A stretch of DNA of 64,000 bases from a virus (lineage: Duplodnaviria; Heunggongvirae; Uroviricota; Caudoviricetes), in the IMG/VR virus record IMGVR_UViG_3300013288_000004, positions 191,360-255,359 of that record. The stretch is one strand, 5' to 3'. Positions within the stretch are counted from its first letter, which is position 1. Every line of letters begins with the position of its first letter. This document shows, piece after piece, positions 1 to 64,000 of the stretch. A program made the position numbers and the translations under genes. The notes below the pieces were generated by a model. The model searched no databases. It saw only the letters and a list, made by a program, of their open reading frames with translations, and was not told the origin of the DNA.

Positions 1-304
1 TGTCACCCTGCCTTCTATATTTTGGCATACAGTAAAATACTCTTAATTGAAAATATTCAGTATTAACAACTGTAATAATATCTCCACTTATGATGCCAGT
101 AACCATGTCATCGTTTACTATTCCTAAAGTTAGGAACTTTCCGTCAACATGTTCTATGATGGGCTTCTGTCTTTCATATCCTGTCAATTTTCCATTATCT
201 TTTAACCATTTCATGGAATCTTCAATCTGAGAAGATTGATAATTATTTAATGGAGTTGTTCTAGAGGTCATTTCTGACAGAATATTTAAATCATTTAATT
301 TCAT
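1..304 (-). CDS. GNAT-like acetyltransferase, partial (runs off the window start)
   Basis: Hand translation from ATG at 304: MKLNDLNILSEM...FYCMPKYRRQG; the ending resembles GNAT motif A (V.P.YRRQG). Not in the ORF track. Confidence 0.5.
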   Translation of the reverse strand, partial: MKLNDLNILSEMTSRTTPLNNYQSSQIEDSMKWLKDNGKLTGYERQKPIIEHVDGKFLTLGIVNDDMVTGIISGDIITVVNTEYFQLRVFYCMPKYRRQGD

Positions 305-309
305 ATTGC

Positions 310-1140
310 TCACATAAATTCATTTTTAAAATCCTCTAGCGTTATTACTGTGACACCGAGTTCTTGAGCTTTCTTGTATTTCGAAGAGGCTGAATCAACT
401 GATGCACAAATCAAATGAGTTGTCTTCTTACTAACTCCCGATCCAACTTTACCACCATTCATTTCAATGAAATTCTGTAATGTTGAATCTCTGAAACCAG
501 TTAATACAACATTTAAATGTGAAAGATCAGATGATACCGCTTTCTTCTCCACAAGATTGACATAATCTTTTAATTTTGTCAATAGTGCGAGAGCATCATC
601 AATTCCGGACATAATCATTTTAGCCGTAGTAGTATCAAACCCAACCATATTAACAATATCATCCTCGGTTAAATTCTTGATCGCATGTATACCATTGCAT
701 TGGTTTAGTAACATCTTAGATTTTCTAACACCAAATCCAGCACCAAAATATCTCAGCGATCCCAAAAACTCTTCTGGTGGAAGTTTCTGTAACTTATTGT
801 GTAAACTGGTGTGAATCTTCTTACCATTGATGCCGATGATCTTCATCCATTCTGGCTCAAGTAGATCAAGCAAAAATACAATAATTTCTTCGTATGGCAA
901 ATGGTATAACTGATACGCTTCAAACATAGACTTCAACGTTGCCTCTTTCAAAAGGTCAACCTTAAATGTTTCGAAGAATGCCAAGACTTGTTCGAATTTT
1001 ACCTTTGGGTGATTGTTATGATTATTTACAATAATTTCTACCCCTGACTGATTCCATTGCCAGTTTCCTTCTCCTAAGATTTCGTTAATAGAGTCGTTGA
1101 AATATTTTTCAAATTTATCCATAAAATTTTTTATACCCAT
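310..1140 (-). CDS. ligA: NAD-dependent DNA ligase, C-terminal part (HhH repeats + BRCT)
   Basis: HhH-like GAGFGVRKS and VGFDTTTA; BRCT VVLTGFRD...GGKVGSGVSKKTTHLI...SKYKKAQELGVTVI. Confidence 0.9.
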   Translation of the reverse strand: MGIKNFMDKFEKYFNDSINEILGEGNWQWNQSGVEIIVNNHNNHPKVKFEQVLAFFETFKVDLLKEATLKSMFEAYQLYHLPYEEIIVFLLDLLEPEWMKIIGINGKKIHTSLHNKLQKLPPEEFLGSLRYFGAGFGVRKSKMLLNQCNGIHAIKNLTEDDIVNMVGFDTTTAKMIMSGIDDALALLTKLKDYVNLVEKKAVSSDLSHLNVVLTGFRDSTLQNFIEMNGGKVGSGVSKKTTHLICASVDSASSKYKKAQELGVTVITLEDFKNEFM

Positions 1141-1155
1141 AAATAGATTCTAGGT

Positions 1156-1184
1156 ATTCTAAATCTTTTTTCTGAATATGTCAA
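1156..1184 (-). promoter_or_regulatory. sigma70-type promoter for the ligase C-terminal gene
   Basis: Minus strand TTGACA-N17-TAGAAT; the -10 box ends 15 nt before the ATG at 1140. Confidence 0.7.
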
Positions 1185-1208
1185 ATGGAAAACCAAGAAT
1201 GACTAAAA

Positions 1209-1994
1209 ATGACTAAAAAATTAACAAACGAAGAATTTATAACAAAAGCAAACAAAATTCATAATAATAAATATGATTACAATAAAACAATATATGACGG
1301 CTATTATAACAAAATTATAATAGTATGTCCAATACACGGGGATTTTACACAAAAGCCAGCAGATCATTTAGGAGATGCTAACGGATGTCAAAAATGTAAA
1401 AGTGTTTCACTTGCAACACAGCAAACTTTAACAAGAGAAGAAGTTATAAACAGATGTAATAGAGTACATAATTTTAAATATTTGTATGACGATATGGTGT
1501 ATATCAAAAATAATATAAAAATCATTATAACTTGTAAAGAGCATGGGAAGTTTCTTATGGTCCCAGCGAAACATTTTATGGGCAGAGGATGTCCAATATG
1601 TTCAAAATCATTCTCCAGTGGAGAACTAAAAGTTAAACAGATATTAGAAGAATTACATATAGATTATAAAATGAATAAACAATTTCCGGGGTTGATAGGA
1701 GATTACAGACCCCTAAAATACGATTTTTATTTGGAACAATTACATCTAATAATAGAATATGATGGTGAATTTCATTCTAACTATAAATGCGCTTTTGATG
1801 CCAAAAATTTATCAGAAAATGAAATGTACAGACGTTTCTTAAAAATACGACGATACGATCTCATCAAAAATAAATATTGCGAGGATAATAATATTCCATT
1901 ATTACGTATTTCATATAAAAAATATTCTTATAAATTGATTCGCAAAGAAATTATAAATTTTTTAAATTTAAACGGGACTACTTATTACACTTAA
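1209..1994 (+). mobile_element. Free-standing homing endonuclease (CxxH-GCxxC Zn-binding repeats + Vsr/PD-(D/E)xK-like nuclease)
   Basis: Repeats CPIHGDF..HLGDANGCQKC and CKEHGKF..HFMGRGCPIC; C-terminal KYDFYL..LIIEYDGEFH..DLIKNKYC..PLLRI. Sits antisense inside ligA. Confidence 0.85.
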
Positions 1995-3089
1995 TATTTG
2001 TGGTATAACCGATCCAGCTTTTGCAACAATTACTTTAGCACCCGGCATTATTTTATTGTCATATATAAATCTTGCGTTGTGACCGGTAGCGTATGTCACA
2101 GTTGACCCCTCCATCTCTGTTGGTACAATTTTAACCTTTGGTTTAAGTAAACCCCCCTTAGACAGTTCCCAGAGGACATCGACAACCGAGACTTCGCGAT
2201 AAGCATCCTTTGAAAGATTCTTATATTTGACAGAATGTTCTGGATTTAGCGATGACGAATTCGACTGCAAAGAAATATTCTTGTACGATTCTGTAGTAAG
2301 AACCAAACCGTCCAGCATATATTCTGATTTTTCTTTTCGATCTGCAACCATCTTACCAAGATCGGCATCGTTGAGTTTGTCAACCCCGACCATTTGATAT
2401 GCAACTACGGAAAATCCGTACTTCTTGAGCAATTCCAACTCTTCGGACTTCTTAAGATTGCTTACACCATCGACAATTTCATATGCGACCACTTCGAAAT
2501 CATTTAACACATCTTCTGTTGGGATTTTTCTATTAAGAATACCGGCGACCATGTTACGGCTGTTCTTGAATTCGTTTGCATACTTATATTCAAAGATAGA
2601 GTTCTTAATGATCACTTCGGCTCTGACTACAAGATCATCAGGATTTAAATAACCAACATCTGCCGTTTTTGGTACATTTGGAATAAGCTGAATATTTCTT
2701 GTAATGTCCGCACCCTCTGAACCATTACCCCTAGAGAATGCCTGTGCAAACTTACCATCACGATAAACTAATAGACACGAACACCCATCTAGTTTATCAG
2801 ACGAGATAACTTCTTTAACATTATATTTTTCAATCCAATTGAGAATATCATTATCATCATAAACTTGATTCAATGAACCCATTGGATATGGTAACGGGAC
2901 TTTCCCACCACGAACATCCGAGCCGACACCAGTGAAATACTGATTGGATGGATCTAGCAACTTTAATTTGTTTCTAAGATTCTCATATTTGTCATCGTCA
3001 AGAACGTCATCAGTGACTGAGGTATTGAAATATAATTCATCGTATTTCTTTAATTCTACTACTAATTGTGCAATGACATCCATAAACAT
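1968..3089 (-). CDS. ligA: NAD-dependent DNA ligase, N-terminal part (adenylation + OB domains)
   Basis: SDKLDG active-site motif, SRGNGSEGADIT, RNMVAG, LDGLV, and OB-fold end ATGHN...AKAGSVIPQI. Confidence 0.93.
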   Translation of the reverse strand: MFMDVIAQLVVELKKYDELYFNTSVTDDVLDDDKYENLRNKLKLLDPSNQYFTGVGSDVRGGKVPLPYPMGSLNQVYDDNDILNWIEKYNVKEVISSDKLDGCSCLLVYRDGKFAQAFSRGNGSEGADITRNIQLIPNVPKTADVGYLNPDDLVVRAEVIIKNSIFEYKYANEFKNSRNMVAGILNRKIPTEDVLNDFEVVAYEIVDGVSNLKKSEELELLKKYGFSVVAYQMVGVDKLNDADLGKMVADRKEKSEYMLDGLVLTTESYKNISLQSNSSSLNPEHSVKYKNLSKDAYREVSVVDVLWELSKGGLLKPKVKIVPTEMEGSTVTYATGHNARFIYDNKIMPGAKVIVAKAGSVIPQILSVISSPV

Positions 3090-3131
3090 TCCTATGATTT
3101 TTGTGTATCATAGCAGATGTTGGTGCACCGT

Positions 3132-3764
3132 TCAATCTCTTGCAGCTTGCACGAAATCCTTAACTTTTATTGGATCAAAGTCGTAGAATGAACTTGATAT
3201 TCCAGTTGCTACCAATGCATGTGTTATATAATTCTTATAACTATGAATGTTCTCTGGTGTCAATCCGCTTGCTAGTGCTAGCTTGGGAAAGTGTTCCAAA
3301 TTCTGCATTTTTTCTAATGATGCAGCAACTCCGGTTGCGCTGCCAGATGTTGTTGGTATTCTATTTTTGCTAAGAATTGTTTCGCCAGTGGCTATAAAAT
3401 CCACATCTTTCTTTTGATATTTAAAAGCAAATGACTCATATATTTCCATGCTCTTTTTGTTCGTAAGAAGTTCAATCGGTTGATCATATCTCTCTGGTAT
3501 TAGATTATCTGTCCAAATCATATCAAAACATTCATAATGATTCACTAATCCAACCATGAATTCAGTAAAAAGAAAATTTATGCCTATTTTCTTTTCTGGG
3601 TAATTTTCTTTCAACTCTCTACAGACCGATGGTAAAATTGATTCAGCGTCTGGATTGTCCATGTTTATTAAAAAGACGCCATCGCATCCATTCCCAAAGA
3701 CGATTTCAGCATTCTTAAACGCTGCATCTTTTGTTGAGAAATGTATTACTGGTAATATTATCAT
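3132..3764 (-). CDS. BtpA/SgcQ-like TIM-barrel protein
   Basis: LPVIH start, DGVFLIN, IGINFL, TTSGSATG, LASGLTPENI, ALVATG. Confidence 0.65.
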   Translation of the reverse strand: MIILPVIHFSTKDAAFKNAEIVFGNGCDGVFLINMDNPDAESILPSVCRELKENYPEKKIGINFLFTEFMVGLVNHYECFDMIWTDNLIPERYDQPIELLTNKKSMEIYESFAFKYQKKDVDFIATGETILSKNRIPTTSGSATGVAASLEKMQNLEHFPKLALASGLTPENIHSYKNYITHALVATGISSSFYDFDPIKVKDFVQAARD

Positions 3765-4258
3765 AAAGATTTTGCGAAATTATCGTTTATTGGTTCGTCG
3801 TACTCTGATTCTATCCCAATGATACCAAGCTTGTCTAGTAAACTCTGGTCTGGCACTTCTCCATCATAATCATATGATAATGTTATATGTGGTTTATATT
3901 CTGGGAACTTTTCTTCAACATCATATTGTCCGACGATGTCAGAATGTCTTGCATGTAAATCATCGCAGTCTAATTCCATAACCAAACATTTCGATCCGGG
4001 ATTTTGGGAATTGTCAAACAAAGTGAAACCTTTTGGTTTAGCCTTGTAACCTGCTGGATTTTTCGCGGTGAATCCATCTAAATTCTTTTTATCTGAATAC
4101 ACCAATGTGGAATGTAATTTATCTTGCGGGATTGGATTCTTTAACTTTAATTCTGCCATCAAATCCATTATTCTCTTTTTAGTATCATCATCAAATCTAA
4201 CACCTACATATGTCCCTGCTGGCATTTCTTTGTTATAGTAAATTTCTGATAGTTTCAT
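3761..4258 (-). CDS. acb1: T4 57B/Acb1-like 2H phosphoesterase (anti-CBASS)
   Basis: GTYVGVRF, NPIPQDKLHSTLVYS, LVMELD..LHARH, YKPHITLSYD and EYDEPI are co-linear with the T4 57B sequence as I recall it. Confidence 0.85.
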   Translation of the reverse strand: MKLSEIYYNKEMPAGTYVGVRFDDDTKKRIMDLMAELKLKNPIPQDKLHSTLVYSDKKNLDGFTAKNPAGYKAKPKGFTLFDNSQNPGSKCLVMELDCDDLHARHSDIVGQYDVEEKFPEYKPHITLSYDYDGEVPDQSLLDKLGIIGIESEYDEPINDNFAKSL

Positions 4259-4548
4259 GGTTTGTCCAATTCTGAATTATCTTTATTTATTGGATGAAGA
4301 GCTTCCTTGAAATAATCTGCGGCTTGATTCAACACTTCATAGATTGGTTTGTCTAAAGCGTAATCACCAATTTGTACACTTTTTATTTGTACAATGCCTT
4401 CATATTTAAAAGATTTACTTTTATGAACTGCCACGGATAACATTAATTTACCGACATCATCTGTCAATGACACTACAACATCATCACAATTTAACTTTTT
4501 CTTAAAGTAGTTAAATATCTTTTTTATATTTTTTGTTCTTGTTTTCAT
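4255..4548 (-). CDS. hypothetical protein
   Basis: ORF with ATGA-type overlaps at both ends. Confidence 0.65.
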   Translation of the reverse strand: MKTRTKNIKKIFNYFKKKLNCDDVVVSLTDDVGKLMLSVAVHKSKSFKYEGIVQIKSVQIGDYALDKPIYEVLNQAADYFKEALHPINKDNSELDKP

Positions 4549-4742
4549 AAATCGTCCACTGTAGTTATATGATATAAATCTTCATGTCGTACCCATACAT
4601 TAAATCCATCAGTATCCTGTGAATTTATAGGTCTGATTTCCATCAGTATATCATCTTTTGACGAATCTCGCTTGTTTGAGCGTATGGCCTGCCTGCCTGT
4701 AGATTCCCACTCTTTTCCATTATAAATGAATTTTGACATCAC
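4545..4742 (-). CDS. hypothetical protein
   Basis: 65 aa ORF coupled to the downstream gene. Confidence 0.6.
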   Translation of the reverse strand: MMSKFIYNGKEWESTGRQAIRSNKRDSSKDDILMEIRPINSQDTDGFNVWVRHEDLYHITTVDDL

Positions 4743-4758
4743 ATTTTCACCATTTTTA

Positions 4759-4766
4759 TATAAATA
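4759..4766 (+). promoter_or_regulatory. T4-type late promoter
   Basis: TATAAATA in the intergenic gap upstream of phoH. Confidence 0.6.
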
Positions 4767-4840
4767 ATTTTTGTGTCACGGCAATATTTATAATTTGATT
4801 TGTATCGTGATGCCCGCCAACCATAGGAACAACATGACAC

Positions 4841-5629
4841 ATGGCTCAAAAAATGCGTTCTCGTAAAGATAGGCAGATAAAAGAATTAACTGAAGTACTG
4901 GAAACAAATGGAAAAGCGATTACGGAGGGTCCACGCAAGAAAAATTTTACAAATCACGATTTAAGACACATTCGACCATTAAACGCAGCGCAAGAATCAA
5001 TGTTTGAATCATATTTTCAAGGTAATAATATCATAGCACATGGCTCGGCTGGAACCGGGAAGTCGTACTGCGCACTATTCTTGGCTTTAAATGATTTACT
5101 AAACAAGAAAGCTGGCGCATCCAAGATAATGATAGTCCGAAGCGCAGTCCAAGGAAGAGATATTGGCGCACTTCCCGGCACGATTTTCGAAAAATTACAG
5201 CCATATGAAACTCCTTATCAAGATATAGTAGCCAGTCTAATGGGAAAATTCGATGCATATGATAATATGAAATCATTGGGGCTGATTGAATTTATACCGA
5301 CATCATTCGTTAGAGGATTAACATGGGACAACACCATAGTAATCATCGATGAAATACAAAATATGAATTTTCACGAATTGAATTCAATAGTTACTAGAAT
5401 AGGAGAAAACAGCAGAGTAATAGCATGTGGTGATATAATTCAAAATGATCTATTTAACAAAAAGAATGAAGTTACCGGTATGCCAAAATTCTTAGAGGTT
5501 GCAAGACGTTCTGGCGTTTTTGATGATATATTATTTACTAGAAATGATATAGTAAGAAGTGATTTTGTTAAAAAGTGGATTTGTGCATTAGAAGACACGG
5601 ACAAAGTAGTATCTGTTAGAGCCGCTTAA
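4841..5629 (+). CDS. phoH: PhoH-family ATPase
   Basis: HGSAGTGKS, IGALPG...KLQPY, SFVRGLTWDN..VIIDEIQN, TRIGENSR..CGD..QND, DIVRS. Confidence 0.95.
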   Translation: MAQKMRSRKDRQIKELTEVLETNGKAITEGPRKKNFTNHDLRHIRPLNAAQESMFESYFQGNNIIAHGSAGTGKSYCALFLALNDLLNKKAGASKIMIVRSAVQGRDIGALPGTIFEKLQPYETPYQDIVASLMGKFDAYDNMKSLGLIEFIPTSFVRGLTWDNTIVIIDEIQNMNFHELNSIVTRIGENSRVIACGDIIQNDLFNKKNEVTGMPKFLEVARRSGVFDDILFTRNDIVRSDFVKKWICALEDTDKVVSVRAA

Positions 5630-5660
5630 AACGATGGGTGCGCTTTGCACCCATCGTTTT
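5628..5660. terminator. Bidirectional intrinsic terminator
   Basis: aaaacgatgggtgc-gcttt-gcacccatcgtttt between convergent phoH and the HNH gene. Confidence 0.85.
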
Positions 5661-6815
5661 TTATATTCCGCAAACATCTTCAAAAACTTGCATGTCTGAT
5701 AAATCCAAATGTCTATATTTTGATGTCAAAATTCTGTTACGATGCATTGCCATTTTTTTATGTGAATACCGTTTCTTCATTGTGTGACAAGATATTCCAA
5801 AATAAGATAACATGAAATTATAATCATAACATATAAATTGTTCATCACCATCTCGAAAAGAATAAACCCATGATGAAGTCCCCTCTCTAGCATGGGACTC
5901 TTTCAAACCTTTACTTATTTTCGGTCCCATACTTTTTGCCCAATCACCAGATGATTTATATAGTAAATGTTTTTTATAATTACCCGGATCAAACTCTCTA
6001 CCACAACACTCACATTTAATTTTTTTAGATGCTAAAATGGCTATCATCTTTCTGGCACTTTCTTTTTGTACATCGGTCTTCTTGAATGTTTTCATATAAT
6101 CAGAAACGATTTTCTTATGTTCTTCCGATCTGGTCATACCTGTTGATATACCAACCCACTCACTCGTTGCATAATAAATGTTTTCATCTATGAGCTTTTT
6201 TTCTCCAGTAATTACATTTCTTGCCATTACTTTATTTTTTCTTTCACTAACTCTTTCTCCAGTAAGAAATGCTAATTTCATTTTTTCAATAATTTCTGGT
6301 GAATTTTTTATTCCTTTGCGAATATGTTTATAATTGTTTGCATCAGACTCATATATGGATTTATCCAATAATTCAAACTCACCAGTAATTAAATTTATTA
6401 CTGGGACTCTGTTTATAAATTGTGAATTTAATTTTAAATATTCATTCATTTGTTTCTGCAATACTGCAAATTCTCTAGATGTTATGTATGTTGCACCCAT
6501 CACATGTGACATTAAATAGAATGCACTTCGCATTGCAGAATCATTCGGAAATGCTCTATACATTATCCAATGTATTAAATAATGTGCCCTATGTGGAATA
6601 GTAAGCAAATTCTCATTATCATTATTACCTCCCCAACTTCTTGGAATGATATGATGAGTTGGATATTTCATACTACCGCGCCTCTTAACCGATGGGTATT
6701 TTACACATAATCCTTTAATAAATTTTATAAGCCTGTGTAAATAATGTATATTCACCTTTGGATTATGTTCCATTGTTGAATAGTATTCAACAACTTTGCT
6801 ACAATCTTTCTTCAT
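5661..6815 (-). mobile_element. HNH homing endonuclease with NUMOD3-like repeats
   Basis: THHIIPRSWGGNNDNENL..HRAHYLIH; later GMTRSEEHKKIVS-type DNA-binding repeats. Confidence 0.85.
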
Positions 6816-6924
6816 ACTCTTCTCCCGGTATAAATCTATTTATGATTCTTACCGGGAAAGTTAAATAAAAAGTGGATTACAGCATTAGAAGAGTCAAATG
6901 TTGTTAACATAAAAGCAGCATAAA

Positions 6925-6952
6925 GAAGAAGGGGCCGAACGGCCCCTTCTTC
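6925..6952 (-). terminator. Intrinsic terminator
   Basis: gaagaaggggcc-gaac-ggccccttcttc at the end of the minus-strand gene run. Confidence 0.8.
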
Positions 6953-7163
6953 ATCTAATGCCAACCATATCAGCAATCAAATTATAATAATCATAATTAG
7001 CAGACAATTTAATATATGATTTATCTACTAACATATTATAAAGATTTTTAGATATATTACATAATGTTTTATTACTTTTTATAGCGGTAATAATAATCCT
7101 ATCATTCTCTGATCGCGCATGAACATCAAAAATCTTATTGCCACATAATGCAACCGTGATCAC
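6951..7163 (-). CDS. hypothetical protein
   Basis: 70 aa ORF overlapping the upstream stop. Confidence 0.55.
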   Translation of the reverse strand: MITVALCGNKIFDVHARSENDRIIITAIKSNKTLCNISKNLYNMLVDKSYIKLSANYDYYNLIADMVGIR

Positions 7164-7444
7164 GCCAGATCCTTATACGTTGATACGAAAAGACAATCCA
7201 GCTTATTCAACTGATCAGCATATTTGAGAATATCTTTAAGATCTGGGTCAGCATATCTATCGGAAAATATAATTACTTTTTCTGTTGGTTTAACGGCTAA
7301 GAGATAATTTAAGAAGTTCTTAAATGGTAAATTTACCGCACCGGAAATAGAACCGTCCCTATATGAAACTGGTGAACGAACATCCACCAGTTTTGCTCCC
7401 TTCTGTACCAACTTGATTGCACGCTCTTTTGTAATCTTGTTCAT
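7160..7444 (-). CDS. Rhodanese-like domain protein
   Basis: LVDVRSPVSYRDGSISGAVNLPF. Confidence 0.75.
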   Translation of the reverse strand: MNKITKERAIKLVQKGAKLVDVRSPVSYRDGSISGAVNLPFKNFLNYLLAVKPTEKVIIFSDRYADPDLKDILKYADQLNKLDCLFVSTYKDLA

Positions 7445-7487
7445 GTCATTCTTCCCTATAGTTAATGACTACGGGAAGATGATAACA

Positions 7488-8048
7488 TCATACTTCCACG
7501 TATTCTACCGCCTGTATAATATTATGTATGACTTTATCATACTCGTGATTTCTATTCCACGGATGATGAAATAATACCGGATGTCTTACCTTACCACTTT
7601 CTTTATAATCTGTTATATTTTTAAATGAATCATCTACCGCCAAATCAATAACTCCATATTTCTCTATTGCTTTATATTTAGACTGATTGTGAAACGTTAC
7701 GTACAAGTCATGATATGGTATTTTATGTTCTTCCAACCACTGTTTGGTTATTTCTACAGCTTGTGGGTGCCATCCTCTTGCTGTAACCATTAATACTAAA
7801 TAATTATTATCGATAAGATGTTGACAAAATTTTACAGAATCATCTAACGGTTTTGTTTTTCTTAAAACATCTGATTCTATTAAACAGGCTCTAAAGTCCG
7901 CTACTGTCATCCCATATATACTAGCCAGATCGTAAACATCCCAATCCTCCCAATGAATATTCTTTCCAGTATATTCATTGAGAACATTCATCAATGGATC
8001 TCTGAGATTTGCAATCGTGTCATCAATATCAATAACTGCGACTCTCAC
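7488..8048 (-). CDS. 5'(3')-deoxyribonucleotidase (HAD, NT5C-like)
   Basis: DIDDTIAN, VTARG, AVDDS, HPWNR. Confidence 0.85.
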   Translation of the reverse strand: MRVAVIDIDDTIANLRDPLMNVLNEYTGKNIHWEDWDVYDLASIYGMTVADFRACLIESDVLRKTKPLDDSVKFCQHLIDNNYLVLMVTARGWHPQAVEITKQWLEEHKIPYHDLYVTFHNQSKYKAIEKYGVIDLAVDDSFKNITDYKESGKVRHPVLFHHPWNRNHEYDKVIHNIIQAVEYVEV

Positions 8049-8623
8049 TGTTCTAGCTCTTTTCTTTCTGAAACCAAATCTCTATTATCTGCCAAATCAT
8101 CCGAATATTTGTCTGGGAATCTTACACGTAGCTTTCTAATGACCTTATCAGGCGGATCATTCGGATCTATTCCAAATACATTACATAATAGTGTACCATA
8201 CCATGAGTTCGTACCACCAGCACCGTCTGCTAATTCCTCTGCCAAATTATGTATGTCAATTTCACCAGTTTGAATATATTTCAGAAGAATACTTGCTAAC
8301 TCCCCAGTTTCTGTCATGATACCTAACATACCATGAATAGCCCTAGTGTCTACATTTTCTAACTTTCTTGACTTATCATTACCAGCATAAAAAATATCGT
8401 CAGATAATGCTTCTAATTTACTTGGAAGTTCCCCGATTAATTTATTATACTTAGCATCTTTATTATAAAAAATTTTCTTTTTGTAACCGTCTAAAACTTC
8501 TGATAAGAGAATGAACGCTTCGATTATATAACAAAGCTCATCCTTATTAGTTACAATTTCTGGAATTACTGATTCGGTTCTTAGTGCATCTTTTTGAAAT
8601 TTATACAGATCCATTTTTATCAT
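8045..8623 (-). CDS. MazG-like nucleotide pyrophosphohydrolase
   Basis: YKFQKDALRT, HGMLGIMTETGEL, NLAEELAD, KLRVRFPDKYS. Confidence 0.8.
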   Translation of the reverse strand: MIKMDLYKFQKDALRTESVIPEIVTNKDELCYIIEAFILLSEVLDGYKKKIFYNKDAKYNKLIGELPSKLEALSDDIFYAGNDKSRKLENVDTRAIHGMLGIMTETGELASILLKYIQTGEIDIHNLAEELADGAGGTNSWYGTLLCNVFGIDPNDPPDKVIRKLRVRFPDKYSDDLADNRDLVSERKELEQ

Positions 8624-9008
8624 TCACCTTTTTTATTAAATTTTCTACCATTGGTTTCATTAGTAATGAAATATTCGATTGTGTATTAGCATTATATTCT
8701 ATATTGAAGAAGCTAAATTCTTGAAGCTGTTGGTCCGGATGGTATGTGACATAGATTTCATGACCATAAGCGGAAATAGTTTTTTCCACTGTGCCATTCC
8801 ACTTATTGTAAACCGTGTTTTTGACACGAGACTCTCTACCATTATCTAAATCTGCCATAATCAACATCAACCATGACACGAACAAATCATAATTTGATCT
8901 TTCATACGAAGCTTGTCTTCCTTCGGACAAGATGTTCTGAATTTGTTTTTCATCTTCTGGAATTGATTCCAAAAATTCATATAATGAATGTTTCTTCACT
9001 AACTTCAT
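8601..9008 (-). CDS. hypothetical protein
   Basis: ORF in an operon-like run. Confidence 0.65.
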   Translation of the reverse strand: MKLVKKHSLYEFLESIPEDEKQIQNILSEGRQASYERSNYDLFVSWLMLIMADLDNGRESRVKNTVYNKWNGTVEKTISAYGHEIYVTYHPDQQLQEFSFFNIEYNANTQSNISLLMKPMVENLIKKVNDKNGSV

Positions 9009-9072
9009 GGTTTGTCCTTGTAATTAACTGTGACTACAATAGCATGTAGGCATCATTACATCAAGTGTTGTG

Positions 9073-9567
9073 TTAAATAATATAACAATTATCACGAGAG
9101 TATTTTTCGAAGTATTCTATAACCTTTGAATACTCTGGATATTTTAATTGTTTTTCTTTTAAAATCGAAAGAACATTTTCTGTTACGTTTCCTTCAGATT
9201 TGCATTCTAAAAATGCATGATATAACGCATTTCCTATCATCTTGCTAGGTGGCGCTGTGGGTAAGCCTATAATATCTTCAGCCCAACATTTAGCACACGA
9301 ACACGGAAAAGCGGTACAATCCCCTACATGTGGTTCTGTTAAGGCTTTTACTGCTTCCTCGGCATACTTTTCGATATCAGAGATTTCTCTACAAAATTCT
9401 AAAGCTTTGTCTATCGAAACGCCTTTTTCATCAGTCAAATAATACTTAACTGTAAATAAATCATCCTCAAGTTGCCTAGCAATATATTTCCATTTAAAAA
9501 TCTCTTTTTCCTTATCATCTAAGAAAATTTTAACATGTAATGGGTTTCTGTCGTAGCTTATTCTCAT
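9073..9567 (-). CDS. hypothetical protein with Cys cluster (HVGDCTAFPCSCAKC)
   Basis: ORF in the run; possible metal-binding motif. Confidence 0.65.
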   Translation of the reverse strand: MRISYDRNPLHVKIFLDDKEKEIFKWKYIARQLEDDLFTVKYYLTDEKGVSIDKALEFCREISDIEKYAEEAVKALTEPHVGDCTAFPCSCAKCWAEDIIGLPTAPPSKMIGNALYHAFLECKSEGNVTENVLSILKEKQLKYPEYSKVIEYFEKYSRDNCYII

Positions 9568-10265
9568 GGTATTGATTCGGCAAAATTAAAAGTTGATTCT
9601 ATATAATTTCTATCTTGTGTAAAAATTGGACACTCATAATCAATTTCTCCATTTCTAACACAAGTACCACGCCTAAAACGTACTAACTGCTCATTCCAAT
9701 TGATGTTAAATTTATTCATTAACATATCTTGCACTTCAGAGGTATTCTTACCATGTAATTCTTTAGAAGAAAACTTAGATTGTGCTAAAGAGTTAATACT
9801 ATTTCGTGTGGCATCTTTCTGCCTCCAGATAAAGTAATTTGTAACTTCGTCAAATGGAATATTAAATACTCTAGAATCAAATAATGCTGGCGCTGTGTTA
9901 AACGGATGTTTAAATATAGTATTAAAATATGCAGTAGCTATGCTGGCCGAGATACTTGTCATCTTCTGTACATTGTTACCAAACCATCTATCAGTATTCA
10001 GATTCTTCCAATCTTGAATCAAAATTGAAATCTCGTCGGATTGTGTATAACCAAATACAGCACCTTGAATCTCATGACAAAGAATTCTAGTAACTTCTGC
10101 CATTGCAGAATTTAATGTAAAATCAAACGGTTTTTGTAAACCTCTGACGTAAGAGTGAAAGGCGCGCCCATCGGCGCGCATAATAACTGGAGTTCTAGAC
10201 AACAAATGACTTTGGCTTACTGACTCGTAAGACTTCATGCGCGTTGAAAAATCATCATACTTCAT
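9564..10265 (-). CDS. tRNA(His) guanylyltransferase Thg1-like protein
   Basis: RADGRAFH, YTQSDEISIL, FDSRVF, YFIWRQKDATRNSI. Confidence 0.9.
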   Translation of the reverse strand: MKYDDFSTRMKSYESVSQSHLLSRTPVIMRADGRAFHSYVRGLQKPFDFTLNSAMAEVTRILCHEIQGAVFGYTQSDEISILIQDWKNLNTDRWFGNNVQKMTSISASIATAYFNTIFKHPFNTAPALFDSRVFNIPFDEVTNYFIWRQKDATRNSINSLAQSKFSSKELHGKNTSEVQDMLMNKFNINWNEQLVRFRRGTCVRNGEIDYECPIFTQDRNYIESTFNFAESIP

Positions 10266-10266
10266 A

Positions 10267-11322
10267 TCAATTTCCTATTGTGTATTTTTCATATGTTGTA
10301 TTCAGCCTATTATTGACTTTGATCAATGTAGCGCGTTTTGTCGCTTCTTTCAACTTCTCTGCGCCAACGTATGTACACATACTTCTGATAGCGCCACACA
10401 GTTCCTCTGCGATAGGCTCTACAGAGCCTCTGTAGGGCACCATAGTCGTTCTACCTTCAGATGCCTTATACGATGCTCTTCCACCATAAAACTCTTCCAT
10501 GGCACTGTTGGAGGACATTCCAAAGAATTTCTTATATTTTTTTCCATCAATTTCTTCCACTCCACCAACACATTCATCAGTACCTGAAAAAAATGTGCCC
10601 AACATAATAAAATCACTACCTCCACATATTGCGATATTAACATCCGCTGGTTGTGCGCAACCGCCATCACTACATATTTGGCCTTTCAAACCGTGGACCG
10701 CATCAGCAGTATCAATAACTGTCGATAATTGTGGACGCCCTACACCAGCTATTCTACGAGTCAGGCACATTTGCCCCCCGCCAATTCCGCAACGAACCAC
10801 ATCTGCACCAGCCAGAATCAATTCTGCTGCCATTTCACCAGTAACAACGTTCCCGGCCATAATAACTAAATCTGGATATAATGATCTTAACTTTCTAATT
10901 GATTTAACATACTCATCGGTGTATCCGTTAGCGCATTCACATAAGATCTTTTCTATTTTATAATCACAATCGCGGATGACTCGATAGAGTTTATCAAAAT
11001 CATTTTCTACTATACCCATAGAATACCAAGTATTATTGACAATATTTTTATCAGTTTCACTGAAAAATTGAATTAGATCGTATGTGGAATAGTGTTTATG
11101 TAACGCTGTCATCATATTATATTTTGACAGGGCGTGTGCCATAGCGAATGTACCAGTAAGCATATTGCTGGCGATAATTGGTGTTCCCGTCCACGTCTTA
11201 CCAGTATGTCTAAATGTGAACGTTCTTGTAATATCAACATCTTTCCTAGACTTTAGAGTAGAACGTTTTGGTAGGATCAAAACATCTGAAAAATCTAATT
11301 GTTCTTGTAATTCTAATCTCAT
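10267..11322 (-). CDS. guaC: GMP reductase
   Basis: LDFSDVLILPKRSTLKSR, ANGY, AGNVVT, GIGGGQMCLTR, SDGGC, FFGMSS, RASYKASEG. Confidence 0.92.
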   Translation of the reverse strand: MRLELQEQLDFSDVLILPKRSTLKSRKDVDITRTFTFRHTGKTWTGTPIIASNMLTGTFAMAHALSKYNMMTALHKHYSTYDLIQFFSETDKNIVNNTWYSMGIVENDFDKLYRVIRDCDYKIEKILCECANGYTDEYVKSIRKLRSLYPDLVIMAGNVVTGEMAAELILAGADVVRCGIGGGQMCLTRRIAGVGRPQLSTVIDTADAVHGLKGQICSDGGCAQPADVNIAICGGSDFIMLGTFFSGTDECVGGVEEIDGKKYKKFFGMSSNSAMEEFYGGRASYKASEGRTTMVPYRGSVEPIAEELCGAIRSMCTYVGAEKLKEATKRATLIKVNNRLNTTYEKYTIGN

Positions 11323-11332
11323 TTATATTCCT

Positions 11333-11770
11333 TTAGGCTAATGGGTATGATCGGATCAAACGCATAATGTCAATAAAATTGTCGGTGTTGTCTGGTATAT
11401 GTGCAAACTGTTCCAATTCCTCTCTTGAGAATTCTGGAAAAATTACACCAACACATGTCAGGGCACCATTTAATGATGCCGCATCTTCGGTGAAAAAGTC
11501 AAATGGATAACCACAATTTTTCTCTTCCAGCACGTCGTGTATACAAGATAAACCATAACAATTACCACCGTTTAATATGATTATTGTTTTACCACAATGC
11601 GCCCAGTTGCTCAAAGAGTGTGCTGCACCAGCGCTTGAGTATTGGTATTTGTCGAATAATTCAGACACTAAGTGTGCGGTCTGCAACCCTCTCTGTAAAT
11701 CAGAGAGATAATAATTAACAAAGCTATATAACCGCAATGGTGCTTGTATGATCTCTTCTAATGTTCTCAC
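11333..11770 (-). CDS. Possible peptidyl-tRNA hydrolase II-like protein
   Basis: QTAH...W...KTIIILNGG...FTEDAASLNGALTCVG resembles the PTH2 pattern. Confidence 0.45.
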   Translation of the reverse strand: MRTLEEIIQAPLRLYSFVNYYLSDLQRGLQTAHLVSELFDKYQYSSAGAAHSLSNWAHCGKTIIILNGGNCYGLSCIHDVLEEKNCGYPFDFFTEDAASLNGALTCVGVIFPEFSREELEQFAHIPDNTDNFIDIMRLIRSYPLA

Positions 11771-11780
11771 ATGTAAATCC

Positions 11781-11972
11781 TCAAATATCTACCAACTTTG
11801 GTCGCATTACCATAGAATAATCTTCTTTGGTTGCTGTTTCCGCAAACTCATTATTTTTATCATTCATAAATTTAATGGCAGATGAATAATCTTCAAACAT
11901 TACATCTTCACCATTTTTATAATCCCCGTTTCCAGAGAAATGAACTACTTGTACTGTATAAACAACCGCCAT
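11781..11972 (-). CDS. hypothetical protein
   Basis: 63 aa ORF with SD (AAGGA) upstream. Confidence 0.6.
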   Translation of the reverse strand: MAVVYTVQVVHFSGNGDYKNGEDVMFEDYSSAIKFMNDKNNEFAETATKEDYSMVMRPKLVDI

Positions 11973-11984
11973 TATTATTTTTCC

Positions 11985-12500
11985 TTAGTTATATAACCAA
12001 ACTGTATGTGCTAATTCTGGAGCTAGCCAGAATGTTTCTTTACATGTTAAATTTTCTGGTATTACTAGATGATTATCACATTCATAGTCTCCAAATATTC
12101 TGGTGACTGATAATTCTTCTATATGAAAAATCTTAAAACCTTCTTCATAAATTTTCTTTCCTCCGCATAATACCAGTTCTTCATCCAAAAAGGAAGAGTT
12201 TAAACTGTCCAGAGAAGTAACACATCTCACACCATCTATAGGGTTAGAAGTTACCAATATAATTTTTCTACCCGGCAAAGGATCTTGTTTATTTTTAGAG
12301 TAAGTCAGTAAATCAGAATATGTTATTCTTCCCATTACACAAGTTTTATCTTCAGTATATCGTTTAAAATATTGAAAATCTTCTTTGACTCTCCAAGGGA
12401 TTTTACCTTTAACAGACATACCATTGTTCTTATCTAATGCTACAATTGCTTTTACTTTTCTTTTCATGTTTAAATTTCCAAACATGTTTAAGTGTATCAA
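11985..12500 (-). CDS. frd: Dihydrofolate reductase (true start probably a downstream Met)
   Basis: AIVALDKNNGM..IPW..EDFQYFK..T..VMGRITY..LPGR..LCGGKKIY. Confidence 0.92.
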   Translation of the reverse strand: MIHLNMFGNLNMKRKVKAIVALDKNNGMSVKGKIPWRVKEDFQYFKRYTEDKTCVMGRITYSDLLTYSKNKQDPLPGRKIILVTSNPIDGVRCVTSLDSLNSSFLDEELVLCGGKKIYEEGFKIFHIEELSVTRIFGDYECDNHLVIPENLTCKETFWLAPELAHTVWLYN

Positions 12501-12519
12501 TTAATATCTACAATGTCAA
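12491..12519 (-). promoter_or_regulatory. sigma70-type promoter upstream of DHFR
   Basis: TTGACA-N17-TACACT on the minus strand. Confidence 0.65.
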
Positions 12520-12527
12520 CATAAATA
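12520..12527 (+). promoter_or_regulatory. Late-type promoter for the acidic protein/endolysin pair
   Basis: CATAAATA 22 nt upstream of the ATG at 12550. Confidence 0.55.
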
Positions 12528-12549
12528 TAAGACATATTGGAGTTTTATA

Positions 12550-12945
12550 ATGGGAAGAGAATTTTCTAGTTTTTTTAATAATGAACAGAATGATGAAGAT
12601 GAATATGGTTTCGGCGACGATTCCTTAGAATCTGACGACTATGAAGGGATGGATGATGAAGATGGGTTCGAAGACGACATAGAAGATGATGAATTTGATT
12701 TAGAATTGGATGACATTAGACCTGATGATGAAGAATCATTTGATAGTGAAGATGAGCAGACAATCGACCCGGAAATGGATGATGGCGAAATTGATATATC
12801 CGACATTATCAAAAAACTTGATGCTCTTGATGCAGGCGAAGATATTGAATCCGAAGAAGATTCTGAATTAGATGACGAATCCGAAGATGGTGAATCAGAT
12901 GAATTACCTTCAGATGATGAAGAAGATTTTATATTCTTGGACTAA
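12550..12945 (+). CDS. Extremely acidic protein
   Basis: Roughly half Asp/Glu with very few basic residues; GGAG SD. Confidence 0.75.
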   Translation: MGREFSSFFNNEQNDEDEYGFGDDSLESDDYEGMDDEDGFEDDIEDDEFDLELDDIRPDDEESFDSEDEQTIDPEMDDGEIDISDIIKKLDALDAGEDIESEEDSELDDESEDGESDELPSDDEEDFIFLD

Positions 12946-12951
12946 AAACAT

Positions 12952-13383
12952 ATGCCATATTCTAAAAAAACTATAGACCATTTTGTATTCGAAGAGGGTC
13001 TACGCCTAAACAAATATCTAGACACTACTGGACATTGGACAATTGGTATTGGCCATAAATTAACAAAAGAAGATCTTGGGAATAATTTATCCACCATAAC
13101 CAAAGAACAGGCTTATGAAATTCTGGAAAAAGATCTAGACATTGCCAAGAAAGATACTAAAAGAATCTTTCCAGAATATGACACATATCCAGAAAACGTT
13201 AAGCTAGCTTTGCTGGATATGACGTTCAACCTTGGATATAGTGGTTTGTCTAAATTCGTTGTAACTATTCCTCTGGTTAAACAGAGGAAATTCAAAGAAG
13301 CTGCTGATCAGGCTATGAAAAGCTTATGGGCTAGACAAGTTCCGAACAGAGCAAAACGTGTAACTAAATTACTGGCGGGTTGA
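12952..13383 (+). CDS. T4-type lysozyme (GH24) / endolysin
   Basis: FEEGLRLNKYLDTTGHWTIGIGH catalytic E-D-T motif; DMTFNLG; SLWARQVPNRAKR. Confidence 0.93.
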   Translation: MPYSKKTIDHFVFEEGLRLNKYLDTTGHWTIGIGHKLTKEDLGNNLSTITKEQAYEILEKDLDIAKKDTKRIFPEYDTYPENVKLALLDMTFNLGYSGLSKFVVTIPLVKQRKFKEAADQAMKSLWARQVPNRAKRVTKLLAG

Positions 13384-13611
13384 ACCGAAGAAACTAGTTA
13401 ACCAAGTCATGAATCGTCCAAACAGTGTAGCATTAACTACAATGTCTTCGACATTGTTTTCTGCACGCTTGATAGCTGTCTGAACTTCTTTTTCGGTGAA
13501 CAAACCATATACTAACTCACCATCCAACTTCTTAATTGATGAAATATAATACACATTTGCTGAACCGAATTTACGGTCTTTATTGTCAATTGGTTTGTTA
13601 ATATTAATCAT
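13369..13611 (-). CDS. hypothetical protein
   Basis: ORF with AAGGA SD, convergent with the lysozyme. Confidence 0.65.
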   Translation of the reverse strand: MININKPIDNKDRKFGSANVYYISSIKKLDGELVYGLFTEKEVQTAIKRAENNVEDIVVNATLFGRFMTWLTSFFGSTRQ

Positions 13612-13622
13612 TATTTAATTCC

Positions 13623-13985
13623 TTAGTTTAATAATTGTGGTTTAGCTTTTATTTTAATCGGTTGAACCGATTTTGCTTTTTTTATAATTGAATTAGAATC
13701 TACAGGTCTTTTACCTTTTGATTTATCAATCGACCAAGTGATATGGTACAGACTTCCGTCAGATCTTTCAACATTACCGTCTATGGCCACTAGGAACGCT
13801 TGTACGCCATCTTCTGATACCAACCCTATCACGACTATGTCTTCAGTCTCTGGAGGCAGAGGATGCCCTTTAGTGACACCAAATTCAACAGTTATATGAT
13901 GACCGATGAAATCTGGATAATCTTGATTAAACAATTCTTTAAGTTTATTGATAGACTTATCTGTTAGAACGTATGCGGTATACAT
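13623..13985 (-). CDS. 2H phosphoesterase family protein (start revised to MYTAY)
   Basis: Two HxT motifs, GHHITVEFG and LYHITWS. Confidence 0.7.
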   Translation of the reverse strand: MYTAYVLTDKSINKLKELFNQDYPDFIGHHITVEFGVTKGHPLPPETEDIVVIGLVSEDGVQAFLVAIDGNVERSDGSLYHITWSIDKSKGKRPVDSNSIIKKAKSVQPIKIKAKPQLLN

Positions 13986-13986
13986 T

Positions 13987-14166
13987 TTAATACCTTTCGC
14001 GAATCTCATTCAGTTGAAACAGCATCGATAATGCGTCAACAAGGTCTTCATTATCTTCATAATCTTCTTGATCATAACTTCTTAAATCTATATCGAAATT
14101 AGTAAGCAATTCTTGCTTGATTTCGTCAAACTTATCCAATATAACTTCTAAAATTTCTTCACTCAT
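13987..14166 (-). CDS. Small acidic hypothetical protein (59 aa, not in track)
   Basis: Hand translation MSEEILEVILDKFDEIKQ...NEIRERY fills the gap between neighbours. Confidence 0.6.
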   Translation of the reverse strand: MSEEILEVILDKFDEIKQELLTNFDIDLRSYDQEDYEDNEDLVDALSMLFQLNEIRERY

Positions 14167-14175
14167 TTTTGATCA

Positions 14176-14343
14176 TTACCCTAGTAGAAATTGTGAGCCA
14201 TTTTTTGTTATAGGGATGATATTGGCCAATTGTTTATCATCTTCCGAAAGAGAATCCTTAACTTTCATTACTTCATTTATATCATGTCGTTCGCAAATTA
14301 CTTTACCTTTTACTACTAGACGAAATGTAATTTCATCATTCAT
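14176..14343 (-). CDS. Small hypothetical protein (55 aa, not in track)
   Basis: MNDEITFRLVVKG...NIIPITKNGSQFLLG; AAGG SD upstream. Confidence 0.6.
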   Translation of the reverse strand: MNDEITFRLVVKGKVICERHDINEVMKVKDSLSEDDKQLANIIPITKNGSQFLLG

Positions 14344-14404
14344 TTATACATACCTTTTAGTTACTACTTTATATATTGTTGTTTTAATAAAACGTGCAAA
14401 AATT

Positions 14405-14426
14405 ACGGGGCCATAATTGGCCCCGT
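14405..14426 (-). terminator. Intrinsic terminator
   Basis: acggggcca-taat-tggccccgt downstream of the HNH gene. Confidence 0.75.
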
Positions 14427-14450
14427 TTCGTCTATTGTAGTTCTGGCGAT

Positions 14451-15062
14451 CTAATTCTGCCATATTCTTGAATGTTTAGAAACTCCAACGCTCAAGAAGT
14501 CCATTTGACAGGCTAGTATGCGTCTATTCTGTAGAATTAACGATTCCGCATGACTTGGGACATAGGGTAAATATGCCAGCTTCATGTCTGCTTGTTCTGG
14601 TGTACGGTCGCCCTTCCACTGATTACAAGAAACGCATGCAGTAACAACGTTTTCCCAAGTGTCCTTACCACCCTTAGAAACAGGATGAATATGGTCTCTG
14701 GTCAAAATATTACGTTTAAAAGTTCCAACACAATATGCACAAATGTTTCTATCACGTTCAAACAGTGTTTTGTTTGAAAGGGTAGGACTATTTTTACGAT
14801 ATTTGCTTGGTGATATATCGTTGTCAACAGCAATTATGGTATCCATTGTCAATATTGACTGCTGTCCAGTTTTTGCGTTTGTGCCTCCACGCAGCACGAC
14901 ATTGTGTTCACCCAAAGACCAAAGTACTTTGTCCTTAGCGTAGTAATAGCACGCTGCCTGATAATCAATCCATTTCAAAGCTTCTCCACCCTTGTTCAAG
15001 AGTAAGATAGCTGGTAATGGTGATCTTTCAGTTACATGTAATTTACTTTTTTCCGTTTTCAT
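14451..15062 (-). CDS. HNH endonuclease (McrA-like)
   Basis: RDRNICAYC..TRDHIHPVSKGG..WENVVTACVSCNQWKG. Confidence 0.88.
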   Translation of the reverse strand: MKTEKSKLHVTERSPLPAILLLNKGGEALKWIDYQAACYYYAKDKVLWSLGEHNVVLRGGTNAKTGQQSILTMDTIIAVDNDISPSKYRKNSPTLSNKTLFERDRNICAYCVGTFKRNILTRDHIHPVSKGGKDTWENVVTACVSCNQWKGDRTPEQADMKLAYLPYVPSHAESLILQNRRILACQMDFLSVGVSKHSRIWQN

Positions 15063-15547
15063 TATTGCACCTGTATAGTCCTGTCAAAATTTTCATCCGC
15101 AGAAATTGGATCAAAACTCTTAAGCATATTTAGTATTACGTCTTCTGGAACGAATTTACCAGATGTTTGAGCACGCTTTCTATTACGTTCGAATAGAGTT
15201 TTTGTATCACAATCAAAAACTACAGCGATCTTTTCATAATTGTCAAGGCCACTAATAATAGACTTTCTCTTCTTTGACCCCATATTTGTCTGGTCATAAA
15301 TTATATTTCTATTATTATTTACAGCTTCTCTAAAGTCTGCTTTCATCATAGCGGTAGCTCTACCAATAAATTTTTGCCATCCTTGCGAATAATTCAGACC
15401 TTCAGCAGCAGACAAATCTTCTATGATATTATCAGAAGAAATGACGACGAAATCTTCTTTTTGAGAAGCTAAAAATTTATTTATCCATGTACTCTTACCA
15501 GAACATGGCGCTCCAATACATACATAGATTTTAGGTTTCGTTTCCAT
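15062..15547 (-). CDS. P-loop kinase (AAA_33 / polynucleotide kinase-like)
   Basis: IGAPCSGKSTW, ISSDNI, DQTN...R, RNRKR. Confidence 0.8.
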   Translation of the reverse strand: METKPKIYVCIGAPCSGKSTWINKFLASQKEDFVVISSDNIIEDLSAAEGLNYSQGWQKFIGRATAMMKADFREAVNNNRNIIYDQTNMGSKKRKSIISGLDNYEKIAVVFDCDTKTLFERNRKRAQTSGKFVPEDVILNMLKSFDPISADENFDRTIQVQ

Positions 15548-16019
15548 TGATAAACTCTCTTTCGTAATTTCGAGTTACTATACCAGCTTCATCGAACATC
15601 TGCAAGGAAATTTTTGCGTCATCTTCCCACCTAGATACAGCGTGGTCCGCTGTTTGTAAATATACTACAGTTTTAATCCCAGATTGAATAATATTTCTAG
15701 CACATGTTGAACATGGACACATAGTAACATAAATTGTGCAATGTAATGTTGGTATACCAACAATGTTCATATTGCTTAAACAATTTTCTTCGGCATGACT
15801 GAAATACTTATACTTTAACGGGCGCTGATTCCTATCTTCCACGTCATCATCCAACCCTCTAGGGATGCCATTGTACCCAACAGATCTAACTATTTTATAA
15901 TCGTCTACAATGATAGCCCCAACGGTGGTGGAATTGTCCTTCGACCATGATGAAACTTCATGAGCAAGTTTCAGAAATCGTCTATCCCACTTCTCAAAAT
16001 TACTCATGTTTGTAAACAA
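15531..16019 (-). CDS. cd: dCMP deaminase
   Basis: SWSKD..VGAII..GYNGIPRG, HAEEN, PCSTC. Confidence 0.92.
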   Translation of the reverse strand: MFTNMSNFEKWDRRFLKLAHEVSSWSKDNSTTVGAIIVDDYKIVRSVGYNGIPRGLDDDVEDRNQRPLKYKYFSHAEENCLSNMNIVGIPTLHCTIYVTMCPCSTCARNIIQSGIKTVVYLQTADHAVSRWEDDAKISLQMFDEAGIVTRNYEREFINGNET

Positions 16020-16534
16020 TTAATTAAATTATCCAGCAATCTTTCTCTGACTGACATCAATGCTTTACCTAAAAGGTTCTCACCTTGCCATTTAGATTCG
16101 TCTAAAATGTCTGGATGGTCAACACCCATTCCTATACCGAAAATGCGATCATATGGACTTGCTTCACAAATTATTTTATTCTTAGTTTGCAACAGAATTC
16201 TCTGAAGGTCTAAATTTTGTGAAAATTTACCAAGGACGGATAGTTCCATTGCCAAGTAACGGGCCTTAGACCACTTATCATCGTCGTACCCTTTAACTAG
16301 CCTACCAGCACGCTTTTGTGCTGCTGGATCGTCAGTCCCCATGATAACCTTCAACGCTTCTTCGTCTTTGAAGAAGAGAGCCTTTGTTGCTATAAATTGT
16401 TGTTCGGAACAATTGAATTTCTGCCCAAGATATTCGTACTCACATGGATACCAATTAGAAAATGGTCCACCATAGAAGAATACATACTTGTCTGTTTCAA
16501 AATGACCGGGTACTTTCTGTGTAAAGTTATGCAT
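16004..16534 (-). CDS. NADAR family protein (start revised to MHNF)
   Basis: FSNWYPC..SEQQF..KALFFKD..KRAGRLVKGYDDDKW..EASPYDRIFGIG..GENLLGKALM. Confidence 0.92.
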   Translation of the reverse strand: MHNFTQKVPGHFETDKYVFFYGGPFSNWYPCEYEYLGQKFNCSEQQFIATKALFFKDEEALKVIMGTDDPAAQKRAGRLVKGYDDDKWSKARYLAMELSVLGKFSQNLDLQRILLQTKNKIICEASPYDRIFGIGMGVDHPDILDESKWQGENLLGKALMSVRERLLDNLINCLQT

Positions 16535-16548
16535 AGTTTTTTCCATTA

Positions 16549-16586
16549 AAAAAGCCACAGTGAGTATGACTCGTCTGTGGCTTTTT
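16549..16586 (-). terminator. Terminator-like hairpin after hsp20
   Basis: aaaaagccacag...ctgtggcttttt; lies inside the over-extended NADAR ORF call. Confidence 0.7.
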
Positions 16587-16610
16587 GTCAAACATGATTT
16601 GACAGAATGT

Positions 16611-17144
16611 TTATTCAATCTTTACCAATCGTTCCTTTCGAATAGGTTCGACCTTCTTATTTGGTGGCGTAACATTAACAGTTAGCAAACCATTTTCAAA
16701 TGTCACATCATGTACCTCACTATCCTTTGATATGGTAAATCGCAACTCTTTCTTTGAAAAGGAAAGTTTCTTATGGAATGCTTTCACTTTAGCTTTCGAT
16801 CCTATTTCTAACGGTTCTTCTTCTGATTTATTTTCTGCAATAATTTGAAGAATTTTATCCTCTAGGATTTTAATGGTAATTTGGTCTTTAGAGAATCCAG
16901 CCAACGCAACGTCGATTCTATATGTACCATCAACCAAATGTACATCATATGGCGGCTGTGATGCTGTTATTTCATCCATAGCAAAATCACTAGATAGTGA
17001 CCAAGATCCTATTCCATTAAATAGCGAATCCATTAAATCGAATCGTCGATCTAACGATTTTTGTACATTTTGTATATAGTTATCTGCTAAACTAGTAACT
17101 GGCGCATTAAACTTCTTAACTGCATTTGTAGTATTTTTAAACAT
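16611..17144 (-). CDS. Small heat-shock protein (Hsp20/IbpA-like)
   Basis: PPYDV..YRIDVALAGFSKDQI..FENGLLTV; AAAGGAG SD. Confidence 0.9.
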   Translation of the reverse strand: MFKNTTNAVKKFNAPVTSLADNYIQNVQKSLDRRFDLMDSLFNGIGSWSLSSDFAMDEITASQPPYDVHLVDGTYRIDVALAGFSKDQITIKILEDKILQIIAENKSEEEPLEIGSKAKVKAFHKKLSFSKKELRFTISKDSEVHDVTFENGLLTVNVTPPNKKVEPIRKERLVKIE

Positions 17145-17219
17145 AATTTTTCTCCTTTATAGCAAGTTATGTTTTTATGATCCCATTCGGCGATCAATTT
17201 GCTGATCATTCAGCACTAC

Positions 17220-17250
17220 TATTTATAGGAGATTTTGGGTACATTGTCAA
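17220..17250 (-). promoter_or_regulatory. Composite sigma70/late promoter for hsp20
   Basis: TTGACA-N17-TATAAA, whose -10 is part of a TATAAATA late box. Confidence 0.65.
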
Positions 17251-17269
17251 GTCACAATTGTAAAAATAT

Positions 17270-17557
17270 TTAAAATTCTATTCCATCTACATCATTGCAA
17301 ATCTGTATAAGATAATCACCGTGGCATGCTTTTGGTTTGCAGAAACAAACTAGATTTTTACCTTTCAAATCCTGTATAATTTCATGTTTCAATTCTGGAT
17401 TGCTTTCAACATAATCAATATATTTTTCGATTACCTGTCCTCTTGTACCGTCTACGCCACGAATGAAGGGGTTCCCATAATATGAACCCCTTCCAATATA
17501 CACACAATCGTTTGGCCTATTTTCGTCAGATATGTTATAAACTTTTGGCATCATCAC
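17270..17557 (-). CDS. DUF4326-family protein
   Basis: VYIGRGSYYGNPF..LKGKNLVCFCKPKACHGDYL. Confidence 0.85.
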   Translation of the reverse strand: MMMPKVYNISDENRPNDCVYIGRGSYYGNPFIRGVDGTRGQVIEKYIDYVESNPELKHEIIQDLKGKNLVCFCKPKACHGDYLIQICNDVDGIEF

Positions 17558-18966
17558 TTTTTAATAAAACTATTCGCCCTATTACGAATAATATCAAATG
17601 TTTCAAAATATGATTCTATTGGACCATTTTCATACGCTAATACCATTTCATCATGTTGATAATCTTCAATATCTTCAATCCTAGTTGTATGATAGCCTGA
17701 ATCATCCGTGACGAGTGTCAATTCACCACGTTTAGACGCTTTAGATAAATCAGTCTTGGGATTTTTAAACACATCACGCTGGACTCCATTAACAGTAATA
17801 CTTGAACATTTCATAGCATACTTATAAGAATCCCTATCTACTTTTTGTAATGTTCCAGCGCCCATACCGAATGCTAAATTTGACATACTCAAACCTTCTT
17901 TTAAAAGATTTTCTATGATCAATGGGATTGAATTTATAGTAATACCATCACCTTGAATAACTCTCACATGATTAGGCAACACTTTATAACCTTTAGAATT
18001 AATAGTATATCCTTCTAGTTCCATCAATCGTTTAATCACTTCGATAGGCATAGTTAGAGGATTCCCTGAATCTGGACGTAATACTATTGTGGCGCCTTTA
18101 GCTTTAACAGCACTCAAAAGCTTAGGATTCTTATTCCACATATCTATTGCAGCGAATGTATCATAACTATCAATTACGCAAGCAAACATGGCACCGGGTT
18201 TAGCATATTTGTTGACCATGTTAATATATGCATCTTCTTCGCAGTCTTCACCCCAACTGGTCATTGTAGAATGCTCTGATGCGGAAATTGAAAAACCACA
18301 AACGTCTGAATAATAGTTTTCTATAGCACATGTGATACCAGCTAACGTATCAGTGCCCTTGAAATTAACAAGGTGTGCACAATTACCAATTGATGCAGAT
18401 TCTAAAGAGCTAACGCCACGAAAACCGAAACAATGCAACTTAAAATCAATTTCTGAATCAGGGTCGTCAGATGATTCTACCAGAGCATCGTAAATGTACT
18501 GTTTAGCTAAAAATGAATTACTGGCTACAGTACTACCATACCAGAAGTTTTGCAACAATGCGGTTTCCAAGAAAGATGTAAGCCAGAAACATTCTGGATC
18601 TGTATTCTCAATTGTCAGCAATACATTATTTGTCGGAATAACTGAGCCTTCCCTCACGGAGCGAATCTTCACTGGTAGAACCCCATTGTGTTTTTCTACA
18701 ATGTACTCCCAACCTGTTCGATTAAACTCTAGCCCGTGTGCAGTCAAGAGCGTGGCAGCTTGCTCAATATCTTCTTTGGTAACTGGTTTAATCAGATAAT
18801 TTTTAATGAAATACTGCAATCCGAAAACCATTACACTATGCGTAATAGTACTACCACGGCTTTCTATATAAGAAAAGACTTTTTGTGTGTTTTTTGGATA
18901 CTGTTGGTAGTGTGTGTGCTTATAACTATCAGTGAAAAGTATTAAATTGTTTTTTAGATTTGTCAT
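17554..18966 (-). CDS. nadV: Nicotinamide phosphoribosyltransferase (start revised to MTNLK)
   Basis: TDSYKHTH..QYP, GLQYFIK, HCFGFRG, HLVNFKGTDT, ASEHS, DSYD, IVLRPDSG, IQGDG, FGMGAG. Confidence 0.95.
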   Translation of the reverse strand: MTNLKNNLILFTDSYKHTHYQQYPKNTQKVFSYIESRGSTITHSVMVFGLQYFIKNYLIKPVTKEDIEQAATLLTAHGLEFNRTGWEYIVEKHNGVLPVKIRSVREGSVIPTNNVLLTIENTDPECFWLTSFLETALLQNFWYGSTVASNSFLAKQYIYDALVESSDDPDSEIDFKLHCFGFRGVSSLESASIGNCAHLVNFKGTDTLAGITCAIENYYSDVCGFSISASEHSTMTSWGEDCEEDAYINMVNKYAKPGAMFACVIDSYDTFAAIDMWNKNPKLLSAVKAKGATIVLRPDSGNPLTMPIEVIKRLMELEGYTINSKGYKVLPNHVRVIQGDGITINSIPLIIENLLKEGLSMSNLAFGMGAGTLQKVDRDSYKYAMKCSSITVNGVQRDVFKNPKTDLSKASKRGELTLVTDDSGYHTTRIEDIEDYQHDEMVLAYENGPIESYFETFDIIRNRANSFIKK

Positions 18967-18986
18967 GACCATAACTCCTATGTGTC
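18967..18986 (-). promoter_or_regulatory. Conserved SD-containing hairpin/operator, copy 1 (nadV)
   Basis: GACACATAGGAGTTATGGTC immediately before the ATG. Confidence 0.7.
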
Positions 18987-19019
18987 GTGTTTGTACAATA
19001 CTATTTATGCTTCTGATTG

Positions 19020-19568
19020 TCAATCATGTAGATCATACTTCTCAATTTTATCTTTTGGTCCAATTACTTCTTTACTTATAATTTTATTCATGTTATAAAG
19101 AACCATCATCTTTTCACCCCAACCAAATGGAGAACTGACCATCGTATAGTCTACTCCATTTTTAACTAAAAATTCTCTAAGATCGCTAACATTTGCAGTC
19201 CTAAGACCATCATAGTTTATGATAATTGTTATCATTCTATCAGCTACAACTGAGCCATTCTGTTCATATTTACTAATAGCTTCTAGAACTTCTTTGCGTT
19301 TTTTAACTATACAATACGTATTAACAAACTGTGCTATATCTGGTAAAGGAATAAATGAATTATTACTATCGCTACCTTGTTCAACCGTTATTCTATAGAA
19401 TTTTCTATTACCTTTAGCGTATTTCTTAGCAGTACCATAATGGGTTGTTAAATATAATCCCGGACCATACTCCCACTTTCCAGAACGAGTCTGGATCGGT
19501 AGGTCTAGATTCCCACCATGCCAGAATTGCATGGGTTCATTTGATTCGAAAATATTTTCCAGTTTCAT
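19020..19568 (-). CDS. ADP-ribosyltransferase-like protein (H-Y-E type)
   Basis: FWHGG..GPGLYLTT..AKKYA..GEKMMVLYN. Confidence 0.55.
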   Translation of the reverse strand: MKLENIFESNEPMQFWHGGNLDLPIQTRSGKWEYGPGLYLTTHYGTAKKYAKGNRKFYRITVEQGSDSNNSFIPLPDIAQFVNTYCIVKKRKEVLEAISKYEQNGSVVADRMITIIINYDGLRTANVSDLREFLVKNGVDYTMVSSPFGWGEKMMVLYNMNKIISKEVIGPKDKIEKYDLHD

Positions 19569-19589
19569 AAAATTCACAAATTATGTAAA

Positions 19590-19597
19590 TATTTATA
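19590..19597 (-). promoter_or_regulatory. T4-type late promoter
   Basis: TATAAATA directly upstream of the ART-like gene. Confidence 0.65.
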
Positions 19598-19901
19598 ACA
19601 CTCCCTGTTCAACAATAGATGATACATCTTGGGTACGATTTTCAAATCTGCGTCTCTGTTTTTCTACGTATTCGCTTAAAGTCTGTTTTGCCTCTAATAA
19701 AGAGGAGAAAGTGTATTCATAATCATTTCTAAACATCTCAATAGTGCCATGTATGTCCAACGTATACCAAGGACAACCCCATGAAGATATATCTTTTATG
19801 TACACTTTAAAATATGTACGCGATACGTGCCCACTATGGATGTTTGTAACATTATGCTGTTTTATCTCGTATTTGAAAACTGGTCGCTTTGGCTTAGACA
19901 T
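19593..19901 (-). CDS. hypothetical protein
   Basis: ORF with AAAGG SD. Confidence 0.65.
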   Translation of the reverse strand: MSKPKRPVFKYEIKQHNVTNIHSGHVSRTYFKVYIKDISSWGCPWYTLDIHGTIEMFRNDYEYTFSSLLEAKQTLSEYVEKQRRRFENRTQDVSSIVEQGVL

Positions 19902-19961
19902 GAATTATACCTTTTTCGATGGTAATAACGTTTTTATTAAACAACTTTAAAATGAATGAGA

Positions 19962-20339
19962 TCATAAGTAAACAATTCCATTTTCTTCTATGATTTCTGT
20001 TTTAACTATTTGTCTTTCGATACACTCAGATAAAGCTTTAAGGATGGGGACGAGTTCACTAACGGTGAACACATAATTATCATAGTCGTTAATCATCTCA
20101 CATGCTGGAATAAAATCCTCTAAGCGTGGGTAGTACGTATGGACTGGGGTTGGACCATCATACTTAGAATATTTTCCGATAAGTACAGATTTCCAATCTT
20201 CACAATCGGGCTTACTAACGTGCATAACACATAAGGGTAACCTACGATCACCACCGAATTCAATTCTTATAAATTTATATAATTTATATTTGAATAGTTC
20301 TTTACTGGTATGCACAACTGTCACATTCTCATCAATCAT
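19962..20339 (-). CDS. hypothetical protein
   Basis: ORF overlapping the HD gene stop (ATGA). Confidence 0.65.
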   Translation of the reverse strand: MIDENVTVVHTSKELFKYKLYKFIRIEFGGDRRLPLCVMHVSKPDCEDWKSVLIGKYSKYDGPTPVHTYYPRLEDFIPACEMINDYDNYVFTVSELVPILKALSECIERQIVKTEIIEENGIVYL

Positions 20340-20974
20340 GACAATAACTCCAAATAATCATTAGCTTCTTTAATCTTTTCATCGACTATATTCTGGTTGA
20401 ACTTCTGCTTACCCCATTCTGAGATAAATTTGAGATTTGTAAAGAAACCGGCTTGCATCTTGAATACATCAATAGGGCTTACGCACATTTCAGAGGAAAG
20501 TCCAAAAATGATTTCCTGAACCCACACTGGGCTAAGACCTTGACTCAAATCAGCATCCCTTAAAATTGCTTCTTCAAGGCTCAAATGATCCGCCGAAACA
20601 ATATGTGGGAACTGCGTTGTCCTGATCATGGAAGCGATCAATTCCAAATCTTGTTCGTCATATGGATGAATGTTCTTTGTTAATCCTCTAATTGAGATCT
20701 CTATATTCAGATCATCATTACCGCTTCGACCCGGATGATCAAAATCGTGAAACATGGCGGCGATCAAAAGATTTCGCATTTGTTTAGGTGACATAATATC
20801 TTTGTAGAACACACACGCATCATAACACAACCATGTCACATGAAACATATGACGAAAGTTGTGGTACGGATTCTTTAAATTTTTTGCAGAAGTCATGACG
20901 ACCTGAAAATAATGTTTCAGGTCGCCTTCATAGACATCATCAATATTCTTGATTATTTCTGGTAAATTTGCCAT
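20336..20974 (-). CDS. HD-domain phosphohydrolase, class-I cyclic nucleotide PDE-like
   Basis: NPYHNFRH..V, LLIAAMFHDFDHPG, ILRDADL. Confidence 0.75.
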   Translation of the reverse strand: MANLPEIIKNIDDVYEGDLKHYFQVVMTSAKNLKNPYHNFRHMFHVTWLCYDACVFYKDIMSPKQMRNLLIAAMFHDFDHPGRSGNDDLNIEISIRGLTKNIHPYDEQDLELIASMIRTTQFPHIVSADHLSLEEAILRDADLSQGLSPVWVQEIIFGLSSEMCVSPIDVFKMQAGFFTNLKFISEWGKQKFNQNIVDEKIKEANDYLELLS

Positions 20975-21568
20975 TTACATTCCTTTTAATTTATTTGGTA
21001 CAATTTCTTCATGCATCCAATGTGTGCCGGTTGTTACGTGGTTCTTGCGAACGAACTTTGCTACAGACTGTGCGAAATCTTCATAAGAAAATGCATCAGC
21101 AAGTCTTACAACATAACCTTCCATAGAACCATCGTCAACAAACAGCGACTTAATGTAACCTTCACTGAAAATACCATCATACAACACTTTCACCGGAGTA
21201 ACACCGAGCAACTGAAACCATTCTACAGTCTCATCCCATGAAAGGCAAACGTTGTTATCATCCCACATGGAGAAACCATAAAAATATGATTCCAGATCAT
21301 TATATTCAATGGAGTGTTTGGCGTATAAATTTTCACCACATATCCTAAAATTCTCTGGGATATTGTGCTGAAATTCAGCAGCAAACTTCTTTAACCAATC
21401 TCTTGATGGATGATTGGCAGAGTCTAAAGAACGTGCATGTGTACGATCATTATAAATTGAACAATTATGAACAAGAATGCCGTTAGCGAAAAAATTGTTA
21501 TTCTTCTTAACAGAAATATCATATTTTTTCGATGTGTTATCTATCTTTTTTATTGATTTTATCTTCAT
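20975..21568 (-). CDS. RNA ligase C-terminal part preceded by a 35 aa C-intein
   Basis: KYDISV..NNFFANGILVHN/C, then HARSLDS..HPSRDW..ICGENLYAKHSI..EGYVVR..AKFVR. Confidence 0.9.
   Translation of the reverse strand: MKIKSIKKIDNTSKKYDISVKKNNNFFANGILVHNCSIYNDRTHARSLDSANHPSRDWLKKFAAEFQHNIPENFRICGENLYAKHSIEYNDLESYFYGFSMWDDNNVCLSWDETVEWFQLLGVTPVKVLYDGIFSEGYIKSLFVDDGSMEGYVVRLADAFSYEDFAQSVAKFVRKNHVTTGTHWMHEEIVPNKLKGM
21464..21568 (-). mobile_element. Split intein, C-terminal half (IntC)
   Basis: Blocks F and G ending HN, followed by a Cys as the +1 nucleophile. Confidence 0.92.
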
Positions 21569-22577
21569 AGTGATTTACTATTATTGATGAGACTATAGCA
21601 TACAATTCTTCGTCTGTTATGTCAACCATATCAGATTCCCATATATAATATACCCTATAGTTGTATTTTTCGGCTAGTTCCTTTTTGACTATATCTTTTT
21701 CCCATATTTCTTTTGCTGTTTTTTTACATTTTTGATATGAAAAAACTAAATCGTCTTCTTTATACATTTTGGGGTTTGCATGAAAATAATCACCATTAAC
21801 TTCTATAATTATATTAGTCTGATCAATTAGAAAATCATAACTACGATTTCGTATCCATTTTTGTCGAGTATGTGCAACATTATTTGCTACCAAAATATTA
21901 CTTACCCTATCTTCTAGTTTAGACTTTCCAAATTTGCTGTCTAACCTTGTTCTTTTTTGTATTATTGCGGCTTGTTGTTCTTTTGACAATCCCTTCCAAT
22001 AATTACTAGTACTTTCACCGAGTCTTTTACCTATTAATTTTCTATACTCAAGAGTCTGAGAAGCCCACCATTTGGTAAAATTTCCGTATCTATTTGGTAA
22101 ACTCTTAACTCCATATTTCGTAATCATTAAATCTGGCAGCATTTTTTTAAACTTTTCATCTTTAAATATGTTAGACACGCCATAATTTTTCATAAATGTT
22201 GCAGCTACTTTATCCTTTACAATTTGTGATTTAGCTGGATTATCTACACCATATTTTTTTAAATTAGTTTGCTTTCTTTGTTCTTTTATGACTTCACATT
22301 GTAAAGATTCTTTATGAGACCTACTTTCTATTGAATGATACTTCAATAGAAAGTAGAAAATACTAGAACCCATAAAATATAATTCAGTATATATTTTATA
22401 TGCTGATATTTTATCTTCAATATACATTTTATGTAACAAATCTTTTGATATAAAAAGATTATTATATTTTAATAATTTTATTCTCTTTTCATTTTTACTT
22501 ATATCATCTTTATCACAAAAATAAACATGTCTGCCATTTTGTGGGTTAATTTCTTTATTACATATATAACATTTCAT
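21537..22577 (-). mobile_element. Free-standing Vsr/DUF559-like homing endonuclease
   Basis: KQTNLKKYGVDN-type repeats; SKLE..YDFLI..IIIEVNGDYFHANP..D..K..LA..YRVYYIWESD. Confidence 0.88.
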
Positions 22578-22598
22578 TCAAATACTCCGTTTAAAGAG

Positions 22599-22606
22599 TA
22601 TTTATC
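22599..22606 (-). promoter_or_regulatory. Late-type promoter for the endonuclease/IntC genes
   Basis: GATAAATA between the IntN gene and the HEG; GGAG SD follows. Confidence 0.5.
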
Positions 22607-22617
22607 AAAAAAGATGG

Positions 22618-22920
22618 CTATAGCAATTTTTTTACTTGATCACTTTCTAATATATCTTTAACACGTCTATAACAATTTAGATTGTCTACCCAAATATAAT
22701 GTTGTTCTGTAACTATCAAAATGGTTCCGTCTTCTAATTCTATTTCATACCACTGCGAATCGTTATCGTGAACTGATACAGCATAAACCTCTTGCATTTC
22801 TATAACATCAGAAACCATGTCATATGATTTAACTAATAAACCGACTAATTTATTGTCTACAATTTCTTTTATTGTTTTTGGGCCTAACGAAGTTTCGAGA
22901 ATGGTATCTCCGTCAAGACA
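22618..22920 (-). mobile_element. Split intein, N-terminal half (IntN)
   Basis: Starts CLDGDTILET, contains TEQH, ends at a stop codon with no endonuclease domain. Confidence 0.92.
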
Positions 22921-23067
22921 GTTTTCCCCGTCATACTTCTCAGAAACTACTACACGCTTACCAATAAAATTATCAAGACTTTTCAACATCTTGTCATCGT
23001 TGGTCATACCTTCGCTCCAGCTAAAATGAAGCGTGCGCGGATATTTTTTATATTTTGAGGCGTTCAT
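22618..23067 (-). CDS. RNA ligase N-terminal part (49 aa) fused to a 100 aa N-intein
   Basis: KYPRTLHFSWS..EKYDGEN, then CLDGDT..(block A)..LIVTEQHYIW (block B). Confidence 0.9.
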   Translation of the reverse strand: MNASKYKKYPRTLHFSWSEGMTNDDKMLKSLDNFIGKRVVVSEKYDGENCLDGDTILETSLGPKTIKEIVDNKLVGLLVKSYDMVSDVIEMQEVYAVSVHDNDSQWYEIELEDGTILIVTEQHYIWVDNLNCYRRVKDILESDQVKKLL

Positions 23068-23121
23068 GGCACATGCTCTAAAGATTAAGTAAAGCTATGA
23101 TATCAACCATTTCTTCCTGTG

Positions 23122-23517
23122 TCAAAGAGTTTTTTCACCAAATACAAAAATATCTACTGTAATAAATTGTAAGTCACTAACTAACTTGGTATCTTCGTCA
23201 ACAAATCCGACTGACCTCATCGCACCCTTGATAGGGAGCTTATCATTTTTACATTTTTGTGCAATTTTTCCCATCGGGGTATCTAGTAACTTAATTGTGG
23301 CCATCAATCTATCACCATCCATTCTTGCTGATACAACGGTATGAGATACATTTTCCACAGTAATGAGGGAATCTTTACCTATACCAAATTCTCCAAATGG
23401 AGGAAGCTCTGATTCGTTAATGTTATTACATACTTTGGTTAACTCTTCTAATGGAAATATGCGACCAGCACTGTCTGGTGTATTAGCCTGTTTCAATAAC
23501 ACTTCAATTGTATTCAT
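23122..23517 (-). CDS. Degenerate T4 gp21-like prohead protease paralog
   Basis: GRIFPLEEL, GEF, VSH, IKLLDTPMGKI follow the family pattern, but the GELxH His and GVSSRG Ser appear lost. Confidence 0.55.
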   Translation of the reverse strand: MNTIEVLLKQANTPDSAGRIFPLEELTKVCNNINESELPPFGEFGIGKDSLITVENVSHTVVSARMDGDRLMATIKLLDTPMGKIAQKCKNDKLPIKGAMRSVGFVDEDTKLVSDLQFITVDIFVFGEKTL

Positions 23518-23726
23518 ATAATCTCTCCAAAAATTAACAATTTTTCCACAATAAGATAAAATGCATATGGCGGAAAGAATATACTAAAGAATGTTGACCA
23601 AAATCCTTGTGCAATAACAATACCAGCTAACCATAAAAAGGACAGTGAGTATGTAACAATTAATACTAATACTTCACTTACAAGTTTTGTTATTGCTACA
23701 ACAGCGTTATTCATATGTAAATCCAT
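23514..23726 (-). CDS. Small membrane protein
   Basis: Two hydrophobic segments. Confidence 0.65.
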   Translation of the reverse strand: MDLHMNNAVVAITKLVSEVLVLIVTYSLSFLWLAGIVIAQGFWSTFFSIFFPPYAFYLIVEKLLIFGEII

Positions 23727-23748
23727 TTGTTTTTACTCTTAAGTCAAA

Positions 23749-23777
23749 ATTATATCGAGTTTGAACAACATTGTCAA
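23749..23777 (-). promoter_or_regulatory. Consensus sigma70 promoter
   Basis: Perfect TTGACA-N17-TATAAT heading the minus-strand run that contains the split-intein ligase. Confidence 0.85.
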
Positions 23778-23832
23778 TAATTTTTGGTACTTTCGCCGCA
23801 CATATGACTAAATATAAGAAAAAGGTAAAATT

Positions 23833-24678
23833 ATGAATTATTACGTATACGTCTACTTAGACACAAGAAAACCGGGTGAATATGTTTATGGCGACCTTCA
23901 ATTTAATTATGAACCATTTTATATTGGTAAAGGTAAAGGAAGTAGAGACAAACAACATTTACAAGAATATCACCTAAAGCATTCAAATAATAAAATGAAA
24001 AACGGAATTATTAATAAAATTATTAATTCTGGACTACAGCCAATGTTTTTGAGAATGAAAGAAAATTTGAATAATCAACAATCTATTGACATTGAAAAGC
24101 ATTTCATCAAATTGATAGGGAGAAGAAACTTACACAAAGGCCCATTAGCTAACTTAACTGATGGTGGAGAAGGAAATGAAGGGTGGATCGTTTCTAATGA
24201 AACAAAAGAGCTTTGGAGTAAACAGCGTAAAGGTAAAAAACAGACGGAAGCGCAATATAAAGCTAATTGTTCACGCGGACCTATGACAGAAGAACATAGA
24301 AGAAAAATATCAGAATCACAAAAGGGAAAAACAAGATTAACACCAGAACAATATAAAGAGAACGGATTAAAGCAGCGTGGGAAAAAAATGTCACAAGAAA
24401 CAAAAGATAAAATGAGCAAGCAGCGAAAAGGTAAAAAACAGACGGAAGCGCAATATAAAGCTAATTGCAACAGAATTGCAACGCGAATCCCTTTTCCATC
24501 TTATAATGATTTAAAAATATTATTGGTGGAGCACTCTATAAAATCATTGCCACAATACAAAAATTTTGTTAAACAAATGGTTCATATGAAATTACCAATA
24601 CAACTAAAACAATGTTATGAACTTAGGAACGAATGGATCTCATATGATGATATTTTTGGAAGAGAAACGGTAGCTTAA
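23833..24678 (+). mobile_element. GIY-YIG homing endonuclease with NUMOD3 repeats
   Basis: YYVYVYLD..PFYIGKGKGSR..E..I..L.N.TDGGEG; MTEEHRRKISESQKGK. Confidence 0.88.
24223..24467 (+). repeat. 47 bp direct repeat (24223-24269, 24421-24467), one mismatch
   Basis: cagcg[t/a]aaaggtaaaaaacagacggaagcgcaatataaagctaattg; encodes QRKGKKQTEAQYKANC twice. Confidence 0.9.
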
Positions 24679-24691
24679 GCTACCGTTTCTC
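24662..24691. terminator. Perfect 30 bp palindrome at a convergent junction
   Basis: gagaaacggtagctt|aagctaccgtttctc spans both stop codons. Confidence 0.8.
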
Positions 24692-25316
24692 ACTCACCAT
24701 ATTCCTCCCAAGAATCTTTAAACATTTCTTTTAATCTATCTAGATATTGCATTGTCTTAATCTTGTACATAGGTACACCACCAGCAAAGTTACCTTTACG
24801 TTCCGTACCTTTACAGATAACACCTTCTACTACATCATACTTTCCTTCGCGAACATCTTGAACCAATTCATAGTTCAATTCTGTAGTTGCAAAAACTCTA
24901 GGAATTTCTGTGACAGATCCAATACGATTAATGAAATTTTCTGGACCCATAAATGATTTGATCTTTGGATCATAAACATCAAATACAGTTAACTTGTGCG
25001 GTTCATCATCAACATGTCTACCGGCAAATGAGTTATCACCATGATATTCAGAAAATACAATTATGTTATCGGCCTTAGTTTTATCTGTAAAATATTTTGA
25101 CAGTGCGTCTGCACGTGTTTCATTAAAAAGTTTTACAATATTCCCCCAATAATCAGTTGACTCATCAACCAACTGTGTGCGCGTGCCAAATAGATTGAAC
25201 CCGTGTTTACGGGTCCATTTGGCTCTAAAATTAGAGCCGTCTATTTTTTCAAATACAAAAACCATCTGACCAAACTTGGCTTTCTTTGTATTTTTCATTG
25301 ATGGATATTCAAACAT
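24690..25316 (-). CDS. Second RNA ligase-like nucleotidyltransferase
   Basis: FEKIDGSNF, FGTR, FSEYHG, FDV, EGVICKG, KIKT. Confidence 0.8.
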   Translation of the reverse strand: MFEYPSMKNTKKAKFGQMVFVFEKIDGSNFRAKWTRKHGFNLFGTRTQLVDESTDYWGNIVKLFNETRADALSKYFTDKTKADNIIVFSEYHGDNSFAGRHVDDEPHKLTVFDVYDPKIKSFMGPENFINRIGSVTEIPRVFATTELNYELVQDVREGKYDVVEGVICKGTERKGNFAGGVPMYKIKTMQYLDRLKEMFKDSWEEYGE

Positions 25317-25533
25317 TTTTTAATTTCCAATTGTCATCTAATTTTACTTTTTGTTCTCTAATCAATTTGAATATCAAAAACTTCATATCAGTGGAATCAA
25401 ATATATTAATATTCCAACCATCTTCTTTATAAGATTTCAGGACATCTAAAAGAGATAGCGGGTGCCCTCTTCTTAATTTACTCAATAACCATTCTTCTGT
25501 TGCTTTTTCTTGATTGTTCACGGAAATTCTCAA
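25309..25533 (-). CDS. hypothetical protein (possible winged helix)
   Basis: 74 aa ORF coupled to both neighbours. Confidence 0.55.
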   Translation of the reverse strand: MRISVNNQEKATEEWLLSKLRRGHPLSLLDVLKSYKEDGWNINIFDSTDMKFLIFKLIREQKVKLDDNWKLKNV

Positions 25534-25877
25534 TTTCTCGTTTCTATCTTACCAGAATTTGCAATTTCTACAAGTGCATCGACATTTACATGTGGATTGA
25601 ATATTCGGGCATTCTTGTAATAAAAGTTTTCACTAGCCTCATGCTCTACAGCAGCTAGAACCGCTTTGTAAGCCGTTCTGACGATCTCTGACGTTACCAT
25701 GTGGTAAGATAGTTGCCACTTCCTGCAATACTGTCTCTCGACGTTTCCTGAGTCATTACAAGCACCCATAAACTGTATCTGTAAATATGGTACATCATTT
25801 TTTTCTTTTACAATGAATTCCCAATTTGAGAATTTTATTTGTTGTACGATTTGTTTAATTTGTTCTAAATTTTTCAT
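25530..25877 (-). CDS. Conserved-looking phage protein of unknown function (start revised to MKNLEQ)
   Basis: RKWQLSYHM..SEIVRTAYKAV..EHEASENF..IFNPH; carries the operator hairpin. Confidence 0.75.
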   Translation of the reverse strand: MKNLEQIKQIVQQIKFSNWEFIVKEKNDVPYLQIQFMGACNDSGNVERQYCRKWQLSYHMVTSEIVRTAYKAVLAAVEHEASENFYYKNARIFNPHVNVDALVEIANSGKIETRN

Positions 25878-25897
25878 GACCATAACTCCTATGTGTC
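25878..25897 (-). promoter_or_regulatory. Conserved SD-containing hairpin/operator, copy 2
   Basis: GACACATAGGAGTTATGGTC, identical to copy 1. Confidence 0.7.
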
Positions 25898-25908
25898 AAA
25901 TTTTTATT

Positions 25909-26976
25909 TTATAATCTATTCAAGAAATACAACACTAGGTCCATATGATCCTCGAATAACTTATTTCTCATGTTTCTAATTTCCGCGAAAGAAAACCAAT
26001 GCGCGTCAGAGGCATCGTCCAAACCGCTGACACGCGGGAGGTCATTATTGTCATCCAGCTTAATGCAATAAGCACTGGTAATGGTTCGTCCATTCTTAAT
26101 GAAGACTCTCCCACGTAATGAACGATCAGGATGGTCAAAAATTTTATGATCTACAATTGATCCTCTTAATACTTTTTCTGGAACCTTTATGCCAGTCTCT
26201 TCTCTGAGTTCCCTAATCATGGCATCTTCAAGAGTTTCGTCGGGGTGGACGTGCCCGCCCGGAATAGCCCAGAGAGATTTTCCCGGATTGTTCTTACGTT
26301 TAATTAAAAGAACATGGCCAGATTGTACTACCACCGCATCAACAGTAATGAAATTTAATGAGTATTCTTTAGGGAATGACAAAAACTTCTTGTCATAATT
26401 TACTGCGTCCTCATATTCAGAGCATAATGGATGAAATTCTGCTTTTGTTTGAAACTTCTCTAAGAAGTGATAAACGCCAACAGGCACAGCAGCTTTGACG
26501 AATTGCAGATGGCCAGAGAAATATAATTCTCTAACTTTAGTCGCATCAATATGCTTACCACCAGTAGAATCTAAAATCGCTGTTTCTATATAGTCCCACT
26601 GTTTAAAGTAGTTTATATACGATTCCGTCTTTTGATCTTTCTTTGCACCAAGCAGACAAACCGACTTATCACCGTTTGTAATTTCGTCAACACTGTTCAA
26701 AAGAGAAGCTGCCCAATTGGCGTTATTGTACAATTGGTCTTCAACATAGGTGAAAATAATTTTGTCACATTCTTCACCAGTTAGACATGACTGTATCATT
26801 TCAATACGTTCATTGACTGTGAATGGTGATTTTATTGTTCGTGGAGAATTTGCAGAACCAAGAACTATGATAAGTTTATGGCTTGTTTTTAGCGCATCTC
26901 GTACTGTAACTAAATGGCCTAAATGAAATGGTTGGAACCTTCCGATGTATACAGCATAATTATATGTATAAGGCAT
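25909..26976 (-). CDS. nadM: Bifunctional NMN adenylyltransferase / ADP-ribose pyrophosphatase (NadM-Nudix)
   Basis: YIGRFQPFHLGH; DATKVRE; Nudix box PGGHVHPDETLEDAMIRELREETGI. Confidence 0.95.
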   Translation of the reverse strand: MPYTYNYAVYIGRFQPFHLGHLVTVRDALKTSHKLIIVLGSANSPRTIKSPFTVNERIEMIQSCLTGEECDKIIFTYVEDQLYNNANWAASLLNSVDEITNGDKSVCLLGAKKDQKTESYINYFKQWDYIETAILDSTGGKHIDATKVRELYFSGHLQFVKAAVPVGVYHFLEKFQTKAEFHPLCSEYEDAVNYDKKFLSFPKEYSLNFITVDAVVVQSGHVLLIKRKNNPGKSLWAIPGGHVHPDETLEDAMIRELREETGIKVPEKVLRGSIVDHKIFDHPDRSLRGRVFIKNGRTITSAYCIKLDDNNDLPRVSGLDDASDAHWFSFAEIRNMRNKLFEDHMDLVLYFLNRL

Positions 26977-26996
26977 GACGATAACTCCTATCTGTC
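26977..26996 (-). promoter_or_regulatory. Conserved SD-containing hairpin/operator, copy 3 (nadM)
   Basis: GACAGATAGGAGTTATCGTC; two substitutions that swap a C-G pair for G-C. Confidence 0.7.
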
Positions 26997-27012
26997 AGTT
27001 TTATTTATCAGC

Positions 27013-27183
27013 TTAAATTTCTGCTATCTTGTCGCTGATTATTGCCAAGATGGTTTCTTTACATGCACCACAACCTGTGGATATATTCATTCTGTCAAAG
27101 ATCTCTTCTGGGTTTTTAATTCCAGAAGAGATCTGTTGCTCAATCTCTTCTAACTTAACATCATCACATAAACATATGTACAT
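27013..27183 (-). CDS. bfd: Bfd-like [2Fe-2S] protein (56 aa, not in track)
   Basis: Hand translation MYICLCDDV...STGCGACKETI has the CxC...CxxC ligand set. Confidence 0.8.
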   Translation of the reverse strand: MYICLCDDVKLEEIEQQISSGIKNPEEIFDRMNISTGCGACKETILAIISDKIAEI

Positions 27184-27184
27184 A

Positions 27185-28024
27185 TTACCCCTGAGTTAAA
27201 TATTTTATTAGTTGATTTGGTAACCAATGTAAATATTGTCCAGCCAGAGTAGTATGATAAATTACTGCCTGTTTGTAACCTTCCTGATCGTTAGAAGATA
27301 AGTTCTGGAGAATTTGTTCTATACATTCTATAGCTTGAACTTTCACGCTATGATCATTGTAGCCTTTCTCATCGTCAATTGCAATGCTATCTTCTATCTC
27401 TCTGATGCGATCTTTACACGCCTTTATAACATCTTTAGGTGTCTTGTATTTGTTAAGCTTCGCAGTGTCAGAATCATAATGAATAGAATTTACAGAATTC
27501 AGGGCTTTCTTTACAATTTTATCAAAATCGTCCGAAGTGAAAGCGTTAGGAGTTTCAAACTTGACTTCCGGCACTTCCTTCTGTTCTTCCGCTATAACAG
27601 CAGGCTGCACTTCTACTTGTGTTTCAATAACCTGTTCCATCTTTTCTTCAACAGTTTCTTCAACAACTGGTTCAGTAACTTTCACGGATTCGTCATATGA
27701 TTCCGCCTTATTTACATACTTTTGGGTCTCTGATTTTCCGCGTCTATGTAATTCACTAACACAGTAATTAATTTCATCAGCATAATAGCCGTACTTAGAC
27801 TTCGGACTATCTGGATTAGCTTTAATGGCTTCTTGAGCATCTTTAATAATATATCGCAACTGTTCTTCTGACATGTTCTTAACCTTAGCGGCATAAGCAG
27901 CATGGTCGAAATGCGGTCTGTCATAATTTTCTTTAATCGGATCTAATCCGGCCAAAACTCTTAAGCGATTGATCATGTTCATTTTTATTTTCCTAATAAT
28001 TATATGATGATATGTTTGTTCCAT
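27185..28024 (-). CDS. hypothetical protein, possibly head-associated
   Basis: Long ORF with an NRLRVLAGL..KE leader and a Glu/Val-rich linker; start probably near 27982. Confidence 0.7.
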   Translation of the reverse strand: MEQTYHHIIIRKIKMNMINRLRVLAGLDPIKENYDRPHFDHAAYAAKVKNMSEEQLRYIIKDAQEAIKANPDSPKSKYGYYADEINYCVSELHRRGKSETQKYVNKAESYDESVKVTEPVVEETVEEKMEQVIETQVEVQPAVIAEEQKEVPEVKFETPNAFTSDDFDKIVKKALNSVNSIHYDSDTAKLNKYKTPKDVIKACKDRIREIEDSIAIDDEKGYNDHSVKVQAIECIEQILQNLSSNDQEGYKQAVIYHTTLAGQYLHWLPNQLIKYLTQG

Positions 28025-28335
28025 TTACCATTCAAACCTCTTGAATCCGCTAGGTTTTTTACAGCATAATCCAATAATTTAACATATTGGTCCCATCGTG
28101 TCTTCATGTAAGCTAATGGTTTAGGAACATTTAATTCGTCTAATGAAAAATCAACAAGTTCGACTGGACTATTCCATTCTTTTTTCTTGTCTTTGCTATT
28201 TCTGTTTATGCCTTTTTGAATGTAGATCATAGTATCAAAAGGAAATGGGTCTCTCACATCGTCAGATATGAAAATACCCTTTTCCTTTGGTTTACGACCT
28301 TCATTTAAAATTTCACTCAGCTTTCGCATTTTCAA
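28000..28335 (-). CDS. hypothetical protein
   Basis: MRKLSEILNEG leader. Confidence 0.65.
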   Translation of the reverse strand: MKMRKLSEILNEGRKPKEKGIFISDDVRDPFPFDTMIYIQKGINRNSKDKKKEWNSPVELVDFSLDELNVPKPLAYMKTRWDQYVKLLDYAVKNLADSRGLNGKWNKHIII

Positions 28336-28828
28336 TATTTTCTCTTGATTGTTCTTGAAGTTGATCGAAATAATCCTCAGTTATTATAATATCTTTCAAA
28401 TGCTGCTGATTTCCTATGAAATAATCTTCGGTAGATTCTACACCTTCCACTGGTGCAGAAGTGGCCAGTGGTAGGTCATCAACAGTATCTGACAAATCTT
28501 CTAGTTTCTTTTTAGATTTATCCGCCAATTCATCATATTTATTTATAATACTTTCTAATATTATCACATAACCTTCATATTGTTCCAATGACAATCTGGC
28601 TATTCTCGCAGCCTTACCGGGATTAGTTTTCAACTCTTTCTTAAGTTCAGGAGTAGAATACTGTTTATATAAAAACTCTGGTTTTTCTACCTTTGGTGGT
28701 TTTGGGACAATATAAAATGGGATAGGCTTGTCCACATAGACAATCTCTTTTTCTGGTGTAGTTTGACACGCTGCCAGAAATATCGACACCACTAGTACTG
28801 ATATAATTTTTTTCATTTTAAAATGCAT
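28313..28828 (-). CDS. Lipoprotein, o-spanin (Rz1)-like
   Basis: Signal peptide with lipobox FLAAC, followed by Pro-rich VPKPPKVEKP. Confidence 0.65.
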   Translation of the reverse strand: MHFKMKKIISVLVVSIFLAACQTTPEKEIVYVDKPIPFYIVPKPPKVEKPEFLYKQYSTPELKKELKTNPGKAARIARLSLEQYEGYVIILESIINKYDELADKSKKKLEDLSDTVDDLPLATSAPVEGVESTEDYFIGNQQHLKDIIITEDYFDQLQEQSRENIENAKAE

Positions 28829-29267
28829 CCACTAATTCTGAAATACTGTCTTCGCACGTCTCGGCAAATTTATCTTGGTTCAATTGTTTAATAATATTTG
28901 TATTATTGCCGTTAATTTTGTTATATTTTTCTATCTGTGTTCTCAAATCTTGAATTTCAATATTAAATGCAACTGTGGCCTCTGCTGCTTCTGTGATAGT
29001 ATTTGATAGTTTATCATAATTTAAGCGACATTTGTTATTATCTTCTTGTAAATTAGTTATCATCATTTTTGCATTAGACAACTCTAGTTTAAGATTATCT
29101 TTCTGTAAATTTAATACGTAAACAGCCGCTGACAATCCTAGCATTGCTACAATGGATAATGTTTTATAATTAAAAATCATGGATACCCATGTTGGAGATG
29201 GAACAAAACCAAATCCTTGTGGCGTTTCTTGATTATCAATTTTATATTCTGGAGTTTCTTGACTCAT
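28818..29267 (-). CDS. i-spanin (Rz)-like protein
   Basis: Single TM helix followed by a coiled coil with two Cys; immediately upstream of the lipoprotein. Confidence 0.6.
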   Translation of the reverse strand: MSQETPEYKIDNQETPQGFGFVPSPTWVSMIFNYKTLSIVAMLGLSAAVYVLNLQKDNLKLELSNAKMMITNLQEDNNKCRLNYDKLSNTITEAAEATVAFNIEIQDLRTQIEKYNKINGNNTNIIKQLNQDKFAETCEDSISELVDAF

Positions 29268-29536
29268 CGTTTTTGCTTCCTGTTCGCTAATGATCTTACA
29301 TCATTCATATCCGCTTTTATATTTGTAGCGGCCTTATTATGGTTGGCTTGTAATTTTTTAAGACTATTTGACAACATGGATATTATTTTATCCTGTTCCT
29401 TGATAGATTTTTCCATTTGCGCAATAGTCTTATCTTGAGAATCTACATGTTTCTCAAGTTTAGAAATCTGTGACAACGCTCTATATAAATGGCTGTCCAG
29501 TTTCTTTATGTCTTCTGTAATTTTCTCTATTGACAT
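29264..29536 (-). CDS. Coiled-coil hypothetical protein
   Basis: Heptad-rich 90 aa ORF. Confidence 0.65.
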   Translation of the reverse strand: MSIEKITEDIKKLDSHLYRALSQISKLEKHVDSQDKTIAQMEKSIKEQDKIISMLSNSLKKLQANHNKAATNIKADMNDVRSLANRKQKR

Positions 29537-30069
29537 AAATTCCTCATATTATTAATAGCTAAGACCATACCATTTACTTTGTTAATTGAATTCTTAGTTG
29601 GTATATTAACATTAAATACATCAAAAACCTCATCAAGATATGTACAATTAAATAATAAATGCGAAGCGTGCAGCAAGTCGATATATTTATTAATTTTTAC
29701 ATTCATGTCCATTCTAGAAAACATATCTTCAAGTAATGGAATGGTAAACGATTCTGCGGCAGTACAAATAAATGTTATATCATCAAATACTACATCTTCG
29801 TCTTGTCTGAACAAGTAATTTACAAACGATTCAACCACCTCTTCAATAGGTGACCCATATTCTTCGATATCATTTTGTGTAAAGCCGTGATATTTTTCTG
29901 TACCGTTTATATGGACATCTTTTACGATATAAAAGAATTCATCTTTATTTTTTTCTAACGTCAAAAAATCTATCTCTAAGGCAGAGATAGATACAATGTC
30001 GATGCCGCTTACATTTTTATTTTTTGGCAATCCATTAGAGTCTATTGATATAACTACATATTTTTTCAT
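29527..30069 (-). CDS. DnaQ/DEDD exonuclease-like protein with degenerate active site
   Basis: VVISIDSNGL..IVSISAL..YHGFTQ..PIEEVVESF resembles the epsilon fold, but the ExoI DxE is not intact. Confidence 0.55.
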   Translation of the reverse strand: MKKYVVISIDSNGLPKNKNVSGIDIVSISALEIDFLTLEKNKDEFFYIVKDVHINGTEKYHGFTQNDIEEYGSPIEEVVESFVNYLFRQDEDVVFDDITFICTAAESFTIPLLEDMFSRMDMNVKINKYIDLLHASHLLFNCTYLDEVFDVFNVNIPTKNSINKVNGMVLAINNMRNLCQ

Positions 30070-30638
30070 TCACGATAACCTTCAATTAAATAATCATCAA
30101 ATTCATTTACACGACTCATTCTATTAGAACTTTTAATCCAATTGCAAGAGTGTTGCCAAACTAATCTCGTCAAATATGCATCGTATGCATCATTAAATAA
30201 ATCATTCGTTGGTCTAACTCCATCATTAGTTGCAATTAGAGTTTTTTCTATTTTAAAATTACATTTGATCTTTTTCTGGTTGGCATGGCACGCAGATTCA
30301 AATGCGTGCAGCCAATTTGTTAGATCATTAAATCTTCCTAAATTTATAACAGAGAATGCTAATATGTCCATAAATGACCTTTCTACTAGGAGAAATCTAG
30401 TATAATATTGGTAATTGAACACCTCGCTATGTAGTTTCAAAATATCTAATTGAAAATCACATAACATATTTTTATCAGAATAAATTTTCTGCAAATCTCC
30501 ACCATATCTATTTACGATAGTTCTAGCACTTTTCGTTGGATATACAGTTATGTTAGTTTTAAACTCTGAATGTCTTATTATGTCATTAATAAATGTTGTT
30601 TTGCCTTGACCTTGAGAAGCACTAATAGTGAAAATCAT
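30066..30638 (-). CDS. P-loop protein (AAA_28 / nucleotide kinase-like)
   Basis: ISASQGQGKTT, VERSFMDILAF, DGVR. Confidence 0.7.
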   Translation of the reverse strand: MIFTISASQGQGKTTFINDIIRHSEFKTNITVYPTKSARTIVNRYGGDLQKIYSDKNMLCDFQLDILKLHSEVFNYQYYTRFLLVERSFMDILAFSVINLGRFNDLTNWLHAFESACHANQKKIKCNFKIEKTLIATNDGVRPTNDLFNDAYDAYLTRLVWQHSCNWIKSSNRMSRVNEFDDYLIEGYRE

Positions 30639-30853
30639 CTGTAACCTTTAACTATATTCATCAACATTTTATCATACTTCTTCTTTGCCAGTTCTTTTTT
30701 GAGTTGTGAAGAGTCTTTAGATTTCATTATGGCTTTTAATTCAAAAAGCTTGACCACTAAATTTTTAGTGGTCTGGTCATGTGTTATAAATTCAGCGCCA
30801 GAAGTATCATTTTCCGGCGCTTTTTCTGGTGTGACAGTGTTATGTGTATTCAT
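30635..30853 (-). CDS. hypothetical protein
   Basis: 72 aa ORF. Confidence 0.55.
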   Translation of the reverse strand: MNTHNTVTPEKAPENDTSGAEFITHDQTTKNLVVKLFELKAIMKSKDSSQLKKELAKKKYDKMLMNIVKGYR

Positions 30854-30906
30854 GCTTTTAATCCGCTGTGCCTTTTAGCATAGCACGGTTTAAAGACTCT
30901 GTAAAG

Positions 30907-31578
30907 TTAGTTAGGCAGCCCAAATAAATTCAAAAACTGCACGTTCCCGAGTGACGTTAATTTAGCAGTTTGCGTATTATCCTTGGATCTACCTGTTTGT
31001 GGAGAAATATCAGTACCGTCTAATATAGCTCTTCTCAATTTCATCTCATGTTTTATATCTTTACCCACATTATACAACCATAGTTCCTCAAAAGTAGAAT
31101 CTTCTGCTTCTCTTTTGTAAACTAAAAATGCTCCGGGTATCGATCTGACATTTCCTTGATAATTTTGATCTTGCGATTCTTCACCAAATCCACCCTCGTC
31201 ATCTTCGAATTCATCGTCTTCGCCGTCTAGAGAGTCATCCTCAAATTCATCAGAAAATTCATCGTCACTTCCAAACTGTTCGTCATCATCTGATAAATCA
31301 TCCTCTAATCCATCATCGTCAAAATCATCAGAGAATTCATCATCTTCCATATCGGAATCAAAATCATCAGAGAATTCTGAATCACCATCATCCATCATCT
31401 CTTGCTCATCTGGATCTGGTCCAGAAGCTGCTGGTTCAAATTCGTCAGAACTCCCAATATCTGGATCATATGAATCCGCATCTTCGTCATCAATTTCCAG
31501 ATCATAATCATCATAATCATCATCTGGTGTATCAATCTCTTCCATACGATAAATCTTTAATTCTCTTAGTAATTTCAT
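30907..31578 (-). CDS. Protein with a long acidic N-terminal tract and a folded C-domain
   Basis: About 130 aa D/E tract, then YQGNVRSIPGAFLVYKR..EELWLYN..GNVQFL. Confidence 0.75.
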   Translation of the reverse strand: MKLLRELKIYRMEEIDTPDDDYDDYDLEIDDEDADSYDPDIGSSDEFEPAASGPDPDEQEMMDDGDSEFSDDFDSDMEDDEFSDDFDDDGLEDDLSDDDEQFGSDDEFSDEFEDDSLDGEDDEFEDDEGGFGEESQDQNYQGNVRSIPGAFLVYKREAEDSTFEELWLYNVGKDIKHEMKLRRAILDGTDISPQTGRSKDNTQTAKLTSLGNVQFLNLFGLPN

Positions 31579-31599
31579 TTCGTTTTTTCCAGTTTTAAT

Positions 31600-31617
31600 T
31601 ATTTATCGCCATAAATA
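31600..31617. promoter_or_regulatory. Back-to-back divergent late-type promoters
   Basis: GATAAATA on minus (31600-31607) and CATAAATA on plus (31610-31617). Confidence 0.55.
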
Positions 31618-31623
31618 TGTTTT

Positions 31624-31896
31624 ATGAAAAGATTTTACCAAATTTATATCGATCCGAATACTGGAAACAAAGTCATCTTTGATGATGAGAGTGGTTGTGT
31701 GTCTGGCTCTATTGGAGTATCAGGTAGTCATGTGTATACAATACAACATAATTTTGGAACTAATGCTATTATATGTAACGTTTATAGTTCTGATAATCAA
31801 CTAGTTATACCGGATAAACTGAGAATAATAGATATAAATACCATCGAAATAACAGTGTCCACAATAGAACATATTAATATATCGATAATAGCATGA
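31624..31896 (+). CDS. hypothetical protein (possible virion component)
   Basis: HNFGT..CNVY..VIPD beta-rich pattern. Confidence 0.6.
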   Translation: MKRFYQIYIDPNTGNKVIFDDESGCVSGSIGVSGSHVYTIQHNFGTNAIICNVYSSDNQLVIPDKLRIIDINTIEITVSTIEHINISIIA

Positions 31897-32342
31897 AAAA
31901 AATCCAACTAGTACCAGAGAATTACCCAGAGAATTATAATGGATACAGATTCGTATCTCTAATCAAATATAATGAAAAATCACAAATAACAATTATCGAC
32001 AATGTCATATCGGATAACATTCATGCTTTTGTGTTGGATGAATGTCAAGCCCTTAATTTAGACGAAACCACATTAATAACATATGCCGAAGATTGGTTCA
32101 ATAAAGACTCTCATCGAATACCGTTTTCCATATTTCTTTCTAAAAACAATGTAGGAGCAGAATATTACAGAACAATAAAATGCTTTCCTCTCGATTTTGT
32201 GTCAAGAGTATTGGGACCATTGTTTTGTTTTAATATGGGAAATCCTTTGAAAGTTAAGAGGAAAAGAAAGAAAGATATTCCGGATAACGTTGAAATTGTA
32301 TACAAGGGTCGTTCAATCGAACCTTATAATCAAATTATTTGA
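31893..32342 (+). CDS. hypothetical protein
   Basis: ATGA-coupled ORF. Confidence 0.7.
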   Translation: MKKIQLVPENYPENYNGYRFVSLIKYNEKSQITIIDNVISDNIHAFVLDECQALNLDETTLITYAEDWFNKDSHRIPFSIFLSKNNVGAEYYRTIKCFPLDFVSRVLGPLFCFNMGNPLKVKRKRKKDIPDNVEIVYKGRSIEPYNQII

Positions 32343-32652
32343 TTTCGGAATTTTTCGTATTTAAAAGTGCTTTACCTTTTTGTGTTAAATTTCCTTTATC
32401 GTCTATAAATCCATTATAAGACAATACTTTTTCTCCCATGTTATTAATTGTATAACCAGCCGGATTATATTTTATTAACTGCATTCTCTTTAAATATGCA
32501 GTTGCATTGATCAATTTTTCACTGGAATTTATATATTCTAATGCCAATTCTGGGGTTGGGCTTGAAAAAATCAATAATAAACTGTACGCTTGATGCATAC
32601 CTAATTTAATAGAATTTACATTTTCATTAATCGAGTCTAATATAGTAAACAT
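32335..32652 (-). CDS. hypothetical protein
   Basis: Coupled to the DnaE-like fragment. Confidence 0.65.
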   Translation of the reverse strand: MFTILDSINENVNSIKLGMHQAYSLLLIFSSPTPELALEYINSSEKLINATAYLKRMQLIKYNPAGYTINNMGEKVLSYNGFIDDKGNLTQKGKALLNTKNSEIK

Positions 32653-33218
32653 TATATATCTGCGCCTAGTTTTATCAAATTCATCTGCAAAATAATATTA
32701 AGTGCGTATGCAATAGCATGGGATTTTCTAAGATCACTCTCATCTATTTTATCATACAACACTTTTCTAACCTCATGCTTTGATTTTATATATTTATCAA
32801 TTAATATAGTTTTGTTTGGACGAATAAGAGCTAATATATCTGCCAAATCTTCAATTGATTGTGGTTTGCATTTTTCAATTAGATCAAAATGTTTTTTGAT
32901 ATGAAATAATTTTTCGACTACTGATTTATAGTTAAGTAATGTCCAATCCGGTTTCATGTTTAAAACTGTCAGCACCTCATCTCTACTTTCGAATGATTTC
33001 AAAAGATTAAGATGTAATAAATCTATTTTTAGATAACCGTATTCTTGTGCTTGTTGGTATGGTATAGCTGACAAATGAGAGTCCATATCTGTGGGAATAG
33101 TCTGTAAATAAATGCCAACTGGATGAGGTTTAAGAACACCATTTTCAACCATGGAGGCGCGAATCATTTTCAAATTACTTAGATCTGTACGGGGGTCAAT
33201 GTCAATGTCGATATCCAT
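32652..33218 (-). CDS. Family-C DNA polymerase (DnaE-like) catalytic fragment B
   Basis: DIDID, HPVGIY, GYLKIDLLHL, KPQSIEDLADILALIRP, KSHAIAYA. Confidence 0.82.
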   Translation of the reverse strand: MDIDIDIDPRTDLSNLKMIRASMVENGVLKPHPVGIYLQTIPTDMDSHLSAIPYQQAQEYGYLKIDLLHLNLLKSFESRDEVLTVLNMKPDWTLLNYKSVVEKLFHIKKHFDLIEKCKPQSIEDLADILALIRPNKTILIDKYIKSKHEVRKVLYDKIDESDLRKSHAIAYALNIILQMNLIKLGADI

Positions 33219-33853
33219 ATTGTGTACTCCTCATAAATTTCTTTCAGTTTATCTATATTATCAATATCATCTATCTCTTTCAATTTAGATTCGAGTTTTT
33301 GTTGGCTTCTCAACAACAAAAGATAATACATCTCTTTCTGCTTTATGAAGTATTCTACAACATTCTCAACACTTTCTCCAGTTATGTCCATATAACTTTT
33401 TATAAAATGACAATCTTGAAGGTTGTTAGTATTCTGGTATTTTTCTGCTTCTTTATATCTTTCATCCATCAAATGTATGTTGGTTAAATATGAACAAATA
33501 TCTATATCCAAACGCTTAGAATAATAATATTTAACCAATTTTATTACGTTATCTCTATAATGGTCTATATTCGTTGTATCAACTGAAGAGTATCTGACCA
33601 GTTCTGGAATTTCCGAATCTAATTGTTCAAGTTTACTTTGTAATTCTTGCGGACTAGTACAAGATGATCTAGTACATTTACGTAAATCATCTCTCCATTT
33701 CAACCATTTATGTTGTTTTAAAACACCAGACCCTACTTGTAATATCCAATCACTATTCTGCAATAACCTCATTTTATATGAAATCGGACTAATCCAATCC
33801 CTATCCTCCGTAAATTTTGTCGGAGATGTAATAATGTTTGTTATCTTTTTCAT
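33179..33853 (-). CDS. Tail fibre assembly chaperone-like protein
   Basis: RLLQNSDW..WLKWRDDLR resembles the R..LL..SDW..W..YRQ.LRD motif. Confidence 0.55.
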   Translation of the reverse strand: MKKITNIITSPTKFTEDRDWISPISYKMRLLQNSDWILQVGSGVLKQHKWLKWRDDLRKCTRSSCTSPQELQSKLEQLDSEIPELVRYSSVDTTNIDHYRDNVIKLVKYYYSKRLDIDICSYLTNIHLMDERYKEAEKYQNTNNLQDCHFIKSYMDITGESVENVVEYFIKQKEMYYLLLLRSQQKLESKLKEIDDIDNIDKLKEIYEEYTIWISTLTLTPVQI

Positions 33854-33859
33854 TTTTGA

Positions 33860-34465
33860 TTATGGTGGAGGATTCAATGGACCGGGGGTATTACCCTTCA
33901 TACCAATAATAAGATAGTTTGCGCATCCAGATACCGCAGTAGGTACTAAATTTTCTCTATAACGCATGGTTACTTTACCATCGCTAGATGTAAAACACCA
34001 AATTAAACTTGCATAAACAGGTACATTAGCTGCTGATACAATCCACGCACATTCTGAATATGGGAATACATAACCACTTTCGCTAACTGGTTGTGGTAAA
34101 TATTCACCATTACTTATGATTCCCGAATTTGCTGCATAATCTCCAGTCAAACTCAATGGTAGCCATTCTGTTCCATCCCAAAAAAATGGTCTATCTTGCG
34201 TACTGTTCAACCATAATTGTCCCTCTAGGGGATTAGAAAGCAAATCATCAATAGCGACTGACAAATCTGGATTACCAATATTATCAGGATCTTCCGGGCA
34301 CGCAAAATGTTCAAGCAGATGAAGCATATTTTCATTCATCTCTTGGCCATACCGCAATCTAGTTCTACCGAACAATGTTACATCATGATCAGTATTAATA
34401 TCTTTTGGTACCAATGTTATTGGCGTCTGCCCAGAATCTGTAAATTTTACATTATAGTCAGTCAT
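33860..34465 (-). CDS. Virion fibre/baseplate-associated protein, paralog 1
   Basis: LFGRTRLRYGQEMNENMLHLLEHFA..GQLWLNS..WDGTEW, shared with the two upstream genes. Confidence 0.75.
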   Translation of the reverse strand: MTDYNVKFTDSGQTPITLVPKDINTDHDVTLFGRTRLRYGQEMNENMLHLLEHFACPEDPDNIGNPDLSVAIDDLLSNPLEGQLWLNSTQDRPFFWDGTEWLPLSLTGDYAANSGIISNGEYLPQPVSESGYVFPYSECAWIVSAANVPVYASLIWCFTSSDGKVTMRYRENLVPTAVSGCANYLIIGMKGNTPGPLNPPP

Positions 34466-34632
34466 TTTACTTCATCAAACCCTTCTAATTTTGCGCCTAA
34501 CATTTTTTCTGAAAACTCTGACTTATCTATTTCATAGACGTCATAACCTTTTGCTTCAGCATTTTCTTTATTTATAGGATTTATAGCAGACCCTATAATA
34601 ATATTATCAGATTTTCTAACTAGTATATACAT
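34462..34632 (-). CDS. Small hypothetical protein (56 aa, not in track)
   Basis: MYILVRKSDNIIIG...LEGFDEVK; its TGA overlaps the next ATG. Confidence 0.65.
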   Translation of the reverse strand: MYILVRKSDNIIIGSAINPINKENAEAKGYDVYEIDKSEFSEKMLGAKLEGFDEVK

Positions 34633-34633
34633 A

Positions 34634-36049
34634 TTATGCCGTGTACTCCAAATACCAATCGTCGGTCACAGTCGTCTGTAATCCGGACACCGTGTCGGTC
34701 ACAGTAACAGATGCTGTACCATAGGCCGATGCATTATTGGCTGTCGGACATGTTCGTGATATGGCATCTTGAACAGTATAACTAGTGCCACTGCCACTAA
34801 ATCCAACGTTACCCACCAACATTCCAGTTTGCCCAGTAATGCTATTACTCCACGAATATGAGTAACTTCCAGAACCTCCAGACACTGTTATTGAGTTACC
34901 GCAGGAAACTTGTGCTGTTTGTGGATCTTCTGGATCGCATGGGAATGGTGACCAAGTATGGAAACCATTACATTGTCCGGGTATAGTAAATTGAACCGAT
35001 GGTGGTAATGGCGATGAAGATGGTGTTATTGTCACAGCCGGTGTGGTAGTCACGTCAGGTGTTGTGGTCACAGCCGGTGTGGTAGTCACGTCAGGTGTTG
35101 GCGTCACTGTTGGCGTCACTGTTGGCGTCACTGCTGGCGTTTCTGTTGGATATGGAGTAGCACCTACAGACAGAGTTGGATTTGGGGTCTCATCTGGTGT
35201 AGACGCCGGGGTCGCACTCAATGATATCGTAGGGGTGTTACTCGGTGTAATATTTGGCGGCGACACATCAGTTGGGGTTACCGTTGGGGTTACCGTTGGG
35301 GTCGCGGTAATAGATGGTGTTACCGTTGGGGTTACTGTATTAGACGGTGTAGTTCCTATAGAAGTTGAAGGTGTAGGTGTAATGGAAATACTCGGTGTAG
35401 GAGTTGGTGTCAAGCTTGGCGGTGGTGCATATGCGCATCCAATACCACCATTGTTAATATTTCCTTTGATTCCTATTATGAGATAATTGGCAAACATAGA
35501 TCCAACATCAGAAGAACCGGTTATGCGATATTGTGATGTCACTACTGCGTTAGTATCAGTGGTACACACATAATAATCAAAAGGACCATACATTGCTACA
35601 TGTGAAACCGCCCAAATGCACTCGGACAAAGAATAAGTATATCCTGTTATAGGATGCACTGGTAATGGTAATGTGTCGCCATCAAAAATAAATCCCCAAT
35701 TTGCGCATACATTATTTTTAGTGGATAGCGGTTCCCAGATATCCAAAGAAGAATTCCATGAATAGAAAGTCTTATTAGATTTGTTATACCATAGCTGACC
35801 CTGTGTCGGGTTCTTCAAAACATTTTCGGTAGTCTGATCCAAGTCTGGTACAACTGGATCTGATCCAGTTAATTCATATGCGGCAAAATTTTCTAATAAT
35901 CTTAGAAGACTTTCATTTAACTGTTCGCCATATTCAAGAAAACCTCTACCGAACAGATTTACATCTAATGCATAATCCACTTCTGTCTCAGAATCTACAG
36001 GTATATAAGATTTATTTACATCTGTGAATTTAATATCATACGTACTCAT
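34634..36049 (-). CDS. Virion fibre-like protein, paralog 2, with Thr/Pro linker
   Basis: Same N-domain, about 140 aa TPTV-rich linker, Cys-containing beta C-domain. Confidence 0.8.
   Translation of the reverse strand: MSTYDIKFTDVNKSYIPVDSETEVDYALDVNLFGRGFLEYGEQLNESLLRLLENFAAYELTGSDPVVPDLDQTTENVLKNPTQGQLWYNKSNKTFYSWNSSLDIWEPLSTKNNVCANWGFIFDGDTLPLPVHPITGYTYSLSECIWAVSHVAMYGPFDYYVCTTDTNAVVTSQYRITGSSDVGSMFANYLIIGIKGNINNGGIGCAYAPPPSLTPTPTPSISITPTPSTSIGTTPSNTVTPTVTPSITATPTVTPTVTPTDVSPPNITPSNTPTISLSATPASTPDETPNPTLSVGATPYPTETPAVTPTVTPTVTPTPDVTTTPAVTTTPDVTTTPAVTITPSSSPLPPSVQFTIPGQCNGFHTWSPFPCDPEDPQTAQVSCGNSITVSGGSGSYSYSWSNSITGQTGMLVGNVGFSGSGTSYTVQDAISRTCPTANNASAYGTASVTVTDTVSGLQTTVTDDWYLEYTA
35031..35133. 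repeat. Coding tandem repeats (34 bp x2 at 36 bp spacing; 12 bp x2.75)
   Basis: gtcacagccggtgtggtagtcacgtcaggtgttg twice, then gcgtcactgttg repeats. Confidence 0.85.
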
Positions 36050-36052
36050 ATA

Positions 36053-37513
36053 TTATGCACCGCCCCATTCAAAAGTTGTTGTATCTGTATCTGTCGCAGT
36101 ATTACCCATAGAATCTTGAACAGTAACAGTGAACAAGGCATTCAATATCTTAGATCCCCCCGGACAAGTTCCAGCTATACAAGCAACACTTCTTATCTCA
36201 AACGCTCCTGTTATATTGGAACCAGAGACACTACATGATGATGTAGTCACAGCAAATTCTGGTCCCGTTGCACCAGTTAGAGATAGAGAATGACTAACGA
36301 TGGAATAAGGCGCAATTCCGCCAGTGATAGGGCCGGAATATGACCCGGTGACAACCCTCTTATACTGTGTGATATCACAACCGTAGCCAGCCTGTACACA
36401 CTGTTCTAAAGAACCGTTTATACTAGCAACAACATTTAATGGTGCCACTGAACTCTTAGTCGGAGTTGGGGTTACTGTTGGAGTTCTTGTTGGTGTAGGT
36501 GTTACAGTTCTTGTTGGTGTTACAGATGGAGTTCTTGTTGGTGTAACAGAAACCGATGGTACCGGCGATCTCGTAGGTGTAGGAGTTACCGTTCTAGTTG
36601 GTGTTCTAGTTGGAGTCACAGACGGAGTCCTAGTTGGAGTTCTTGTTACGGATGGCGAAGCTCCTACTGATAAAGAAGGTTGTATCGATTCTGTCGGTGA
36701 TGGGGTTACGGTTGGTGTGGCTGTCAATGATGGGGTCGCTGTTACAGATGGTGATGCTCCATTTGTTGGAGTCACCGATGGTGTAATCGTTGGAGTCACC
36801 GATGGTGTTGTACCCACAGAAGTAGATGGTGTTGGGGTAACAGTAGATGTAATAGATGGAGTTGGAGTAGGAGTTGAGGGTGGAACCACCGCACAATCTA
36901 TTGTGCCCAAATCGTTATTATTACGAATGCCTAACACCATGTAATTCGCGCACGCATTTGTCAATCCGCTACCAGTTAATAATCTATATTGAGATGTTAC
37001 CAGACCATCATTATCTACTGTACAAATAAAATAATCTACATCATCAGGCATATAAAATGGTGACACGAAAAATACACACTCATCCGCTGTAAATTGATAA
37101 CCTGTTACAGAACTTACTGGGAGTGGTATATTCTGACCATGTGAGATGACTCCAGAATTACCCGCCACATCGTCCATTCTTGATAGTGGCACCCATTTCG
37201 TACCATCCCAAAAATATAAACGAGTGTTTGTGGAATTGTACCAAAATTGTCCATATACCGGACGTTCCAACAATTCTTCGTGGGCCGTATCAAAATCTGG
37301 GTTGCCGGGATTGTCAGCATCTTCAGGGCATGCAAAATTTTCAAGAATGTGAACGACATTCTCGTTAAAGATTTTTCCATATTCTAATCTAGATTTACCC
37401 GGAAAAGCTATATCAGCTTCATCAGTAATTAGGGCATTTTTCCCTACTGTTATAGTTCCATTAGCTGGATCTGTAAATCTCACAACATATGCATTTACAT
37501 TACAACTTGCCAT
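36053..37513 (-). CDS. Virion fibre-like protein, paralog 3, with Thr/Pro linker
   Basis: Same N-domain, TPTRTPSV-rich linker, Cys-containing C-domain. Confidence 0.8.
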   Translation of the reverse strand: MASCNVNAYVVRFTDPANGTITVGKNALITDEADIAFPGKSRLEYGKIFNENVVHILENFACPEDADNPGNPDFDTAHEELLERPVYGQFWYNSTNTRLYFWDGTKWVPLSRMDDVAGNSGVISHGQNIPLPVSSVTGYQFTADECVFFVSPFYMPDDVDYFICTVDNDGLVTSQYRLLTGSGLTNACANYMVLGIRNNNDLGTIDCAVVPPSTPTPTPSITSTVTPTPSTSVGTTPSVTPTITPSVTPTNGASPSVTATPSLTATPTVTPSPTESIQPSLSVGASPSVTRTPTRTPSVTPTRTPTRTVTPTPTRSPVPSVSVTPTRTPSVTPTRTVTPTPTRTPTVTPTPTKSSVAPLNVVASINGSLEQCVQAGYGCDITQYKRVVTGSYSGPITGGIAPYSIVSHSLSLTGATGPEFAVTTSSCSVSGSNITGAFEIRSVACIAGTCPGGSKILNALFTVTVQDSMGNTATDTDTTTFEWGGA

Positions 37514-37535
37514 TTGATACCCTTCATAATGTTCT

Positions 37536-37595
37536 TATTTATGCAAATCAAAGCTGTCGATTTACAATTATATTGAATATATGAAGATATTTATA
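37536..37595 (-). promoter_or_regulatory. Late promoters upstream of the fibre gene run
   Basis: TATAAATA at 37588-37595 and CATAAATA at 37536-37543. Confidence 0.55.
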
Positions 37596-38262
37596 TGTTG
37601 TGAGTTTTCGCCATAGCTAAAATAGTTTTTGTGACTTCTTTATTATTCCTCATTTTCTCTAGCCATTTGTTCCTATCAATTATCGAATCGCATATCACTT
37701 TCTCTTCTCTTGTTAGTTTTTTATTATAAACATAATCAAAAGCGCTAGAAAATAATAGATACCATGGTGATAATGCTCTAGAATGGATGAATTTTGTTAT
37801 CTCATCAAAATTTAAATATAATAAAACTTCATTAGGTTTACAACCTATTATATTAGATAAATTAACAATTGTTTTCATGGAAATCCGAAATTGCTTTTCG
37901 GCAGGGACGGTATTGTCAAAATGGATTAGATAATCTATATAGACTTCATCCATATACCAATTGTTTGGTAGTAATTTAAGATCTGAGCAAAATTTAATAT
38001 AATGCTGGGGGTCTGGTATACCATTCTTTCTAACAAAAGAAAGCAGACTACTAAAAATAGTATAGTATCTGGACTGTATGAAAGCTTTGTAATTTGGTTC
38101 TCTGTGACCGCACGAGGATCTCCAATATTTGTAAAGATTCCAAATGGCTAAACCATCCGCAGACCTAGATTCCTTGTCTCTTTCTAAAAATTTACAAGAG
38201 TGATTAATCCTCTCATCCGAAGATTTATAAACATAATCACAATAAACACATTTTTCTGTCAT
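37591..38262 (-). CDS. hypothetical protein with N-terminal C2HC motif
   Basis: CVYC..H.C start; conserved-looking SPWYLL. Confidence 0.7.
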   Translation of the reverse strand: MTEKCVYCDYVYKSSDERINHSCKFLERDKESRSADGLAIWNLYKYWRSSCGHREPNYKAFIQSRYYTIFSSLLSFVRKNGIPDPQHYIKFCSDLKLLPNNWYMDEVYIDYLIHFDNTVPAEKQFRISMKTIVNLSNIIGCKPNEVLLYLNFDEITKFIHSRALSPWYLLFSSAFDYVYNKKLTREEKVICDSIIDRNKWLEKMRNNKEVTKTILAMAKTHNI

Positions 38263-38699
38263 TTTAACTTTTTGATCTGTTCGTTGTCATAGCCTAACTC
38301 TTCCGCCATTGAAAGTAAATCGTCCAGTTTTATTGATTTCTCATATAACAAAGCTTCTTTATGAGTACAATCATAATATTCTTGGATAAGTTGTGAGCGT
38401 AATGTGGAACGTTCTTGCTTTTTCCTTTTATTCCAAGAGTACATTTTCTTTGACGTTGAGCAACACAGTAAAAGCCGTGTTAATAGTTTCTTCTCTTTGT
38501 GTAAAGAGAAGACGAATGGATTTAACACTGAGTTTAATCTAGTTATTTGTTTGGTGTCTTTAGTGCCAGACAGCCACCGCATAATGACAAGCGGCTGCAA
38601 TGTTTTTTCTTGATCCGGTGTTAATTCTGAAAAATAATCCACATCAAAATTATCAATACGTTTCAACACTTCAAATATGTCTAATTTATTGTCACTCAT
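38259..38699 (-). CDS. Clamp-loader small subunit (gp62-like)
   Basis: DIFEVL..PLVIMRWLS..IQEYYDCTHKEALLY; near the gp44-like gene. Confidence 0.55.
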   Translation of the reverse strand: MSDNKLDIFEVLKRIDNFDVDYFSELTPDQEKTLQPLVIMRWLSGTKDTKQITRLNSVLNPFVFSLHKEKKLLTRLLLCCSTSKKMYSWNKRKKQERSTLRSQLIQEYYDCTHKEALLYEKSIKLDDLLSMAEELGYDNEQIKKLK

Positions 38700-38991
38700 A
38701 TAATTTTAATTTCTTGTTGCAAAATTTACACAAAATTACACCATCGTCCAATTGTACCAATTGATCATCTGGGTGTATACAAGTCTCAGTCATCTCTTTT
38801 CTGATTTCGTGTATCTCATCAAAGAATGGTTGTTTTTGTAACTGAATTTCTAAAATCTGGTCCTCCAGCGGTTTCAATTTATTGTCTATAATATCTTTTA
38901 ACTTCTTTTCTCTGCGTTTCCATGCCAGTACGTCGGCTTTGTCAAAACTCGCTCTTATTTTCTTAATAATTTCTTCCATTTCATATTCCAT
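38692..38991 (-). CDS. hypothetical protein (coiled coil + C-H-CxxC)
   Basis: CIHP..CKFC. Confidence 0.65.
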   Translation of the reverse strand: MEYEMEEIIKKIRASFDKADVLAWKRREKKLKDIIDNKLKPLEDQILEIQLQKQPFFDEIHEIRKEMTETCIHPDDQLVQLDDGVILCKFCNKKLKLYE

Positions 38992-39937
38992 GTAATTTGA
39001 TTAACATCGCCATAAAGTTTATTTCTTTGTCAGTAACCAAAGAATGTTTATACATGCTGTCAGCTATGGTAACAATACCGGCCTTCCATTTGTTAACATC
39101 CTTAAACTTAGTAACATCTTCAAGATACTCATAGAAAAACCTATAGTATTCTAGGAAGTCATCATCCGATATATTACCGGATACTGAATTTCTGATAGAA
39201 TCCCAATTAGCTTTTTCCTGACCAATTGCTTCCAGAAGTTCTACCTTATCTCCCAAGGATTTGTCATCGTCTATACTAGCAACCACCAATTTACCATCGG
39301 ACACACTAGCATGGACACTATCTATAAATTTACGAAAATCTGGGTATGTTTTATTGAGAATATCTTCAATTATATTGATGTCGTCATCGGTCTCACACGG
39401 TATTCCATTCTCTGTCAACATATGAATAACTCTAACGCACATTTCGCCACGATCTAACGCTTTGAACTCCATGGCCTCGCATCTGGATTTAACTTCTTTC
39501 ATTATCTTATGTGGATAATTACACGAAAGTATAAATGTAACATTGTCAGCACGATCTTCCATCATCGTTCTCAATGTCGCTTGCGCATTTGGTGACAAGT
39601 AATCACATTCGTCTATGTATACTATCTTATACCCAGATTCAGATATTGGAGCTAATTTAGTAAACTCATCAATCTTAGACCGCATAACATCCACTGAATT
39701 TTCTTTTGAACCGTCGATACGTATATAATCCATATCATCGATATTCAAATAGCTTTTGAGTAAGAATGCTAATGTGGTTTTACCAGTTCCCGGTGGTCCA
39801 TATAAAAACAAGTGCGGCAATGATCCACTTTTTATAAAATCTTGGACTCGTCTTTTAATTGTTTCAGATGGAAAAATATAATCTTCTAGTAGGTGTGGCC
39901 TATATTGCATAGACCATTCTTTCTTCTTCAAGCTCAT
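38981..39937 (-). CDS. 44: Clamp-loader ATPase subunit (gp44/RFC-like)
   Basis: QYRP..LFLYGPPGTGKTT..IDECDYLSPNAQATLR..FILSCNY..SRC. Confidence 0.93.
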   Translation of the reverse strand: MSLKKKEWSMQYRPHLLEDYIFPSETIKRRVQDFIKSGSLPHLFLYGPPGTGKTTLAFLLKSYLNIDDMDYIRIDGSKENSVDVMRSKIDEFTKLAPISESGYKIVYIDECDYLSPNAQATLRTMMEDRADNVTFILSCNYPHKIMKEVKSRCEAMEFKALDRGEMCVRVIHMLTENGIPCETDDDINIIEDILNKTYPDFRKFIDSVHASVSDGKLVVASIDDDKSLGDKVELLEAIGQEKANWDSIRNSVSGNISDDDFLEYYRFFYEYLEDVTKFKDVNKWKAGIVTIADSMYKHSLVTDKEINFMAMLIKLHGI

Positions 39938-39985
39938 GTTGGATTCCTATGATCTTTTGATCATATCACAACATTATCTACCATA

Positions 39986-40753
39986 TCAAGCTTCTTGGAT
40001 AAATTTAGCCATTGCTTTAGATTTTACAGAATTCTGATGATTATCTTCAATTATTGAAACAGTGTTAGCGCGTTTCTTTCTTTGTTTTAATACATTATTA
40101 AACGCTATTGTTAGCGCTATGGCGAATGGATCAAAAACAAAAACAATGATCAAGATTAATATAGTTATAGCCTTATCTTGCTCTATCCCGAATACTTCTG
40201 TAATAAAAACTATTGGGCCAATCTTTGCGGATTCTTCAACATTTTTGGTCTTTATTTCTAGTATCTGTTTTTCTACAAAGGGAATATCTGTAGATAGTTG
40301 GGCCAATTCCACTTCAAAAGATTTCATCAATCTTTGTTTTGCTGTAACATAATTGTTACCAACACTTTGAATCTGTTTGTCTATATCCAATTTTCTTTCT
40401 TTATAAGTCTTCAATTGATCTTCAAGAATGATAAGTGTTTCTTGGTCTTGTTGAACAGATATGGTTGTCGTTTGGTGAGCGGACATCAAATAACCAGATA
40501 TACCCATAGAAGTTATAGAAACTAATATAAAGATACTGATGACAAGATAAGTCTTAAGAAATAATGATGTCTCTTTCCAATAGTTATACAAATACGATGT
40601 TATGACTATTTTACCAAGTTCTAACGAACCACCCATAATTAAAACGCTAATAAAAGAGCCAGAGAACAATTTCGCTAACCCTATAACAGAAAAATAGGCA
40701 GCGCTACCAGCCACTGCCATCATAGACAAAAACAACAACACAAGTAGAAACAT
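39986..40753 (-). CDS. Membrane protein with coiled coil
   Basis: Three N-terminal TM helices, a coiled coil, and a C-terminal TM with IVFVFDPFAIAL. Confidence 0.8.
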   Translation of the reverse strand: MFLLVLLFLSMMAVAGSAAYFSVIGLAKLFSGSFISVLIMGGSLELGKIVITSYLYNYWKETSLFLKTYLVISIFILVSITSMGISGYLMSAHQTTTISVQQDQETLIILEDQLKTYKERKLDIDKQIQSVGNNYVTAKQRLMKSFEVELAQLSTDIPFVEKQILEIKTKNVEESAKIGPIVFITEVFGIEQDKAITILILIIVFVFDPFAIALTIAFNNVLKQRKKRANTVSIIEDNHQNSVKSKAMAKFIQEA

Positions 40754-41065
40754 TTACATCGTTTCCGGTTTTTCTTTCGAAACCAAAAGAACTTTGTCAA
40801 TATTAGTCATCCAATAATCTTTTTTATTCATAGTAAGATTATTAGCCCACTGTAACGGTTCAATGAAAATAAAATCACCAACTTCCACATCTTTTACTTC
40901 GGGACCAATGTGTAAAACTTCGCCCCATCTCCCAATTTCCATATCAGATCTCTTATCAATAACACTGAACCCCCAATCGGTTTTATTTTCAAAACCTTTT
41001 TGTGCCGATAATTCCTGAATGAATCTAAACAATATATTTTTCTTAACTGGAGTAATAGACTTCAT
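40754..41065 (-). CDS. GroES-like co-chaperonin
   Basis: ITPVKKNILF..WGEVLHIGPEVKDVEVGDFI. Confidence 0.8.
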   Translation of the reverse strand: MKSITPVKKNILFRFIQELSAQKGFENKTDWGFSVIDKRSDMEIGRWGEVLHIGPEVKDVEVGDFIFIEPLQWANNLTMNKKDYWMTNIDKVLLVSKEKPETM

Positions 41066-41066
41066 T

Positions 41067-41432
41067 TCACTTACCTTTTACTTTTCTATTAAGTTTTTCC
41101 GTAACCTCAGATGCAGATTCTAAATTAGTTAAATCCATTGATAACACCGTTTGTATCTCTGTTTCTGCGTCCACCGGTTTTACATCATTGGTAGCCTTGT
41201 TAGCTCTCTGTTTATCCAGAGCCTTTCTCATGTTTGCTTCGTTAACCTGCTGCTGATGAAACATCTCTCTAACTTTACGCTTAGTAGAGTTCTTTCGCTT
41301 ACGACGACCCTGTATCAAATTTTCTCTGTGTTTAACAGTATCACTTTCTGGAATGTTATTTATTTGTAGGCGAAGTAAGTCAAAATCTACTTTCTCACCT
41401 CGGATTGAATTTACTATTTTTTTATCACTCAT
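41067..41432 (-). CDS. hypothetical protein
   Basis: SIRGEKVDFD start; late promoter upstream. Confidence 0.7.
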   Translation of the reverse strand: MSDKKIVNSIRGEKVDFDLLRLQINNIPESDTVKHRENLIQGRRKRKNSTKRKVREMFHQQQVNEANMRKALDKQRANKATNDVKPVDAETEIQTVLSMDLTNLESASEVTEKLNRKVKGK

Positions 41433-41457
41433 TGATGCGGTGCCCTTTTTGTTTATC

Positions 41458-41465
41458 TATTTATA
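41458..41465 (-). promoter_or_regulatory. T4-type late promoter
   Basis: TATAAATA. Confidence 0.6.
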
Positions 41466-41489
41466 TGCTTCTTAGGCATAAAAAACCTT

Positions 41490-42032
41490 CTATCTAAAAA
41501 ATTCTTTACAATCTATGTCATATTTTATACAATCTACACAATGAAGACCAAATATGAACAAAATATAACTAGCACATGAAGAACCTCTTCCAACTCCCCA
41601 TACTACATTATTTTCTTTGAAATAATCTATTAAGAATAATATCGCACGAAACAAATCGCCCATATTCATGTTATCTATTAACTGAGATTCATATAAAATT
41701 CTTGATATAGCTTTAGAATTATATTCTCTATCGCGTTTCATTCTGTCCAATTTTATTAGACAATAATCCATTATATTAATGTCTAAATATTTTTTAGGTA
41801 TATCCCAATTGGACTCAATATTATTATTACTATATTTAACCTCTAGAGGAATTTTGGATATTAAATTATATTTTTTAATATTCTGTGTAACTTCTTCGGC
41901 AAAACATTTATCAATACATAAACCTTGTAGCATTCTTTCGCATAATTGTTCTTCATTTAGCGAATAATTTCCATCAAACCACAAAGTTTTATCATTTAAT
42001 TTTGTAAACTCATTATGCAAAGGGTGATTCAT
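41490..42032 (-). CDS. Family-C DNA polymerase (DnaE-like) fragment A
   Basis: RILYESQLI..VVWGVGRGSSCASYILFIFGLHCVDCIKYDI..EFF. Confidence 0.82.
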   Translation of the reverse strand: MNHPLHNEFTKLNDKTLWFDGNYSLNEEQLCERMLQGLCIDKCFAEEVTQNIKKYNLISKIPLEVKYSNNNIESNWDIPKKYLDINIMDYCLIKLDRMKRDREYNSKAISRILYESQLIDNMNMGDLFRAILFLIDYFKENNVVWGVGRGSSCASYILFIFGLHCVDCIKYDIDCKEFFR

Positions 42033-42363
42033 ACTTTTCTTTATTAACTATTGGCACGTCAATGATACCACCACCGGCAGCAGCCCTCTTCATAGCCTCC
42101 AATTGTTCTGGACTATGAATAGTATAATTAGGAGCTACTGGTGGGTTTCTAGCGTAATCTTCTAAAGATACTGGGGAGTTGTACGTTTGTGCGGCATTAG
42201 GGTTCTGAACTTGGCCTCTCTCTGGTAAAAACACACCCTCTTCCAACTCATCGATTTTTTGTAGAATGGTTTTCCATTGTTTTGCTGTAGGTTTCCAAGC
42301 TTCTCTATCTTCTTGAAATGCTAACACACCTTCAAGCCACATTTTAAATTCTTTTACTTTCAT
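42013..42363 (-). CDS. hypothetical protein
   Basis: EFKMWLEGV..W.PT.KQWKTI. Confidence 0.7.
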   Translation of the reverse strand: MKVKEFKMWLEGVLAFQEDREAWKPTAKQWKTILQKIDELEEGVFLPERGQVQNPNAAQTYNSPVSLEDYARNPPVAPNYTIHSPEQLEAMKRAAAGGGIIDVPIVNKEKYESPFA

Positions 42364-42364
42364 T

Positions 42365-42850
42365 TTACATTATATCCCAGACAGTTTTATTTTTTAAATA
42401 CTTATTATATACATCAACACTTGACAGCATTATCCAATTATTTGGTCCTAATGCATGACATAGCATTTGATTTCTATGCAATGCAATTGTATATATGTTC
42501 ACAGATTGTATGTAGTCCACGCACCTAACGGGTATATACGCTTGTTTCATCTTTCTGTGATTCATTACCAATGCTGTATACATCCCTTTTGTTAAGTCAG
42601 AAGTCACGAGAGTATCTAAATCGTGCGTGTCTTCTGAAGACACCAACATGTGCCAACTTGCTGGCACTTTTATAACATATCCCATTACTTCTATTACTAA
42701 TGCTGGTGTGTTAATACACTCTAACATTTTTATTTTAGATAAACGAAAATCCATTTCTGCTAAATTAAGAGTCCAAAAGTAATTGGACTTAATTGGACTA
42801 TCTAAATTATCAATTATTATTGGGTTTGATTCATCGTCTGAAATGATCAT
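42365..42850 (-). CDS. hypothetical protein (beta-rich)
   Basis: Coupled ORF directly downstream of the UvsW-like gene. Confidence 0.7.
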   Translation of the reverse strand: MIISDDESNPIIIDNLDSPIKSNYFWTLNLAEMDFRLSKIKMLECINTPALVIEVMGYVIKVPASWHMLVSSEDTHDLDTLVTSDLTKGMYTALVMNHRKMKQAYIPVRCVDYIQSVNIYTIALHRNQMLCHALGPNNWIMLSSVDVYNKYLKNKTVWDIM

Positions 42851-42890
42851 TAAATATCCGGAATTATATTTTTATATTGTAAACTGATTT

Positions 42891-44426
42891 TCAATCAATG
42901 TCAACTACTTCATCATCAATTAGCTGGTTTAGGACATTATATGTCTCATTTGGTTTCAATTGAATTTTAGAATTCTTAAATTTATATTTTTCTTTCTTAT
43001 AAAAAGCTATTCTCTTTTTATAGTGTATCATTGAGTATTTTAAATTTGAATGTATGTCAAACACATTAATATGAGTTTTGTCGTGTGCTTTTCTTAAACC
43101 ACGACCCAGTGACTGAATGACTCGAATATAGCTCTTGCCGGCATCAATAATAACTAGGTTCTTGATTCTAGGTATATCCAATCCGGCCTGAACTAATTTA
43201 TAAGTAGAAAAGTGAACTATATCGTCTCTGTTGGCATATGATTTATATACAGTTTGTCTTTCCTTGGATTTTGTCTGACCGTATATGAATACGGATTCTG
43301 GTATTAACGCTTGTAATTTCTTACCGTGTTTAATGGAATTTAGAATTACTAATGTGTTTCCAGTACGAGCTATATTAGAAATATATTTTACCAACTCTTC
43401 ATTTCTATTATCATTTTTAGTTATATATGATGCTTCTGAACTATAGTCTGGGAAATATCCTAATATAAAATCTTTATATGATATCTCAGTCTCTTCATTT
43501 TCTTTTTGGAATAATCTATATTGTGGATTCAAATCTTCGGTAAATTCTACACAATTAATCTCTATATCAGCTAGCCAACCCTTTTCTATCAATTCACTTG
43601 CTGCGACTTCATAAACGAGTTCACCGAAACAACATCTCATCATCATTTGACCGCATTCATCCTCTGGCATGGTACCAGTCATTGCTACTTTTAATGGCAT
43701 ATGATTAGAATGCTCTGATATGATTTCGGATACTTTTGCCCCTGAAAGTGTATGGCACTCGTCCAATATAACCGCTTTAAATAACTTCAACACGTCTGGA
43801 TTATGTTGAATCGCTTGCCAAGTTGATATCACATTATCATGATCTACAACTTTTGACTTTCCGGAATATTCTCCAACATCTACACCACACCTAACAAAAG
43901 TTTCCTTAGTTTGAGTAACTAGATCATAATTAGGTACTATCACAATTGTTTTGAACGACTGATTATTAAATATCTCACACAACGCTGCTGTTATGATAGT
44001 TTTACCAGCACCCGTACCGGCTCTAAGAATTCCACCATAATTGGAAAGTAAAGCATTCACAGCTTCCACTTGGTGTGTGCCCAAAGTTATTTGTCTATGA
44101 AAAAAATAATCCTTGTCAATCGGATTAAACTGTATTTGATACTCTTTTCTTTTATCTACAATAGAAAAATTGGTATAACCAAATTGTTCTAATTTTACTA
44201 TAATTTCTTCCGCTAAATTAGCTGCGGTCAAACCATTTTGAGAAAAAAATCTTTTCTTTCCATCCCATCTACCTAACTTGTATAATGGGTGAAAAAAATA
44301 CTTGTCAGTTAGAAAACCATACTTATTATAAAAGTAATCATAATGTTGCCGAAGCAATCCAGAGAACAAACAGTTATATTCATTTATAAAAGTTATTGTA
44401 ACTTTATTTTTTATAGTTTCAATCAT
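42891..44426 (-). CDS. uvsW: UvsW-like SF2 helicase
   Basis: KLGRWDG, AGTGAGKT, DECH, MTGT, GLDIP, QSLGRGLR. Confidence 0.92.
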   Translation of the reverse strand: MIETIKNKVTITFINEYNCLFSGLLRQHYDYFYNKYGFLTDKYFFHPLYKLGRWDGKKRFFSQNGLTAANLAEEIIVKLEQFGYTNFSIVDKRKEYQIQFNPIDKDYFFHRQITLGTHQVEAVNALLSNYGGILRAGTGAGKTIITAALCEIFNNQSFKTIVIVPNYDLVTQTKETFVRCGVDVGEYSGKSKVVDHDNVISTWQAIQHNPDVLKLFKAVILDECHTLSGAKVSEIISEHSNHMPLKVAMTGTMPEDECGQMMMRCCFGELVYEVAASELIEKGWLADIEINCVEFTEDLNPQYRLFQKENEETEISYKDFILGYFPDYSSEASYITKNDNRNEELVKYISNIARTGNTLVILNSIKHGKKLQALIPESVFIYGQTKSKERQTVYKSYANRDDIVHFSTYKLVQAGLDIPRIKNLVIIDAGKSYIRVIQSLGRGLRKAHDKTHINVFDIHSNLKYSMIHYKKRIAFYKKEKYKFKNSKIQLKPNETYNVLNQLIDDEVVDID

Positions 44427-44889
44427 CGTAAATAACTGTCTCTTGAATTGCTGCTACTCTAATCTTTGTTATATTATTTAATGCATAACCACGCTGCTCA
44501 AATGATGAAACAGCGGATCTAGCTTTCATATATAATTCTTTAACCTTCAATGCTTTTTTCTGAATGTCAATAAATGATGGGTGATCATCCGCCATTCTTT
44601 CTAGCATTCGCTCGCCATAAGTTTTGTCTGATCTTTCTATGATCAGACGAATTACTCTCATTTTTATTTCTTTCACTTTTATTTCTAGATAGTCATTCAA
44701 AATTTCTATCTCAACACGTAATTGATCGTAATATGAATACAAAGAAGGTTGCTCTTGATTACATAATTGGATTGTCTTATTTTTCAATGAAACATCTTCT
44801 TTTAATTCTCTATTCAGGACTAACGAGTAGGCGGCAATTATTTTGTCTAAGTTTGACAAATCTTCAGATAATTCATCTATTATTGCCAT
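44419..44889 (-). CDS. uvsY: UvsY-like recombination mediator
   Basis: Helical protein ending FEQRGYALNNITKIRVA; lies between uvsX and uvsW. Confidence 0.7.
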   Translation of the reverse strand: MAIIDELSEDLSNLDKIIAAYSLVLNRELKEDVSLKNKTIQLCNQEQPSLYSYYDQLRVEIEILNDYLEIKVKEIKMRVIRLIIERSDKTYGERMLERMADDHPSFIDIQKKALKVKELYMKARSAVSSFEQRGYALNNITKIRVAAIQETVIYDD

Positions 44890-45516
44890 TTAATTTACAC
44901 TCATGTTTTGATTTTCCATTACTTCTATTATTTTTAAATTCACAATCTGCTGGTCATTCAATGAATTTATATCAAAACCAAGTATACTGATATCTTCAGG
45001 TTTTGTCAAAATTTCTAATATATCTGCAAATTCTGGATTTTCTATTATATGAGTTTCTAAAATATTAATGTTTATATTATCTTCGTCTAGTGGTAATGTA
45101 TTATATTTTAATAATTTTTCTACGGTATCTTCTTTTGAAGTTGCGGCTATATGATTAACATCCTTAATGTTTTTGTATATGACAAATGCAGAATTAGTAT
45201 CCAATGCTTTCAAAGAAACCATCAACTCTATATTTTGTAAAAATTTATTACAATTACTCTCGTCTATCACTACCTGTCCCTTATTTGTATTGACAATGTC
45301 CCCAACATTCGGAGACATATTAAGCCTTAACATACAAAAACCGGGCAGAACATCCATACGCTCCAGCGATAATAAAGTCATTTTACGGACTTTATTTAAA
45401 AAATATTGAACGGCCTTTATAATATTTGGCTCAACAATTTCAATTACATTATTTGTAATATTATCGAAATCTACGTCTCTTTTGCACAATAGTGAAGAAA
45501 TTTTTGGAGTTTCCAT
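44890..45516 (-). CDS. hypothetical protein
   Basis: 208 aa ORF in the recombination cluster. Confidence 0.7.
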   Translation of the reverse strand: METPKISSLLCKRDVDFDNITNNVIEIVEPNIIKAVQYFLNKVRKMTLLSLERMDVLPGFCMLRLNMSPNVGDIVNTNKGQVVIDESNCNKFLQNIELMVSLKALDTNSAFVIYKNIKDVNHIAATSKEDTVEKLLKYNTLPLDEDNININILETHIIENPEFADILEILTKPEDISILGFDINSLNDQQIVNLKIIEVMENQNMSVN

Positions 45517-45533
45517 CAGAGTCCTTTAAAAGA

Positions 45534-45557
45534 AGAGAGGGGTAAATACCCCTCTCT
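45534..45557 (-). terminator. Terminator-like hairpin after uvsX
   Basis: agagaggggta-aa-tacccctctct. Confidence 0.7.
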
Positions 45558-45583
45558 ATATTTACCATATTATCAAATCAAAA

Positions 45584-46657
45584 TCAATCACTTAATGCGA
45601 GTTCTTCTAATTTTTGCCTCTTAGCGTCTTCTGCTGAAACTTTTGGTAATTCTTCTTCACCGCTCATTTCCACAACTAGAGATTCTCGCTCTCTTAAAAT
45701 CAAGTCTTCCAAAACCTGATCTTGAATGTCCTTAAACTTACTAGATTGAAATTTAGAATCTTTATATGTATACCACGCACCATTTCTCTTAATTATTCCT
45801 AGAGACTCAGCAGCTTGTAATATACCATCATATGGGTCTAAACCAGTATCATAAGGAACTGTCAATTCTACCTGTTGGAAAGGTTTAGTAAATCTTACTT
45901 TCCAACCGAAAGCTTTCATACGTATACCATCAATTTGACGAGTAGTCTTATCTCTATCAAATAAACGTGAGAATAAAACTATCTGTGAGAATGGAAACTT
46001 CAATGATTCTGTCATTTTAAATGGTGGGTAGGCATTCGGCGTCTGATCGACGTATACCTGTTTGGTGGCAACCACGGCTACTGGCATATCTTGAATATCC
46101 TGCATAATTGTTACTAACAATTGTTTCAACTTCTTAGCATGCAACCCCTGATCATTATTCAATTCACCAGTCTTTTCGTAGGCATCCAATGCATTATGAA
46201 TGAACAAAAAGTCTAGAGAATCAATACATATTAATAATTTCTTTGGATCTTCACCAGCTTCACCATTTCGATACATTGAGAGAATAGTATTCACTGCGTT
46301 AATGCATAAATTGACCTCATTGACGGAGATTCTGACGAAATCTTCTCTATCAACATCCACACCGATTGCTCTCAGGTAATCATAATCCAGCGCATTCTCA
46401 GTATCTATCACTAAAACTGAACAGTCCTGCTTCTGAGCGGATTTTATCACGTTCCCTAGTACGAATGACTTACCTGACCCGGATGGCCCTACGAGGGCTG
46501 TAAGACGTCCCTGTGGTATCCCTTTCCTATAACTACCTGACATAATTTTATTAAGTACAAATGATCCAGTATCTATCCAAAACTTTGGAATACCGTCACC
46601 CATTCCTATACCTTCTATTTTTGAAACTTTTGTTTTAAACTTTTGAAATGCACTCAT
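45584..46657 (-). CDS. uvsX: UvsX/RecA-like recombinase
   Basis: IDTGS..GIPQGR..GPSGSGKS..IDTENA..IDS. Confidence 0.93.
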   Translation of the reverse strand: MSAFQKFKTKVSKIEGIGMGDGIPKFWIDTGSFVLNKIMSGSYRKGIPQGRLTALVGPSGSGKSFVLGNVIKSAQKQDCSVLVIDTENALDYDYLRAIGVDVDREDFVRISVNEVNLCINAVNTILSMYRNGEAGEDPKKLLICIDSLDFLFIHNALDAYEKTGELNNDQGLHAKKLKQLLVTIMQDIQDMPVAVVATKQVYVDQTPNAYPPFKMTESLKFPFSQIVLFSRLFDRDKTTRQIDGIRMKAFGWKVRFTKPFQQVELTVPYDTGLDPYDGILQAAESLGIIKRNGAWYTYKDSKFQSSKFKDIQDQVLEDLILRERESLVVEMSGEEELPKVSAEDAKRQKLEELALSD

Positions 46658-46677
46658 ATTAATTTCCTTTAGAAAAG

Positions 46678-46712
46678 AAAAAGCCGGGGGCTATGAAAAC
46701 CCCCGGCTTTTT
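46678..46712 (-). terminator. Intrinsic terminator after gene 32
   Basis: aaaaagccggggg-ctatgaaaa-cccccggcttttt. Confidence 0.85.
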
Positions 46713-46721
46713 TACATCATC

Positions 46722-47642
46722 TTACTTCTTTTTGAAACGATCTCTAATCTTAGCTACCGCATCACTTTCTACGACAGTCTCTGTAGATGGTGAAACTGCG
46801 CTAGCAGCCACTTGTTCAACCACTGAAACTTTAGGACTTTCCACCGTCTTTGGTGTAATAACTTCCTGTTCCGCTGGAGTGTCGCTATGATCTTCATCGT
46901 CTTCCGCAACATCTTCACCCGTCTGATGTGCTGACAATAGTTTTTCAACCTTATCCAAACCGGGATTAGGTGGTAGGTATGTTGACAAATCAACAGGCTC
47001 TTCCACTAAATGACGATACTCTTCTGGGATTGGACTCGTGCTGTTAATGAACTTGGAATTCAAATCATAAACAGCATATTCACCATCCTTGTCCTTTCGG
47101 ATGATAAAGTTATTACCGGCATCAAGATCCCACGGATTACTATTCATTGGGTCTATCTCGTCGGTCATCTGCGCCATCATCTTCTTGAGCAACTGATTGC
47201 CTATGAAAGTCTTTATGACTTTACCCTTGAAGGTTTCGCCAGTTTCCGGATCAGGTGGTAATGGGTCTTCCAACACTAACACACGAACTGCTGCGGACTT
47301 CTTACGATAATAATACTTACCATTCTTACTCTGCTTGCCTTCCTGCTTGTAATATACTCTTGAAAGTTCACAAATAGGGCACTTTTCGCCATATTGTGTT
47401 AAACAAGGAATTGTGCGATCTTTTCCTGCGATTGACAAAGTGTGTGTCAATTTTTCAGCGAAAAAGATATTTGGATTATCTTGATTAGCATCTTCCAATA
47501 ATCTGATTATTGCGTGCTGACCAACTTCCATATTCCAGAATGGATATACATCCTTACTTCTCTGATTATTATCGTATGATGATTTCTTTTCTGTTTGTTC
47601 TTTAATATGCTTCTTTAAATCTGCTAATGTACGTCTGCTCAT
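46722..47642 (-). CDS. 32: Single-stranded DNA-binding protein (gp32-like)
   Basis: IIRLL..CLTQYGEKCPICE..GNNF..YDLNSKF; AGGAG SD. Confidence 0.85.
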   Translation of the reverse strand: MSRRTLADLKKHIKEQTEKKSSYDNNQRSKDVYPFWNMEVGQHAIIRLLEDANQDNPNIFFAEKLTHTLSIAGKDRTIPCLTQYGEKCPICELSRVYYKQEGKQSKNGKYYYRKKSAAVRVLVLEDPLPPDPETGETFKGKVIKTFIGNQLLKKMMAQMTDEIDPMNSNPWDLDAGNNFIIRKDKDGEYAVYDLNSKFINSTSPIPEEYRHLVEEPVDLSTYLPPNPGLDKVEKLLSAHQTGEDVAEDDEDHSDTPAEQEVITPKTVESPKVSVVEQVAASAVSPSTETVVESDAVAKIRDRFKKK

Positions 47643-47769
47643 AATAATTCTCCTATAGTCTATATTATCTTCTTGCAGTCTCGTCCGATATTCTGGACAT
47701 TAAGTCTAATTCATTTCTCTTAACGCTACCTATATTGCCCTACATTCTGTGCGTTGTCAAATGTAGTTT

Positions 47770-48294
47770 TTATTTGAGAACCCCGGCACCTATTAATTCG
47801 TCGGATAATCTCAAAATATGTTTACACACTCCCGGTTCTCTCGTTGGGTTGCGTAATGGTCTATCTGTCTTCTTTATATATGGTTCCGGTGGATCGCCGA
47901 ACAAAGAATCGTCTTTTTGATTCCAAACAGAGAACATATAATAAAAATCTAAACAAGTACAAGATACTGATACGGGCCAGCGATTTCTTTTTATCGAATA
48001 AATATAAAACACATCGTTACGTGTCTTTATTTCGACTTTCCATCTATTATCCTGTTCCACGTATGTCACACGATCAAACATGATCGAAGTCTTATATTTA
48101 TTCAACTTTGTCCGTGTATTTGCAGTAACCAATAATTTTTTATCTTCTACATACGGGATGTATGTCAAATTATCAACTAATACCTGTCTTGACTTTTGAT
48201 CTCTTGGAGTATCAAAAAGCAAATTAGTATTAGCCTTCAAATAGTGAATAGTAGATTTTTCGATTAAAATATTTTCCATATATGTATTTATCAT
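47770..48294 (-). CDS. SWIM-type zinc-finger protein
   Basis: VSCTCLDF...GVCKHI. Confidence 0.65.
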   Translation of the reverse strand: MINTYMENILIEKSTIHYLKANTNLLFDTPRDQKSRQVLVDNLTYIPYVEDKKLLVTANTRTKLNKYKTSIMFDRVTYVEQDNRWKVEIKTRNDVFYIYSIKRNRWPVSVSCTCLDFYYMFSVWNQKDDSLFGDPPEPYIKKTDRPLRNPTREPGVCKHILRLSDELIGAGVLK

Positions 48295-49844
48295 GCAATC
48301 ATGGGAAGTGGTAATTCATCTTCCTCCGTATTAGAAGTCTTCCAATCGTTTTCCTCGACATTCTCAAACGTATAGTATATACCATACGCTCTATCATCGA
48401 AATCACTCATTTGTTCTATCATTCTTAATATTATTAACATTGCCATAACTCTGTCATCGTTAGCCCCCGGTTGCGCTTGATATGTCTGTCCAGTTCTAAT
48501 ATATCTTTTACATTCGGTCAGAAACTCTATGGAATTTACTTTTAATATTTCATTTTCAATTACTTTTTTAAGTCGCAAAGAAAATTTCATCTTATTTCTT
48601 AAATCCGTGAAAAATCCAACACGAACTTTTCTGACATCACTTTTTGATGCCGCCTGAATTAATCCAGCTTGTAATTCGCCTTCATCGGTTAGATACAGCG
48701 CTGCTATTCCCTCACCAACACCGTTGTTTTCAAATGAGAAGAAAACTGTAGCACCGAAACTTGCAATATAGTTACATATATTTTTAATTTTTGCATACAC
48801 CGATGCAGAGTCTAAAATGTTGGTCGTTACTTCCATAACTTGTTCTAATGATGGGAACTCCACGACTTGAATAACGCTGTAATCCAGTCCCGTTCCTGTA
48901 GCTGGGTCGCAACCGACAAGATATGTCATTTTAGGATTTATATTTTTCCACAATTTTTCTCCAGCTATCTCTAGAACTGGAATTTTATTGTGAATAGAAT
49001 CTTCTAACTTCTGTAATACATAATCTTCAAACAGTGTGCCAGACGCTGTGATGAATTTACATTCATACTCCTGATCCCATAGGCGTTGACCAACTTCTCG
49101 TATTCTTTCATTTTTAAACTGTTCATCTCTTCCCGGAACAGCATTCCACGGTATAAACATATAAGCAAAATCATTATTCCCTAATTCTGCACCCCTACAT
49201 AATTTTGAATATAAATCGGTGTCGCCATTTGGAGTTGATGTTATTATACATCCACCACCAGTAGCCAGTGTTGGCATAATAGAACCCCAGAATTCTTCTT
49301 GAATATTTGGCCTGACAAACGCTAATTCGTCACAAAATAGTAAACTGATTGAAAGCCCACGACCGGAATTTGGTGTAGTGGACAATGATATTATTTTTGA
49401 GCCATTATCAAATGCCGCTGTATGTTTATTCCACGCATCATCAGATATGCCACATTTGATATGCTCTGGAACCTCCAAATACATTTTTTGAATTCTGTCA
49501 ATGATTTCCTTCGCTGCACCAGAGTCTTTCGAAACACACAACACATTAACATTGTCTGTAAACATGGCAAACCATAATAAATATGCAGCTACAGTTTGAC
49601 TTTTTCCACTCTGGCGTGCTGAGCGGACGATACTTTTTTTCTTAGAATGAAACATTCTAATCATGTCTTTTTGAAAATCAAAAAGCTTGAACGGCACGAT
49701 ACCCTTTGTTGGATGTTGTACTTTGACAAAAGTATCAATAAAATATATTGGATCTATACGACATTTGGCCAATTGCTGGATTTCTTTCATTCCATATTGA
49801 ACTTCTACATTGGCTTTTTTAATTCCATAAACTTTTCTACCCAT
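48291..49844 (-). CDS. 17: Terminase large subunit (gp17-like)
   Basis: ARQSGKS, CDELAF, ITSTPNG, GCDPATGTGLDYS, NDDRVMA. Confidence 0.95.
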   Translation of the reverse strand: MGRKVYGIKKANVEVQYGMKEIQQLAKCRIDPIYFIDTFVKVQHPTKGIVPFKLFDFQKDMIRMFHSKKKSIVRSARQSGKSQTVAAYLLWFAMFTDNVNVLCVSKDSGAAKEIIDRIQKMYLEVPEHIKCGISDDAWNKHTAAFDNGSKIISLSTTPNSGRGLSISLLFCDELAFVRPNIQEEFWGSIMPTLATGGGCIITSTPNGDTDLYSKLCRGAELGNNDFAYMFIPWNAVPGRDEQFKNERIREVGQRLWDQEYECKFITASGTLFEDYVLQKLEDSIHNKIPVLEIAGEKLWKNINPKMTYLVGCDPATGTGLDYSVIQVVEFPSLEQVMEVTTNILDSASVYAKIKNICNYIASFGATVFFSFENNGVGEGIAALYLTDEGELQAGLIQAASKSDVRKVRVGFFTDLRNKMKFSLRLKKVIENEILKVNSIEFLTECKRYIRTGQTYQAQPGANDDRVMAMLIILRMIEQMSDFDDRAYGIYYTFENVEENDWKTSNTEEDELPLPMIA

Positions 49845-49895
49845 ACTTCACCAAATAATATATGTTATTTATTTGGTGATTTTTTTACCGTACTA

Positions 49896-50600
49896 TCAAT
49901 TCAATCCAATATATTTTGTATATAACGCTGGTCGTCTATCTAGTATTCTCATTATATCTACAACTTTGTTTTTATCCATCATACTATAATTATCGAATAG
50001 AACTACATCGACAATTTTTCCTCGCAAATAATCTACATGATTATTCAATGATGTACACTGAACCGAAGTTTGCTTTTGCATCTGTCTATTAAGTTCTTCT
50101 GTTGCTGAAACTATGACAACCTTCTGCTTCTGATTTTTATATTTCTTTGCAATTTCTAATAAAATTGTAGTATTACCATGACGTCTAAATCCACTTAGTT
50201 GGAATACTGGCAATATTGCGTATTGTGACTGATCACCAGAATACATATCATCATATAATTTTAATAAAGCTAATACACTCTTTTTATATTCCGTATATGG
50301 ATTGTCTTTATGTGAGACTGAAGTAGCTATGAATTTAATATAGTCACTCTCGGCCAAATTTGTAGCAATATGGACCATAGTTACTTTTGCATCTCTTACT
50401 ATGGTTTTTTTGTTTTCATCTATTAACGTAAAATGTTTTAAAGTCCCTAATTGTTCTAATATTATTTTATGTAGTATTGGGTCTTTACTTTGTATGGATA
50501 TTTTATAATCCATGTCCATAGTTTGAGATACTATAAAATCCTCTAATTCAATAGACGTGCCATTTAAAATTAATAATTTATCGTTCATTATATTTTCCAT
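49896..50600 (-). CDS. hypothetical protein with degenerate P-loop in the C-half
   Basis: GFRRHGNTT..DVVLFD. Confidence 0.6.
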   Translation of the reverse strand: MENIMNDKLLILNGTSIELEDFIVSQTMDMDYKISIQSKDPILHKIILEQLGTLKHFTLIDENKKTIVRDAKVTMVHIATNLAESDYIKFIATSVSHKDNPYTEYKKSVLALLKLYDDMYSGDQSQYAILPVFQLSGFRRHGNTTILLEIAKKYKNQKQKVVIVSATEELNRQMQKQTSVQCTSLNNHVDYLRGKIVDVVLFDNYSMMDKNKVVDIMRILDRRPALYTKYIGLN

Positions 50601-50610
50601 TTATAGTTTT

Positions 50611-52290
50611 TTATAAACGCCATTTACCATTAATAATATTAATTAATGTTCTTGTTCCATTTGGATAAATTATGCAGTGGGTATGAAGCCATGATGACGG
50701 CCCCTTTCTATATTCAAGATTTAATTTAGAACTTACTCCAACTTGGAAACAGCCTTCATATATCGATGGACTGTGACTATGCGCTATAATTGTCTTGGGA
50801 CCAATTTTACTAAAACTTTTTACGTTGCCTTTAGCGCCATTGGGACCGATATCACCATGGAAACCGATTTCAATTCCATTGATCATAAAATCTTCATCAC
50901 GTTTTAGAAATTTTGTTCTATCTATACATTTAAGACCAGTTTGTGATTCTGGATTTGATGCCCAAAATTCAAATGGTTCGATGGTGCTATATCCAGTATC
51001 AGTTACTTTTATATTACAACATTGGTGATATTTCAAATAGTAATAAAATCTTGCATTTTCTGGATCGTTTTTGGGTTCTGACCTCATAAGCCATTTTTCT
51101 AAAACTTCATCGTGATTACTACGCACAATAATATTTTTGGAAAACGACGGAGTGGTTTCATCTATATAATTTGCTGTAATTTGTAATTCTGCTTCTACGT
51201 TGTTTCTAGCAATTAAATACGGATCATTAGTTTTTGAAAATGTATGTTTAGCATAATTTAAGATATCCGAATCATCATGATGGTGATTTCGCGCATATCC
51301 ATCGTTTACATCATGTCGTACAATATATTTTGGTTGTAGTTGATTAACTATAGAAAATCTATCAATATAAGTCGCCTTTTTTACTTCTTCATTAGCAAAT
51401 ATAGCGTGTTCGTCACCAGTAACTAACGCAGTTATATGTGCGTTAGTTACGCTATTACCACTATAGAATTTATTAAGATCATAGAATGATCCATCTATAT
51501 TGTCTGCGTGTATATGTCTGATATGGAACACGCCATCATCTTCTAGTTCAAGAACAATGGCAGCAAAGTTATGATGGAAATCACCTTTCCAGCCAGCTTT
51601 TGAATCAGTATAATTTTTCTCGGTAATTGATCCTGTTGTGGTCAATATCTTTGGTAACTTCTTGTTAGGTGTCGCAACGGTTTTTAATTGAATTTTAGGA
51701 TGCGCAAAAATCGCGGATGAACAGTGAGTATAACTATCCAACCCCGTCAAAGGTTCTACCGCTGTTGGTTGAATTTTCACCTTTCCAATCATCATAAGAG
51801 AATCGGTAAGTCGGACATCATCTTCTATCAAAAATTCTTTTATCTGTGGTGCCCACCAATCGTCATTCTTGTTATTTTGAGTAAATAAAGATGTTGGGTT
51901 TTTATATCTATACGGTATGACCAATAACCTAGCATTGTTTATTTCACAATATGATAAAATAGAGTTCAAAAACTTTTGATGAATGGGAGTTGCATTTTGT
52001 GCAGACGTAATTACATATCTATTATGTTGTAATTTACTTGAGTCACTTACTTCATGTCGTAGTATTGAATCGTTTAATTTGTCCAATTTTAATTGGTCTA
52101 TCTTAGCATTCCCAGACTTCATTTCTGGTAAATTCATGCCGGTTTCTTTAAGAACCGCTAATCTTCTACGTCTTACACTGTCCAATTGTATATTTAAATA
52201 ATTAGCAAATTGCTCCTTGGTAAAATTCAATTTATACGCTTCCAAATACAGTCTTATAAATTCTTTCTGTGATAAAGTCTTTCCAATCAT
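50611..52290 (-). CDS. Calcineurin-like metallophosphoesterase with N-terminal helical domain
   Basis: GDEH, HDVNDG, SNHD, FHGD, AHSH. Confidence 0.75.
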   Translation of the reverse strand: MIGKTLSQKEFIRLYLEAYKLNFTKEQFANYLNIQLDSVRRRRLAVLKETGMNLPEMKSGNAKIDQLKLDKLNDSILRHEVSDSSKLQHNRYVITSAQNATPIHQKFLNSILSYCEINNARLLVIPYRYKNPTSLFTQNNKNDDWWAPQIKEFLIEDDVRLTDSLMMIGKVKIQPTAVEPLTGLDSYTHCSSAIFAHPKIQLKTVATPNKKLPKILTTTGSITEKNYTDSKAGWKGDFHHNFAAIVLELEDDGVFHIRHIHADNIDGSFYDLNKFYSGNSVTNAHITALVTGDEHAIFANEEVKKATYIDRFSIVNQLQPKYIVRHDVNDGYARNHHHDDSDILNYAKHTFSKTNDPYLIARNNVEAELQITANYIDETTPSFSKNIIVRSNHDEVLEKWLMRSEPKNDPENARFYYYLKYHQCCNIKVTDTGYSTIEPFEFWASNPESQTGLKCIDRTKFLKRDEDFMINGIEIGFHGDIGPNGAKGNVKSFSKIGPKTIIAHSHSPSIYEGCFQVGVSSKLNLEYRKGPSSWLHTHCIIYPNGTRTLINIINGKWRL

Positions 52291-52751
52291 TCTTCAATAT
52301 CTCCGTCTATTATAATCGCACCACTTTTTAATTGTTCTAACATGGCATTTCTATCCATGAAGACATTATTATTAACAATCTTATTAGCGCCACCGGGTTT
52401 AGATTGTTTCTTAGCTAATTTGTCTTTTTCTTGTTTTATCTTCATTTTTTGTTGGATGGCAGATAGTGCCGTCCCTAGAATTTGGTTACTAACCTCACCC
52501 AATCTAGCCTTTTGTCTAGGATCACCGACCCTATCCATTTCATCCCGTAACATATCAAAAGCATTTAACGCTTCTTTCTTTATTTCGGAAAGTTCATCTT
52601 CGATTTCTACATCTTTATCATCGTATGTTACATGTGATACGGATTGTTCATCTTCCCTTTCTGTATGTGTCATTAGAGTTGAATTACTTTCAATCCCTAA
52701 AAACTCTTCCATGGGGTGATCGGTCGCAACCGTTACTTGTTTTTTTGCCAT
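52287..52751 (-). CDS. Possible terminase small subunit (gp16-like)
   Basis: Helical core, then NNNVFMDRNAMLEQLK; close to gp17. Confidence 0.5.
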   Translation of the reverse strand: MAKKQVTVATDHPMEEFLGIESNSTLMTHTEREDEQSVSHVTYDDKDVEIEDELSEIKKEALNAFDMLRDEMDRVGDPRQKARLGEVSNQILGTALSAIQQKMKIKQEKDKLAKKQSKPGGANKIVNNNVFMDRNAMLEQLKSGAIIIDGDIEE

Positions 52752-52756
52752 TTATA

Positions 52757-52993
52757 TTAATCTTCTATATAATTAGGCATATTTATCGGCATAAATTTAG
52801 TATTTTCTATATGCCTTAGTTCATCTGTTATTGATTTACCTCTAGACGATTCATACCATTGACCAAAAGTTAATAATTTTTTTTGATAAGTTTCAATGTG
52901 ATGAAGATCCACTCCTAGCAATAATAATTGTCTACAATAGAACGAACAATAATCCCTATACTCCAATAACAAATTATCTCTATCAATTTTCAT
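52757..52993 (-). CDS. hypothetical protein
   Basis: 78 aa coupled ORF. Confidence 0.6.
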   Translation of the reverse strand: MKIDRDNLLLEYRDYCSFYCRQLLLLGVDLHHIETYQKKLLTFGQWYESSRGKSITDELRHIENTKFMPINMPNYIED

Positions 52994-53240
52994 TTGATGA
53001 TGGATCGACTGGTGGTGCCGCTGGCACAGGCGGGGATAATTCGTCCTTAATCAACTTCTGAATTTTAGCCTGTTGAGTAGCAAATGCTGTTACATATACC
53101 TTCATCTCTCTTTCAAACAGAACTAATTTTTCTCTTAAATAGTCATAGAACTCAATTTCTTTGCGAACTTCTTTCGAGAATTCGTCCACTGGTATCATCT
53201 TATCTTTGTATGTAAAATGTTTGGTTTTTTCGATTTCCAT
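52983..53240 (-). CDS. hypothetical protein
   Basis: AAGGA SD. Confidence 0.65.
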   Translation of the reverse strand: MEIEKTKHFTYKDKMIPVDEFSKEVRKEIEFYDYLREKLVLFEREMKVYVTAFATQQAKIQKLIKDELSPPVPAAPPVDPSSNEN

Positions 53241-53249
53241 TTTGATCCT

Positions 53250-54740
53250 TTATTTGTCAATGGTTACATATGATTCTAAATCATCACTCATCAAATTCTG
53301 CATAAATGAAGTCATCTTTGATAACTTGTCTATGTCAGATTTTATTTGTTGCTCTTCGTATTGTAAAGTATTATTGACACCCGTGTCAATGTCAAGGAAT
53401 TCTGCCACCAGTGGATTATGTGTTATTCGTTCATCATCGTCTTCAGTTACCATTCCACTTTCTATCAGATGTTTTATGTGCTTCTTTCTATCCGATAATG
53501 ATGCAACAAGTTTCATCGGACCAGCCATATCAGTAATTTTCAGTGTCGATGTTGAATACTTCAACATTGCTTGTTCACCAACGCCGTCAGAATATCTAGT
53601 CTTCAAGAAGAATATTAACAATTCTCCTTTCATCTTCATGCTATCGCTCATGAATATGGAGATATAATTGTCAACGGTATTGACTTTGGTGATACCACCA
53701 GCAATAACTGCTTGTGTTGGTGCCGCTTCTCCTATAGCATCTCTGGTCTGTTGCGATGCAGATACACCAATCATATCATATTCAAATATTAATTCAGCAA
53801 GCTCTTCGGTCTTGTCCTTATCTTGTTCTGATACTGATAGTTGCTTCTTACCACCATTTGGCGACATTTTATCCAAATAGTCTACCAATAAGACATCTGG
53901 AACCTTTCCATGTTCAAGTTCATATTGTTTCAAATACGATCTAATATCGTTGGTAGTATGCCTACCAATCATTCTTTTTATGCGTAAAGAACCTACACCA
54001 TTGTTTCTAGTCTGAATGATACTAGAAACAATTTTTGGAATATTATCTCGCCACTCTTTAATAGAATAGTTTGTTAAGATTGCTGCGGCACGCAGGAAAA
54101 TCTGATCTTCCGGTAATTCCAGAGATATGTATAAAACGTCTAAACCTTGTAATGAATAATTCACAGCAAGATTGGTCATCATAACTGATTTACCACCGCC
54201 AGAATTTGCGGAGAACAGGGTCAACTGTTTTCTAAATAATCCACCACCGAGTCTTTTATCTAAATCTGCAATACCAGTAGTGTATCCTACTGCTTGTTCT
54301 TTTAATTTCTCAAATGAGGACTCTGGGTCTTGATAAAAATCCAACCCCAAATCTACGGCTAGCGATATGCTAGTAGCCTTCATTATGGCTTCATATAAAA
54401 CAGATAGATTTCCCTTATCCACCTCTGGCATGCTCTCAGTCACAGCATTCCTAACCGCTCTCTGTTTACAGAAGAGTTCTATACTATCACACGCAAACTT
54501 ATATTCACCCTTTGTCACGGTCTTGACGGCAAATGGCTCTCCGTCCACATCAAATTTAGAATTTAATATAGACGGGTCTACGATATCATTATATTTGGAA
54601 TAATAGTCTTTGATAAAAGCCACGACACCCTTCAGTTTAGGGTGAAAAAATGCTGGGTCTACTATAGAATTACATCTTGTAAAAACGTCTTGTGATGATA
54701 GTAAATGTGTTACTATCAATCTCTCTTCTTTTATATTCAT
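53250..54740 (-). CDS. 41: Replicative DnaB-like helicase (gp41-like)
   Basis: TTGI..LD..GG..ANSGGGKS..SLELPE..VDYLD..SASQQTR..LKTRYS. Confidence 0.93.
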   Translation of the reverse strand: MNIKEERLIVTHLLSSQDVFTRCNSIVDPAFFHPKLKGVVAFIKDYYSKYNDIVDPSILNSKFDVDGEPFAVKTVTKGEYKFACDSIELFCKQRAVRNAVTESMPEVDKGNLSVLYEAIMKATSISLAVDLGLDFYQDPESSFEKLKEQAVGYTTGIADLDKRLGGGLFRKQLTLFSANSGGGKSVMMTNLAVNYSLQGLDVLYISLELPEDQIFLRAAAILTNYSIKEWRDNIPKIVSSIIQTRNNGVGSLRIKRMIGRHTTNDIRSYLKQYELEHGKVPDVLLVDYLDKMSPNGGKKQLSVSEQDKDKTEELAELIFEYDMIGVSASQQTRDAIGEAAPTQAVIAGGITKVNTVDNYISIFMSDSMKMKGELLIFFLKTRYSDGVGEQAMLKYSTSTLKITDMAGPMKLVASLSDRKKHIKHLIESGMVTEDDDERITHNPLVAEFLDIDTGVNNTLQYEEQQIKSDIDKLSKMTSFMQNLMSDDLESYVTIDK

Positions 54741-54748
54741 TAAGTTCC

Positions 54749-56485
54749 TTAAGAGTTTAAGGTTTTATCAACGTCCTTAATTGATACCACTTTTGTTGAA
54801 TTCACTGTAGGAGCTTTTAATTCTTCTATAGCAGATTTTGCGTTCTTCAATTCTTTACGTCGATCTCTTTCCAAGAAAATCCACTGATTTTTTATGCTAG
54901 ACCATCTATACAATCGCGCAGCAATGTCGGCCCCTAAATTAGTATATGTAAGTCTATGATAATCACCATCTTGTGGAGTTGCTGGAAATTCATCACCTTC
55001 CGTATAGGGTAAACCATTTGGCGGTAATGCGTCAATCCCTAAAGCATCGCGTCTTCTATCTAATTTTTGTAGATTCATGAACGGTCTATCATTACTAAAT
55101 TGTAGCAATTCGTCTGATAGTTTAGGAACATTGGCGAAATCAGAACCCTCTTGAGGAACCATTGTGTTGGCGTCTGCTTTTATTGTTTGTGATATATTGT
55201 GCAAATCCTGATACTTTTCATTATTACCATCATATATGTCAGATAGTCCCATAGTATTAATTTTAGCGGTATTTTTTCCGAAAATATCTCTGGTTTCTGT
55301 GGACGCCAATGCTGGTGTGCATATTAACATCTGCATGGTAGGTTTCCAATTTGGTGTATAACTATTCACGCTCCATCCAACTGATTGTACTTCTACATAC
55401 TTCTTTACTGGGCGTAAGGTAGAAGTGTATTGTGTTTCGCTTGGAAGTTCTATTATATCACCTATGACAAATGGTCTACCAAGTCTAGTAACAGCCTGAT
55501 CAAATGATACCTCTAAAGCATATTCGTTATCATCCATCAATTGTCCCCATTTACCCATAGTGCTTCTCATGTCTAATGGTGTGTATTGGGCCTTTAGTTT
55601 TATAGGTAATAGTGCATATTCTATATCTCTATTTTCTAGAAATATTCTATCTTGTATATTGTAAATATGAGTATCTTCATAGTCCATCATCTGTAAAGCC
55701 TGAACGCTCCAATAATCGTTTGGACCGCCATTGAATGTTATAGGACGCAATCTCCACCAACGAGATGGTACAGTTTTTCTAACAGAGATCGTCACCAAAC
55801 CGTCACAGTCAGGTAATTGGACTACTGCCGCTCCATACCATATCACACCATCATTGGAGCGCTCTAGCCTCGCTGTGGTCACTCTGTTGGTTGAGCAATT
55901 TTGTTTTATTCTTATTCTTGTTACATCTTTCTTTACATATGTGTCAATACCATAACGAAGGCGACCATTGTCTAAACGAATTGGGCCAAAATCATACCCA
56001 ATATATGATTTAGCAGCAACATCTGTTCCAAATTCTTGCGATCTCCACTCTGTTATATACTTATCAAATGCATTCAACGGTTCAAAACCCGGTAGATAAC
56101 TTGAAGCGATTGCTGCTCCACTACCGGTCAAATCTGTCAATGCTCCTTGTTCGTGCACACCTAACATTTTATATACATTTATATCCGCACCGCCAATATT
56201 TAAAGCTTCTTCTATTACTGAGGATATTAAACATGATTCTGGTCCAGTAGATAAATCATATCCAGTGCATAAATTGGATGATGGGCATATTACTCCAGAT
56301 GGTGTTGTTACGCATGATGGAGTACCGCCACTCGTCGGTGGAGTAGTCGCAATTGGACGACCTTGGTCATCAAGTTCACAGTTACCAACCTGAGTTAATG
56401 GATCTTCGTTTGTTATCCCACAATCAGCCCCGGATAAATTTAATTCTTGTTTTGGTGGTAGATTACATGATTGACAGTCTGCCAT
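54749..56485 (-). CDS. Neck/head-completion protein (gp14-like) with an inserted discoidin-like domain
   Basis: GGADINVY..IQDRIFLENRD..LGR..GDIIELP; insert contains WYGAAV..RWWRL..WSVQALQM. Confidence 0.65.
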   Translation of the reverse strand: MADCQSCNLPPKQELNLSGADCGITNEDPLTQVGNCELDDQGRPIATTPPTSGGTPSCVTTPSGVICPSSNLCTGYDLSTGPESCLISSVIEEALNIGGADINVYKMLGVHEQGALTDLTGSGAAIASSYLPGFEPLNAFDKYITEWRSQEFGTDVAAKSYIGYDFGPIRLDNGRLRYGIDTYVKKDVTRIRIKQNCSTNRVTTARLERSNDGVIWYGAAVVQLPDCDGLVTISVRKTVPSRWWRLRPITFNGGPNDYWSVQALQMMDYEDTHIYNIQDRIFLENRDIEYALLPIKLKAQYTPLDMRSTMGKWGQLMDDNEYALEVSFDQAVTRLGRPFVIGDIIELPSETQYTSTLRPVKKYVEVQSVGWSVNSYTPNWKPTMQMLICTPALASTETRDIFGKNTAKINTMGLSDIYDGNNEKYQDLHNISQTIKADANTMVPQEGSDFANVPKLSDELLQFSNDRPFMNLQKLDRRRDALGIDALPPNGLPYTEGDEFPATPQDGDYHRLTYTNLGADIAARLYRWSSIKNQWIFLERDRRKELKNAKSAIEELKAPTVNSTKVVSIKDVDKTLNS

Positions 56486-56488
56486 GGG

Positions 56489-59416
56489 TTATCCTATTAT
56501 CAACATTGGCGCAGCACCATATTCATGCAAATTCTGCATAGACCAATCGGTTAGCATCAAACGCAGTTCCTGCTTCTCTGTTTCTGCCTGTGTAATCAAT
56601 TCTTGCGAATTTAAGGTTGTGCTGCCACTTGGTCCCGGTAAAGTCTGGAACTTGCCTCTAATCTGAGAGAGAATCTGTTTAGCTTCTGCAACCGCCCATC
56701 TCTGTAACCATAAATTGGTTTGGCGATCAGTCATCAAATCCTGTTCAGTTCTTTCAAATGTTGCATCAACCAAAACTCTTTCATTTCCGGGAATGATTTG
56801 CTGTACTTTTAACTCTCTATTATATTCATACCAACTATAAGTTATTTTTGTAGCGAAAAGAGTTTCTAATTCTTCGATATATGAAGCCACTAAATGATAT
56901 GTTAATATATCGAAAGTTCCCATGGTGTATAATTGTTGAATTGCAGAATATGCGAATAATTCATTATTACCACCCGACCCTATTTTTAACCATCCGGGTT
57001 TCATTCTATGAATAGCCATGATATCAACAATTTTATTAAATCCAACACATTTGTTAGTCATTATATAAGTTTGTTGATTCTTCTTTAAATCTAAGAAAAA
57101 ATATCCCCTACGAACGGCTGCTCCAGAATATTTTCTCAGTTCTGCAAGTGCATTGTTTATACAAACATCAATTTCTTCTTTCTTCAATTCAACTCTAACA
57201 GATCCAGCGCCTAGAGTGCTTCTAATTATTGAATGAAGCTCTCTTCTCTCATCTGGTGAACCATCATCACCAACTCCAAGCTGAAGATAGGACTGACCGC
57301 CAGCAAGCCCCGATGCTCCAGAAATTGGTTCATAATAGATAACACGCTGCGTCATGTTAGATAATAAATCTGTATTCTCTGTAACTATTTCGACGCCGTA
57401 TTGGCAACCAGCATCTCTGGTAAAAAATCTAAGTACGCTTCTACCATCTTTCTTAGTAGGAGCTATCAACTCTACATTAGCAATAGACAATTTGACCACC
57501 CATGTAGACCCGTTCCAAGAATATAATTTTTCATCTAATACATTGAACCACAATGTTCCCACTGCTGGAGTTAATGGTACATATGATGGAGTTACAACCG
57601 TCCACCCCAAACCATTCCAAATGTTAAGTATTTCCGTTTCAGGATTGTACCAATATTCACCATCCTCTATTTCATATGGATCTTCTAGACTGATTATAGG
57701 ATCTAATAATGTCCACTCTGAACCATCATATACATAATAGTTAGTACCGTCAAACCAAACGGTATCCGGAGACATATTATCAGGGTCTTGCGGAGAATCT
57801 ATGTAATCAGCAACTCCACATGAACTGTCGCGGATAACCTTTAAAGTGTTATCATCCGGGTTAAACCATACAGCGCATTCTGGTAAAGTCGCAGCCTCCG
57901 ATGGGTCCGTATCAGTTCTAAAGAATGTATCCGGCAGAACCCATTGAGAATTAACAACATCCCAGATATACAAATCATCTATCGTTGTTGCGGTATTCCA
58001 CCACAAATCACATGATTTTCTATCCATAGGGTCGGTAGGGTACGAAGTAAACTCTTGTACAACCCACAACAGGTCTTCATTATCTCTTCTGTATAAAACT
58101 CTTTCGGTTGGAACATACCAGAATACAGTGTTAATCGGATATTCTTCATTCGGATCATCACCATCTTCATTCCTTTCCGCATAAACAACAACATTTAATT
58201 CTGACCACTGATCGCCAACATATTGATACATCAACTCGTCAGTCTCATTAAACCAAAAATCACCTGTTTCTAAATCGTTTGGATCTTTATCTGATAATAA
58301 TACTAACTTTTCTTTCCATCGTTTTTCTCTATCATCCCACTTATAGAACAAATCGATAGCATCGTCATACCAGAAAGTATTACATGATAATAATGGTGGT
58401 AATAATGGATTTCTAGTTTGTATATAAACACATAGTTTACACCAATGGTTTCCATCCCATTGATACACGTCAGTACCATTAAACCACAATTCTCCACATG
58501 ATAAATCAGTTGGAGTACTGGATGCATTTATAGTCTCTACCAAAACCCACCCAGACGTTTCATATCTGTAAAGGTTTGTTCCAGACAACCAGTATTCACC
58601 CATCTGTGGAATAGATGGATCATTATCAGAAACAATTATTTCAATTGTATTATGTGTTAAACCGGTCCATTGGTATAGTTTAGCATTTGTCTTATCAAGA
58701 TATAGATGATCTTTTGACGGGTATGTTTCACTGATGATTGGGTTCTCTAAGAGGGCGAACTGTTTATTGAATTCTTTTACCAAATCACCAAAATTAATAG
58801 CATTAACACCATTAATATTAACAGTGTACTCTACATCATTTATGCTTATTTTTTGTGTATAATTTGTATGACGCAAACCGGTCTTTAAAGATGGTTTTAT
58901 TCCTCCAACCACATCTATACCGACATCCTGATATGCTACTATATCTGGTGCACCACCTTCCTGTTCTCCGGTAGGGAGCGAATAAGCATGAACACCTTCT
59001 CTATGATATCTACCAACCTTATCAACAGCATAAGCAGAAAAATAATATGGAGTTTTTTCCAACACGTTATTTACAACTAATCTAGTTGTTGTTTTATTGT
59101 GATAGAACGCTCCAACTACTAGGGCACCGTCAATTACATCACCAACATGTAAATTTTTATCCGCTGTTGGATCATAAGAATAATACGTAGCATCAGTTGG
59201 AGATGTTGAAAGATAATTTGCAGCTTTAGAATTTACAGTAATGACTATTCCGTCATATGCGCCCGGAACATCTGAACCGCAACCCGCCGCTGGTGCTGGA
59301 ACATTCCAAGTAAGAATAGCCGTATTATTTGCGCCACGCTCATACTTAAGAGTGATCTCTCGCCCCTCTTTTATAATAGCGTTAGGAGCGTCGGCAAAAT
59401 TATCATAGATACCCAT
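56489..59416 (-). CDS. Greatly enlarged neck protein (gp13-like C-terminus) with Trp-rich repeats
   Basis: C-terminal LGAGSVRVEL..CINNAL..W...A.A.AKQIL.QIRGKF..GP.G..LN; many G.LWFN/WDG repeats. Confidence 0.75.
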   Translation of the reverse strand: MGIYDNFADAPNAIIKEGREITLKYERGANNTAILTWNVPAPAAGCGSDVPGAYDGIVITVNSKAANYLSTSPTDATYYSYDPTADKNLHVGDVIDGALVVGAFYHNKTTTRLVVNNVLEKTPYYFSAYAVDKVGRYHREGVHAYSLPTGEQEGGAPDIVAYQDVGIDVVGGIKPSLKTGLRHTNYTQKISINDVEYTVNINGVNAINFGDLVKEFNKQFALLENPIISETYPSKDHLYLDKTNAKLYQWTGLTHNTIEIIVSDNDPSIPQMGEYWLSGTNLYRYETSGWVLVETINASSTPTDLSCGELWFNGTDVYQWDGNHWCKLCVYIQTRNPLLPPLLSCNTFWYDDAIDLFYKWDDREKRWKEKLVLLSDKDPNDLETGDFWFNETDELMYQYVGDQWSELNVVVYAERNEDGDDPNEEYPINTVFWYVPTERVLYRRDNEDLLWVVQEFTSYPTDPMDRKSCDLWWNTATTIDDLYIWDVVNSQWVLPDTFFRTDTDPSEAATLPECAVWFNPDDNTLKVIRDSSCGVADYIDSPQDPDNMSPDTVWFDGTNYYVYDGSEWTLLDPIISLEDPYEIEDGEYWYNPETEILNIWNGLGWTVVTPSYVPLTPAVGTLWFNVLDEKLYSWNGSTWVVKLSIANVELIAPTKKDGRSVLRFFTRDAGCQYGVEIVTENTDLLSNMTQRVIYYEPISGASGLAGGQSYLQLGVGDDGSPDERRELHSIIRSTLGAGSVRVELKKEEIDVCINNALAELRKYSGAAVRRGYFFLDLKKNQQTYIMTNKCVGFNKIVDIMAIHRMKPGWLKIGSGGNNELFAYSAIQQLYTMGTFDILTYHLVASYIEELETLFATKITYSWYEYNRELKVQQIIPGNERVLVDATFERTEQDLMTDRQTNLWLQRWAVAEAKQILSQIRGKFQTLPGPSGSTTLNSQELITQAETEKQELRLMLTDWSMQNLHEYGAAPMLIIG

Positions 59417-59440
59417 TTAATAAATCCTAATATATAGGAT

Positions 59441-59448
59441 TATTTATA
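59441..59448 (-). promoter_or_regulatory. T4-type late promoter
   Basis: TATAAATA upstream of the neck genes. Confidence 0.65.
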
Positions 59449-59452
59449 GATA

Positions 59453-60109
59453 TCAATGTTCAATAACGTTGCCTTTATATGTCTGCCCAGCAATGTCACC
59501 ATTTAAATCTCTCAATGACCTCTCAGCATCTCCAACTAATGCAACCAATAATAAATTCATAATCAAAAAGAATGTATTAGTACGTGTCTTATTATTAGTA
59601 TAAACACTAGAATCGGTCAATATTGTAACATATTCATTAATCATTCCGAAATTTGGTGATGCCCAATTTTTAAATTTGTTAATAGCGGCTACCGGTATTT
59701 GTTGTTGAGAACAATCGGCAACCCACGAATTTATAGAAGACACCATAATGTTGCTAATCTCAACGCCCCATCTATCAGAATCCCAATCCTCCATATTCAT
59801 ATCAGTTATTTCCATGCATGTTTCATAAAAACGTTTAGTCAATAGATATAACATATCAATAAAGACTTGTTGTTTTACCGGAGTATCTGGGGAAATTTGT
59901 AAATTAGGTAATTCAACCATCATTCGATATTGAGCATATCGAAAAAATGGATGATATTTTAAATTTGCTTCATCTTCAACATTTTTATCGGAAAACAAAG
60001 GAGCGAATGATTTTTCTTTAACTATAAGTAGATAAGCGAATATTACAATACAAAAGATAAGGAAGCCTCCCCACCCATAAGTAGATAAAAAATCTAATAA
60101 TTTTTCCAT
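59453..60109 (-). CDS. Single-pass membrane protein
   Basis: N-terminal TM GGFLIFCIVIFAYLLIV. Confidence 0.7.
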   Translation of the reverse strand: MEKLLDFLSTYGWGGFLIFCIVIFAYLLIVKEKSFAPLFSDKNVEDEANLKYHPFFRYAQYRMMVELPNLQISPDTPVKQQVFIDMLYLLTKRFYETCMEITDMNMEDWDSDRWGVEISNIMVSSINSWVADCSQQQIPVAAINKFKNWASPNFGMINEYVTILTDSSVYTNNKTRTNTFFLIMNLLLVALVGDAERSLRDLNGDIAGQTYKGNVIEH

Positions 60110-60158
60110 TACTCTTCCAAAAATTTGTCTATAATATTTATTTTACGCGCACAAATTT

Positions 60159-60470
60159 TCAGATTAAAATGCAGGTCGAATCTACCCAGTTGTTAAATTT
60201 GGATATTGACCACGAGGGAAACAATTTAGCGCCCTCATTAATACAGATAAATCTGGCAACCAGATTGTCACCATCTTTTTCCCATGTAACTTCTATAACA
60301 TCTTTTGGTTTTAATGAAATATAGTCTTTTTCATTATCATCTATGTGTTCTGATACTGGCAATTTACAGTATTTGGTAACATAATACATTTTCTTAATTT
60401 TGGCAGCATCTTCCGCAGCCATCCTTAGTACATTTTTAGATTCTATATACTCACTAAATGTCAAAAACAT
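60159..60470 (-). CDS. hypothetical protein with a CTS-like leader
   Basis: MFLTFSEYIES; late promoter upstream. Confidence 0.7.
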   Translation of the reverse strand: MFLTFSEYIESKNVLRMAAEDAAKIKKMYYVTKYCKLPVSEHIDDNEKDYISLKPKDVIEVTWEKDGDNLVARFICINEGAKLFPSWSISKFNNWVDSTCILI

Positions 60471-60491
60471 ATTCTATCTTCTTTTTTATAG

Positions 60492-60499
60492 TATTTATA
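60492..60499 (-). promoter_or_regulatory. T4-type late promoter
   Basis: TATAAATA. Confidence 0.65.
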
Positions 60500-60928
60500 T
60501 TATGATGGGAGATATTGCTTAATCATCAAATCTTCATTGTCTTTAATACCTAAAGACAAGAATTCTTTGACAGCATTACTACTAGAAGTTATCGCCCACT
60601 TATTACCAACATACCCCAATGATCTACCCAGCCCTATACAGCCTCTAAGGTCGTCCATGGTGTTTGCAGCGTGAAACAGTATAGCAGACCTCTGAAAGTT
60701 TGAATCCTCCTGTAGACTCACTGTGCCCCCTACAACAGCTAGTGTTCTACCGAACGTAGGAGAATTATACCAAACGACCTTATAACGTCCTTCTGGAATG
60801 CATGATACGGATTTTTTATTATCTTCCCATGGTCTTTCAATTGTGAAATATCTATTCTCACCATAGATCAAACGTCCAAAGGCTCCGAATGGTGTATAAC
60901 CGAATCGTTCTAATAAAATGTAACTCAT
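60500..60928 (-). CDS. DUF5675-family protein (L,D-peptidase-like)
   Basis: FGRL..FTIERPWEDNK..SCIPEGRY..RSAILFHAAN..GCIGLG..SSNA. Confidence 0.8.
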   Translation of the reverse strand: MSYILLERFGYTPFGAFGRLIYGENRYFTIERPWEDNKKSVSCIPEGRYKVVWYNSPTFGRTLAVVGGTVSLQEDSNFQRSAILFHAANTMDDLRGCIGLGRSLGYVGNKWAITSSSNAVKEFLSLGIKDNEDLMIKQYLPS

Positions 60929-61224
60929 GTAAATTCCTTAATTAATTCGGAATATTTAGTAACAGTAATTGGAACTATGAAATTATTCTTAAGATGGAAT
61001 ATTCTGAAAATTACATCATTTTCATCAGGTAAAGGAATACACCTAAAAAAATATAACGGGAATGCTTTTGATAATAATATTCCTAATTTATTCGCAGTTG
61101 TATAATCGTTAACCTCAAAAGGATAAGATTTTAATATGTTGCCAAAAGCTTGTTTTTGCTCTTCATCAATATTATTAAAAAATTTGTCAATCATCTTTAC
61201 TCTCATTTTGTTGATATTTATCAT
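60925..61224 (-). CDS. hypothetical protein
   Basis: Coupled ORF. Confidence 0.6.
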   Translation of the reverse strand: MININKMRVKMIDKFFNNIDEEQKQAFGNILKSYPFEVNDYTTANKLGILLSKAFPLYFFRCIPLPDENDVIFRIFHLKNNFIVPITVTKYSELIKEFT

Positions 61225-61292
61225 TGTAAATTGTTAAAGTACGGAGTTTTTTTACTGTTCTAAATAATTTGTATAGAAATAAGAGAAAATAA

Positions 61293-63128
61293 ATGAAATA
61301 CACCCGCGAACACATAGAAGGTTTGGTCGTACACATCATACTCGACAAACCACTTGATATAGATGATACATTAGAAATTTATATACAAAAAGAACTTATA
61401 AAGAAATTGCACAATGACGGTGTAATAGTATTTGTATCAAATATGAAAACAGATACTAAAAACCACGAATATAATATTAGAGTAATTATTTTTGATTCAA
61501 ACTTAACATTACAAGATTTCATTATATTATATAATGCGGACACGTTATCTCGCTATGGGGTAAAAAGTTGGGTATTTAGTACGGAAGACATACGAAAAGA
61601 AAAAATGGCGTCCGACCAAAAATATGCCGATGTTGTGAAATTCTATTCCGAAAATAATGGGCGCGTGGAACCAAAAACATCAACATATGATTATGACGAA
61701 ATTAAAAATATAGTATTTAATGTTTGTGATAATAATTTAAACAGAGAAAGTGAAAAGGTTAATCTGTCTGAATTATCAAATAAAATAAAAGCAGCTATTG
61801 AACCCGTAATGAAAAAGACTACAGATACATTACATGTATGGACTGAATATGTTGATATGTTGAATAAGAATGGTTTTCATTCTAAAATGGGAGACATAAC
61901 TATCCATGTTGATATATTCGAAGCTCCATTTGGCAAGCTTTATAACTTTGTATTTGTATATCAAACCACTACAAAAGAAACCATAAAACAGGAAGAAAAA
62001 CCTCTTGAGGTTTATAATTATACAGAGTTACAGTACATTATAAAACAATGTTGCTCGAATAATATGCCTAATTTATCCAAAGATAAACTCATTAGAGATA
62101 TAACATTGGCAATCAAACCAAAATTACTATCACAATTACACACAATAGAAGTGATAATCCAAAATGGTTGCTCAGATAATGCTATAGTCGCTAATGTGAA
62201 CATATTGAGTTACAACAAAAAAATATTCAATATTTTCGTTACATATAAAGCACCTAAATCATTACAATCTGAGGTAGAACCAATGAGCACATCGACAAAC
62301 AAAAATTATAAAGAACATATCGAAAACATAATACATAAAGCGGTAAGAACTCATTATGACTGGAAAAAATATAAGTCAATGGATGAATATGTTGGTGCCA
62401 TGGTATACAACTATTGTTTAAATCATGAAGACATTGAGTTCAAAGAAATAACAAACGAAGGAAAATCACTGTTCAATGATTACCAATATAAAGTGACTCT
62501 GATGAACTTAAACACTAATATGGAAGAAGGTTTGTTGATTGTTGGAAGTTTCGAAAGAGCCATTCACAATTTAGAAAAAAATTGGTTAGAGCAAGAAGAG
62601 ATACCTCTCAAAGTACCTACCAAACAATCCACTTCATATGACGGTTCTGATGTTCATTATAATTCATATTGTAGAGTCAAGAAACTATACTCAGGTTATG
62701 GTTGCGGTCAACCTAACGAAAAGCTAGAAATAGAACATAAAGAAAACACCAACTACCCGGCATTTTTAACTAAGAGTGATATGGGAATATTAGCAACCTT
62801 GACCAAGGTCTTTTTATTACATGGTGATACCACATATGATAATTACGTATTAGAACAAGCTGATCAACTATTACCAGACAAGAAATTTAAGATAGTAAGA
62901 AAAGATAAATTGGAAGACTCTTATTTCTATGTTTCCAATCACGCAGAATCGGTATGGTCAAAAGTCACATTATTAGAGCTAGTCAAACCAACCATAGAGA
63001 AACAGTTGAATAAAAAGGTTGAAATAGATTATGAACAGTTGCAGATACTGATAAAATCGTACAATGATAATGGCGGGAACATAATGTATGATTATGATAA
63101 TGATAGGTTGATTGAACGGTTGGACTGA
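61293..63128 (+). CDS. Large hypothetical protein with divergent repeated domains
   Basis: Recurrent YDYDEIKNIV / YNYTELQYII / NYKEHIENII / YTREHIEGLV segments. Confidence 0.8.
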   Translation: MKYTREHIEGLVVHIILDKPLDIDDTLEIYIQKELIKKLHNDGVIVFVSNMKTDTKNHEYNIRVIIFDSNLTLQDFIILYNADTLSRYGVKSWVFSTEDIRKEKMASDQKYADVVKFYSENNGRVEPKTSTYDYDEIKNIVFNVCDNNLNRESEKVNLSELSNKIKAAIEPVMKKTTDTLHVWTEYVDMLNKNGFHSKMGDITIHVDIFEAPFGKLYNFVFVYQTTTKETIKQEEKPLEVYNYTELQYIIKQCCSNNMPNLSKDKLIRDITLAIKPKLLSQLHTIEVIIQNGCSDNAIVANVNILSYNKKIFNIFVTYKAPKSLQSEVEPMSTSTNKNYKEHIENIIHKAVRTHYDWKKYKSMDEYVGAMVYNYCLNHEDIEFKEITNEGKSLFNDYQYKVTLMNLNTNMEEGLLIVGSFERAIHNLEKNWLEQEEIPLKVPTKQSTSYDGSDVHYNSYCRVKKLYSGYGCGQPNEKLEIEHKENTNYPAFLTKSDMGILATLTKVFLLHGDTTYDNYVLEQADQLLPDKKFKIVRKDKLEDSYFYVSNHAESVWSKVTLLELVKPTIEKQLNKKVEIDYEQLQILIKSYNDNGGNIMYDYDNDRLIERLD

Positions 63129-63133
63129 AATAA

Positions 63134-63167
63134 AAAAGAGGAATGTTGATATCAACATTCCTCTTTT
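63134..63167. terminator. Perfect 34 bp palindrome at a convergent junction
   Basis: aaaagaggaatgttgat|atcaacattcctctttt. Confidence 0.85.
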
Positions 63168-63175
63168 GGTAAACG

Positions 63176-64000
63176 TTATTTATTATCTATAGTAAATTTG
63201 AAATTACCACAATCCCAAAACCTATCATATCCAAGGTTCAACATATTTTGATATTCCGTCAGCTTTTCATCGAACTCATTTGGGAATAATTTTTTAATAT
63301 TATGTTTAGCAAACTTAAAGCGATGGTGGACAACACCATCTTTTGAATAGTAATAATTTTGATCAGAATCTTGGTCTTGGGTAAATCCTAAAGTTTTATA
63401 TAAATTTCCAGACTTACTCCAACGTTTATCAGCATAACTATAGATCTGTTTCCATTTATAATTATCTTTAAAATACTTCAGCATTTTAGATGCTGTGCCA
63501 ACTACATTATAATTAACATCAGATGCAAAACGCGAAAGCTCATACACACCTTCTTCAAATTTCTTTTTCATAATCATACGCGGAGTCGTCATAGTCATAA
63601 CAGAAACCAATTTATCGCCTAAAAAACATCCAATCTTAATAGGCGAATTGCAATTACCTTGGACATGGTTCGCCAATAGAAAATCTTTCTTTTCTTTATT
63701 TGAAATTTCTCTTACCGTACATTTTCTAGCATATATTTTTTGTTTGTTATTCAAACCAACTATATGACGAATTTTCGAAAGTATTAAATTCTTGTGATTG
63801 TCCCATTCATGCTCAAAAACTGGAACATAATGAAAGCCTGCGTCTTTAGCTGCTTTATATGTGTTTAGGTTTAATCTTCTATTAAGATTGAACGATTCTT
63901 TATTTTCTTCAAATAATAGTAGAGAAAACAATGTATCATTATATTTTAGATCGAAAGAGTGATCGTTTATTTGGAAATTCTCTTCAAAGATATTATTGAA
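63176..64000 (-). mobile_element. Homing endonuclease (Hef-like C-terminus), 5'-truncated by the window
   Basis: KIYARKC.VREI..FLLANHVQG..YELSRF..SYADKRWS.G..Y..GF..WDCG; the frame stays open to 64000. Confidence 0.75.

Follow-up and report, generated by a model that had tools for sequence, protein, structure and literature searches.

How can a family-C DNA polymerase be reduced to two short proteins encoded by distant genes, and what would such an enzyme do in a phage with a T4-like replisome? The question is raised by two genes of the window, i.e., the whole stretch of 64,000 nucleotides analysed here, which belongs to a complete genome of 307 kb (306,759 bp) with terminal repeats. The initial annotation, made from the letters of the sequence, had read them as a miniature polymerase divided exactly at the palm. 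Both open reading frames, A (180 aa) and B (188 aa), are present with the motifs that it had described and both pass the Pfam cut-offs. The two genes and their relevant parts, in window coordinates, are listed below.

41490..42032, minus strand: gene A, 180 aa, the N-terminal (NTP-binding, helical) half of a minimal Pol III alpha palm (ORF, PF07733, phrog_11127, AF2 model, structural alignment)
41814..42032, minus strand: A residues 1-73, a small, family-specific alpha/beta domain N-terminal to the palm half (homologue alignment, DSSP of the model)
41577..41591, minus strand: A residues 148-152, motif GRGSS, which form the turn G[GS] that binds triphosphate in the Pol-beta-like nucleotidyltransferase fold (homologue alignment)
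32652..33218, minus strand: gene B, 188 aa, the C-terminal half, with the complete catalytic beta-sheet, three Asp and shortened fingers (ORF, PF17657, phrog_11778, AF2 model, structural alignment)
33227..33232, minus strand: Shine-Dalgarno sequence GAGGAG of B, 8 nt upstream of its ATG at 33218 (sequence reading)
33201..33215, minus strand: DIDID, B residues 2-6, with the first two catalytic Asp, D2 and D4 (alignment and structural match)
33021..33029, minus strand: K64-I65-D66 of B, with the third catalytic Asp (profile alignment)
32817..32822, minus strand: R133-P134 of B in the finger motif ALIRP, invariant and aligned to E. coli ALFRPG, about 636-641
32718..32726, minus strand: K165-S166-H167 of B in the finger motif KSHAIAYA, aligned to E. 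coli NKSHSAAYA, about 757-765

Gene A matches PF07733 (E 8e-11, 42.5 bits against a curated cut-off of 23.9) and phrog_11127 (E 2.8e-38), and gene B matches PF17657 (E 1e-6, 28.7 bits against a curated cut-off of 22) and phrog_11778 (E 1.1e-58); each of the two Pfam models has a single match in the complete genome. The genes lie on the same strand, with 8,271 nt between the end of A (41490) and the start of B (33218), as the earlier estimate of about 8.3 kb had it, and the intervening sequence consists of ordinary protein genes. The C-terminus of A reads ...WGVGRGSSCASY...DCIKYDIDCKEFFR and the N-terminus of B is MDIDIDIDP, with KIDLL, ALIRP and KSHAIAYA further along the chain. The public gene call for B is a protein of 171 aa from Met18, in which the DxD motif is lost. 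No Shine-Dalgarno sequence was found upstream of Met18 on reading the sequence, and the N-terminus beginning at Met1 is conserved across the B family. Judging from the sequence, the deposited start codon is mis-called and the true start is Met1 at 33218; its own Shine-Dalgarno sequence and ATG there show that B is translated separately, from Met1.

Structure models of A and B, each folded alone with AF2, were confident (pLDDT 91.8 and 96.8, respectively) and were compared with known structures. Residues 74-180 of A superpose on residues 277-393 of E. coli Pol III alpha (Z 11.4-12.4, rmsd 2.2-2.4 Å, 104-106 residues), and residues 1-188 of B on residues 400-783 (Z 10.3, rmsd 4.1 Å, 184 residues) as well as on Taq 462-843 and PolC 972-1301. 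The structural matches of both proteins are restricted to Pol III alpha/PolC chains, the best unrelated match reaching Z 2.6 for A and Z 3.1 for B. Residue 1 of the B model corresponds to E. coli 400/401, Taq 462 and PolC 972, at the start of the DFDVD strand, and the models thus place the A/B break no more than about 6 residues from E. coli 393/400, immediately before D401/D403. Since A ends at the equivalent of residue 393 and B begins at that of residue 400, the predicted cut falls in the short loop preceding the catalytic DxD strand, in keeping with the division at the palm that had been proposed. Together, A and B are equivalent to E. coli 277-783 only. Within this range, about 14 residues replace some 105 thumb-including residues (roughly E. 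coli 433-537), and the distal two thirds of the fingers are missing from B in comparison to full-length DnaE/PolC. The absence of the other parts, also claimed initially, was upheld: by alignment, neither A nor B encodes thumb, clamp-binding or OB regions, and no match to PHP (PF02811) or HhH (PF14579) was obtained anywhere in the complete genome.

The catalytic residues were then considered in the families of both proteins. In the 39 aligned homologues of A, W145, G146, G148, R149, G150, S151 and S152 are invariant, and the GRGSS motif aligns with E. coli GPGRGSGAGS, where its counterpart is R362-G363-S364. For B, invariance was counted over 50 representatives clustered at 50% identity: D2, D4, K64, D66, R133, P134 and H167 are invariant, while D6, Y171 and A172 are each present in at least 90%. 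The profile alignment sets the KiD of B on E. coli KFD 553-555, so that K64/D66 correspond to K553/D555. Conservation of the Asp residues, on which the initial annotation had staked its reading in advance, holds for all three, as does its assignment of the third Asp and of the finger motifs to B. The invariant catalytic residues persist at about 30% overall identity among homologues, and three Asp and a GS motif kept in such divergent proteins are what a functioning active site would leave behind.

A split minimal Pol III alpha has been known from sequence since 2021, and the present pair is a further example. Iyer, Anantharaman, Krishnan, Burroughs and Aravind (Viruses 13:63, 2021, PMC7824862; section 3.4.1, Fig. 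3b) described it in group 2.2 jumbo phages as stand-alone subdomains, an N-terminal one that binds NTP and a C-terminal one that binds Mg and template, encoded by distant genes, with no further Pol III alpha domains in the group 2.2 genomes. In their account, group 2 jumbo phages carry a family-B polymerase, the UvsW helicase, a gp32-type SSB, an RFC-type clamp loader and a DnaG-type primase (PMC7824862). As to its origin, they propose that the mini form is an early branch, the alternative being that a cellular enzyme was reduced. The genome studied here shares all five features of that kind, namely the two subdomains, their distance, the absence of other domains, the group 2 setting and homology, and both PHROG families of the enzyme, 11127 for the N half and 11778 for the C half, are matched. 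The earlier surmise that similar fragments exist in other jumbo phages is thus correct, the homologues including proteins of RaK2, 121Q, GAP32, XacN1, PA5oct and Atu_ph07. Added here to the 2021 description are the modelled cut at E. coli 393/400, the residue invariance counts, secondary fusions and the correction of the B start. No functional, biochemical or genetic study of any member of the split enzyme was found in the literature.

Homologues are numerous and the two halves travel together. By tblastn against cultured-phage records, A was found in about 97 and B in about 95, with the same host spectrum, and at least 592 (A) and at least 591 (B) loci were found in IMG/VR. The co-occurrence that had been named as a check is complete among records at least 90% complete (four of four, plus the 306,759-bp genome itself). 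The nearest cultured phage is XacN1, with 37% identity for A and 58% for B. In relatives, each half has a gene to itself, at a distance of 4 to about 180 kb from the other and in varying order. Rare and secondary natural single-chain fusions (P0314, P0390 and P0391) occur in three assemblies; they comprise 375-376 aa, close to the roughly 370 aa first proposed for the two-chain enzyme, and consist of an A-like part, a linker of roughly 10 residues and a B-like part. They align to DnaE models as a single stretch spanning the junction, and in P0314 the equivalent of the DIDID of B is DFDID at 190-194. At the level of sequence, the fusions suggest that the two genes make one enzyme.

The genomic setting is that of a T4-like replisome, as initially described: UvsW, UvsX, a gp32-like SSB, a DnaB-type helicase and a gp44/gp62-like clamp loader are encoded near A and B. 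A family-B polymerase and a primase, which were to be sought elsewhere in the genome, are represented by an 870-aa frame with PF00136 and by a candidate, a 335-aa ORF reached via a weak zinc-ribbon match (E 0.03) and matching phrog_47 (E 2.5e-26). This candidate has no Pfam match and is assigned through PHROGs alone, and a Pfam search for primases across the genome (PF13155, PF13662, PF08275, PF01751, PF13362, PF09250) gave no matches. The 64-kb window, XacN1 and 121Q share the arrangement of A followed by a GroES-like gene and the clamp loader, and in RaK2 and PA5oct, the gp61 primase/gp41 helicase genes have B about 1.5 kb upstream. These conserved neighbours, the clamp loader near A and gp61/gp41 near B, argue for a link to the replisome, and the combined presence of family-B polymerase, primase candidate, helicase, clamp loader, SSB, UvsX and UvsW speaks for an accessory role.

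Our preferred reading, to which we give a probability of roughly 0.6, takes A and B as the subunit pair of the group 2.2 split minimal Pol III alpha (RaK2/121Q/XacN1/PA5oct/Atu_ph07-type), serving the T4-like replisome as an accessory templated DNA polymerase. A supplies that half of the Pol-beta-like palm which is helical and binds triphosphate, with its GRGSS turn, and B the complete catalytic beta-sheet, the three metal-binding Asp and the shortened fingers; the two would dock non-covalently and thereby rebuild one active site. The resulting enzyme of roughly 368 aa, devoid of PHP, thumb, clamp-binding and OB parts, is probably a templated DNA polymerase of low processivity that makes short patches beside the family-B replicase, and within the T4-like replication/recombination machinery it may extend or hand off primers, fill gaps or take part in repair. 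Making primers itself, one of the roles first suggested, is less needed given the separate primase candidate. Since the thumb and about two thirds of the fingers are missing, A and B may or may not be able to hold primer-template DNA. If active, the pair would be smaller than any family-C polymerase core known so far, in two chains, and a useful minimal model of how Pol III chemistry works and how split active sites assemble, and it would point to a second replisome polymerase in a very large, widespread group of giant phages.

The likeness to DnaE and PolC (E. coli 2HNH and 4JOM, Taq 2HPI and 3E0D, G. kaustophilus PolC 3F2B) comprises the Pol-beta-like palm, the GRGS turn, DxD, the third Asp, ALxRP and KSHxxAYA, at Z 10-12. 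However, DnaE/PolC are single chains of 900-1400 aa, against 180 + 188 aa in the phage enzyme, which has neither the PHP, HhH and OB domains nor the thumb, the distal two thirds of the fingers, the clamp-binding motif and the tau-binding parts.

For an accessory role, bacteria offer a possible functional analogy. In B. subtilis, DnaE, a second and less processive family-C polymerase, reportedly works beside the main replicase PolC and extends RNA primers before hand-off. That DnaE has its full length in one chain, including PHP and clamp binding, and the main replicase of the phage is of family B, not PolC. A stronger version, with the split enzyme as an obligate second polymerase that elongates RNA primers, or closes gaps during recombination-dependent replication, and then hands over to the family-B replicase, seems to us unlikely, at about one chance in five. 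If it were true, the phage would have a two-polymerase fork like that of B. subtilis (DnaE/PolC) or of eukaryotes (Pol alpha/delta), and about 370 residues in two chains would suffice for family-C polymerase chemistry.

Just as doubtful is a nucleotidyltransferase with non-replicative chemistry in place of a templated DNA polymerase, i.e., tailing without a template, synthesis of primers de novo, or the making or modification of small nucleotides or nucleic-acid ends (e.g., in conflict with host defence). Pol-beta-fold enzymes span many such chemistries, and this one is cut down to the bare Pol-beta-like core, without thumb, clamp-binding or exonuclease parts, in a genome whose replisome is already full, with a polymerase and a primase candidate of its own. 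On the other hand, the closest relatives in sequence and structure are replicative Pol III alpha/PolC only, the Pol III-specific finger motifs ALIRP and KSHAxAYA are invariant, and both genes sit within replisome gene clusters across distant clades. Considerably less probable is a non-catalytic structural or regulatory subunit of the replisome that merely retains the polymerase fold, as the extreme reduction and a literature without demonstrated activity might suggest; the metal-binding Asp and the GS motif are nonetheless invariant at about 30% identity.

Cyanobacterial DnaE (Npu/Ssp) is likewise a family-C polymerase made from two distant genes. Its two parts become the full-length enzyme through protein trans-splicing, and they meet in the fingers, at about residue 775. 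The phage pair differs in having no intein, in being cut in the palm before DxD and in halves that stay separate chains. Joining of the two products into one chain by a split intein or by RNA trans-splicing, with which the shared strand and the clean cut at a single point of the fold would agree, is therefore highly improbable: all 39 A homologues stop a few residues past EFF[HR], except one with a tail of roughly 16 residues, and B proteins begin 0-12 residues before DxD and have no Cys, Ser or Thr following the start that could serve as nucleophile. In the family alignments, the junction ends are too short for intein halves, B has its separate start, the 8.3 kb between the genes holds ordinary protein genes, and the order and spacing of the genes vary among relatives, so intein and trans-splicing were rejected, as the initial annotation had done for an intein. 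Decay of a once intact dnaE into functionless leftovers, suggested by small pieces of a large protein of which public annotation even shortens one, is effectively refuted by the hundreds of intact, constant-length copies, the catalytic residues invariant at about 30% identity and the halves always kept together.

A also has a part in front of the palm half. In the family alignment, L12, D20, G21 and N56 of residues 1-73 are invariant, and some NCBIfam DnaE models reach back weakly to about residue 40. Fold matches in the PDB span residues 74-180 and leave residues 1-73 uncovered, hhalign of A against the DnaE N-terminal fragment aligned only 103-182, and neither of these searches matched the domain to PHP. 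A protein atlas search with it returned its own family and chance-level rows only.

Finally, an epsilon-type proofreading gene is annotated 2.3 kb from B in XacN1. The window ORF at 29527-30069, which gave no PF00929 match and no PHROG match, is syntenic with this gene but only weakly similar to it (E 7e-4), and is at most a weak candidate for a proofreading partner.

The initial annotation described a miniature family-C polymerase encoded by two distant genes and cut at the palm. The virus record is complete (306,759 bp, with direct terminal repeats; window at 191360-255359), and the sequences quoted in that annotation match two ORFs exactly, which are 8,271 nt apart (A end to B start; ~8.3 kb had been estimated):

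41490-42032, minus strand: ORF A, 180 aa, with the C-terminal end ...WGVGRGSSCASY...DCIKYDIDCKEFFR
32652-33218, minus strand: ORF B, 188 aa, with the N-terminus MDIDIDIDP and the motifs KIDLL, ALIRP and KSHAIAYA

A scores above the curated cut-off of PF07733 (DNA_pol3_alpha, E 8e-11) and B above that of PF17657 (DNA_pol3_finger, E 1e-6), and no second match to either model was found in the whole genome. Each half also falls into a small PHROG of its own, labelled DNA polymerase (A, phrog_11127, 171 positions, E 2.8e-38; B, phrog_11778, 197 positions, E 1.1e-58). Sequence and profile searches against the PDB matched both to Pol III alpha chains only; in these alignments, A 96-178 corresponds to E. 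coli 313-392, GPGRGSGAGS included, and E. coli K553/D555, ALFRPG (~636-641) and NKSHSAAYA (~757-765) are aligned with K64/D66, ALIRP and KSHAIAYA of B, respectively.

AlphaFold2 models, each built on the family alignment of the respective half, reached a pLDDT of 91.8 (A) and 96.8 (B), and the best Foldseek matches, the top 11 for A and the top 13 for B, were all Pol III alpha or PolC. With a second structural aligner, A 74-180 was superposed on E. coli 277-393 (Z 11.4-12.4, rmsd 2.2-2.4 Å, 104-106 residues; best unrelated match, Z 2.6) and B 1-188 on E. coli 400-783 (Z 10.3, rmsd 4.1 Å, 184 residues; best unrelated match, Z 3.1), as well as on Taq 462-843 and PolC 972-1301. Since A ends at E. 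coli 393 and B begins at 400, the models place the cut in the short loop between these residues, just ahead of the DFDVD strand. The palm part of A is modelled as all-helical, with every strand in B (2-7, 19-25, 28-37 and 64-69), so the split is predicted to run between the catalytic sheet, itself left uncut, and the helical subdomain that binds the triphosphate, consistent with each half folding confidently alone. The PHP domain, most of the thumb, the clamp-binding region and the OB domain had been noted as absent, and this agrees with the structural alignment, in which ~14 residues (B 38-51) replace E. coli ~433-537, thumb included, ~119 residues (B 70-188) replace 558-783, and A and B hold no counterpart of Pol III alpha beyond residue 783; a profile search of the entire genome found neither PHP nor HhH domains. 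The Pol III alpha domain limits used here are reportedly those of Lamers et al. 2006.

Among 39 homologues of A (31-68% identity), W145, G146, G148, R149, G150, S151 and S152 are invariant (39/39), and 38 stop a few residues past EFF[HR], the remaining one having a tail of ~16 residues. For B, 50 representatives of 50%-identity clusters (28-52% identity) begin 0-12 residues ahead of the DxD and all retain D2, D4, K64, D66, R133, P134 and H167, with D6 nearly invariant. The three catalytic aspartates (D2, D4 and D66), whose loss in homologues would have argued against a polymerase, are thus fully conserved, and these alignments show strong constraint on every catalytic residue and on several in the fingers. 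Ahead of its palm half, A carries a small conserved alpha/beta domain (residues 1-73, 41814-42032) with the motif LWFDG and invariant L12, D20, G21 and N56; no fold or family was found for it, the structural matches of A covering 74-180, and it may serve as a docking module for a partner.

The two genes also go together in their distribution. In cultured-phage records (tblastn), A is found in 97 and B in 95, with an identical host spectrum (RaK2, 121Q, GAP32, XacN1, PA5oct, RsoM2USA and Atu_ph07 types), which bears out the earlier guess that similar fragments exist in other jumbo phages; IMG/VR holds at least 592 loci for A and at least 591 for B. Large contigs retrieved via A contained B in 7/8 cases and those retrieved via B contained A in 5/8, the missing-half cases being fragments (54-79% complete), and both halves co-occur in all four records at least 90% complete. 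They are adjacent in no examined record, with a spacing of ~4.4 kb to ~180 kb. When B was searched against 1.84 billion representatives, a single metagenome protein with both parts joined was recovered (P0314, 375 aa, L005:1066-2193), in which residues 102-180 match A (E 2e-9) and 191-372 match B, with a linker of about ten residues from ...KEFIK to DFDID; its residues 92-206 align across the junction as one unbroken stretch with 302-417 of the DnaE model TIGR00594. Two further fusions (P0390 and P0391, 376 aa) come from other assemblies, three metagenome assemblies in all. In a quick maximum-likelihood tree (SH-aLRT support only, midpoint root), the fused C-half nests in a clade (support 97) with nine other members, all of them split forms, and the fusion therefore looks secondary. 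The halves are thus always retained together in records at least 90% complete and are occasionally fused; P0314-type fusions would offer a convenient single-chain control in biochemistry.

As the initial annotation had noted, the setting is a T4-like replisome: the genome encodes a DnaB-type helicase, UvsW, UvsX, a gp32-type SSB and a clamp loader, with a family-B polymerase in an 870-aa frame elsewhere. The sole primase candidate is a 335-aa ORF (phrog_47, E 2.5e-26; G000:C1:186961-187968, minus strand, L167:682-1689), ~3.4 kb before the window start and adjoining a ClpP-like protease gene. It has no match to PF13155, PF13662, PF08275, PF01751, PF13362 or PF09250, and the DnaG zinc-ribbon model PF01807 gives only a hint (E 0.03), so we regard it as a candidate very diverged gp61/DnaG-type primase. 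XacN1 and 121Q share with this genome the gene order A, small ORF, GroES-like, clamp loader, and in RaK2 and PA5oct ~1.5 kb separates B from the primase and helicase genes downstream of it; the halves are embedded in replisome gene clusters, and this synteny supports a replisome role.

A and B, each translated separately and predicted to fold alone, are the two halves of a single Pol III alpha-type active site; the original observation holds, and its interpretation as a split family-C-type nucleotidyltransferase is supported. We propose that they would dock non-covalently into a ~368-aa enzyme that assists the family-B replicase with templated DNA synthesis of low processivity, possibly in primer extension or hand-off, gap filling or repair. 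The main rival, a non-replicative nucleotidyl transfer (tailing, priming or modification), is permitted by the bare core but made less likely by the synteny and by finger motifs specific to Pol III. This kind of enzyme is already published: Iyer et al. (2021, PMC7824862) reported a split minimal Pol III alpha in group 2.2 jumbo phages, accompanying a family-B polymerase, and suggested cooperation in one-strand synthesis or in repair, and every defining feature of it, when tested, was found in this genome. In later literature the genes are merely listed by name, and no functional work was found. The present analysis adds modest refinements: where exactly the cut falls, counts of invariant residues, the apparently secondary fusions into a single chain, the conserved N-terminal domain of A and a start-codon correction for B.

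In the public record, B is called as a 171-aa gene from Met18, which leaves out the catalytic DxD. Given that a GAGGAG Shine-Dalgarno lies 8 nt 5' of the ATG at 33218 (region 33167-33232, minus strand) and that the N-terminus upstream of Met18 is conserved among family members, the deposited start is very probably wrong and the true one probably this ATG. The ORF that begins there shares 40 nt with the ORF upstream of it, a possible reason for the gene caller to have avoided this start. An intein, already discounted in the initial annotation, is rejected, as the family alignments leave no space for intein halves, the start of B is not followed by a nucleophile, and B has its own ribosome-binding site and ATG; a pseudogene reading is likewise rejected, given the constant length and invariant catalytic residues of the homologues.

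Between A and B lie ordinary genes: three phrog_15511 paralogues, a phrog_11058 protein, both clamp-loader subunits, a membrane protein and a GroES-like protein. The tandem phrog_15511 paralogues (33860-37513, minus strand; 201, 471 and 486 aa) occupy much of the interval; they have an N-terminal domain in common, and two carry long Pro/Thr/Ser-rich linkers and differing C-terminal parts. In XacN1 this place is taken by a larger hypothetical-protein block. Near B, a 180-aa ORF (29527-30069, minus strand) is syntenic with the XacN1 'DNA polymerase III epsilon subunit' and weakly similar to it (25% over 75 residues, E 7e-4), with no RNase_T Pfam or PHROG match; possibly it is a DnaQ-like exonuclease that has diverged strongly or degenerated. 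A 223-aa protein (30907-31578, minus strand; no Pfam match) consists for about two thirds, from near the N-terminus, of extremely acidic Asp/Glu/Ser/Phe-rich repeats, followed by an ordinary C-terminal domain. Finally, 25909-26976 (minus strand) encodes a cytidylyltransferase-like (NMN adenylyltransferase-type) domain fused to a Nudix domain; XacN1 has the same protein, annotated as a bifunctional NMNAT/ADP-ribose pyrophosphatase, and the gene is on this basis assigned to phage NAD salvage.
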